From Macrostomum lignano (lineage: Eukaryota), in NCBI GenBank assembly GCA_002269645.1, contig NIVC01003240.1, positions 1-64,000 of the forward strand: 64,000 nucleotides of DNA. Reading direction: 5' to 3'. Position numbers and translations under genes: made by a program. The notes beneath the pieces are model-generated. The model was not told where the DNA came from and did not search any database. It saw only the letters and a program-made list of their open reading frames with translations. Below, piece after piece: positions 1-64,000 of the stretch (the first letter of the stretch is position 1; each line of letters opens with the position of its first letter).

Positions 1-185
1 CAACACGCCGGAGTTCCTGCCGGACCTGCTGCTGCTCTGTCTGGCGCCAAGCGCGCCGCAGTGCCAAACCGTGCGCCACTGACGACCCGGATGTGGCAGT
101 GGCTGGTGCCGCTTTCCGCGCGAACACCGTCTCAGACGGTGCTGACGCTTTCTTCAAGTTCGGCGACAGACCCTCGATCAGTCAG
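1..185 (+). CDS. Possible internal coding exon (partial, unknown product)
   Basis: GC-rich. Frames 1 and 3 are open up to a consensus donor CAG|GTGAG at 185/186. Frame 3 reads ...RRSSCRTCCCSVWRQ...ADAFFKFGDRPSISQ. No domain recognised and frame unresolved. Confidence 0.35.
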
Positions 186-3029
186 GTGAGAGGATCCGCT
201 CTGTCTGTCTCGCTTACCTTTGGCGTCTCCCATGGATACCAAAAGCAGGGTTAATGGAAGTTTGCTTTCTACGAGCTATCGCCCATCGTCCCAACCATTT
301 TTTCCTTCGTTTTCTGAAGCACAAAGAAAGCTTGCTTCATAAATTCAGCATTTTTTCTGTTTCCCATCTTGTTCGCCTCTCTAACTTTCTGGTAGCAGAG
401 AAGAGGGTAACGGGACAGAGGGAGTGCGACACAGTGAAAGTGAGATTTAGGGGTCGAGAAGAGTCAGGAGGAGATGACACACACACACACACACGGGCGC
501 GCACAAGCAGTGAGAGCCCGCGTTGAAATGGCGGGTTGTAAAAGGCGCGGGACGCTGCCAGCTGTCACTGGCAGCCCCCCCCCCAGTTCCGTTTGAACGG
601 AGGCTCCCGTTGTCAGGCCCGCCCCCCCTCTCTCGCTGTCCCTGCTGGGACTTGCATTGGCAATATTAGTAAAAGAGGGACCAGTCGGACAAGCAAGGAG
701 AGCTCGGTTCGCGAGAGAGGAGCAAAGTTTTATGACTCCTAAATCAGGTAGGCCAGCAGCTCGAATCTGCAGCAGCTGGTTCCATTTGGCTCCTGCTATC
801 CCCCTGCCCTTGCATCGTTTTGTGTCTGATTTCTCTTCCCCGTCAAAGACTTGTGTGTGTGTGTGTGTGTGTGGTGTGTTCCCAAGATTTCCCGTTGCTT
901 ACAAGTCCCTCCAGCTTGTTGTGTACCTGTGCTGCTTTCCGGATTCAAAGACTTGGAAAACCAAATTGAAAAGCGGTTCATTCGCACACAGCCAGTTTTG
1001 CACGGACCTCTGAAGTGTAAATATCGGGCAGGCTTGTTTCCAAGGCCCCGCTTGGGTGCCCAGAATCAAATCAAACAGTTCGTTGGTATAGTTTTATCTT
1101 CCAACCACCCCTTAGTGTAAATCTATGTTTTTGCGTCAGGAGCAGCGTCACGATCTGCACACAGACAGACAGACTTCCCGGTCCCCACTTGACGTTTGCC
1201 AAGGTGGGGGATATAAGCATCAAGTGGGAAGGTTGGGTGGAGGCCGCGCGATCTGACGAACCAATTTAAGATAAGTTTTTCTTTAGGCCCCTATCCAGCT
1301 GCAGCATACGTTATTTTTTACAACGTATTTTTTCTGCTATCTAAACGCTAAGAGCTTCACAGCATTGCTACCCTGAGCGAAAGTGTGACCCCCCAAACCT
1401 CTCTCTCTCTCTCACATAGTCGTGCTGGAGGAGGTCCTGAATGGCCAATACTCAAAAGCGGTTTAGAACAACTGTTTCAGAACCAAGTGGGTCCTTCTCG
1501 GCTTGAAGACACGCTGAGTTCTCGATATGAGGACAGCTGGAATGGATTTGAAATATACGCTCGGCCACTTGAGTCTAGTGAGCACTGTCATAACTGGCAT
1601 GAGGGGCGGGGAAGGCCAGTGCTTAGACTAACTGCCACTGCCACTATGCTCGCTGGGCCAAGTCAAGAAGCATGAGATGACAGGAAGGAAGGAAGAAAGC
1701 ATTGCATTGCTATTGTAAAGCAGACTCTAGCCAACACCCTCACCAGCTAGTGTAGTATAGGAAGTCGTTAATCAGCAGAGGTAAATAACTAACCGAGGGG
1801 AAGTGAAAGTCGCTTGAGCATAAATCAAAATTCGAGTGCGTCAGGCAGAGAGCCAAGCTATTTGCGATTCGAACCAGCTGGACACCGAGGACTACGAAGG
1901 AAAATGAAATGTTGAGCACAAGGCTAGAAGACAACACATACTGCTGGCCTCCCAACAACCAACCCATGGGATTTCTATTCACAAATCCGCGTCTTCGCTT
2001 TCATCCTTGTGTGTGTGTGTGTGTGTTGATGAGCTTGCTGACGCTTGGGGGTCACGCAAAGCCTCACACGGGACAGACAGACAGACAGCCAGCCTCTTGT
2101 CTTTTGTTCCATTACCGTTTATTTCGGTGCCCCATCATCGGCAGAGACCCGTTTGTTAGCTAACTGAGCTGTACCGGCGGTATTGGCTGAGTTGCCAATT
2201 AATTATTCATGATAATTTGTCAGTCCCACTGGAAACTTTGCATCTCAGAGAAAGAGTAGCGGCTGGATGGAGAGAGGAGCTTGAGAGACTCTCTCTCTCC
2301 TTGTCCCCACCCCCCTAGCCCGGTGCGAACTCCTTCCTTCTTGGCTGACTCGGCATGAGCTGAAATTGCTCAAGGGCGGTGCCAGGCAATGCGAATGCTT
2401 TTAGAAGAGAGAGAGGGGGGCTAGTCCGGAGATAAGGGGCCAATTTTCCCCGGGAGAAATTGGCCAAGCCATCTGCGCCTCTGAAACTACTCCGAAAATA
2501 AGTAGGTGGGGGGGGGGCTGAGGGCGCATCATATCCTGCTTACATCTTGCGGCACTCCATCATTTGAAGCTGTGGAAGTTGAGCTGCAGTCTACTCGAGT
2601 GAGGAGGGTAGCTATCTCCCCCCCCCCTATATAGTCTCCAGGCAAGTCAGTTGGCGAGTCAGCTGACCAGTTATCAATATTCCGGTTTCCTGAAGGCCCC
2701 ACCCCCTTGTCTCCTTGCGTCTAGCGGAGCCCGCGGGCAGTACAGCTCGAGGTCAGCAAGTCTTCAAGTTTGCGGTTATCATAGTTACTTGCTTGGGGCT
2801 TTGGGTAACTTTCGAAAATCACTGGCGACAGTTGAAACGCAACCAACGAGGAGGCAGACAGGCCGTTCCTCTCACACAGGGTGTTCAAGACTTTCTCATT
2901 GTTAGTAATAATAAATTAATAATAAATAATACTTGATTACACTTGCCCAAATTGGGCCAGATGTGCAACCGACAGCTCAGCCGCAGCTATTGCGCGGCTG
3001 TACAGTCCAAGGACTGGGGGGTCGCCACA

Positions 3030-3200
3030 CAGCCTCAATTACCCCAGCTAATGCTGGCACCCATTTTACAGCTGGGTGAACTGAAGCAATGCAGAGTTAA
3101 GTGTCTTTGCTCAAGGACACAAATTGTTCCGAATAAGGTCGGGAATCGAACCCCCGACCTTTAAGCCGTGAGTCGGACGCTCTGACCACTAGGCTACAAC
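3030..3200 (-). mobile_element. tRNA-derived SINE with CORE-like central domain
   Basis: Minus strand reads GTAGCCTAGTGGTCAGAGCG (A box) ... GGTTCGATTCC (B box), then TGTGTCCTTGAGCAAAGACACTTAAC...CAGCTGTAAAATGGG, resembling the CORE/MIR-type SINE core. Confidence 0.75.
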
Positions 3201-3778
3201 ACTCATTGTACACTCTCTGCGCTTTGGTGGCTTTACTGTTCCCAAAAGCATCACCAAGTTCCAGAAGCTTCAAACCTCCGGCCTTCCTCCTGCCATTATT
3301 GAACAAACAAGAACTGGAATCTGTGTCTCATCTTTCAGCCATTGGACATTATTCCGCATCAAATTTCTCCAAACTGCTTGGAGATAAGAAATTGAGCTGC
3401 TCATCATTGGAATCCCGATACTGCTCCCGAGAGGATAAATATCCTACAGGCGATTAGAAATGGGAAACATTAAATATATTCTAACATGCCGGGCCCATCG
3501 GCAGGTGAAGATGATGAGGCCTGATAGGGAGAGAGAAAGTTCCTCCTCTCTCCAGCCTCTCAGCCTCTTCTCCCTGATGAAGCTTCTCATATTGTTGGAC
3601 AAAAAAGCCTGACTGCTATGCCCACCCCCTCCTGCGAGGCAACGGAGCCACCCTTAACAGCTGAATTATTAATCAGCTCCCCTCTCCCCGTCTGCCCCCC
3701 CGTCGCTCTCACATTGTGTCGGGCGGCGCAGGCGCGAGTGAACTGGGGTAAAAAGCGATGACGCCGAAGCCCCTCTGC

Positions 3779-3779
<1 letters not shown>

Positions 3780-3866
<87 letters not shown>
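3780..3866. repeat. (CT)n microsatellite
   Basis: Directly visible. Confidence 0.95.
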
Positions 3867-3868
<2 letters not shown>

Positions 3869-4313
3869 GTTGCTGCGCCACCCACCACGGCGGACAAAAC
3901 TTCAGGTGGGGGCCCAACAGGCCAGAGCGGCTCCTGTGGCTAGTTAGCTATTTAGCAATTGTTTCCATCTCTGGAAGCAGAAATGCATTCACCGGCATTA
4001 ATTGGAGAGAGAGAGAGAGGAGGAGTCTGTTGCAGTTACCATTTATTTCCCCTCGAGCTAAAAACGGTGGGATCTGAAAAATGGATGCTAAGTAATGAAG
4101 AGGCGGATCTGCTCCTACTAATACAATGATAGAATGCACTTTATTGCACATTACTAGTAAATACATGACGATCTTAACCTTAATTTCTTGTAAAAAGCGG
4201 AGTCTTGCTTCATTCACTTCTTACTGTTCCAGCCTCTGCGGCAGCCGCTGTACCAAACTGCACGAGGAACTGTGTACGACTGTGCATCTGGTGAGCTTCG
4301 GGTACTGTTGCTG

Positions 4314-4804
<491 letters not shown>

Positions 4805-5270
4805 GCTGTACTGATTATAAAATAATTGTCAGTTAGAGAATTACTTACGCACGGCTGATTATCAAGCCAACTGGGCGCACGGAGTGGCTCACAGCAGGTC
4901 TCCTTCCTTTTGAGCTGAATGCCTGGCTGGCTCCAGACAGAGAGAAAGGAGCAGCGGTGCTGTAGCGGCCATCGTCAGGCTCAAGAGCGCCTTACCCCGT
5001 GCCGATGAATCAGTGCTAGAAAACGCAAATTGCCAACGCTTCAGTAGGCATTGGGAGGTTCGGGCACTGAGCATTGAATGCTATGGAAAGCAGCTTCCAA
5101 GGCCTGAGCAAGCAGCGTGGATATTAAATAGAACAGGGAGCTGTATAAGCCCTCACTTTGAGTCAAATAAACTTTTCGACTGGTTGGGTCATCAGATTAA
5201 GCTCAGGGTAGGCTAAATCACTACTGAATATTAGTTTGTGTAAGTTCCTACATAATTGTAGATTGAGAAC

Positions 5271-5391
5271 GACTGTGTCTCTGAGCAGGTCTCATTGCAT
5301 CTCTGAGCAGGACTCATTGTGTCTCTGAGCAGGACTCATTGTGTCTCTGAGCAGGTCTCATTGTGTCTCTGAGCAGGACTCATTGTGTCTC
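5271..5391. repeat. 22-bp minisatellite, about 5 copies
   Basis: Unit CTCTGAGCAGG(A/T)CTCATTGTGT. Confidence 0.9.
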
Positions 5392-6127
5392 AAAATCTGA
5401 TCAACTTTCTTCGACCAATTTTAATGAGAGCCTCAGCCAAAACACTTAGAAGCCATTTTGTTCTCTTGGATATCCAACATCGGCCGCTGTAAGCTGAGCC
5501 TCCTAATTTAATCCGCCTGTTTCTTCCCCTCTCGTCATTTCTCTGCAGCTCCTTTTCCTTGCAGTCTGTTTGCTGAAACAACACGAGGCCCAGCGAGAAG
5601 GCAAAGAGTGGGTAAGGGGGTTAGCACAGGAACTGAAGCTAAAAAAATATTCGTTCCGAAAGCTGGCAACAAGGGACTCAAAACACAAGGACTCAAGGGC
5701 TGAGAAGAATCGCAGGGCTCTCTAACTCTTCCGTCTGGTCAGTCTCCTTCATCATTCTGCTAAACTTGAGCAGTTCTCAAAGAAACTCAGAATGTTTACC
5801 AGTCACTGACTGGTTTGCTGACTTGAATAATAAAACATTAGCGGAAACTGGCATTTAATTACAGGAATATAGGATGGAGAGCTAGATGCGGCTGCATTTT
5901 TGTATGCAATTGCACAGTGACTACCGCTTTGACTATATTTTGAGTATTTACTTGTTACGAGCGTACTATCCGTCTTTAACTGTCTTGTATCTGTTTTTCG
6001 TTGTCTTATTATATTTTCTGTGCATTTATTCTCTGTGTTTGTTCTCTGTTTTTTATTGTGTTTGTCCCATGTCTCTGTCTTTTTGTCCACTGTTTCAGTC
6101 TGTTTGTCTTCTGTTTGTTAGCTTTAT

Positions 6128-6420
<293 letters not shown>

Positions 6421-7218
6421 TTTGTCTGCGTTTTCCATTGTTTCTGTCTGCTTCTGTCCTCTGTCTCTGTCTGTGTTTTTCCTCTGTTTGTGTCTGTTTC
6501 TGTAATCTGTCTGTTTCTGTGTTAGTCCCCTGTCTGTGTCTGTGTTTGTCCTTTGTCTGTGTCAGCTGAACAGCTGTACAAATAAAGAACAGCTTATCCC
6601 ATCGTTAAACAGAGCTAACCAGTTGGATGAGATGGGTCCAGTCCTTCTGACTCTATTTTTGAGATTTCTCAGCCGTTTAGGATTTGGCTTGAGGATTAGT
6701 TGCCTCAAGATCTCTGACCCGACTTCTTCGACTAATTTCTCTCAGCATCTCTGACTCCATCTATCCATCCATCTTTCCTGTGTCTCCAATTTCTTGCGGA
6801 GCGGAGGGATCGGGGGGGGGGGTTGCTATTAAGAAGCTAACTTTCATTTTAGACCCCTCAGCTGCTCTCTCATCCTCCCGGTCTCATGTGGAGAATTCGG
6901 GAAGAAATTGTAGCAGCAGCTTCAGCGTAGAAATTCCTTCGTAGGGAGTTTTACAACTTTTGTGCAACAGCAACACCGAATAAAATTATCAAGCCTTTTA
7001 GCCTGAGCCTTGACTGAAAAGAGATAGGCGGTGAATGTAGCAATGGATGGTGTGGCTATGGACTGACCTGGTTTCACACTGTACAGAAACTGCTACACTA
7101 CTGATTCCCACCTGTTAGCTGTCTCCTACTTATATCCCAGACTCATAAAGAGCCTGGGATATAAGTACAAGTTGCTACAAGTTTGAAACAGAATGCTATG
7201 GTATTTCTGAGTAACTTG

Positions 7219-7703
7219 GAGAATAGAATAGAACAGAATAGAATAGAATAGAATAGAATAGAATAGAATAGAATAGAATAGAATAGAATAGAATGGAATA
7301 GAATAGAATAGAATAGAATAGAATAGAATAGAATAGAATAGAATAGAATAGAATAGAATAGAATAGAATAGAATGGAATAGAATAGAATAGAATAGAATG
7401 GAATAGAATAGAATAGAATAGAATAGAATAGAATAGAATAGAATAGAATAGAATAGAATAGAATAGAATAGAATAGAATGGAATAGAATAGAATAGAATA
7501 GAATAGAATATAATAGAATAGAATAGAATAGAATAGAATAGAATAGAATAGAATAGAATAGAATAGAATAGAATAGAATAGAATAGAATAGAATAGAATA
7601 GAATAGAATAGAATAGAATAGAATAGAATAGAATAGAATAGAATAGAATAGAATAGAATAGAATAGAATAGAATAGAATAGAATAGAATAGAATAGAATA
7701 GAA
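7219..7703. repeat. (GAATA)n pentanucleotide microsatellite
   Basis: Directly visible. Confidence 0.95.
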
Positions 7704-8253
7704 TTGGCCCGTGGGGGGTACTCAAATACTTTCGACAGTCAGGCAGAATCAGTCAGGAACTTGCAAAGAAGCAAAGCAAATGGAATCCAGTCTTGGGAGT
7801 ACAGAAAACTGCTCCCAGCGTGCAAGCGAATGGAGGGATATCTTGTTACGCCCATATCCCCCCAAGGCCCCAAGCCTGCTCTTGGCCGCTTGCGACCACG
7901 GGGGGGGGGACTCCTGAGCCATGCCTCACTGAGTGTAACTTTATATCTTTTCCCCGGCACTGATCTCAAATCGCAGTCGCAATCTGCCAACGGGGCCATT
8001 CATTCAAAATTAGGAGACGGAAAGACAAAGCTTCGAAGCTTGGTAGACTCTTGTTGTCACAACTTGAGTCCTTTGAGTTCTCGAATTCGTTCCTTATTTA
8101 CTATGTGCATATGCAGCAGTGGGTCACGGAGACTCAAGCTAAGATAGCTGTGTAGGAAGCAGAGCTTTGACTTGGCCTTTTCAACCTCCACAGCAGCTCT
8201 TTTCAATCTCAAAGAATAGAAGACGGATAGAATCAGATTTAAGCTATGACAGT

Positions 8254-9767
8254 TTCTAAGATTCCGTAGCTCTAAGATTCCGTAGCTCTAGGATTCCGTA
8301 GCTCTAGGATTCCGTAGCTCTAGGATTCCGTAGCTCTAGTATTCCGTAGCTCTAGAATTACGTAGCTCTAGAATTACATAGCTCTAGGATTCCGTAGCTC
8401 TAGAATTACGTAGCTCTAGGATTCCGTAGCTCTAGGATTCCGTAGCTCTAAGATTCCGTAGCTCTAGAATTACATAGCTCTAGGATTCCGTAGCTCTAGA
8501 ATTACGTAGCTTTAGTATTCCGTAGCTCTAGGATTCCGTAGCTCTAGAATTACGTAGCTCTAGGATTCCGTAGCTCTAGAATTACGTAGCTCTAGGATTC
8601 CGTAGCTCTAAGATTCCGTAGCTCTAGAATTCCGTAGCTCTAGTATTCCGTAGCTCTAGGATTCCGTAGCTCTAGAATTACGTAGCTCTAGGATTCCGTA
8701 GCTCTAGAATTACGCAGCTCTAGGATTCCGTAGCTCTAGAATTACGTAGCTCTAGGATTCCGTAGCTCTAAGATTCCGTAGCTCTAGGATTCCGTAGCTC
8801 TAGAATTACGCAGCTCTAGGATTCCGTAGCTCTAGAATTACGCAGCTCTAGGATTCCGTAGCTCTAGGATTCCGTAGCTCTAGGATTCCGTAGCTCTAGA
8901 ATTACGTAGCTCTAGAATTACGTAGCTCTAGGATTCCGTAGCTCTAGAATTACGTAGCTCTAGAATTACGCAGCTCTAGGATTCCGTAGCTCTAGGATTC
9001 CGTAGCTCTAAGATTCCGTAGCTCTAGAATTACGTAGCTCTAGGATTCCGTAGCTCTAGAATTACATAGCTCTAGGATTCCGTAGCTCTAGAATTACATA
9101 GCTCTAGGATTCCGTAGCTTTAGGATTCCGTAGCTCTAGGATTCCGTAGCTCTAGAATTACGTAGCTCTAGGATTCCGTAGCTCTAGAATTACATAGCTC
9201 TAGGATTCCGTAGCTCTAGAATTACGTAGCTCTAGGATTCCGTAGCTCTAAGATTCCGTATCTCTAGGATTCCGTAGCTCTAGAATTACGCAGCTCTAGG
9301 ATTCCGTAGCTCTAAGATTCCGTAGCTCTAGAATTACGTAGCTCTAGGATTCCGTAGCTCTAGAATTACATAGCTCTAGGATTCCGTAGCTCTAGAATTA
9401 CATAGCTCTAGGATTCCGTAGCTCTAGGATTCCGTAGCTCTAGGATTCCGTAGCTCTAGGATTCCGTAGCTCTAGGATTCCGTAGCTCTAGGATTCCGTA
9501 GCTCTAGGATTCCGTAGCTCTAGGATTCCGTAGCTCTAGGATTCCGTAGCTCTAGGATTCCGTAGCTCTAGGATTCCGTAGCTCTAGGATTCCGTAGCTC
9601 TAGGATTCCGTAGCTCTAGGATTCCGTAGCTCTAGGATTCCGTAGCTCTAGGATTCCGTAGCTCTAGGATTCCGTAGCTCTAGGATTCCGTAGCTCTAGG
9701 ATTCCGTAGCTCTAGGATTCCGTAGCTCTAGGATTCCGTAGCTCTAGGATTCCGTAGCTCTAGGATT
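8254..9767. repeat. 16-bp minisatellite
   Basis: Unit GCTCTAGGATTCCGTA with variant GCTCTAGAATTAC(G/A)TA; over 90 copies. Confidence 0.95.
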
Positions 9768-9852
9768 CAATAGACCACTCCCTGGGACTCTCTGTCTCTG
9801 AAGAAATCTTACTATTAGTAACTCTTAATCGACCCTCAACTCTCCATTGCAG

Positions 9853-10110
9853 ACTATTTCCCCAATAAGACCTCCGGCCGAGGGGCCTACGACCTTCAGC
9901 ATCAGCAGCAGCCACCGCCACCGTGCGCCTACAGAACCTTCGTTTCTAACAAGCACCTGTACCAGACTCTGCAGCAACAACAGCAGCAACAGCAACAGCA
10001 GCAACAGGTCTCAGGCTTGAACAGGCGTTCACTGCACCACTCCGAATCGGATTTGGTTGCCCTGGGAGACACGCCCAGGAAACCGAAGCAGTCATACGAG
10101 AACATGGAAC

Positions 10111-10145
<35 letters not shown>

Positions 10146-10253
10146 CAGAGAGAGCCGCTGCTGCCAGCCACGAGTCGCAGTCTGCACACTCTGCGGCTGG
10201 GCCAGGAGAATCCCTTGAAGCCCTATCCCTCAGTGCAGGCCAGCTACGTTTGA
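9853..10253 (+). CDS. 3' terminal coding exon of an unidentified gene (Q-rich tail ending ASYV)
   Basis: Acceptor CTCCATTGCAG ends at 9852 (phase 1). Open frame (D)YFPNKTSGRGAYDLQHQQQPPPP...SYENMERQQQ...SVQASYV to TGA at 10251-10253. Codon style matches the other genes in the window. Confidence 0.6.
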
Positions 10254-11034
10254 ACTCGACTGCTTCTAAAAATAGCATCATCTAGCAATGATTCTTTATC
10301 GGAGACAGACAGATCGCAATGATTGGCTAAAAATAACCAGGGTAATCCCTATCTCTAAGGAGTTTTAAAATTAATGAAGAATCCTTAATGTGATTTCCTT
10401 AATTTTCTAAATATAGACAACGTAGATTATTTCTAAAAATATATGGGGATTCCCTTTCACAAAGATGGGTAATGTGTCTGAAAGATAGTCGGGCAGTCTC
10501 AACAAAGGTTAGAGGCCACTATTAAATGAAGTATTTACTAAATTTCTGTTTAATATTTTTACTTCATTATATTTTAATCGAAGTTTCTCGTGTCCGTTAT
10601 TATTAACCTAGATCTCCAAGGTGCTGTTTAAATTAATCTGTTTTTAGTTAATACAAATATGACTTATACAAGCCAAAATAAAGTGAAGTAGTTAATTTAT
10701 TATGAATTTTCTTAATCTTTTAATATTATCTGTAAATTATAGTATACCCTGTTGTTTTCTGTCTTCAAACGATAGAATTGTTAATTTGTTATAACTCTCT
10801 GCTCACTACTGCATCTTTTGCCGTTGTCAAGTTTTTTATCTTTGCTTTATTTGATAAATTTGCTTGTACCACTGTATTCCACTCTGTCGTTCTGAACTTC
10901 TAAATAAATAAATAGTTACATAAAGTCATGTACAGTTTTCAAATGTATTTATTCATGAGAATGTTTTCGATGTAATTTGAATATTTCTAATGCATTTTCT
11001 AACTGTTACACGATTGTGTTGGTTACGATGGACA

Positions 11035-12386
11035 AGGCTACTGCCTGAGAGGGTGGGTATTTCCTCAGAGGCTACTGCCTGAGAGGGTGGGTATTTCCTC
11101 AGAGGCTACTGCCTGAGAGGGTGGGTATTTCCTCAGAGGCTACTGCCTGAGAGGGTGGGTATTTCCTCAGAGGCTACTGCCTGAGAGGGTGGGTATTTCC
11201 TCAGAGGCTACTGCCTGAGAGGGTGGGTATTTCCTCAGAGGCTACTGCCTGAGAGGGTGGGTATTTCCTGAGAGGCTACTGCCTGAGAGGGTGGGTATTT
11301 CCTCAGAGGCTACTGCCTGAGAGGGTGGGTATTTCCTCAGAGGCTACTGCCTGAGAGGGTGGGTATTTCCTCAGAGGCTACTGCCTGAGAGGGTGGGTAT
11401 TTCCTCAGAGGCTACTGCCTGAGAGGGTGGGTATTTCCCCAGAGGCTACTGCCTGAGAGGGTGGGTATTTCCTCAGAGGCTACTGCCTGAGAGGGTGGGT
11501 ATTTCCTCAGAGGCTACTGCCTGAGAGGGTGGGTATTTCCTCAGAGGCTACTGCCTGAGAGGGTGGGTATTTCCCCAGAGGCTACCGCCTAAGAGGGTGG
11601 GTATTTCCCCAGAGGCTACTGCCTGAGAGGGTGGGTATTTCCCCAGAGGCTACTGCCTGAGAGGGTGGGTATTTCCTCAGAGGCTACCGCCTGAGAGGGT
11701 GGGTATTTCCTCAGAGGCTACTGCCTGAGAGGGTGGGTATTTCCTCAGAGGCTACTGCCTGAGAGGGTGGGTATTTCCTCAGAGGCTACTGCCTGAGAGG
11801 GTGGGTATTTCCTCAGAGGCTACTGCCTGAGAGGGTGGGTATTTCCTCAGAGGCTACTGCCTGAGAGGGTGGGTATTTCCCCAGAGGCTACTGCCTGAGA
11901 GGGTGGGTATTTCCTCAGAGGCTACTGCCTGAGAGGGTGGGTATTTCCTCAGAGGCTACCGCCTGAGAGGGTGGGTATTTCCTCAGAGGCTACTGCCTGA
12001 GAGGGTGGGTATTTCCTCAGAGGCTACCGCCTGAGAGGGTGGGTATTTCCCCAGAGGCTACTGCCTGAGAGGGTGGGTATTTCCTCAGAGGCTACTGCCT
12101 GAGAGGGTGGGTATTTCCTCAGAGGCTACTGCCTGAGAGGGTGGGTATTTCCTCAGAGGCTACTGCCTGAGAGGGTGGGTATTTCCCCAGAGGCTACTGC
12201 CTGAGAGGGTGGGTATTTCCTCAGAGGCTACTGCCTGAGAGGGTGGGTATTTCCTCAGAGGCTACTGCCTGAGAGGGTGGGTATTTCCTCAGAGGCTACT
12301 GCCTGAGAGGGTGGGTATTTCCCCAGAGGCTACCGCCTGAGAGGGTGGGTATTTCCCCAGAGGCTACTGCCTGAGAGGGTATTTCG
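11035..12386. repeat. 34-bp minisatellite, about 40 copies
   Basis: Unit GAGGCTACTGCCTGAGAGGGTGGGTATTTCCTCA. Confidence 0.95.
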
Positions 12387-13956
12387 TCAGACTCAAAGCC
12401 GTGAACAGTCTGATGACCTTACTAATACTAACTATCACGAATTTTGCATCCGTATCTCAGTTTGATACATGCACCGCTTAGCAGAGGCTCACACTATAGC
12501 TGAGTCGAAATTGAGTTCTCTAATAGCTCCTTCTATTGCAGTAACGATGTATCGCTTGCAAGCTCAGCATGTTCAGCATACAAGTCGGCTATGCAAGAAT
12601 TTATCCCCAACCCTAAACTAATGAGAGCCTCCCAGGACAGGACCTGGGTTCCTTTCCCCATCTGGTATCATCCCTGATGTTTGCTAATTGAATTTTGAGT
12701 CTCCAGCGGTGGCAAATCGGATCAAAAAAAAATCAAGAGGATCAGGGAGAACCGACTGAGTCTGGATTCTGAAATCTGGGCCGGCCGGAGACGCGCACAG
12801 AGGTGAGATCGATAATTTGCTAAACCCCTCGGATCGGGCAGACCATTGCCACGGAGACTATTTGGGATGCAGAGTTCAGATTTATTCAACAATTCGTGCG
12901 GGAGGGAGCCCTGCCCTCTTGTCCGTCAGCTGGGTCTGCGGAATCTGCTTTAGATGGGCTTTTTTGCATATTAATTATTAATTAGCGTAGAACGGCGGGT
13001 TTTAGGGGAGGGGGGCCTAGACAGGTATCCTGCGAGAAGGGGATGGAGCTGATGCGGGGTCTAGCTAATTCCTGTGTCGGTTTATTGACTGCGGGATGAG
13101 CAACAGGGGGGGGGGGGTGAGGGTAGCGGCTCTGCGGCATACCAAATAGGAACTGACTGACTGGAGATGCAAGGATAGCAGCAGAGGTGTATAGAGAGAG
13201 AGAGACATCAACCGCCCCAAAGTCTGCATGGAATACTAACTGATCCGTTGCATCTGGCAAGTTGTTGCCAAAGCACAACTCAAAATATCCACTAGGATTA
13301 ATTCCAGGTTGAATATACCAAGGATAGATTTAGAATTCCATGCCTCTCTATGGGTACTCAAAAGGGGAAGATCTAACTACCTGTGGGAGATGAGAAGTCA
13401 TCTCTGGACTGCTGGGGACCCGCAGCCAGCAGCAGCGGGGGGACGGACAAATTCTGCTGGTACCCCGCATCCACCAGCAGCAAGTATGTCAGATAAAACC
13501 GGCAGATAATGCAGCCTCATATGCAACAGTGTCAGGTAGGCTGCTGAGCTCTTCCCATCGCGCATAGATACGATGGGATATTTCATTTGAACCCTGTCTC
13601 CCCTGCCTCTTCAAAAAAATTAATTTAACGGTCTCTCTCTCTCTCCTGAGCAGAGAGGTGGCTCAGCGACTCCTCAGTCAACTGCAGGGGGGGGGGCAGC
13701 AGTGTAATTATAAAGCATAAAGCAGGCGGTCCGACCGACCGCAATAAAATAACTCACCAATGCTTGGATACATCCCATTGCCACTGAATCCGAAACAAAA
13801 ACTTGTAAGCTCCAATGGCTAAATTTGCAGATTGGTCTGAGTTTATGCAACATCTTTTAAATCTTAACTTATTGTAAACTTTGTTTGAATGAATCAATTC
13901 TTGTAAACTTGGTGTCTCATTTTAAAAGCCGAATAAATTTTAAAGTAGAATGGGTC

Positions 13957-14342
13957 GCCATCATAAGCTCGAAAAATCACATCGTCGAAAACAAGGCTCC
14001 ATCACAAGCTCGAAAAGTCATAAGCTCGAAAAATCACATCGTCGAAAATAAGGCTCCATCACAAGCTCGAAAAGTCATAAGCTCAAAAAATCACATCGTC
14101 GAAAACTGATTTAGCAACCACCATCACAAGCTCGAAAAGTCACAAGCTCTAACCCTAACCCTAAGGCACCAGTACCCTAGCCTAACCCTGAACCATAACC
14201 CTAAGGCACTAACCCTAACCACAACCCAACCTAACCCTAACCCTAACCCTAGGGCACAAGTTCTAACCCTAACCCTATTCGAGCTTGTGATGGTGGTTGC
14301 TAAATCAGTTTTCGACGATATGACTTTTCGAGCTTGTGATGG
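13957..14342. mobile_element. Non-autonomous element: 57-bp tandem units and inverted arms enclosing telomere-like (TAACCC)n
   Basis: Units start at 13999 and 14056. Arm 14056-14136 is the reverse complement of 14278-14342 apart from an indel. The loop 14137-14277 contains degenerate CCCTAA repeats. Confidence 0.6.
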
Positions 14343-15339
14343 GCCTTGTGGTGTGAGCGTGTGTGTGAGTGCATGCCAGAGTACAGTATTGACGCGCTTG
14401 AATGTGCTCAGGACTCAGCGGAACGGGGCAGAATTGCCTCAGCGCTGGCTGTGGGATCATGTGGCCGAAGGTGTTGCACAACTTTCAAAAGTTCCGTAAA
14501 GACAGAACGCTTCAAACTGACAGAAGTTACGATATAGATTTAATAAAAGCTCACGCAGAAACTACAACAGATAAACTGTTAAACATTTCTGACTCTAAGC
14601 AAGAGTTACCACTCCAAATTCTGGATGTGAGCGTCCTTGACTCACCTCCTCAACCCGGGGGGCAAGGCCCATCTGTAAGTTTCAAAAAATTTATATCGCA
14701 ATTTTTTGCTACATTTGCTGTTGTAAAATGCAAATTCATTTTTTCCAACCAAACCCTACGGAAGATCGTGCAGAAAAAATATGAAAAAATGGATTCCTTT
14801 GCGTTCGAAGTTTTTTCTTAAAAATTATTCCACTGATGGACTCAGTGCCGATAGACCTGCAGGAATAAATAAGAGAACAATTTTTCAACTCTTCCCATTT
14901 TAAATAAGTCTTTTTCGGGCAAGCAAAATTCATTTCTCAATCATTTAGAAATTGGAAATTCAAGATGAAAATTTCAATCAAATACACTAAATACTACTGA
15001 CTAAGTCTTGTTAGTAGTGCATGTCGAACATTAAGCTTGAAGAAGTATTTTTAAAGCAACGTAAATCTTAATTTGTCAAGTTCCTTTTCAATTTGCGTAG
15101 TAACCTTTTTCTTCCTTTCTGCTTCGTCCGCTCTGAAATTCGTTTTTTGCTAAGAAAAATAATGAGAGACAACTGTGTGAATCGTAGGTCTGCTCCACAG
15201 GACAAGCTGGAGCTTTGCTATTCACTGTTATATCCAGCTTGGCAGCTTGTCTTCTGCTGGCTCTCTACAGCCTGCGTCGCGATTGAGATGCCTAAGTTTA
15301 TTGCAAATCCTGGTGGATAGATTGAGCATTGAGTTTGAG

Positions 15340-16086
15340 TGTGAGTATGAGCATGAGCATGAGCATGAGCATGAGCATGAGCATGAGTATGAGCATGAGT
15401 ATGAGCATGAGCATGAGTATGAGCATGAGCATGAGCATGAGTATGAGCATGAGCATGAGCATGAGCATGAGTATGAGCATGAGCATGAGTATGAGCATGA
15501 GCATGAGTATGAGCATGAGCATGAGTATGAGCATGAGCATGAGCATGAGTATGAGTATGAGCATGAGTATGAGCATGAGTATGAGTATGAACATGAGTAT
15601 GAGCATGAGTATGAGTATGAGTATGAGCATGAGCATGAGTATGAGCATGAGCATGAGTATGAGCATGAGCATGAGCATGAGTATGAGCATGAGCATGAGT
15701 ATGAGCATGAGCATGAGCATGAGTATGAGTATGAGCATGAGTATGAGCATGAGTATGAGTATGAGTATGAGCATGAGCAGGAGTATGAGCATGAGTATGA
15801 GCATGAGTATGAGCATGAGCATGAGCAGGAGTATGAGCATGAGTATGAGCATGAGCATGAGCATGAGTATGAGTATGAGCATGAGCATGAGCATGAGCAT
15901 GAGCATGAGTATGAGCATGAGCATGAGTATGAGTATGAGCATGAGCATGAGCATGAGTATGAGTATGAGTATGAGCATGAGCATGAGCATGAGCATGAGC
16001 ATGAGTATGAGCATGAGCATGAGTATGAGTATGAGCATGAGCATGAGCATGAGTATGAGCATGAGTATGAGCATGAGCATGAGCAT
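15340..16086. repeat. (GAGCAT/GAGTAT)n hexanucleotide array
   Basis: Directly visible; source of the HE/SM/CS/ML pseudo-ORFs. Confidence 0.95.
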
Positions 16087-16694
16087 ACAGTAAAGACGTA
16101 CCAGCCTCCCATTTGCCCCTCATCTGAAAGCTCAGCTCAAATTATGGATATTTTTAAAAGCAATTGATGAGTTGCCATTGCTCGCTAGTATTTTATATTT
16201 CAGCGCACAAAGGAAGAGGATTAGTGGATTAGATTAGCCATCTTGCTTTTAGCTTTGATGCTTTCAAGCAAACGGAAATGGAACACCTGATGCAGTGCGG
16301 CAGCACCTGCAGCCAAGCCGCCCCCAGCCTCACACTTACACCCGACAGGACATACTGTCTTCTGCTTTCAAATCCGTTCGCAAAATAGGCAATCAAAATT
16401 TCTGGCAGAGCAAATTTGGAATTGGGATTTGTTTGTAAGTGGGATAAAAATAGCTGCACCAGAGTGGGGAAATCAAGGGAGAATGCGTGAGAGCAGACAG
16501 TGACGATACTCAGCTGATACTTAGAAATATTGACTCTGCAAATTAACAATTTTTATTAAAACAATCGCAACTGCAACAGGAATTGTCGTGCAATTCACAG
16601 CCATGACGGCCAGCCCCCTAAGGCACAGAGAGTGCACATGCCTGACGATTAGAAAGTCAGGGCCGCTGTGCACCCTGTGTGAACGTGTGATCAT

Positions 16695-17021
16695 TTATCC
16701 ACAAATATTCACCAACTATTATCAGTTATCCACAAATATCCACCAACTATTATCATTTATCCACAGATATCCGCCAACTATTATCAGTTATCCACAAATA
16801 TCCACTAACTATTATCAGTTATCCACAAATGTCCACCAACTATTATCAGTTATCCACAAATATCCACCAACTATTATCAGTTATCCACAAATATTCACCA
16901 ACTATTATCAGTTATCCACAAATATCCACCAACTATTATCAGTTATCCACAAATATTCACCAACTATTATCAGTTATCCACAAATATTCACCAACTATTA
17001 TCAGTTATCCACAAATATCCA
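16695..17021. repeat. 31-bp minisatellite
   Basis: Unit TTATCCACAAATAT(T/C)CACCAACTATTATCAG. Confidence 0.9.
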
Positions 17022-17431
17022 CCCCAATTACCAGCTAAATGCATATCTGCAATGAAATCGAGTTGAAAATGAATTGCTGTACTTTTATGTCACAAGACGA
17101 GCGCGAATGCGAGTCAACGCACACCTTTATTGAATTGCAGTTAGCGGGCATCTCAGAGGCCGCTAAGGATGTTGCAGAATTAGCATTTGTCAGAAGTGCA
17201 GAATACAGTAAGCGGCTGGCAAACAGAAGCAAAGAGAACAGTACAGTACAGCGTTAGTACAGTGGGACTAGATGTTGGTAAAAGTACTTTACGAGCGTAC
17301 TTTGGTTTGTAATAGACAATAGGGTAATTTTATGGGGTCCATGGCAGTATTAAAGTTTCCTGAGAGCGCAAAAAATTATAGGGCTTCCGTGGATTGGGTG
17401 TTAGATGTTTGGGGTGTCATATATTGGGGTT

Positions 17432-18010
17432 TTAGATGGTTGGGGTGTCAGATGGTTGGGGTGTCAGATGGTTGGGGTGTCAGATGGTTGGGGTGTCAGA
17501 TGGTTGGGGTGTCAGATGGTTGGGGTGTCAGATGGTTGGGGTGTCAGATGGTTGTGGTGTCAGATGGTTGGGGTGTCAGATGGTTGGGATGTCAGATGGT
17601 TGGGATGTCATATAGTTAGGGTGTCAGATGGTTGGGATGTCATATAGTTGTGGTGTCAGATGGTTGGGGTGTCAGATGGTTGGGGTGTCAGATGGTTGGG
17701 GTGTCAGATGGTTGGGGTGTCAGATGGTTGGGGTGTCAGATGGTTGTGGTGTCAGATGGTTGGGGTGTCAGATGGTTGGGGTGTCAGATGGTTGGGGTGT
17801 CAGATGGTTGTGGTGTCAGATGGTTGGGGTGTCAGATGGTTGGGATGTCAGATGGTTGGGATGTCATATAGTTAGGGTGTCAGATGGTTGGGATGTCATA
17901 TAGTTGTGGTGTCAGATGGTTGGGGTGTCAGATGGTTGGGATGTCAGATGGTTGGGGTGTCATATAGTTGGGTGTCAGATGGTTGGGATGTCATATAGTT
18001 GGGGTGTCAG
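17432..18010. repeat. 16-bp G-rich minisatellite
   Basis: Unit GATGGTTGGGGTGTCA. Confidence 0.95.
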
Positions 18011-18378
18011 ATCGAACAGAATTCTGTCAGAAGATAGATTGGGGTGTCAGGTAGGACGCGGCAGAAGCCACTCACATGTAGTTGTGGGGAGGGTAACATT
18101 AACACAGGCTAATAGTACATTACAGATTGCACTGTTGCAGTGCTAGCAATGAGCATTCTAAAAATTGGCGACAGGAATTAACCGACACAAAATTGTTTGG
18201 ACAACTACGTGCGCCACGGCCGCATTTAAAAAATTTTGATTTTTAAAAAAATAGCGATTACTTCAAGCGCAAAGCACAATAATTGGAATAAATTATAATT
18301 TTTTTGAAGCGTTTAGCAGGAAAAGAACTTATGATGTTTTCAAATTTTTAAATTAATAATTCCTGGAAAAATAATGCA

Positions 18379-20860
18379 CCACCCATGAGCTCACCCATGA
18401 CATCTCATGAGCTTATGAATGATATCTCATGAGCTCACCCATGACATCTCATGAGCTTATGAATGATATCTCATGAGCTCACCCATGACATCTCATGAGC
18501 TTATGAATGATATCTCATGAGCTCACCCATGACATCTCATGAGCTTATGAATGATATCTCATGAGCTCACCCATGACATCTCATGAGCTTATGAATGATA
18601 TCTCATGAGCTCACCCATGACATCTCATGAGCTTATGAATGATATCTCATGAGCTCACCCATGACATCTCATGAGCTTATGAATGATATCTCATGAGCTC
18701 ACCCATGACATCTCATGAGCTTATGAATGACATCTCATGAGCTCACCCATGACATCTCATGAGCTTATGAATGATATCTCATGAGCTCACCCATGACATC
18801 TCATGAGCTTATGAATGATATCTCATGAGCTCACCCATGACATCTCATGAGCTTATGAATGACATCTCATGAGCTCACCCATGACATCTCATGAGCTTAT
18901 GAATGATATCTCATGAGCTCACCCATGACATCTCATGAGCTTATGAATGATATCTCATGAGCTCACCCATGACATCTCATGAGCTTATGAATGATATCTC
19001 ATGAGCTCACCCATGACATCTCATGAGCTTATGAATGATATCTCATGAGCTCACCCATGACATCTCATGAGCTTATGAATGATATCTCATGAGCTCACCC
19101 ATGACATCTCATGAGCTTATGAATGATATCTCATGAGCTCACCCATGACATCTCATGAGCTTATGAATGATATCTCATGAGCTCACCCATGACATCTCAT
19201 GAGCTTATGAATGATATCTCATGAGCTCACCCATGACATCTCATGAGCTTATGAATGATATCTCATGAGCTCACCCATGACATCTCATGAGCTTATGAAT
19301 GACATCTCATGAGCTCACCCATGACATCTCATGAGCTTATGAATGATATCTCATGAGCTCACCCATGACATCTCATGAGCTTATGAATGATATCTCATGA
19401 GCTCACCCATGACATCTCATGAGCTTATGAATGATATCTCATGAGCTCACCCATGACATCTCATGAGCTTATGAATGATATCTCATGAGCTCACCCATGA
19501 CATCTCATGAGCTTATGAATGATATCTCATGAGCTCACCCATGACATCTCATGAGCTTATGAATGATATCTCATGAGCTCACCCATGACATCTCATGAGC
19601 TTATGAATGATATCTCATGAGCTCACCCATGACATCTCATGAGCTTATGAATGATATCTCATGAGCTCACCCATGACATCTCATGAGCTTATGAATGATA
19701 TCTCATGAGCTCACCCATGACATCTCATGAGCTTATGAATGATATCTCATGAGCTCACCCATGACATCTCATGAGCTTATGAATGATATCTCATGAGCTC
19801 ACCCATGACATCTCATGAGCTTATGAATGATATCTCATGAGCTCACCCATGACATCTCATGAGCTTATGAATGATATCTCATGAGCTCACCCATGACATC
19901 TCATGAGCTTATGAATGATATCTCATGAGCTCACCCATGACATCTCATGAGCTTATGAATGATATCTCATGAGCTCACCCATGACATCTCATGAGCTTAT
20001 GAATGATATCTCATGAGCTCACCCATGACATCTCATGAGCTTATGAATGATATCTCATGAGCTCACCCATGACATCTCATGAGCTTATGAATGATATCTC
20101 ATGAGCTCACCCATGACATCTCATGAGCTTATGAATGATATCTCATGAGCTCACCCATGACATCTCATGAGCTTATGAATGATATCTCATGAGCTCACCC
20201 ATGACATCTCATGAGCTTATGAATGATATCTCATGAGCTCACCCATGACATCTCATGAGCTTATGAATGATATCTCATGAGCTCACCCATGACATCTCAT
20301 GAGCTTATGAATGATATCTCATGAGCTCACCCATGACATCTCATGAGCTTATGAATGATATCTCATGAGCTCACCCATGACATCTCATGAGCTTATGAAT
20401 GATATCTCATGAGCTCACCCATGACATCTCATGAGCTTATGAATGATATCTCATGAGCTCACCCATGACATCTCATGAGCTTATGAATGATATCTCATGA
20501 GCTCACCCATGACATCTCATGAGCTTATGAATGATATCTCATGAGCTCACCCATGACATCTCATGAGCTTATGAATGATATCTCATGAGCTCACCCATGA
20601 CATCTCATGAGCTTATGAATGATATCTCATGAGCTCACCCATGACATCTCATGAGCTTATGAATGATATCTCATGAGCTCACCCATGACATCTCATGAGC
20701 TTATGAATGATATCTCATGAGCTCACCCATGACATCTCATGAGCTTATGAATGATATCTCATGAGCTCACCCATGACATCTCATGAGCTTATGAATGATA
20801 TCTCATGAGCTCACCCATGACATCTCATGAGCTTATGAATGATATCTCATGAGCTCACAT
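18379..20860. repeat. 44-bp satellite, about 56 nearly identical copies
   Basis: Unit CACCCATGACATCTCATGAGCTTATGAATGATATCTCATGAGCT (two related 22-bp halves); degenerate tail to about 20930. Confidence 0.97.
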
Positions 20861-21176
20861 ATGAGCTCATACGTGACTTCTAATGAGCTTCCATATGATA
20901 TGTATCATGAGCTCACATATGAGGTCATCGTCGATGATACCAGCTGAGTTCTTACATCACACGTCTTTACTCCTACTTGAGCTATTCTGAGTACATGCGT
21001 AGATAGGAGATTATAGGAGTTCACATAAGGTCACATTATTAGTTTATGTACGCGATCGAATGCATTTCTGCTGGGGAATCAATGAGTTCGTGTGTCAAAA
21101 ATGAAACGATTCAAGTTCCAAGTGAGACATCGCTTGACCTCATTTGACTAAGACCAAGCCTCTCTCTCGCTCTCAG

Positions 21177-23067
21177 TCACATCAGGTCGCAGCGAGGTCG
21201 CCTCCGCCTTCGCAGCTTACGCGTCGGCTTCAGGAAGTACAGCTTCCGCTTAGTGCAGACGAGAATCTTGTCCTCGCCTAGCGGCGCAATGCCCGTGATG
21301 TCCGCCAGCTCCTGCAGGAACTCCAAACGCTGCACAAAGATGAACTCGCTTCGCCGGATGATCCAGAACACCCGCTGGCGCTGGTTGTCGGTGAAGATAA
21401 TTCGCTTATCGCTGGTAGTGATGATGTGCGCAGGCACAGAGTCGAATATCTGCGTGGTCGTGAGCTTCCTGTACACCCCCGTGCGGTCGTTCACGATGAG
21501 AATGTGACCCTCCGACGGACAGGAGACCCACAGCATTCGGCGCTCTCTAGTCCAGGTCACGTGATGCGGATGCAAATTCTCGAAGGTGAACCAGTGTCCG
21601 GTGCGGGCCAGGGCGGGGGTGAGGAACTCGACCTTCTGATCGGCCGGCTGCGCCACCACGAGCTCACCGCGGCGCTCGTCGACGTGGAAGCCGGCGAACA
21701 GCGGCTCATCGCTGCCGGCAGCGGCTCCAGGCCGTTCGAGGCGGCGGATCACAAGACCGTCGAGCTGAACGCAGGCGATCGCTGACGTCCAGCGGGTGGC
21801 GGAGTCGCTGGGCACAACGCCGCTGACGTAGACGAGCCCGTTAGTGAAAGTCATGTAGTAGCAGCGCATACGGTGACCGCCCAGCACAACGGGGAAGTCT
21901 TTCAACCGACCGTCCTGGCTGGAGTACAGCAGCAGAGAGTGGCTGCAGGAGTTCAGCAGGATCATGTCTACCTGGTCCTCCGGGTCGGCGATCAGGCCGG
22001 CTGCGCCGATCTCCAGGCCGGCCCCGGGATGCTGGAGGTCCAGAAAGCCGGTCTCGATCTCCTTCAGCTTGTAGCTGCTGTGCCGGCGCATGTTGTGCCG
22101 GATGAAGCTCAGGTCGAGCGCGTCCTCCTCTTCGGCCTCCTCCGAGGACTCGTCTGAAGTTGCGTCGTCTCGCGGATAGCGGGACGGAAGAGACGGCGGC
22201 TGCTGGTGCTGCTGCGCCGTGGCCGATGGCAGCGGCGGCGGAGGCGGCGGCAGCGGCTGCCTGGCGTCGCGTCCTCTTCGATTCGGCTGCGCCGGGTTGC
22301 CCAGCTTCCCTCTGGTCGCCCCGTCCTCGGCGTCCAGCCGGCTGATCAGCTTGTTGAGGTTCTCTCGGACAGCCAGCAGTTCGGCGCGGTCGAAGGCGTC
22401 CCGCTCCAGCTCGGACCGGCGGACGAAGTCCTTGGCCAGATGAGCGAGGATCTCCTGCTTTCGTTCGAGGCTGCGCCTCCGCGTGGAGCTCCTGGCGCAG
22501 ACCGGACTGTCGCCACCCAACGACAGCTGCAGCCGACGGCAGTGCCTCTCGGCGATGTAGTCAGCGATGGACTGGTGAGCGGCCGCCGTGGGCAGGGCTC
22601 GAACTCCGTCCGGCGGCAGGCGAACGGACACGCGACAGAGCGGACAGGCCAGGCTGCCGTGCGAAGCCGGCACCTGTTGCTGCTGCTTCTTCTGCTGCTG
22701 CTGGCTCTCCCAGCGGGCCAGGCACGCAAGGCAGAACACGTGCGAGCAGGGCAGCAGCCGCGGCTGCGACAGCTGGCCCAGGTGGATGGCGCAGGTGGTC
22801 AGCTCCTCCAGCTGTTCCACGCTGCCGCTCGAGTCTTCGCTCGCTGAATCGGCGCCGTTGCCGCCGCCGCTGCCGTCGCCTTCGCCGCCGCTGCCGAGGC
22901 CGGAGCAGCTGTCGAAGCTGCCTCTCCGCGTGTTGGAGCTCTCCTGCGTGCGGAGATTTGCGCGAAGCACTCAGAATAGCCCCAGGCCAAACTGTACACT
23001 TGGCTAACGAAGTCGCTTTCTAAGGGAAAAGTGCTTAGAAGCACTCACCGCCTGCCTCCCCTGTCAT
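21177..23067 (-). CDS. RING-finger + NHL-like beta-propeller protein (TRIM-NHL-like E3 ubiquitin ligase without B-box)
   Basis: ORF 21177-22970 has RING pattern CAIH...LPCSHVFCLAC...CPLC and a C-terminal ~300 aa of beta-strand/Gly-Asp repeats. The ORF has no ATG before the RING. The best start model is mini-exon 23067-23049 (ATG ACA GGG GAG GCA GGC G|GTGAGT) spliced to 22969 via a weak GAG acceptor; an alternative phase-0 acceptor CGCAG gives an exon start at 22943. Confidence 0.85.
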
Positions 23068-23883
23068 TATTCGTGTCCTGAGCTCTCCTCAGTCCTTTCT
23101 AGGTCTGCAGCTGGGATAATTTTAGGGCCACGCCGGCAGCTCTTTGAGAATCATTAGAGACCTTGAAGGCAGGATTCTAGAAGTTGCAGGCCTATATTTA
23201 TCCTGTCAGCAGTGATGTACTTAGTCGGGAAGGCTCTTTAGTCTGAGCAGCAGTACAAGGAATGGGAGATCAATTCCCGTGACTGACACTTCTGCACGCA
23301 TTCCTTTCTCAGCTTCCCAATGACAAATTTGGCCTCAGGTGAGGCTTGCCCAACTCTGGGGATGGCGCTATGGAGATTTGAGTCTGGCCGAGCGGCGCTA
23401 TCCGCAGATCGATGCGGCTAATGCGCTACTAAAAATATCCAGAGCGCGTGAAATTGTCTGCCAGCCCGAATCTGCGAGAGACGTGCGCGCGCGTGACTGC
23501 GGCAGCCCCGCTACCCCCCCGTCCTGCCCAGCGCTTCTTCGTATTAATTACTGTAGAGGCCTTGTATCCATCATCTTGGCTGCTGCCACTGCGGACTTCA
23601 AAGGGCGGTTTCTAATCCACCGATGGGACCCATTTAATATAGCGAGTACTCCGCAATCCCGCCCTCTCGGTTGCCGCCTCGGGGCCTCCGGTGCACTCAG
23701 TTCGTTCAAAGATTGCACCGCTGGGACAAAGCTGGGGTTGGGAATTGAATGTGGGCTTCACTGGCTGATTGAATTCAGTTCTGGCCTCAGTGCATCCGGG
23801 TGAGCTGCTAGAATGGCAATTAGTGAACTCTGAATTTACGTAAGGCTTTTCTACCCTCTGAAATCCGTGCTGCTCACATCCCT

Positions 23884-24187
23884 GTGACATCAGCAACCGG
23901 TAACACTGACATGACGTCAGCAACCGGTAACACTGACATGACATCAGCAACCGTTAACACTGACATGACATCAGCAACCGGTAACACTGACATGACGTCA
24001 GCAATCGGTAACACTGACATGACATCAGCAACCGGTAACACTGACATGACGTCAGCAACCGGTAACACAGAATTCCTTGTGACATCAGCAACCGGTAACA
24101 CTGACATGACGTCAGCAACCGGTAACACTGAATTCCCTGTGACATCAGCAACCGGTAACACTGAATTCCCTATGACGTCAGCAACCC
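23884..24187. repeat. 27-bp minisatellite
   Basis: Unit TGACATCAGCAACCGGTAACACTGACA, with some 30-bp variants. Confidence 0.9.
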
Positions 24188-24553
24188 GTAATGCGAACAT
24201 CCGTATGACAGGAAATGATGGAGCTGACTGATAACCTCAGTGATAGAAAAGTGCCTTTTGCTCCCGACAGCCTCTGCGGCATCAAAAACCCGCTACGCTG
24301 AGGACACTCACCAGGTCCAAGGAACCGGTCCTAACCGGATTGAGTCGCTTCTGTATCCGGCCGGCCGAACAGGCAGCCCCGGCAGTCTCCATGCAGCGAT
24401 CGGACAAGTGGAAGGCTGTGCACGTGTGGGCGGCGGCAAAGCAGGCAGACGGGGAATTCAATGCCTGACTTTCCTTCTAAAACAGCCTTATTTTAAGCTC
24501 GTTTTTCTCGTTAGGAAAAAAACTCGCATTTGCCGCCTTTTTATTATCTCCAT

Positions 24554-24555
<2 letters not shown>

Positions 24556-24593
<38 letters not shown>
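24556..24593. repeat. (CT)n microsatellite
   Basis: Directly visible. Confidence 0.9.
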
Positions 24594-24597
<4 letters not shown>

Positions 24598-25540
24598 ACT
24601 TTCCGCCGAATCCAGTTGAGAGGCGGAGGGCGACGAGAGAGCGGTGCAGATGGCGTTGGCGGATGCCGCCACAACCCCCCCCCCTCTACCCCACCTATGG
24701 CGGGAAGGGGAAGAAGGGCCGATGGCAACCCTCCCGCGCTGCAGCTGAGGTCGGGAAGGACGGGAATGGACTTGAGGAGGGGATCTACTGCATTGAGGAG
24801 GCTAGGAATGAGGGGGGGACTGCGCTCCCTACCCCTAGCACCGCGCGCAAAGCACTTTTGGTATGCCCCGTCTCCCCCCCCCCTAACAGGCTGTCAGTTT
24901 GTTCTTTTTCCTCTTCTGCTTCGACGTTTCGTTTTTCTCTGTGTGTTTGTCCACCAGTGCACTGTGGACCGCATTATAAAATACAGAACTGCTGGACCCT
25001 TCAAGAAAAATATTATTGCCATTTTCCGTACCAGTTGCGTAGTAAACTTTACTTTCGATACATATCGGGCCTATAATGTTAAATCTTGGATTTAAATTTT
25101 TCAAAACATTTCCCTTCCAATTAGGAACCCACCAATTTTTGCTGTACTCCATTCTCTATTCGCTCTCTCTCCCCTATTTCTCTATATTTATTTTGTATCT
25201 GCCCAATTCCGCCGCGATAAATAATGCACTTTTATAGCCCGGCTGTAGAGTGTAGCTTAGCATAAATCTGCGGAACTGGGGGGGGGGAGTTTCTTGTTTC
25301 AGATCCAAATGCACTGAGTGGGCAGGGAGAGGGCAAGACTGAGTGGAACTCCGGTGTGCTGGGCGGGATGAACTGATCAAAGCAAAGGCTTGGGATTTGG
25401 GAATAAGCACAGGAGAAGTTGGTCTAAGTCCCACCGGAAAAGAAGTAAGCCAAGAAATTGAGAATAAGAAATCTTATGCTCCAGTTTTGGGAAAATAAGT
25501 TGAATTCTTGTACCGAAACGGCTTTGCGAGTGCAGAATAA

Positions 25541-26040
25541 CATTAACCCAACATCGATCCTTGTAGACTTCTCATCATTGCAGCATCACATGCATTAACC
25601 CAACATCCTTGTAGACTTCTCATCATTGCAGCATCACATGCATTAACCCAACATCCTTGTAGACTTCTCATCATTGCAGCATCACATGCATTAACCCAAC
25701 ATCGATCCTTGTAGACTTCTCATCATTGCAGCATCACATGCATTAACCCAACATCGATCCTTGTAGACTTCTCATCATTGCAGCATCACATGCATTAACC
25801 CAACATCGATCCTTGTAGACTTCTCATCATTGCAGCATCACATGCATTAACCCAACATCGATCCTTGTAGACTTCTCATCATTGCAGCATCACATGCATT
25901 AACCCAACATCGATCCTTGTAGACTTCTCATCATTGCAGCATCACATGCCTTAACCCAACATCCTTGTAGACTTCTCATCATTGCAGCATCACATGCATT
26001 AACCCAGCATCCTTGTAGATTTCTCATCATTACAGCATCA
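25541..26040. repeat. 48/52-bp minisatellite, about 10 copies
   Basis: Unit CATTAACCCAACAT(CGAT)CCTTGTAGACTTCTCATCATTGCAGCATCACATG. Confidence 0.92.
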
Positions 26041-27393
26041 CAAACTATAACTTAGCATCCTTGTTCATCCTTGCGAGCTCTTACCTACAAGGACCACCAG
26101 GAACACTAGTAGTTCTTGGCTTTTACATCATCGTGAGTTCTTTCACCCGTCGTGAAGTCTTAAATCCTCGCGACTTCTACATCTTAAACACACGCGGAAA
26201 CGTGTACCCCTGGTCGGCTTACAAGGTAGGCAACTTGGGGGGGGGGAGTATGCGGCCTCCAGAGGCAAATAGAGGGTTGCCGAACTCCCGCCGCAAGCCT
26301 TGACCTTGAACTTGAATAGGGTGCGAAGCGTGAAGCATCGCAGACCATAGCCATTAGTCCAAGTCTATCACATACTTCACAGGCATACTGAAACGTCATT
26401 GCGGGCCATACTCGCTACTTCTACATGCTCTTTACATTCACAAACCCTGTGACTTATACATCCGCGTGAGTCCTGTCCTTGTGAATTCTGCGTCATTATA
26501 ACATCTACATCCTCTACTTCTTTACTCTGTTATACGGTTTTGCTCTTGACTCATGAATGACTCGTACACTCTCTTGACTTCCTCATCCTGTGCTGTCCTA
26601 GAGTATTTACATTAAGTGAAAAAATGCCGAAAGGAAATAGTGCAACTCGCGAGTGAGTCATGAGACTCAAAGACGCTCTAAGACGCCCGATAGTATTTGA
26701 GTGCAGCTCACGGAGGGCTCACAGCACGGTCTCAAAAAAGCCAGGCTTCAGCATCCTTATGGGGGATATTGTGTACCCAACTCTCGTAGATAAGATTAAT
26801 GCCTATCCATATACGAATAGGGATCCCTCGATATCAAAGTGCCCAATGTACTAATTGGAAAAATCGATATTTTTCGCACAACTCCTTCGAAGCGTTAAAA
26901 CTGCGTGTCCGGGTTTTGCTCGGATCTGCTCCCATTAGACTCATTATTGCTCCGGCCAGTTCAGCTAATCAGCTTAAACTAGCTGCCTAATGCACTGATC
27001 AGTTTCCTAGCTCTATTATTGTAGGCTACTCTTTGCAGGCTAGCTCGTAAAAGCCCGCCCATTAGCATAACTGCTCTTTGATTTAGCTAGCGATCTGCTT
27101 CAGCGACTCGGCCTGCCGGAGACTGCATGACTGGATAATGCCAAGCAGTGAATGCAGGCAAATATGAGCAGTGTTCGGGGGCCTGTTCGGGGCCTCAATT
27201 GAGTTCGTGCGCATGCTAAATAGCTATTATCGTTCAATCTATCAATAGTTGTTGACTGCATCCTGATATGCACTCTAGTGTCACCTCACACAGCATTGCA
27301 CTGGCCTCTGACTTACTGTTCCAATTTACAGCTCTGTCTCCAGCTATAAGCTGTTAGCTGAAGACCACTCTCTCTTGTGTCTCTGTCTTCCTC

Positions 27394-28240
27394 TCATGCA
27401 CTCTCCCTCTCATGCGCTCTCCCTCTCATGCACTCTCCCTCTCATGCGCTCTCCCCCTCATGCACTCTCCCTCTCATGCACTCTCCCTCTCATGCACTCT
27501 CCCTCTCATGCGCTCTCCCCCTCATGCACTCTCCCTCTCATGCGCTCTCTCTCTCATGCACTCTCCCTCTCATGCACTCTCCCTCTCATGCGCTCTCCCT
27601 CTCATGCACTCTCCCTCTCATGCACTCTCCCTCTCATGCACTCTCCCTCTCATGCACTCTCCCTCTCATGCACTCTCCCTCTCATGCACTCTCCCTCTCA
27701 TGCGCTCTCCCTCTCATGCACTCTCCCTCTCATGCGCTCTCCCTCTCATGCACTCTCCCTCTCATGCGCTCTCCCTCTCATGCACTCTCCCTCTGTGTGT
27801 CTGTCTCCCTCTCATGTACTCTCCCCCTGTCTCTTTGTGTCCCTCTCATGCACTCTCCTCTTGTGTCTCTGTCTCCCTCTCATGCACTCTCCCCTTGTGT
27901 CTCTGTCTCCCTCTCATGCACTCTCCCTCCTGTGTGTCTCTGTCTCCCTCTCATGCACTCTCCCTCCTGTGTGTCTCTGTCTCCCTCCCATGCACTCTCC
28001 CTCCTGTGTGTCTCTGTCTCCCTCCCATGCACTCTCCCTCTCATGCACTCTCCCTCTCATGCACTCTCCCTCTCATGCACTCTCCCTCTCATGCACTCTC
28101 CCTCTCATGCACTCTCCCTCTCATGCACTCTCCCTCTCATTCACTCTCCCTCTAATGCACTCTCCCTCTCATGCACTCTCCCTCCCATGCACTCTCCTTC
28201 CTGTGTGTCTCTGTCTCCCTCTCATGCACTCTCCCTCTCT
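27394..28240. repeat. 16-bp pyrimidine-rich minisatellite
   Basis: Unit CATGCACTCTCCCTCT with a degenerate centre. Confidence 0.92.
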
Positions 28241-28924
28241 GTCTCTGCCAATCAGGGAAGCAATACCAAAGTCTAATTTTTGTTCAAGTAATTTTTTACT
28301 CTACATATCGGAAAAACTATGCTTAGTTATGAGTTACAAGGGCTGGGGGACAGAGACCGTCTACCAAGGCTCGGAGATTCGTCAAGTTGGTGCCAAATTG
28401 ATGCGAAAATTTCTTTTTGCAATAACTGGCAGTTCCCTCTATATATCTCAGGCTCACTATGTGACCAGCAGGCAAAACCTCATGAGCTTTGTCTTGTCCA
28501 TCTCTGCCATCAATTTCTGTTAGTCCGGCTATCCGATGAAATCTGACAACACTGACTTGGGCCGGCTTCCTATCAGACCTCAGCATAGCTGCGAAATTCG
28601 TTTCGGCAGCCTAAAATTCCTCAACCAGTTACGCAATCCATTCTCGATTCGGATTAACCAAATACTGACAAGAATAATCTGCATGCGATGTTCGAAAAGC
28701 GTCGTTTCATGGACAACTGAAGTCTCGATTTTCTTCGAAATCAGCTGGAGGCCGGTAAGGAACGTCATATTTGTCCCACCGCCAGTGCATATACCATGCT
28801 CTAGAGAACGCATAAGCGCTAAATGAAGTTTCGCCATAGACAATTCGGTCGAAAAAATCTGCAGTAGAAATTTTCGATTTCTCACGATGCAATCGGTTTC
28901 TACGACTGGACTGGAATGCTTCTG

Positions 28925-29345
28925 CTCTGTCCTCTCCTGCTCTGTCCTCTCCTGTCCTGTCCTATCCTGTCCTGTCCTTTCCTGTCCTGTCCTGTCTTGT
29001 CCTGTTCTTTCCTGTCCTTCCCGTCCTGTCCTTCCTGTCCTGTCCTTCCCGTCCTGTCCTTCCCGTCCTGTCCTATCTTGTCCTTTCCTTTTCTGTCCTT
29101 CATGTCCTGTCCTATCCTGTCCTGTTCTGTCCTATCCTGTCCTGTTCTGTCCTATCCTCTCCTGTCCTATCCTCTCCTGTCCTATCCTTCCTTTCCTGTC
29201 CTGTCCTGTCCTGTCCTGTCCTTGTCCTGTCCTGTCCTGTCCTTTCCTGTCCTGTCCTGTCCTATCCTTCCTGTCCTGTCCTGTCCTATCCTATCCAGTC
29301 CTGTCCTGTCCTGTCCTATCCTTCCTGTCCTGTCCTGTCCTGTCC
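28925..29345. repeat. (TGTCC)n degenerate pentanucleotide array
   Basis: Directly visible. Confidence 0.9.
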
Positions 29346-29852
29346 AGTTCTCTCCAGCTCTGCACATGCGCATATTTGAAGTAGACTGTACAGGCGCGGC
29401 AAAATAAGGAACAAAAAAAATACTCGTAGAATTCATGCAGCCGTAATGAATTACTATGGATAGCTGGCAGTACTAGTAGTATGGATGGTTGTTATATAAA
29501 TGTGGGTCTGAAATTGTTACCATTCGGCAACCAGGTGACTTCAAAGAAGTCAGGCGTCAGCCTTACAAGAGGCAAAAAAGTACTATTAAGTAGCAGTATT
29601 AATGTATAAAAAGAATATTTTTGTTTGCGAAATTTCCAACTAAATGAAATAAGTAGCAATGAGTGAGTATTAGAAGTACTTATAAGATTTCTGCTAAAAA
29701 TGATTTGCAAGTGTTTACAGTAGGACAAATTAAATTGAATTTTAATTTAATGGAAGATTCTTTGAGTTCCTAAATAACAGGTAAATAAATAGACTCAATC
29801 GTTCCCAACTTAGTTCTGAAGCATGGATTAGTTTTTTCTTAGAATTTTTAAG

Positions 29853-30136
29853 CTGCTCATAATCATAGTCTCATTTCCAGCTGCTCACAATCACAGTCTC
29901 ATTTCCAGCTGCTCATATTCATAGTCTCATTTCCAGCTGCTCATAATCATATTCTCATTTCCAGCTGCTCATAATCATATTCTCATTTCCAGCTGCTCAT
30001 AATCATAGTCTCATTTCCAGCTGCTCATAATCATAGTCTCATTTCCAATTGCTCATAATCATGCGCTCATTTCCAGTTGCTCATAATCATGCGCTCATTT
30101 CCAGTTGCTCATAATCATAGTCTCATTTCCAGCTGC

Positions 30137-30140
<4 letters not shown>
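29853..30140. repeat. 28-bp minisatellite abutting the end of the plakin-like CDS
   Basis: Unit ATCATAGTCTCATTTCCAGCTGCTCATA. Confidence 0.92.
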
Positions 30141-39814
<9,674 letters not shown>

Positions 39815-40049
39815 GCTGCGTCCCACTTGGCTTCCGCAGTCGTATGCCAGCAGCAGGAATTGGTTTAACTTATTTCCAGCAAGGATTCGGTCCGGCTGCC
39901 GAGGAAACGCGCCAAGTCTTGAGGGTGCAACGCGCGTTCTCAGGCGCAGATTTTATTTGAATAGCCGATTGTGTCTCGCGGTCGGAAGCGCAAGAAACAG
40001 ACGCAAAGTTTTCGTTCATATTTGAGTCGAAATTCAGTAGACGAACAAC

Positions 40050-40050
<1 letters not shown>

Positions 40051-40130
<80 letters not shown>
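40051..40130. repeat. (GA)n microsatellite
   Basis: Directly visible. Confidence 0.95.
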
Positions 40131-40133
<3 letters not shown>

Positions 40134-43100
40134 TCTCCCCATTGGCAAGGCTTTTAGCCGAACAAAATAGAGAAAATTTATTGTGCATTGAAGGCTGCAT
40201 GAACCTCGCTGCCAAAACTGTGTAGGCTTTATATTTTACAACAATAAAGTTTGCTGACGAAGAGCAGAGCACACACGGTAAGTAGTTTAGTATTGCCATT
40301 CTCTTCCGAAATGCAGCAACACAGCACTGCATGGAGTAATATTGAAGAGTTGCACAGAATGAGCCATTAGGCTTTAGTGCTGGGTACAGAGCTGCACGCC
40401 ACTCAAACCAACCTCAGATGGGGCTTGGTCATGAAAGTGTTGGATTTTAACTGCGGCATTGTGGGAATGCAGAGCTGCAGTGTTTCGGCAGGAGCCTGAG
40501 GGCGTTGCATTCCGAATGACTAAACTATGTGGTATAAATAAAACTTCGTATGAATTGTTTTTAGCAGTAACCGAAATTCTTTTGACGTGGTCTTTCGAAG
40601 ACCACGCCAATGCGGATCATGCCAATCAGGTGTAAATCATGTTGATTAAATCAGCTCGGCGTCCTTGATACTTATTTAATTTTTATGATCCTCTAAAGAA
40701 GCTCGTTAGGTGGAATAAAAATAAAAATGGTGGAATAAAAAATTAATAAAATTAAAAGCATTATCTGTTCACCATTTTTGTCGAAACGAGCTTCTTTTAG
40801 AGGGTCATAGAAATTGAATACGTATCAAAGGACGTTCCTGCAACCAAAAAAGTTACGTATCGGAGACGCCCCACTTTCTATTGGATGCGTAATTTTGCTA
40901 TGCGGGGTACGGATTCGTCCAGTGGCAAAAAACTTTTCTTGAGGCTTTATAATGCTGTTTAGACAATTGCGACAAAACGCCGAATTAAAAAATATTGATT
41001 CCACGTTCAAATTTCTAGAAATATGGGGCTAAGATGCGTGCATTAGACTGAAGTAAATGTGCGTTGTCTCCGACTTTTGAACTAATGCTTCCTATGATAA
41101 GCAAAGTACAATATAGACATATATACGAGTATGTAAGTCTAAGTAAGTCTAATTTAAGTCTAAGCATTAGCTACAGCTAGACAGTAGAGACAGGATATAC
41201 TGGCCAAACAGGCTTATTGCCTGAGCCAAACTTATACTACTAAAAAAGTAGCATATCAACCAAAAGTATGCAAAGTCTAGAAATCTGAAAACTCTGTTTT
41301 CTGAAAGTCGTAAAAATTGCCATCTTTTTTTAAAAACGTAATATTTTAATGAACACTATATTATAATCTCTCTGTTTGGTAACTGCAGCGAGTATTTGTT
41401 TATTTAAACGGATTGTTTTTAGTTTTTTAAATTAATAGAATCGAATCCTCATCCATACTCAAATTCATATTCATATTATAATTCCCTTATTTAAATACTT
41501 TAAGTTTCAAAGTTTGTCGTTTCGTTGTTAGTTGGCACTTTTCGTTCAAAAATACCGTAAAAAATTCTGGCGCGCTTTTAAATACTTTATCTTTTACAAT
41601 AACGTCGAAATCGGGTCTTTTCATATTATCAATTCCAAAACCAGAATCGGTTCGGAATTCCAAGAAAAACAGCAGTATAACTATTAAACTCTGTTAATAT
41701 TTGACTGCCTTAACAGCCTCACTTTTCACGATTTTTCACATTCTTGGCGATTGTCATTCAATAATAAAAACTTTATAGCACGTATCTCCCTCTAGTTATG
41801 GAGACAAAAAGTTATACTTCACAAATTGGTTCTGGTTCTGGAACCAGAACAAGCAATATTAAAAGGCCCAAAGACGACTTAAGTAGAAGGACGGGAAGCC
41901 TCGTTTCTTAGAAAAGTTTTGAAGGCGCTTTTTCCCAAAAAAATACACTACGGAGATAGGAAGTTTTCATTTTTTCAGCACAAAAATTGTTATTGCGTTT
42001 GATAGGAGGCAGATCCAGTGTTCATCTTTTGATATGTTGTGCCTTTTTTATTGCTCTATCGATATTTATAAAGCTTTTCGTTCAGAAAGCTGTATATATA
42101 AAATATTGATAGCCAAGTTGCACTAAGGTATTGGTATTAGCAATTATAATTTTAAAATAGATTTGCTTTGTCATATATTTAAGCATTTAATACAACAAGT
42201 AGAAAAGCTTAAAAAAGTCAATAGAAAGCCAATAGTAGAATAATACTCATATAGCTATATAATTTCATTTTTTTAAATTAGCTATCAGTTGGCCTTTATT
42301 AGCTCCTTCTTTAGAGACCCGTCATACTAGTACACAAAAACAATAACCTTACTTGTATATCAAATATATTTAAGCCCCATTTGTTAGGTGAAAATTGTCT
42401 AGGAAATTATGGTTAAAGCCAATAATAATGTATAAATGATAATCTACCTTGAGGAATGCATTTTAGTAGGCCTAGCTTATCCAATTCCATGCCAAGTATT
42501 GTAGTGTGCCTTTTAAAAGCTGTAGGGCAATGAAGCCATTTTGCTATCTAAAAGAAAAAATCAAATGATTTCCTTATTATTATAATTTAAATCATAATAA
42601 AGTAAATAATATAAAATAAGAAAAAAGTAATGGAAACAGATGCAACAAATGCAAAGCCAGATACAAGTTAAACTACAATACACTAGGTATCAATATTACT
42701 AAGAGCGTCAATTGTCATACAAAGCTTGTATATCAGGCACCAAAGTTTCATTTTATAAGTTTCCTTGCAACAACCAGAGCTAACTCCAAGAATGGCTACG
42801 GTGCATGTTAGTGAAGCCTACATTCCAACCTCCAAGTCGCAATTCTGTTCAAAACACTTTACTAATGCCAATTTTGTCTTCACAGTGTAATACACTAATA
42901 CAACCACCAGTAATTAAATTCTAAAAAGTTTTTGCCATTGCAGCAAAATGACTAAAAGCTAAGCAAGACAAGATAGATTGTTACTCTATAGCTATGAAGA
43001 TAATCTGCAAACATGAAAATACTTTATAGACATGAAGATATTCTATAAACATGAAGATATTCTTCAGGTATATAAAGATACTCTACAGCCATGAAGCTAC

Positions 43101-44088
43101 TCTATTATCATGAAGATACTCTATTGACATAAAAATCTTTATCGACATAAAGATACTTTACAGACATAAAGCTACTTTATATGATACCCTACTGACCCTT
43201 AGGCTACTTTATTAGCAATGAAATTAGCGGTTACACAGTAGCCATAGTATTTTACAAGTTCAGTCTTCTGACTTGAAGCAATTTTTATCTATTGGCCCAT
43301 TCCATATAAGATGGACATATTTGGAAAATAGAAAAAAAGTCAATATTTTTGCTTGTCATTGCCTTATCAGCCAATTTTTTTACCAAGTCTTTTTTGCATG
43401 TAATTCTAAGAATAAATAAATGATAAAATGTTGGATTAGTATGTTATCAATTGGCAAAAAGTTATTTTTGTAAAAAAATTAGACATTTTCTAAGCAAAAG
43501 ACATCATTAAGTTTATGTACCTTTTAAAAACAAATAGAAAGCTTTAGAAGGTTAAAACAAACTATATAAAATTATAGTATTTGCATCATCAGATAAAAAC
43601 ATTAGCAACCATATAATCTATTATATTTTTTATATATTAGTACTTCAAAGTTATTGAATTGACAGAAAAAAATGTGGCTGTACGACCATAAGGCTGCCTT
43701 TTCTTTTGTATCTTTGTTGCCTTTTCGAGTTAATATATTTTAATAAAAGAGTATGACTTCTAAAGATGTTCTTAGTCAAATTTAAAAAAAATTATTGCAA
43801 AATATCAAAAATGAAAAATGTTATAAGACTTTTACCTTTTAGTTTCTATGTCAAAAATCCTGTTGTTACGATCATAAGTGCCATTCAAGGTTTAATAGCA
43901 TCTATACTAATAATGGTATCCATATGAAACTTTATAAACATATTCTTGACAAAATAATCTTTCATTCAAAATATTGGTTTAGTATATTCTATTATTAGAT
44001 TTCATTTTATAAGTAAAAATAGTCTGTCATGTTACGACCATAATTATATGGAATGGCCCTATTAGAAACTGATTTTGCTTTATATTTC

Positions 44089-44590
44089 CTAAGAACCTGG
44101 ACCCAGAAATGCATTTACAGCTGGCCTGACCTGATGAACTGATAACATATCTTCTAGGACAGTCTGCAAGCAATTGCCCATCTTGCAGGCTATGTCATAT
44201 ATGAGAATAACATCTCTTGCAACTGGCTGACTACTGAGGAAAAACTTTAAATATGAGTTGGTGTAGATCAGCCACTCACCACTTATCCAAATGTCTGTGC
44301 ATGCTCCAATATTGTTGTGATGGCAACTGACAATGAAGAAGCTATAAATATCCAACTTTCTAGTTCCTTGACATCCATTTTGCAATTCACCTGCTTGCCA
44401 ATTTGAACATGCTCCCTCAGTTTTAGTTAGCTTATTGCTTTGTGACTCAATGGGAACATAAACAAATAGTAATGGCAAATTTCCCTAAGTGGGCAAGATG
44501 TCTTGTTTACCACAGGCAGACAATTTGCATTGAAGCCTGAAAATTCTATTGGTAGCAATGATGGTTGGACACTTGGTGGAACCTAAAATG
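44089..44590 (-). pseudogene. Decayed Kyakuja-Dileera-Zisupton (KDZ) transposase fragment
   Basis: Translation CSNWQAG...KLDIYSFFIVSCHH...ISGEWLIY...LK...VILIYDIACKM...PAVNAF matches KDZ motifs (C.xF.A..LDETG...CRH...GE..Y...YDIAC...FH). The upstream piece CPTIIATNRIFRLQCKLSACG resembles CP...DGNFxL.RK.SAG. Interrupted by stops. Confidence 0.7.
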
Positions 44591-45540
44591 AAAGTATAGG
44601 TTGTGCAAGCAAATTGAAAATAAGTAGACACAACTGTTTTTGAATGCATTTTAATATTTTGCTATACTATGGTAGTACTACGGCCATTGCAAATTTCTAA
44701 AATCTTAAGTTAGTTAAAAGATAACAAGATAAGCAGCAAAAATGTTTATAAAGTCCTCAAAAAGAGCTATTTTTGAGTTGATCTGTGATCCAAGCATCTT
44801 GATGACTTCTGGCTGAAATTATGCAAAATACATTAAAGCCTGTGGTGACCATCAGTTTTTTGAAGCTCTTGCACTTTTTACTTTACAGGTTCTCCACAGT
44901 AGTCATGGCTTGCTAACTCGCTGCATTAAACTCAAAAGTCTGCTGTAGCTGCCAGAGAACTGGAGCTGCTGGCATACCATGAGGATGCTTTTCTGCCACT
45001 AAAGAAGCTGCAAAAACTATCTGTGCTTTTTATATTGGTAGGCCATTAAATGTAATTTACAATTTTTCTAGATCCTGCTTAAAAAATGTAGCTCATGGTA
45101 TGAATCTCAATCATGTCAGTATTTCTTATGCTTTAAAGGTGCCATTTCCAAATTGACTTACACTTGATAGGCACATGAAACAGAAGTGAGGCTAATGTGT
45201 GTTGTCTAGTAGCAGTTGGTGGTATTGATTCAGTACTCAATGCTAGCAAAACATATGGTACAGTTTGTCAAATTTCTGAAATGCATGAAAGAAAGTGCCA
45301 ATATAGAGTGGGTAATAAGGCCTATGAAAATATTCTCTTTTTGAAATTTGTACTTTCCATTTATCAATACAATAAATAAATAGAAATAGAATCAACATTT
45401 TTATATGCACTGTTCACTTTTCTATCATTATTTTCTATCTTGAGGTCCAGACTTTCATGTGGGATGTTACTACTTTGTGATGGCTTATATAGCTGAAACT
45501 GAAGCTGTGTTGTATGAATATTCAAAATTTTGTGATAATT

Positions 45541-46260
45541 TTAAGTTAAGAAGTTTATCCATTCAAAAATATGAATACAATAAGCACATTTTATTATCAT
45601 TGCTAGATTTGTTGCTATAAACAATTTTTGCCTCATATTCTCATATTTAAGAGACTTTAAGCACTTCTGAACTATTCCATTGTACAAACAATGCATAGGA
45701 TCAATAGGAAAATTAATTATCATATTAATAAATAACATGCTCAGACAAACCATCAGATCAAAATTCTAAATCAATCTGCAAAAGAGCAAAAAGGTCACAA
45801 AAGGTGACATGAGCATTAAATTGTTTCTGCCATGCATCCACTGTAGCCCTAGAAAGCCTTGGTGCCTTGTTTCCATTCTTGCTTGTAAAGCCATTTTGGG
45901 TTAAACTTGACAGCTCTATCACACAATCAACCATGAATTCACTGCTTGTCCTTGGCTTCTCTTACTGCAATAAAGGATTATGATAAATGCAGACTGATAA
46001 ATACTATTAATTTTCCAAGTAGAGGCCATATAGTAAATGTATCACTATTGTACATACAAATGCCATCCAAAAATAGATCAAAATCAATTGATTAAACAGT
46101 TAGATGTCTTGCATTTAGACATGACAAACTAAAGTCCTGACTCCAGGCCAAAATGGTAGTACTTGCCAGGTGGGTACATTTCTCAATGACAAATGTGCTA
46201 TAGACATTTGTGTCCTGAAGTTAGTAGGAAATCCTGCTATTTAAAGCTATTGTTGTTGGT
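45541..46260 (-). pseudogene. Decayed animal-type EnSpm/CACTA (CMC) transposase fragment
   Basis: Frameshifted pieces occur in the expected order: PTNFRTQM (LPxDxRTLL), PPGKYYHFGLESGL, LFLDGICMYNSDTFTIWPLLG (NIDGLPLFKSS..QFWPILG), IILYCSK, EFMVDCVIELSSLTQNGF, FPIDPMHCLYNGIVQKCL (D.MH...LG..K). Confidence 0.7.
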
Positions 46261-46478
46261 TTATTTTCTGAAGCCTAATCCTAGAGAATCCTGGTCCTGG
46301 TCCTCATCCGGATCTTCATAAAAGCAAGGTGAAAAATGGGCATGGTAAAATACTAATAAACATGTTCAGTAGGAAACTGTCATTAACAATTTCTAAATAA
46401 TGAAAGTTAGATTTCTTTGACTAACACTGCACTGCACTTCCCTCATTTCAGCTATTCTATCCACTACGTTCGTAAGCC

Positions 46479-48781
46479 ATGACTGAGCGCAAAGTGCTAA
46501 ATAAGTACTATCCGCCCGACTATGACCCGTCCCGGATACCCAAACTGCCGCGGGACAAGAATAAGAGTCGCAATAATAAAACATTCAGTATTAGAACCAT
46601 GGCCCCGTGCAATATGCGCTGCGCCTCGTGCGGCGAGTACATCTACAAGGCCAGAAAGTTCAATTCTAGAATGGAGATAGCCGAGGGCGAGACCTACATG
46701 GGCCTGAGGATCTACAGGTTCTACATCCGGTGTCCAGGCTGCTGCTCGGAAATTACTTGGAAGACCGACTTGGAGAATGGCGACTATACTATTGAGCACG
46801 GGGCTAAGCGCAATTTTGAGGTTTGTGCTTTCTTGTCTATCATTGCTCATTGCTTTATTAAACTGCGAAATATGGTATGGAACATCGAGAATTATCGCTC
46901 ACTGAAGGACCAGATGGGGTGGAAGCATCGCTCACTGAATGACCAGATGGGTGGGAGCATCGCTCACTGAAGGACCAGATGGGTGGGAGCATCGCTCACT
47001 GAATGACCAGATGGGGTGGGAGCATCGCTCACTGAATGACCAGATGGGTTGGAGCATCGCTCACTGAAGGACCAGATGGGTGGGAGCATCGCTCACTGAA
47101 GGACCAGATGGGGTGGGAGCATCGCTCACTGAATGACCAGATGGGGTGGGAGCATCGCTCACTGAATGACCAGATGGGGTGGGAGCATCGCTCACTGAAG
47201 GACCAGATGGGTGGGAGCATCGCTTACTGAATGACCAGATGGGGTGGGAGCATCGCTCACTGAATGACCAGATGGGTGGGAGCATCGCTCACTGAATGAC
47301 CAGATGGGTGGGAGCATCGCTCACTGAATGACCAGATGGGGTGGGAGCATCGCTCACTGAATGACCAGATGGGTTGGAGCATCGCTCACTGAAGGACCAG
47401 ATGGGTGGGAGCATCGCTCACTGAAGGACCAGATGGGGTGGGAGCATCGCTCACTGAATGACCAGATGGGGTGGGAGCATCGCTCACTGAATGACCAGAT
47501 GGGGTGGGAGCATCGCTCACTGAATGACCAGATGGGGTGGGAGCATCGCTCACTGAATGACCAGATGGGGTGGGAGCATCGCTCACTGAATGACCAGATG
47601 GGGTGGGAGCATCGCTCACTGAATGACCAGATGGGGTGGGAGCATCGCTCACTGATGGACCGGATGGGGTGGAAGCATCGCTCACTGAAGGACCAGATGG
47701 GGTGGGAGAAGCATCGCTCACTGATGGACCAGATGGGGTGGGAGCATCGCTCACTGAAGGACCAGATGGGTGGGAGCATCGCTCACTGAATGACCAGATG
47801 GGGTGGGAGCATCGCTCACTGAATGACCAGATGGGGTGGGAGCATCGCTCACTGAATGACCAGATGGGGTGGGAGCATCGCTCACTGAAGGACCGGATGG
47901 GGTGGGAGCATCGCTCACTGAAGGACCGGATGGGGTGGGAGCATCGCTCACTGAAGGACCAGATGGGGTGGGAGAAGCATCGCTCACTGATGAACCAGAT
48001 GGGGTGGGAGAAGCATCGCTCACTGATGGACCCGATGGGGTGGGAGAAGCATCGCTCACTGATGGACCAGATGGGGTGGGAGAAGCATCGCTCACTGATG
48101 GACCAGATGGGGTGGGAGAAGCATCGCTCACTGATGGACCAGATGGGGTGGGAGAAGCATCGCTCACTGATGGACCAGATGGGGTGGGAGAAGCATCACT
48201 CACTGAAGGAAGGACCAGAGGCACGGAAACATCATTCAGCCAATTAAAGAAGGTCATATGCTGCGTAGTCTACTATAAGTAGTGTAGTTTATGCTCTGTC
48301 GTTATTTTAATTCAGCTTGTATTTACCACAGGCCCTCCGCACCGCCGAGATGCTGGAACGCAAGCGTCTGGAAGAGGAGGAGGCCGAAGACGCCAAGGAC
48401 CCCATGAAGCAGCTGGAGAAGCGGACCAGCCAATCTAAACGCGAAATGGAAATGCTGGAAACTCTGCAAGATGTTAAAGAGCTCAACAAGCGCAACGCCG
48501 GCTCCGATATCGTGGACACGGTCATCCGCGATGTGGAGTCGCGCAGGATTACCGAGGAGCAGCAGGTGGAGGACGAGGATGCCAGACTGGCCAGGGAGCT
48601 CATGCTCAGTGCTAAACGACCTCGCCTAGCTGGTCCGTCCACCTCGTCAACGTCGTCCACATCGGCCGGGCCGTCTGGCAGTTCGGCCAGATCAACGGGT
48701 CCGGCTTCGTCGATTCGCGATTTGTTGAAAGGCTCGGTTCGGGTGAAGCCTGCCGCTGCTGCTGCTGCAAAGAAGAATTGA
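46479..48781 (+). CDS. YJU2: Splicing factor YJU2 (CCDC94/Cwc16), 2 exons, about 263 aa
   Basis: Exon 1 46479-46820 [22 protein letters not shown]...[17 protein letters not shown]...[31 protein letters not shown]|GT; exon 2 48332-48781 CAG|ALRTAEMLE...[34 protein letters not shown]. An in-frame TAA lies immediately upstream of the ATG. Confidence 0.95.
46896..48210. repeat. 32-36 bp minisatellite filling the YJU2 intron
   Basis: Unit GGGAGCATCGCTCACTGAA(T/G)GACCAGATGG(G)GT. Confidence 0.95.
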
Positions 48782-48974
48782 AATTTGACCGACTAGTGAT
48801 TATTTTGCGAGACTTAATGTACTTTTTTAGTGTTTAATATGCCATAAAGCAGGAATCAGATGGAGCGCTAATCTGAGCCCTGTCCGCTCGTTCTATTCTA
48901 TTTGCAGTTCATTGCTTACATAAAAACTTCGAGTACAGACAGTCTGGTCTGGTCAAAACTGATGGACCGATGGT

Positions 48975-49480
48975 TAATAAGCAAGCGTATCTGCTCGGAC
49001 TTGCTTATAAAATTTATAGTACTCGTACCAACAGATTTTATGGGGGGTGACAGTTACTGCTTTGATAGCTAAGCCGATAAAGTATAGAATCCCCGAATCC
49101 CCACTCTGCAGAACTGCTCTCGGCCATAGACAATAAAGCCAATCAACGCCGCTGCCACAGAACTGCTCTCGGCCATAGACAATAAAGCCAATCAATGCCA
49201 CTGCCACACAACTGATCAATGCCACTGTCACAGAACTGCTCTCGGCCATAGACAATAAAGCCAATCAAAGCCACTGCCACACAACTGCTCTCGGCCATAG
49301 ACAATAAAGCCAATCGAAGCCACTGCCACACAACTGCTCTCGGCCATAGACAATAAAGCCAATCGAAGCCACTGCCACACAACTGCTCTCGGTCATAGAC
49401 AATAAAGCCAAGACAGACGGACGGATAGACAGACACGACAGATGTGACCAAAAGAGCAAACCCGTCAAAGCCGACTATTT
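48975..49480. mobile_element. Putative Helentron-associated (HINE/DINE-1-like) non-autonomous element with an internal 49-bp tandem repeat
   Basis: Short inverted repeat ATAAGCAAG...CTTGCTTAT at the left end, 49-bp units at 49108-49410, and a short GACA/GACG microsatellite near the right end. Confidence 0.45.
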
Positions 49481-49919
49481 GTCTTTTTCATGTTTGATTT
49501 TCACTTTTTTACTTTAATTAACAGGAGCAACATGGTAAAGAATAGGCAAACGAATCTAAATCAATCATAGCTGGAGTGATTGGTGAAATTTGACTTTGTC
49601 TGTCAGTTCTACTGTACGAGTGTGTTTGTAAATTTGGTCTAACCAATAAATATAAAGCTGGCTACTTCTGCTTCTGAGCATCGTTGTGTATACAGTAATT
49701 AATCTCTCCTTTTTATTGTCTTCTATTTAATCTAGATCTGCATAAATCGTTCATTGTAAAAAGCGATATCTTTGGAAAATAATTTCCAGCTGTTGCAACT
49801 AGAAAGAAAATTGTGTGTTTAATCGGGATTAGTGGAGGTTATATACTCTTAGACAGGATTTAATAAGATTATTTGTCCTTTCCTGTTCCCGTGCATTGGT
49901 AATTAGCATTGGCGACTGG

Positions 49920-50700
49920 CCAGTGTGCTCAGAGGTCTCTGCCATCAAGATTCCCAGTGTGCTCAGAGGTCTCTGCCATCAAGATTCCCAGTGTGCTCAA
50001 AGGTCTCTGCCATCAAGATTCCCAGTGTGCTTAGAAGTGTCTGTCATCAAGATTCCCAGTGTGCTCAGAGGTCTCCGTCATCAAGATTCCCAGTGTGCTC
50101 AGAGGTCTCCGTCATCAAGATTCCCAGTGTGCTCAGAGGTCTCTGCCATCAAGATTCCCAGTGTGCTCAGAGGTCTCTGTCATCAAGATTCCCAGTGTGC
50201 TCAGAGGTGTCTGTCATCAAGATTCCCAGTGTGCTCAGAGGTGTCTGTCATCAAGATTCCCAGTGTGCTCAGAGGTGTCTGTCATCAAGATTCCCAGTGT
50301 GCTCAGAGGTCTCCGTCATCAAGATTCCCAGTGTGCTCAGAGGTCTATGCCATCAAGATTCCCAGTGTGCTCAGAGATGTCTGTCATCAAGATTTCCAGT
50401 GTGCTCAGAGGTGTCTGTCATCAAGATTCCCAGTGTGCTCAGAGGTCTATGCCATCAAGATTCCCAGTGTGCTCAGAGGTGTCTGTCATCAAGCATTCCC
50501 AGTGTGCTCAGAGGTCTCTGCCATCAAGATTCCCAGTGTGATTAGAAGTGTCTGCCATCAAGCATTCCCAGTGTGCTCAGAGGTGTCTGTCATCAAGCAT
50601 TCCCAGTGTGCTCAGAGGTGTCTGTCATCAAGATTCCCAGTGTGCTCAGAGGTGTCTGTCATCAAGATTCCCAGTGTGCTCAGAGGTGACTGTCATAAAG
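49920..50700. repeat. 34-bp minisatellite
   Basis: Unit CAGTGTGCTCAGAGGT(C/G)TCTG(C/T)CATCAAGATTCC. Confidence 0.95.
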
Positions 50701-52101
50701 ATTTTCTGCGTGCTTTGGTCCCTATATATGGTCAAACTATAGTGCTATCGTAAGAATACATTTCAAATGAGGTTGTAAACAAATAAACGAGGTATAAAGC
50801 ACGTGCTCACATCACGAAAGAGGGAACAGTAAGATAAATATAACGGATAAAAATGCCCGGAGCTGAGTTCACCTGATAATATCGGGAATGCTGCTGTTTC
50901 TCTTTTTTCTAGATATGAATATGCGCTAACTAACGTGTTATTGCAAGGAAAAAAACGATACGTATCAACATTTCGTACAGTATGGCTATCGCAGCTAATA
51001 TATGAAATTGACATTATTTCATAACAGAACAATATAACAACTATTTCAATCTGAGGGGGTTACTTCGCCTTTTGCAGCGAAATCTGTTGACGATAAAATG
51101 GCTCCATGGGTTCCTGGGTAGCCATGTAAACTAATGTGAAAGGGGTTAACTTCTCTCCCAAAAGCTGACCCCAAGTTGTTACAGGGCTGACCTAATCTCA
51201 GCTGTTCTCACCAATTTTTACGTAGGGTTATCTTCTAATGTGATATCTTGATGTACTTTTTAACACTGTACTATGTACTGGTAGTGTATCAGGTAAAGTC
51301 AATAGCGTATTATGTATTATTGGCCTGAGCGGTCTTTATGGCTAGTGCTAGTGCTAGATCTAGTGCTAGTGCTAGTATAAAGCACTAGCCCTGAGGCTGA
51401 TTATCAATTTCGTCTCCAAATATGATAGTTGGAGAGGTACCAAGAACTCAATTGAGCGTGAGAAGAAACCAGGATCAAAAGAGTTTATTTTATTTGGCTT
51501 GCAGTCTGCTTCTATTTATACTAAGAAATGCCCTTACTGTTTAAAACGAAATTATGGGATAATAAATAATTTTTTTATTCGTAAAGTTTAAGTACCGTTT
51601 TCTAAGAAGTGCAAATTAAGCCTACTTAACTAAGCCACCTAGTCACATGTTGGACCTTAATGTGAAAGAACTTTTAAGATCCTGCAAATGGAAAAGGCTC
51701 TGTGGAGAAAGCAACCAACCAGACCATATATTCTACTGCCTGCTACCAGAGTTCAAATCTCAGCATAGGGCTTGTGAAACCGTAGGATTTCTAAACACGG
51801 TGGTAATGGTATGTCAACATCAGTGTCAAGAGAGGGGAATTTTACGTCTTCCTTCAACGGTGAATTTGATATTTTTACAGGTAGAGCTGGCGATGTTGAC
51901 AAACTAGTCCTGGTCGAGTTTCGCCTTCGAAAATAGCGAGCGTAATCGTCAGCGTAGCGTTTGTACTAGCGAGGAGCACCACAAAGGAGAGCCATCCCTA
52001 GTTCTTTTGCTTGTTTTGTTCCATCTTTGAGAGAGCACAAAGGCACAAACCTTGAGCGCGCCGGATTGCTATTGGGAAGTTTCAAAGACCTTAGGGTAGT
52101 G

Positions 52102-52180
52102 CTTGTCGTCACATTGTAATGCTTGTCGTCACACTGTAATGCTTGCCGTCACACTGTAACGCTTGTCGTCACACTAAAGC
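52102..52180. repeat. 20-bp tandem repeat, 4 copies
   Basis: Unit GCTTGTCGTCACACTGTAAT. Confidence 0.8.
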
Positions 52181-53793
52181 TTGTTGCAATACCGGCTGCT
52201 CAGTCGGAATCGTGAGACAAACAGAGCGGGCCGGCACGACTCACCACCCACACCCATCGCCCGCCACCAACATACAGGCAAGAACAAAGTATGCGAGCGC
52301 TTCTCCCCTCGATGCGTTCAACGCACTGAATTACTCAAAGGGGTGATGGACACAATATTGCAATGTTGCGAAAACCGGTCTGCCGCAGTATTTGCTGCCA
52401 GATGAATAGTAAATCGGCAGTATAGGGACAAGAAGCCAAATTGCCTGCGCAATTAAAGCAACCGTATGCAGCGTCGAAATTATGCTCCTTAAAGACAAGT
52501 ACAATACGAGCACCACGATAAATGCTATTCTTTATGCACCTACAGGTATAATTGCTGTGGCTTGCGCACCTGGCACCTCTCTGATGTTTTAGCCATCTGG
52601 CATAGCGACGCTTTTTAGACGCGCACAGTTTGAAGAAGAAGCGCACCTGCTTCTCCTAGAATTGGATAATTATAAAAGCCTTCAATATATAATATCGCAC
52701 CAGGAAGCGATGAGAGTGGGGATAGTTCTGTCTCCAGAGGGGGGGGGGTTAAAGATACGTTTTCGCTGGACACAGAGATTGCCGTCAAAAATCTTCTAAA
52801 GTGTGTCTGTTGACTCGGTGCACAAAAGGCTTAAAAAGTTATACTCGTACATTTATTATAAAGCGCTGGGTACTAGCCGCACGATTTTATTGTTTATTGC
52901 TAAGTACATTACATAATGCAGCCCGAAGTGCAATCTATGGCTACTTCGGTAGTTAGAAGAATCTTGCAAGATATGTTCATAATCATAGATTATACTCGCA
53001 GAGGTGTTTCTTAATAATTCTCATGCTTAAGTTTTTGTAAGATTCGAGTAACTTAAATCTTTGATAATCTTAGTAAAATTGGAATTCTGTTTAAATTAGT
53101 TTTGTACCCGTACTGAAATATTTCGGCAGGTATAGCTTTCAGCAGGGTAACCAAGACTGTACATGTAGGTAGGAAAGTTCGTGTGCTCAGGAGTCAGAGC
53201 TTGTTGCGGGACGATGTTACCGAAGCCATTGCACCAGGGTGCTTGTAGCCCTCATTCAAATATTTATGCATGTATGATAGCAAAGAACCGCTGGCTTAGA
53301 AATTTCCTAATTTAAATATTTATTCGAGAATGAAAAGATTTCAGATAGTGGTTCTAGAAAAACTTGGGGTAAAATTCTTTCGCTTGGCTTCTTGCTGGCG
53401 AAATACTTGTGCTCTGTAGACTTCCTTTAATCCACAATTGCCGATGGGAGTCCACTTTGAATTTATAAGCGCGACTGACTTTACTTGCTTTATTAGAAGA
53501 AACTCGGCGCTTTCTTGAAGCATATTTTTCAAAAAACGTCAGAACAGAACAGAACGCAGAAAATATGATTATACTCGTAGAACTTCGTTCAATCAAATGC
53601 GCGACGAATACGTACAACTGCGTGCACACGTTTCACAATCGTAGGTGCAACCATCTGTAGGTGCAGTTGATACGATATAAAAATTAGAAACAATATTTGC
53701 TTTTCGATTCTTTTCGATATGATTAAATTTGATATTAACGAATTATTGGCATTCGTCCAGTGGATCTACTAATCAAGGAACTGTCATTGTCCC

Positions 53794-54837
53794 CTATACT
53801 GTTGTCTCGTGAACAATGTAAGCCCAGGATTGCTTTTTCTCGCTTCTGTGGTTGCCATGGGCAACGAAGACCGTTTCGGCTGGAGCCGCCGACTGGCGCC
53901 GCCGTTTACTGCGATGCTGCCGGACAGCAGCGAGGCCGGTGGTGCAGGCCAGCAGCCCGAAGTTGAACAGCGAGTCCAGCTCAACCAGGGTGTTCACTAC
54001 GAGCTCTGTCACCGGAGTCTTGCTTCGTACAAAGCCGCACACGTCTGTCGGACTTTCCAGCAGGAGGCAGGTGACTGACAGGGCCACGACAAGGCGCACG
54101 GCCTGCTTCTCGTGGCGATGCATCTGGCTCCGGCGTCGATTATTTGAGTCGCCTTTGGTCGCCGCCGATGCCGGTAAGATGGCGGTGTTGTCCAAGTTGG
54201 CCTGCGGTCGAGCGGTGGCCGCTTTGCGCAGGGCGCAGACGGTCAGGCAGGTGGCGGTGAACACTGAGACGATGGGCAGGATGCCTTGGTAGGTGTAGAA
54301 GACGATCTCCACAATGTGCTCATGTCGCATCGGCGCCTGCTGAGCTGCCGACTCCTGCGCCAGCACCATCAGGATGCTGAGACAGAGCGCCACCGTGCCG
54401 GCTGCCGTCTCCATGGCAACCAGGTGAGTCGGCTTGAATGCCGAGTCGGAGCGGACGGCCAGCGGACAGCAGACGGCCTCGACGCGAGACCACGAGATGA
54501 AGCCCATTGTCCAGTTCCGCATGGTAAGGGAGAACCGCAGCAGCACGGAGAGCGCGGTGGGCCCGACGCCCTGCTGCGAAGACTGAGCCAGGTGCCGGGC
54601 GTAGAAGGTGATGACGGAGCCGTGGAACAGGGCCTCGAAGGCCGACATGGCGGCGAGGAGCCGGCGCAGCACCGGGTGCACCGGGGCGCTGGCTCTGGTG
54701 AAGAAGACCAGCGCTACGATTGAGCAGGCGGCGTTCACGGCCGACAGCGGAATGTAGGTGAGCGGCTCCAGCGGGTGCACCGCGACTGGCAGGATGGAAG
54801 AGGCGTTGCTATGCGCGAATTCCCGAGCAGCTTCCAT
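53794..54837 (-). CDS. Intronless divergent class A (rhodopsin-like) 7TM GPCR, peptide/chemoreceptor-like orphan, 347 aa
   Basis: ATG at 54837. About seven hydrophobic segments; TM3 end ISWSRVEAVCCPL (cf. SxERYxAVCHPL); TM6 AVRLVVALSVTCLLLESP; TM7 VNTLVELDSLFNF (cf. NLLVxLNSSxNF). Confidence 0.85.
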   Translation of the reverse strand: MEAAREFAHSNASSILPVAVHPLEPLTYIPLSAVNAACSIVALVFFTRASAPVHPVLRRLLAAMSAFEALFHGSVITFYARHLAQSSQQGVGPTALSVLLRFSLTMRNWTMGFISWSRVEAVCCPLAVRSDSAFKPTHLVAMETAAGTVALCLSILMVLAQESAAQQAPMRHEHIVEIVFYTYQGILPIVSVFTATCLTVCALRKAATARPQANLDNTAILPASAATKGDSNNRRRSQMHRHEKQAVRLVVALSVTCLLLESPTDVCGFVRSKTPVTELVVNTLVELDSLFNFGLLACTTGLAAVRQHRSKRRRQSAAPAETVFVAHGNHRSEKKQSWAYIVHETTV

Positions 54838-55851
54838 GACAGTGATGCGATTATCGAGGCTAAAACAGAGCTCCACTTTCTTGAGTGGATATAATAAAAT
54901 TCGGTCGTATTTCAGTTGGAGCAGCCCCTGATTATATTAGCCAATACGCGATCAGGGAGGAGCCCAGCCAATCAATTTGGGTAGCTTAGCACTACGGAAT
55001 TAACTGGCCAGAGGTCTCTCCATTGTAGAATCGAAGTAATGCGCGGCAAATGAGGAAAAATTGTGTGAGCCCAGCTCGGCTCTCTCTAGGCCCGCACTTG
55101 GAGCGGTAATAAGTGGAGCGAACGCCGATGCGGTCTCTGCTTTTATCGTGCGCATATCTGATTAGGGCGAAGCCGACGCCTTGGCCAAGTTCTTCCGCTG
55201 GCCTCCAGCTTGTTGGGATCGAACAAAACGCAGCAAACCGGTTTACTTGGTTTAACAAATGAATGCCGAAAAGTTGAAGCCACATCGAAATGTACTTTTT
55301 TCGTTCTTTGGCTGGCTTTGATCGATCTATTTTTTTCACGAGCTAGTCAAGCGCTTATAACTGCTTATTCGTGTGTGAATAATCTAGTTAACTGAATGCG
55401 TTTAGGCTTATATGGTTTCAATGACTTCCTTAGTATATCCCTGGCTTAACATCGTGAGTGATTAGAGCAGGGGTCGAAAATCTTTTTTTTCACCTCGGAG
55501 GGCAAGATAAAGAATTCAGCCGATGCCCATGGCTACGGATGAGAAAAGAAAGACGAGAAAATACACTGGTAGATTATTTGAGATGGGAGAGAGGGGAGAG
55601 AGGAGAGAGGAGTGAAGAGAAAGAGCTGAGAAGAGACCATAGCCGGACTACTACACGATTATGAAGTTTCAAAGGCTTCGCCGATAAAGAGGCTTCGCTT
55701 GCCGGAGAGTTTGCCGACCCTTGGAGTAGAGTCTTGTTTACTCATTCTGATACATTGAAACACTTGATTCCAGCTCTGTGATTGCGCAAAGTTTCAGAAC
55801 AGTAACTTGTCCGCCTCTATACGTACCTCTAACAGTCTGTAAGTATGAGCT

Positions 55852-57835
55852 CTAGCCTCTATCTCGCTTATCTCCCTGCCTCTACCTCGCTTATCTCCCT
55901 GCCTCTATCTCTCTTATCTTCCTGTCTCTATCTCGCTTATCTTCCTGTCTCTATCTCGCTTATCTCCCTGCCTCTATCTCTCTTATCTTCCTGTCTCTAT
56001 CTCGCTTATCTCCCTGTCTCTATCTCGCTTATCTCCCTGCCTCTATCTCGCTTATCTCCCTGTCTCTATCTCGCTTATCTCCCTGCCTCTACCTCGCTTA
56101 TCTCCCTGCCTCTATCTCGCTTATCTCCCTGCCTCTACCTCGCTTATCTCCCTGCCTCTACCTCGCTTATCTCCCTGCCTCTACCTCGCTTATCTCCTTG
56201 CCTCTACCTCGCTTATCTCGCTTATCTCCCTGTCTCTATCTCGCTTATCTCCCTGCCTCTACCTCTCTTATCTCCCTGTCTCTATCTCGCTTATCTCGCT
56301 TATCTCCCTGTCTCTATTTCGCTTATCTCCCTGTCTCTATCTCGCTTATCTCCCTGTCTCTATCTCGCTTATCTCCCTGTCTCTATCTCGCTTATCTCCC
56401 TGTCTATCTCGCTTATCTCCCTGCCTCTACCTCGCTTATCTCCCTGCCTCTATCTCGCTTATCTCCCTGCCTCTACCTCGCTTATCTCCCTGCCTCTACC
56501 TCGCTTATCTCCCTGCCTCTACCTCGCTTATCTCCCTGCCTCTACCTCGCTTATCTCCTTGCCTCTACCTCGCTTATCTCGCTTATCTCCCTGTCTCTAT
56601 CTCGCTTATCTCCCTGCCTCTACCTCTCTTATCTCCTTGTCTCTATCCCTCTTATCTCCCTGTCTCTATCTCGCTTATCTCGCTTATCTCCCTGTCTCTA
56701 TTTCGCTTATCTCCCTGTCTCTATCTCGCTTATCTCCCTGTCTCTATCTCGCTTATCTCCCTGTCTATCTCGCTTATCTCCCTGCCTCTACCTCGCTTAT
56801 CTCCCTGCCTCTATCTCGCTTATCTCCCTGCCTCTACCTCTCTTATCTCCCTGCCTCTACCTCGCTTATCTCCCTGCCTCTACCTCGCTTATCTCCCTGC
56901 CTCTACCTCGCTTATCTCCCTGTCTCTATCTCGCTTATCTCCCTGTCTATCTCGCTTATCTCCCTGCCTCTACCTCGCTTATCTCCCTGCCTCTATCTCG
57001 CTTATCTCCCTGCCTCTACCTCGCTTATCTCCCTGCCTCTACCTCGCTTATCTCCCTGCCTCTACCTCGCTTATCTCCCTGCCTCTACCTCGCTTATCTC
57101 CTTGCCTCTACCTCGCTTATCTCGCTTATCTCCCTGTCTCTATCTCGCTTATCTCCCTGCCTCTACCTCTCTTATCTCCTTGTCTCTATCCCTCTTATCT
57201 CCCTGTCTCTATCTCGCTTATCTCGCTTATCTCCCTGTCTCTATTTCGCTTATCTCCCTGTCTATCTCGCTTATCTCCCTGCCTCTACCTCGCTTATCTC
57301 CCTGCCTCTATCTCGCTTATCTCCCTGCCTCTACCTCTCTTATCTCCCTGCCTCTACCTCGCTTATCTCCCTGCCTCTACCTCGCTTATCTCCCTGCCTC
57401 TACCTCGCTTATCTCCTTGCCTCTACCTCGCTTATCTCCCTGCCTCTATCTCGCTTATCTCCCTGCCTCTACCTCGCTTATCTCCTTGTCTCTATCCCTC
57501 TTATCTCCCTGCCTCTACCTCGCTTATCTCCCTGCCTCTATCTCGCTTATCTCCCTGCCTCTACCTCTCTTATCTCCTTGTCTCTATCCCTCTTATCTTC
57601 CTGTCTCTACCTACAGTATCTCCCTGCCTCTATCTCTCTTATCTTTCCGCCTCTACCTCTCTTATCTTCCTGTCTCTACCTCTCTTATCTCCCTGTTTTT
57701 ATCTCTCTTATCTCCTGGTCTCTACCTCTCTTATCTTTCCGCCTCTACCTCTCTTATCTCCCTGTTTTTATCTCTCTTATCTCCCTGTTTTTATCTCTCT
57801 TATCTCCCTGTTTTTATCTCTCTTATCTCCCTGTC
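55852..57835. repeat. 23-bp pyrimidine-rich minisatellite with an internal ~540-bp duplication
   Basis: Unit (T/C)CTCTA(T/C)CTCGCTTATCTCCCTG; a diagnostic variant recurs at 56641 and 57184. Confidence 0.95.
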
Positions 57836-59018
57836 TCTAAAGCACTGTCTTTTAATCCTAATCGATTAATATCTTTTTAAAAGAATGACCCGTCTATTTT
57901 TTTTTCTGGCAGCCTAATTAGCTTTGCGCGAGCATCTTGTATGCGATGTAGAGCATTCTCCCCTCCCCTGCTTCCCTCTCCTGGGAAATAGCAGAAATTT
58001 CCTATTTGCATTGCCGTCTGTGTCACACTGTACAAGTCAAGCCTGCCCATCCTCTCCTATCAGCGGATTTGCGAAATATTTTAGTACAAGTTGTTCTTTA
58101 ATTTAGTTTGGCCAGACCGCCCCCGCTAGCAGCCTGTCCGGTCAATTGTAACCGGCACAATATAGAAATTTGCATCCCAATAGGCTTCAACTGAAAGCGA
58201 AGCGGAAAGGAGAGAAGGTCAATCTCAAATGAAGCTCAAACGCGCTTCATCCCGGATGGAAGATGGGGGCGGCAGATCCAGTCCCTGGGGGGGGGGGGTG
58301 GGGGCGGCTCGCTCAGTCGCGAATAATAATAAGACTTTTTGTCTTCAAAGTAAAAATACTCGTACAACCGACACTTCAAAGAGACAAAAAGCAGTGCCGT
58401 TTATAATTAAGCCTCTTTAAACCGCTCTGGTGTGGCGGAGGGTGGGGGCTGCTAGACTGATTGAAGGACCGTTCACAGCGCTAGACTGACTCGAGGATTT
58501 CTCTCTTTTTAACCTGAGCTGTTTTGCTCGCGGCGATTCTAATTACTGATCATGAAAACATTATTATGGCGGGCCAGGAGGCCAACCAAGCGACAACGTC
58601 CTAAGTTATCTGATCCACTTTTTAGGCGCTTTCCCCTAGGGGGGAGTCTCACTTTCCTACTCTTTCTACTCGGCTGTCTTCTCTTCTTCATTATAGCGTC
58701 TTGAGATGCTTCTAATTATTGATCCGCAAAGCACACACTCGCAAGAACGAATATATAATACACGCTCGTAATAGCACTAGCTGCTATCGATGATGGGGCC
58801 TGAAAGCCGGACAGGATGGCTGACTGACAGAATTGCTATGTCTCTCAGACGCCAAATACGCGCTTTGTGCTTTGTTCGCGTGCAAAAATTAATTAAATTG
58901 CTAGCTTGCATTGTAGCTGAGAACATTGATCGTATCATTACAGGGATAATTTCATTTCAATACATATTATAGTTCATTACATGCATACTAGCTAGGAGTG
59001 TTCGGGACGGGGTAGCTA

Positions 59019-61195
59019 GATTAAGCGCGCCAGGAACAAGCGCGCATTTTCGCACATATTTTACATGGTTCGGAATAAGCGCGCAGTTTACTTTCCACAG
59101 ACCGGAATAAGCGCGCAGTATTTTTGATCGATACAGGAAAAAGCGCGCAAAGCGCCATGACTTGGAACAAGCGCGCTAAAATTTTACCCGCTTTCGGAAT
59201 GGCTGACCAAATGATGGCAACAAAACGGCAAGCCGACCAGCCGGCTCTGGACTCTCAGCCTGTCTGGTATCAGCAGCTCCAGCCGGCTCTGGACTCTCAG
59301 CCTGTCTGGTATCAGCAGCTCCAGCCGGCTCTGGACTCTCAGCCTGTCTCGTATAAGCAGCTCCAGCCGGCTCTGGACTCTCAGCCTGTCTCGTATCAGC
59401 AGCTCCAGCCGGCTCTGGACTCTCAGCCTGTCTCGTATCAGCAGCTCCAGCCGGCTCTGGACTCTCAGCCTGTCTGGTATCAGCAGCTCCAGCCGGCTCT
59501 GGACTCTCAGCTTGTCTCGTATCAGCAGCTCCAGCCGGCTCTGGACTCTCAGCCTGTCTGGTATCAGCAGCTCCAGCCGGCTCTGGACTCTCAGCCTGTC
59601 TCGTATCAGCAGCTCCAGCCGGCTCTGGACTCTCAGCCTGTCTCGTATCAGCAGCTCCAGCCGGCTCTGGACTCTCAGCCTGTCTCGTATCAGCAGCTCC
59701 AGCCGGCTCTGGACTCTCAGTCTGTCTCGTATCAGCAGCTCCAGCCGGCTCTGGACTCTCAGCCTGTCTCGTATCAGCAGCTCCAGCCGGCTCTGGACTC
59801 TCAGCCTGTCTCGTATCAGCAGCTCCAGCCGGCTCTGGACTCTCAGCCTGTCTCGTATCAGCAGCTCCAGCCGGCTCTGGACTCTCAGCCTGTCTCGTAT
59901 CAGCAGCTCCAGCCGGCTCTGGACTCTCAGTCTGTCTCGTATCAGCAGCTCCAGCCGGCTCTGGACTCTCAGCCTGTCTCGTATCAGCAGCTCCAGCCGG
60001 CTCTGGACTCTCAGCTTGTCTCGTATCAGCAGCTCCAGCCGGCTCTGGACTCTCAGCCTGTCTCGTATCAGCAGCTCCAGCCGGCTCTGGACTCTCAGCC
60101 TGTCTCGTATCAGCAGCTCCAGCCGGCTCTGGACTCTCAGTCTGTCTCGTATCAGCAGCTCCAGCCGGCTCTGGACTCTCAGCCTGTCTCGTATCAGCAG
60201 CTCCAGCCGGCTCTGGACTCTCAGCCTGTCTCGTATCATCAGCTCCAGCCGGCTCTGGACTCTCAGCCTGTCTCGTATCAGCAGCTCCAGCCGGCTCTGG
60301 ACTCTCAGCCTGTCTGGTATCAGCAGCTCCAGCCGGCTCTGGACTCTCAGCCTGTCTCGTATCAGCAGCTCCAGCCGGCTCTGGACTCTCAGCCTGTCTC
60401 GTATCAGCAGCTCCAGCCGGCTCTGGACTCTCAGTCTGTCTCGTATCAGCAGCTCCAGCCGGCTCTGGACTCTCAGCCTGTCTGGTATCAGCAGCTCCAG
60501 CCGGCTCTGGACTCTCAGCCTGTCTCGTATCATCAGCTCCAGCCGGCTCTGGACTCTCAGCCTGTCTCGTATCAGCAGCTCCAGCCGGCTCTGGACTCTC
60601 AGCCTGTCTCGTATCAGCAGCTCCAGCCGGCTCTGGACTCTCAGCCTGTCTCGTATCAGCAGCTCCAGCCGGCTCTGGACTCTCAGCCTGTCTCGTATCA
60701 GCAGCTCCAGCCGGCTCTGGACTCTCAGCCTGTCTCGTATCAGCAGCTCCACCTCTACAACCAATGGTTTTATTAAGCAGCTCCATTTTTAATATTAGCG
60801 AACTTCTCAGCTGTAGTTTCAACTTTTAGCTCAGCTTTTAGCTTTTAGCAATTTTGTAACCTTGTAACCTTGCTTCGTCTTAAATACATAGTTTAAATTC
60901 GACTTTAATCTTAGTTCTGTTGAAAATCTGTGCGCGCTTATTCCAGGACTTTTAAAAAACGTTGCGCGCTCTTTCCTGTACCTAAGAATATGGATGCGCG
61001 CTTATTACAGTATTTTGACAAAACTTTGCGCGCTCATTCCTGTATCGAGAAATATCGATGCGCGCTTATTACAGTATTTTGATATATCGCAGCGCGCTTA
61101 TTCCAACATTTTTCCGTGCGCGCTTGTTCCCTGGCGCGCTTATTCCGACGTGTGCAAAAAATACACGTGCGCGCTTATTCCTGGCGCGCTTAATC
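59019..61195. mobile_element. Foldback-like element: long imperfect inverted arms enclosing a 42-bp array
   Basis: 59019-59046 is the reverse complement of 61168-61195 (27/28). The arms are built of GGAATAAGCGCGCA motifs at 32-bp spacing, and some spacers also match between arms. Confidence 0.6.
59235..60750. repeat. 42-bp minisatellite, about 36 copies
   Basis: Unit GCTCCAGCCGGCTCTGGACTCTCAGCCTGTCTCGTATCAGCA. Confidence 0.97.
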
Positions 61196-62634
61196 AGCCC
61201 TCCCTTGGTTCGGGGTTCGGGGATTAACCCCGAACCGGGTACTTCTACCTCGAACCTAACCCCGAATTTTCAATCAATCATTTCAATCAATAAATACGGT
61301 ATTTGGTTAAAATAGAGCGCTTTTTTATTTTACTATAATTTGAAACATTTTGGGCGCCGACGTAAGCTGAAAAATAAATAAATAATACGCAGCTTTATTG
61401 CTCTTTATAAGTGCAAATAATGACACAATTCCAACCCTTCAGGAAATTTAATTCAATGCGATTGTTAGACTCCCTCTGAGGGAAAAAGCGCTGATGCCAC
61501 CGATTCCTGGAAAAAATATGTTGGCCTCAGGTAATTCCTTTCCTTGTCTCAAATTGAATAAGAAGTAAATCATAAATCATAAAACGCATTTGACAAGCAA
61601 AAAGTTTTAGTTCATTCACGTCATACCTCGGCAGGCAGACAAAAATCAAGGACTTCTAGACTAGAAGTCCTTGACAAAAATATGCGCGGCCATCCAACGA
61701 AAAACATCTCAAACTTTATTTTGCTTCGCCCCTACGAGTACACACAGCTGTCCCACTCAATACGATACACTCATACACATCATACAGTTTCCGGCCTAAC
61801 TGACCCGTGAAACCTGGGGAGAAATAAATAGTTTTATAAATTACATACATATTTTATTATGATTAAAGCAGGCAGTTCAAACCACGTGTTAAAATAACTC
61901 CAGATGACTTTTTAAACATCAAAATCAACGACTTTCGTTATTTCCAAAAATTGATGCATGCATCCGTGGTACTATAACGAGATATTTTGGTAGAAACCGT
62001 TACATTTTTAGAGCAGTTTTAATGAAAGAGCCTCTTAATTAATCATTCGAAAAAAATATTTAATTACTAAACTTTTGTCGGAGTAAAATTGAAAACTTGT
62101 TATCACAGACCATGCAGCAACCTCGAACGTTTCAATTTGCTCTTGGGAAGTCGAGAAGTCGAGATATCTTATACGGATTCTTTATAAGGAAACTGAAGTC
62201 AGAACAGGTAAGTCACAGGGCCGTTTGCCATTGAGAATAGGAGAGAATGAGTGCTCGCTGGAAATGAGTCACTCCACAGATACTAGAATAACAGATATGT
62301 CACTCGGAATTAAAATTGTGAAAAAGTAGTTGTCTGCGCTAATGTAATTTAAATTTGATGTAGAAGGTAAAATTCCTTTCCTTCCTCTGGGCTTGCAGCC
62401 TCAAGAGCATATGGGGTTAAGAATGAACAAGCATTTGTTAACTCAATGTACACAAATGAACGCAAGGCGGACGAAACTCAGCCTAGGGGGGGGGGGGGTG
62501 GGGGCAGGCCCAATCTAGCTCAGCCAATGAGAGAGCAGTAGAGAGATGCCTGGGCGACAGCACTAATTCTCACTTGCTCTCTATGCCAAGCACTGAATTT
62601 GGGAATTTTACATTTTTATAGTTTTCTACAGTCT

Positions 62635-62816
62635 CAGTAGCGGATTTAGAGGTGGGGCGCACAGGGCGCGCGCCCCTCCGTTAAGTTTAATTTTTTTGAT
62701 TTTTATATGGAAAATACACATTATCATATACATATACTTGTACATGATATGAATATATATGTACCTTAGTAGTCTGCGCCCCCTCCCCCGTTCAAAATTT
62801 TCTGGATCCGCTACTG
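62635..62816. mobile_element. hAT-type MITE, 182 bp
   Basis: TIRs CAGTAGCGGAT / ATCCGCTACTG, subterminal GC-rich GGGGCGCA / TGCGCCCCC, imperfect flanking duplication ACAGTCT / TCAGTCT. Confidence 0.7.
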
Positions 62817-63620
62817 TCAGTCTTAAGTCTTAAATTCGTTTATTTTTGAACCGGTAAAACTCCCCCCCCCTTGGATCAAAACTCAGCAGACATGCCTTAT
62901 TTAATTAGCCTGCTTGTAGAATTAGGCACAGACAAATTTTGCAGCTTTAAAAGCTTAAAATTTCGCTTAAAAGTAGATAAATTGTAATTTTACTTTTATA
63001 AAGGCAAAAACGCTAATTTTGCTACTGAAAAAAGAGTAGAGAAACGCGTTTTTTGCGAGTGACACATCCTAGTTATTCTAGTATCTGTGAGTCACTCCAG
63101 TTGTTTTTTCTGCACGTTGCGGCAAAAATTTTTCAGCTAAACTGAAGTCACGTGACCAAATATAGTACAAGAATTACCTGCAAAACTTAGAATGAAATTC
63201 TAAGATATTAATACCCGGATGTTGTAAAAAAACAATTCTGGAGTTGCCCAGTATATTCAGTTTTGCAGGATAGAACAGAAGATAAAAGGTAGTTATTATG
63301 GAGGGGGTGACATAGCTAGTGCAGTCTGAACCGCACTGGCGTACACTGCAGCGTACATGCCTACATATGCACACAGGTTTGCAGCACTCAGAAGACTCGG
63401 CCACATATAGCCTGCTGTTTACGACACTCAGCGCACACAAGCCTTCCCTATTTACACTCGCTAACTGCGGAATAAGGAAGCAAGTAGTTCAGCTTTATTG
63501 CAATAATAGACTATATCAGGCACATACCAAAGACTTTTCCTAAGCATCTAGACAAGAGCACGAAGGGACTGATTCTACCACAAATTAAAACTGAGCTACT
63601 CTTACACAGACGAGTCTGCT

Positions 63621-64000
63621 ATGAATTTGCCAGCACTGCGTTTGGCAGCTCGGTGCGGCGACTGCCAGCAGCTGCAGGCTGGACTTCAACAGCAGCAGCA
63701 GCCGCATCCGCTAGGAGCCAATGACCCAAGAAGGCAGCAGCTGCTGGCGTCGCTACTTGCCGCCGCGGCCGCCTGGGGTCACCTGCCGGCCGTTCGACTT
63801 CTGCTGAGCGCCGGCGCCACCGTCTGCGAGGCTAGCGGCGTTGTGGTCAGTGACTCGAGCAGAGTCAATGCGAGCCCGGACTGCCAGTGCTGGACCGGCG
63901 CCTCCGCTCTGCACTGGGCCGTCAGGCGGGGACACGCCGACGTGGTGAGGGAGCTGCTGTCGCGGAGCACCGTCGGCGCCAGGCTGATCAACTGTCGTGA
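63621..64000 (+). CDS. Ankyrin-repeat protein, 5' partial (runs off the window)
   Basis: Open frame MNLPALRLAARCGD...AAAWGHLPAVRLLLSAGA...TGASALHWAVRRGHADVVRELLS...INCR(D) with no stop before the window end. An acceptor at 63608-63609 means this could be an internal exon. Confidence 0.8.
   Translation, partial: MNLPALRLAARCGDCQQLQAGLQQQQQPHPLGANDPRRQQLLASLLAAAAAWGHLPAVRLLLSAGATVCEASGVVVSDSSRVNASPDCQCWTGASALHWAVRRGHADVVRELLSRSTVGARLINCR

What the first reader, a model, noticed from the sequence alone, without database searches (positions are those of the whole stretch)
21177..21230. RING-NHL ligase ending in a K-Ras-like polybasic tract plus CaaX box
Seen: the protein ends KPTRKLRRRRRPR-CDLM-stop. 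Established: C-a-a-M is a farnesyltransferase substrate pattern, and polybasic plus farnesyl is the K-Ras4B plasma-membrane targeting signal; canonical TRIM-NHL proteins (TRIM2/3/32/71, Brat, Mei-P26) are not known to me as prenylated. Inference: a lipid-anchored RING-propeller E3 ligase, an architecture I do not recognise. Asp at a1 may lower prenylation efficiency.
Basis: partly seen in the sequence, partly recalled or inferred. Interest (0 to 1): 0.7.

Follow-up and report, generated by a model that had tools for sequence, protein, structure and literature searches.

The report
Flatworm RING-propeller ubiquitin ligase with lipid-anchor tail
A Macrostomum lignano (flatworm) gene encodes a RING, coiled-coil and six-bladed-propeller ubiquitin ligase whose tail carries a strongly basic stretch plus a C-terminal prenylation (CaaX) signal, and that signal is kept across a small flatworm-only family, so these ligases are very probably tethered to membranes by a lipid.

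Summary
On the minus strand, window 21177-21230 reads KPTRKLRRRRRPR-CDLM-stop. It ends a two-exon, 615-aa gene (exon 1 24392-24312, exon 2 22943-21177). This gene is identical to the annotated Macrostomum lignano BOX15_Mlig004309g2.

The protein has a RING with E2-contact residues and a linchpin Arg. Then come coiled-coil helices, a disordered linker, a confident six-bladed propeller and a disordered 13-residue tail. The propeller's nearest solved folds are NHL domains (Brat, TRIM71, Mei-P26, Thin). No Pfam NHL repeat and no B-box is detected.

An exhaustive HMMER scan of 1.84 billion proteins found only 15 relatives, and every named one is a flatworm. In 12 of 12 representatives outside the trematode/cestode-type subgroup:
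- Cys sits exactly at -4.
- a2 is always L/I/V/F and X is L/M/A/S.
- a1 varies freely, and the preceding tail is only about 10% identical.

That pattern matches what prenyltransferases require. Synonymous codon differences between paralogues show the tail is translated. Yeast CXXX screens score CDLM as a substrate and find a1 tolerant.

The dense polybasic tract is limited to two M. lignano paralogue groups. Other members carry extra cysteines or fewer basic residues. Five parasite-type representatives lack a canonical CaaX. Prenylation itself is untested. I rate this a new variant of a known kind.

The parts
24312..24392 (-). Exon 1: ATG plus 26 codons (METAGAACSAGRIQKRLNPVRTGSLDL), followed by donor GTGAGT
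   Evidence: tblastn of P0001 against the window. Sequence read, spliced translation. The gene range matches the annotated model.
22944..24311 (-). Intron (GT...AG, phase 0); it contains a 27-bp tandem repeat at 23879-24191
21180..22943 (-). Exon 2 coding sequence (588 codons), residues 28-615 of the protein
22632..22793 (-). RING finger (residues 78-131): C-x2-H...C-x-H-x2-C-x2-C...C-x2-C-R. The second zinc ligand is His. Ile, Trp and Pro sit at E2-contact positions, and Arg follows the last Cys.
   Evidence: Pfam zf-RING_UBOX and zf-C3HC4 above cut-off. Best solved-structure sequence match is the TRIM2 RING, E=4.6e-7. AF2 pLDDT >90. Family alignment.
22311..22583 (-). Three long helices (residues 148-238), a putative coiled-coil or dimerisation region. 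No B-box lies between the RING and these helices.
   Evidence: AF2 secondary structure, pLDDT 56-74. No B-box family among the Pfam hits.
22146..22310 (-). Disordered Pro/Gln/acidic linker (residues 239-293)
   Evidence: AF2 pLDDT <50
21219..22076 (-). Six-bladed beta-propeller (residues 317-602; 24 strands), NHL-like by fold
   Evidence: AF2 pLDDT mostly >90. Foldseek against PDB: Brat NHL TM 0.66-0.68, plus TRIM71/Lin41, Mei-P26, Thin, NHL-2 and virginiamycin B lyase. A family profile hits NHL chains only weakly, E about 0.03. Pfam NHL is not hit.
21192..21230 (-). Polybasic tract KPTRKLRRRRRPR (residues 599-611): 9 Arg/Lys of 13, no acidic residue, and no Cys in the tract itself (nearest upstream Cys is at -26, inside the propeller)
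   Evidence: AF2 confidence falls through the last 18 residues and is <50 for the last 13.
21180..21191 (-). CaaX box C612-D-L-M615
   Evidence: Sequence. Cys at -4 in 12 of 12 representatives outside the parasite-type subgroup. Yeast screen scores for CDLM.
21177..21179 (-). Stop codon TGA. Similarity between paralogues ends here.

Best explanation
The gene encodes a single-chain RING E3 ubiquitin ligase that is probably derived from the TRIM-NHL type but has lost the B-box. It is anchored to the cytoplasmic face of membranes by a C-terminal isoprenoid.

Proposed sequence of events (inferred):
1. Farnesyltransferase, or alternatively GGTase-I because X is Met and the upstream stretch is polybasic, alkylates Cys612.
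2. Rce1 removes the last three residues, -DLM.
3. ICMT methylates the new C-terminus.
4. The prenyl-Cys methyl ester and the nine adjacent Arg/Lys bind acidic phospholipids, most probably of the plasma-membrane inner leaflet, as in K-Ras4B.

At the membrane, the helices would dimerise the protein, the RING would recruit an E2~ubiquitin, and the six-bladed propeller would select membrane-proximal substrates.

Shown here: the sequence, the gene model, the domain architecture, the fold, the restriction of the family to flatworms, and conservation of the CaaX pattern. Inferred: prenylation itself, the target membrane, ligase activity and the substrates.
For: The sequence and gene model are verified.

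Ligase module:
- The RING scores above Pfam cut-offs.
- CP-x-CR with the linchpin Arg is present in nearly every member that has a RING in the alignment.
- AF2 gives a confident RING, a 24-strand propeller and a disordered tail.
- The nearest solved folds are NHL domains of TRIM-NHL proteins.

Family and CaaX conservation:
- Only 15 proteins matched among 1.84e9 library representatives. Every named one is from Platyhelminthes.
- In 12 of 12 representatives outside the parasite-type subgroup, Cys is at -4, a2 is L/I/V/F, X is L/M/A/S, and a1 is free (D, L, E, V, N, R, S).
- Tail positions -17 to -5 are about 10% identical, and the background Cys frequency is 3%.
- The CaaX Cys is one of nine columns conserved at 90% or more.
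- Paralogues differ by synonymous codons in the tail: CGT/AGA, CTG/TTG, CGA/AGG, CGA/CGT, TGC/TGT. Their similarity stops at the stop codon.

Enzyme specificity from published screens:
- CDLM has Ydj1 HM score 3.48 against a published cut-off of 3, and Ras HM score 11.4 compared with 16.2 for CALM. The a1 position is the most tolerant (PMC10320760).
- Yeast and human FTase have very similar specificity. Motifs ending in Met are farnesylated and can alternatively be geranylgeranylated (PMC11152559).
- Leu at X fits the GGTase-I consensus Caa[L/F/I/M/V] (PMC11304957).

Precedent for prenylated ubiquitin-ligase components: FBXL2 and FBXO10 (PMC9988375, PMC11042265).
Against: - There is no biochemical or localisation data for any family member.
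- No transcript sequence was available to confirm the 3' end in M. lignano.
- Five representatives lack a canonical CaaX: Trichobilharzia, the Opisthorchis/Clonorchis cluster, the Spirometra cluster, Cichlidogyrus and one unnamed contig. The anchor is therefore dispensable in some lineages, or their gene models are wrong at the 3' end.
- The polybasic tract is not conserved outside two M. lignano paralogue groups. It also resembles a nuclear localisation signal.
- The yeast Ydj1 enrichment factor for CDLM itself is only 1.16. That is nonetheless higher than the scores of the proven canonical substrates CVIA (0.41) and CVLS (0.49) in the same screen.
- The presence of FTase, GGTase-I, Rce1 and ICMT in M. 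lignano was not checked here.
Confidence: 0.7

Rival explanations
1. The CaaX box is used, but the destination is not the plasma membrane. The Arg-rich tract would act as a nuclear or nucleolar localisation signal, and the prenyl group would fix the ligase at the inner nuclear membrane (the lamin-B logic) or on endomembranes.
For: RKLRRRRRPR fits a classical monopartite basic import signal (sequence; own knowledge of NLS consensus). The polybasic tract is not conserved in the family while the CaaX is, so targeting may differ between members. Lamins combine an NLS with a CaaX (PMC2288919, listed).
Against: In known proteins, a polybasic run directly abutting a farnesylated Cys directs plasma-membrane binding. 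K-Ras4B is the example (own knowledge; review hits). No other nuclear feature was seen in the protein.
Confidence: 0.15
2. The conserved C-terminal Cys serves a function other than prenylation, for example S-palmitoylation alone, metal binding or a disulfide. The CaaX-like look would then be coincidental.
For: The parasite-type relatives keep one or two Cys near the end without a CaaX register: CCSWPS, DCTSIFSC, SCLK. Some members have extra neighbouring Cys: CCVVM, CECNFL.
Against: The exact -4 register, an always-hydrophobic a2, a restricted X and a free a1 in 12 of 12 representatives are what prenyltransferases require. They are not needed for palmitoylation or metal binding. The tail is predicted to be disordered and detached from the fold.
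Confidence: 0.08
3. The motif is a poor substrate in this particular protein because of Asp at a1, so most of the protein stays unmodified and soluble. The family trait would be decaying in this paralogue.
For: The Ydj1 enrichment factor for CDLM is modest, at 1.16. In a humanised yeast system, a1 influenced modification by human GGTase-I.
Against: The a1 position showed the fewest negative patterns for FTase. The CDLM HM scores are above the cut-off, and its Ras HM score of 11.4 is high. Another paralogue has Glu at a1 (CELL), so acidic a1 recurs in the family. All three near-identical copies keep CDLM.
Confidence: 0.05
4. The tail is not part of the mature protein, because of a gene-model error or splicing from the donor-like GTAAGC inside the tail codons.
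For: ACG|CGTAAGC in the tail resembles a 5' splice site. No cDNA was available.
Against: Amino-acid conservation with synonymous changes continues past that site up to the Cys. The stop is in the same register in three paralogue groups, and similarity ends at the stop. The independent annotation ends at the same base. Relatives on short 1.6-2.4 kb contigs also end CaaX-stop.
Confidence: 0.02

Closest known systems
TRIM-NHL E3 ligases (TRIM2/3, TRIM32/Thin, TRIM71/LIN-41, Brat, Mei-P26, NHL-2)
   Same: An N-terminal RING whose closest solved relative by sequence is TRIM2. Helical coiled-coil region after the RING. A C-terminal six-bladed propeller whose closest solved folds are Brat, TRIM71, Mei-P26 and Thin NHL domains.
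   Different: No B-box. No Pfam NHL repeat signal in any of 16 members. The second zinc ligand of the RING is His or Asp. It has a C-terminal CaaX tail. No paper in the searchable library mentions an NHL domain, a RING and a CaaX together.
NHLRC1 / malin (RING plus NHL repeats without B-box or coiled coil)
   Same: A RING followed by a six-bladed NHL-type propeller with no B-box (own knowledge of malin; not tested here).
   Different: Malin has recognisable NHL repeats, no long helical region and no CaaX (own knowledge). The exhaustive HMMER scan found no detectable sequence relationship to anything outside flatworms.
K-Ras4B hypervariable region (polybasic plus farnesyl-CaaX)
   Same: A run of basic residues directly upstream of a CaaX ending in Met, with no palmitoylatable Cys in the tract. 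Met at X with an upstream polybasic stretch also predicts alternative geranylgeranylation.
   Different: The basic residues are Arg rather than Lys. The tail is attached to a ubiquitin ligase, not a GTPase. The a1 residue is Asp.
FBXL2 and FBXO10 (geranylgeranylated F-box substrate receptors)
   Same: Ubiquitin-ligase components targeted to membranes by a CaaX. FBXL2 also uses neighbouring palmitoyl-Cys (PMC9988375), as the CCVVM and CECNFL relatives might.
   Different: Those are substrate receptors of multi-subunit SCF ligases with LRR or other folds. Here the RING, the substrate-binding propeller and the anchor are in one polypeptide.
N-myristoylated RING ligases (ZNRF1/2, MGRN1, RNF11, NEURL1, rapsyn)
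   Same: Single-chain RING E3 ligases held at membranes by a lipid (own knowledge).
   Different: Their lipid is an N-terminal myristate, not a C-terminal isoprenoid. Their domain architectures are unrelated.

Membership tests
RING-type E3 ubiquitin ligase | Cross-brace zinc-binding RING with eight ligands | tested here: met
   Pfam zf-RING_UBOX scores 28.4 bits (cut-off 25.2) and zf-C3HC4 scores 24.9 (cut-off 21). Ligands are C78, H81, C93, H95, C98, C101, C127 and C130. The second ligand is His rather than Cys. AF2 pLDDT >90.
RING-type E3 ubiquitin ligase | E2-contact residues and a linchpin basic residue after the last Cys | tested here: met
   Ile in C-A-I-H, Trp in CLARW, Pro and Arg in CPLCR. 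CP-x-CR is present in nearly every member that has a RING in the alignment. The assignment of roles rests on own knowledge of RING-E2 structures.
RING-type E3 ubiquitin ligase | Ubiquitin-transfer activity with an E2 | not testable with these tools
   Needs an in-vitro autoubiquitination assay.
TRIM-NHL (tripartite motif plus NHL) | B-box zinc finger between RING and coiled coil | tested here: not met
   No B-box family among the Pfam hits of the window protein at E up to 1, nor among the families shared by the 16 members. AF2 shows only helices between the RING and the linker.
TRIM-NHL (tripartite motif plus NHL) | Coiled coil after the RING/B-box | tested here: inconclusive
   Three long helices at residues 148-238 with pLDDT 56-74. 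Dimerisation was not modelled.
TRIM-NHL (tripartite motif plus NHL) | NHL repeats recognisable by sequence (Pfam PF01436) | tested here: not met
   No NHL hit in any of 16 members at E up to 1. A family profile reaches the NHL chains of Thin, TRIM71 and NHLRC2 only at E 0.03-0.2.
TRIM-NHL (tripartite motif plus NHL) | Six-bladed NHL-type propeller fold | tested here: met
   24 strands, giving 6 blades of 4, with pLDDT >90. Foldseek probability is 1.00 to Brat (TM 0.66-0.68), TRIM71, Mei-P26, Thin and NHL-2.
CaaX prenylation substrates | Cys exactly four residues from the C-terminus | tested here: met
   C612-D-L-M-stop. Conserved in 12 of 12 representatives outside the parasite-type subgroup.
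CaaX prenylation substrates | Uncharged hydrophobic a2 and a permitted X (M/S/Q/A/C for FTase; L/F/I/M/V for GGTase-I) | tested here: met
   a2 is Leu and X is Met. Across the family, a2 is L/I/V/F and X is L/M/A/S. The rules come from PMC10320760 and PMC11304957. CDLM has HM scores of 3.48 and 11.4.
CaaX prenylation substrates | Flexible, accessible linker upstream of the Cys | tested here: met
   AF2 pLDDT <50 for the last 13 residues, after the last propeller strand.
CaaX prenylation substrates | Covalent isoprenoid on the Cys in vivo | not testable with these tools
   Needs probe labelling, mass spectrometry or a gel-shift reporter.
K-Ras4B-type bipartite membrane signal | Polybasic run adjacent to a farnesylatable CaaX, with no upstream palmitoylation Cys | tested here: met
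   9 Arg/Lys in the 13 residues before Cys612, no acidic residue and no Cys in the tract. The paralogue has 8 Arg/Lys in the same span (KPVRKLRHRKRSK). The tract is not conserved in other family members.
K-Ras4B-type bipartite membrane signal | Plasma-membrane localisation that depends on both elements | not testable with these tools
   Needs GFP-tail imaging with C612S and charge-neutralised mutants.

The most novel reading that the evidence does not exclude
Flatworms may have evolved a private family of TRIM-NHL-derived ligases in which the membrane anchor has diversified in the way it has among Ras isoforms. The variants would be farnesyl plus polybasic (CDLM, CLIA), geranylgeranyl (CxxL) and prenyl plus palmitoyl-Cys (CCVVM, CECNFL), with secondary loss of the anchor in trematodes and cestodes. 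If the NHL-like propeller still binds RNA as in Brat and TRIM71, these proteins would be lipid-tethered RNA-binding ubiquitin ligases that couple cortical mRNA control to ubiquitination. No such protein has been described.
Probability: 0.15. Interest if true: 0.75.

Novelty: new variant of a known kind. Interest (0 to 1): 0.6.

Why it matters
Which membrane a ubiquitin ligase sits on decides what it can ubiquitinate. Known lipid-anchored ligases are N-myristoylated RING proteins or prenylated F-box receptors of multi-subunit SCF complexes. A single polypeptide that combines the catalytic RING, a propeller substrate-binding module and a CaaX anchor would be a compact, genetically tractable membrane-restricted ligase.

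The family also offers a natural series of anchor variants, and lineages that have lost the anchor, for asking how anchor type sets substrate range. It is restricted to Platyhelminthes, including parasitic species. It lies in M. lignano, a flatworm model in which, to my knowledge, transgenesis works, so the prediction could be tested in its native organism.

Tried and rejected
- **Alternative first exon.** An ATG at 23066 followed by GTGAGT is in the wrong phase for the acceptor. tblastn placed the real exon 1 at 24392-24312.
- **Splice donor inside the tail.** The donor-like GTAAGC was rejected because paralogues keep the amino acids downstream of it through synonymous changes.
- **Pfam NHL or B-box membership.** No hits in 16 members.
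- **Word-indexed homologue searches with profiles.** Searches returned only 3 proteins each, with one new member (P0034). The first was probably swamped by low-complexity words. The family census therefore rests on the exhaustive HMMER scan.
- **Transcript evidence.** An exact look-up of the 615-aa protein found only the genome contig. A relative's 1.8-kb Logan contig has no poly(A) tail, so it cannot be called a cDNA.
- **Literature.** Nothing was found for 'Mlig004309' or for NHL domain + RING + CaaX. A search for RING domain + CaaX motif + ubiquitin ligase + prenylated found no prenylated RING ligase.
- **GGTase-I screen scores for the CxxL tetrapeptides.** The stored supplement is truncated and did not hold them.
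- **Neighbouring long ORFs.** No informative Pfam domain. Most are translations of satellites.
Full report
**What is in the sequence**

On the minus strand, window 21230-21177 reads AAG CCG ACG CGT AAG CTG CGA AGG CGG AGG CGA CCT CGC TGC GAC CTG ATG TGA.

The mechanical ORF (21177-22970, GTG start) has no in-frame ATG before the RING, so I looked for an upstream exon. tblastn with the closest database protein placed residues 1-29 at 24392-24306. The DNA there shows an ATG, 27 codons and a GTGAGT donor at 24311. The acceptor CACGCAG ends at 22944, in phase.

The spliced product is 615 aa. It is identical to the annotated Macrostomum lignano protein BOX15_Mlig004309g2 on contig NIVC01003240.1, at the same coordinates as in the window. 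The window therefore comes from this free-living flatworm. A second contig with 97-99% DNA identity (L002) carries the copy g3.

**Architecture**

Pfam finds only a RING: zf-RING_UBOX and zf-C3HC4 score above their curated cut-offs. The best match among solved structures by sequence is the TRIM2 RING.

An AlphaFold2 model was built on a 16-sequence family alignment. Its mean pLDDT is 75.9, and 293 residues have pLDDT of 90 or more. In full-length numbering it gives:

| Region | Residues | Confidence |
|---|---|---|
| RING | about 72-142 | high |
| Three long helices | 148-238 | moderate |
| Disordered Pro/Gln/acidic linker | 239-293 | pLDDT <50 |
| Helix | 294-314 | good |
| 24 beta-strands, i.e. 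six four-stranded blades | 317-600 | mostly >90 |
| C-terminal tail | last 13 | pLDDT <50 |

Foldseek against the PDB returns six-bladed propellers with probability 1.00. They include virginiamycin B lyase, the NHL domains of Brat (TM 0.66-0.68 normalised by target length), TRIM71/Lin41, Mei-P26, Thin and NHL-2, and the NHL-derived designed protein Pizza6.

At the sequence level the link to NHL is weak. No Pfam NHL hit appears in any of the 16 members. A profile of the propeller reaches the NHL chains of Thin, TRIM71 and NHLRC2 only at E 0.03-0.2. No B-box is present.

The RING keeps the residues that, from my own knowledge of RING-E2 complexes, contact the E2: Ile after the first Cys, Trp after the sixth ligand and Pro in CPLC. 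It also keeps the linchpin Arg after the last Cys, and CP-x-CR is present in nearly every member that has a RING in the alignment. The second zinc ligand is His (C-A-I-H). It is Asp in several trematode and cestode relatives.

The fair description is RING, coiled coil and an NHL-like propeller. The protein is probably derived from the TRIM-NHL type but does not meet that family's definition.

**The family**

A profile of the C-terminal 315 residues was scored with HMMER against all 1.84 billion library representatives. Only 15 proteins matched at E of 0.001 or better.

Every representative that carries a name is a flatworm:
- three paralogue groups in M. lignano (Mlig004309; Mlig023823/015500; Mlig013350);
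- Trichobilharzia szidati;
- Opisthorchis and Clonorchis;
- Spirometra and Sparganum;
- Cichlidogyrus casuarinus;
- Protopolystoma xenopodis.

The remaining representatives are unnamed short contigs or sequence-archive entries without an organism name. One more member, P0034, came from a later search.

**The CaaX box is a family trait**

The C-terminal tetrapeptides are:

| Tetrapeptide | Protein |
|---|---|
| CDLM | window protein and its near-identical copies (three annotated: g1-g3) |
| CLIA | M. lignano paralogue group 2, two copies |
| CELL | M. lignano paralogue group 3 |
| CVVM | P0004 and P0022, preceded by another Cys |
| CNFL / CNIL | P0005 / P0023, with the upstream context C-E-C |
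| CRIL | P0006 |
| CNIL | P0007 |
| CNLL | P0008 |
| CNLS | P0014 |
| CSLL | P0015, Protopolystoma |
| CNVL | P0016 and P0034 |

When 12 representatives are anchored at the C-terminus:
- position -4 is Cys in all 12;
- a2 is always L, I, V or F;
- X is L (8), M (2), A (1) or S (1);
- a1 is D, L, E, V, N, R or S;
- positions -17 to -5 are 10.5% identical pairwise;
- Cys makes up 3% of these proteins.

In the full alignment the CaaX Cys is one of only nine columns conserved at 90% or more.

A free a1, a hydrophobic a2 and a restricted X is the specificity pattern of the CaaX prenyltransferases. Published comprehensive screens report a1 as the most tolerant position, charged residues as excluded at a2, and a GGTase-I consensus of Caa[L/F/I/M/V] (PMC10320760; PMC11304957).

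**The exceptions**

Five representatives do not end in a canonical CaaX. These are Trichobilharzia, one unnamed contig, the Spirometra cluster, the Opisthorchis/Clonorchis cluster and Cichlidogyrus. They form a longer, insert-rich subgroup. Their ends are:
- SCLNLCGKL
- SCLK
- CCSWPS
- DCTSIFSC
- RHKVSM

Most still have the aligned Cys, but in the wrong register. Independent annotations within Opisthorchis/Clonorchis and within Spirometra agree on these ends. Either the anchor was lost or replaced in these parasites, or an unannotated last exon exists. I could not decide between these.

**Is the tail really translated?**

A donor-like GTAAGC lies inside the tail codons. Against it being used, the window copy and the 59%-identical paralogue (L001) encode the same residues with different codons: Arg CGT/AGA, Leu CTG/TTG, Arg CGA/AGG, Arg CGA/CGT and Cys TGC/TGT. 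Both stop immediately after the fourth residue from the Cys, and the sequences become unalignable right after the stop.

That pattern indicates purifying selection on the protein up to its last residues. No cDNA or RNA-seq contig of this gene could be retrieved.

**Is CDLM a plausible substrate?**

In the yeast Ydj1-CXXX data set, CDLM has a heat-map (HM) score of 3.48, and the authors use 3 as the cut-off that best matches known prenylation. Its Ras-reporter HM score is 11.4. For comparison, CALM scores 16.2 and CAAD scores 0.48. This indicates the canonical route of farnesylation, cleavage and methylation.

Its raw Ydj1 enrichment factor is 1.16. That is above the proven canonical substrates CVIA (0.41) and CVLS (0.49), which that reporter under-scores.

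Yeast and human FTase show closely matching specificity. Motifs ending in Met are farnesylated and can alternatively be geranylgeranylated. That paper cites Hicks et al. 2005 for an upstream polybasic stretch enhancing this dual specificity (PMC11152559).

**The second signal**

The dense basic run is found only in the two closest M. lignano paralogue groups, with 9 and 8 Arg/Lys in the 13 residues before the Cys. Other members have 1-5 basic residues in the 16 residues before the Cys. Some have an extra Cys beside the CaaX (CCVVM, CECNFL/CECNIL).

This resembles the two alternative second signals of Ras proteins, polybasic or palmitoyl-Cys, and the palmitoyl-Cys next to the CaaX of FBXL2 (PMC9988375). 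That comparison is an inference.

**Most likely mechanism**

1. Cys612 is prenylated. Farnesyl is predicted from X = Met, with geranylgeranyl possible.
2. The -DLM tripeptide is removed.
3. The new C-terminus is methylated.
4. The lipid and the Arg-rich stretch hold the protein on an acidic membrane surface, most probably the plasma-membrane inner leaflet.
5. There the RING recruits E2~ubiquitin and the propeller selects nearby substrates. The helices probably dimerise the protein as in TRIM proteins.

I put the combined model at 0.7. By component, I estimate about 0.8 that the CaaX is functional, about 0.8 that the protein is an active ligase, and about 0.5 that the plasma membrane is the destination. 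The main rival is the same chemistry with a nuclear-envelope or endomembrane destination, with the Arg run acting as an import signal.

**Comparison with what is known**

Prenylated components of ubiquitin ligases exist: FBXL2 and FBXO10. They are F-box receptors of multi-subunit SCF ligases. To my own knowledge, lipid-anchored single-chain RING ligases are N-myristoylated.

No paper in the searchable library combines an NHL domain, a RING and a CaaX. A broader search for prenylated RING ligases found none. This is therefore a new variant of a known kind, confined to Platyhelminthes. It is not a new principle.

**Surroundings**

The gene is embedded in satellite-rich DNA. A 44-bp repeat of 56 copies starts about 320 bp beyond the stop codon. 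Further arrays lie in the intron and upstream. The neighbouring long ORFs gave no informative domains.

Noticed in passing
window 18384-20858: A 44-bp tandem repeat (CATGAGCTCACCCATGACATCTCATGAGCTTATGAATGATATCT) of 56 copies at 99% identity. It begins about 320 bp downstream of the gene's stop codon. On the near-identical contig L002 the matching array spans only about 270 bp, so the array length differs greatly between the duplicated copies.
   Followed up: partly
window 15323-16086, 16690-17023, 17396-18012, 23879-24191 (inside the intron), 25541-26042: Five more minisatellites, with periods of 18/42, 31, 16, 27 and 52 bp, flank or interrupt the gene. Most long ORFs in this area are translations of these repeats.
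   Followed up: no
window 37720-39756 and 55855-57839: A 2-kb (TGTC)n array and a 23-bp repeat of about 87 copies. These explain the extreme AT and GC skews in the composition profile. The 674-aa ORF at 55845-57869 is a read-through of the second array.
   Followed up: partly
window 30137-32038 (minus strand): A 633-aa ATG-initiated ORF in a GC-rich stretch. It contains about seven tandem copies of a roughly 50-residue unit (…[21 protein letters not shown]…ECGAF.DF…GVRAAEKP…). It has no Pfam match. It may be an uncharacterised repeat-protein gene.
   Followed up: partly
window 22785-22793 (codons C78-A-I-H81 region of the RING): The second zinc ligand of the RING is His (C-x2-H) throughout the free-living members. 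It is Asp (C-P-I-D) in several trematode and cestode relatives. The usual residue here is Cys, so this is an unusual RING variant that marks the family.
   Followed up: partly
relatives P0009-P0013 (Trichobilharzia, Spirometra/Sparganum, Cichlidogyrus, Opisthorchis/Clonorchis, one unnamed): The parasite-type subgroup is longer, has low-complexity inserts in the propeller, and ends without a canonical CaaX (SCLNLCGKL, SCLK, CCSWPS, RHKVSM, DCTSIFSC). The monogenean Protopolystoma keeps CSLL. This may be loss or replacement of the anchor, or a mis-annotated last exon.
   Followed up: partly
M. lignano assembly GCA_002269645.1 (loci L001, L002, L004): Each of the three paralogue groups is present in two or three near-identical copies: Mlig004309g1-g3, Mlig023823g1/015500g1 and Mlig013350g1-g2. 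This is consistent with the duplicated genome of this species. All copies keep their CaaX.
   Followed up: partly
window 49896-50753 (plus strand): This ORF has a weak Pfam match to BspA-type leucine-rich repeats (LRR_5, E=6.7e-8). It was not examined further.
   Followed up: no
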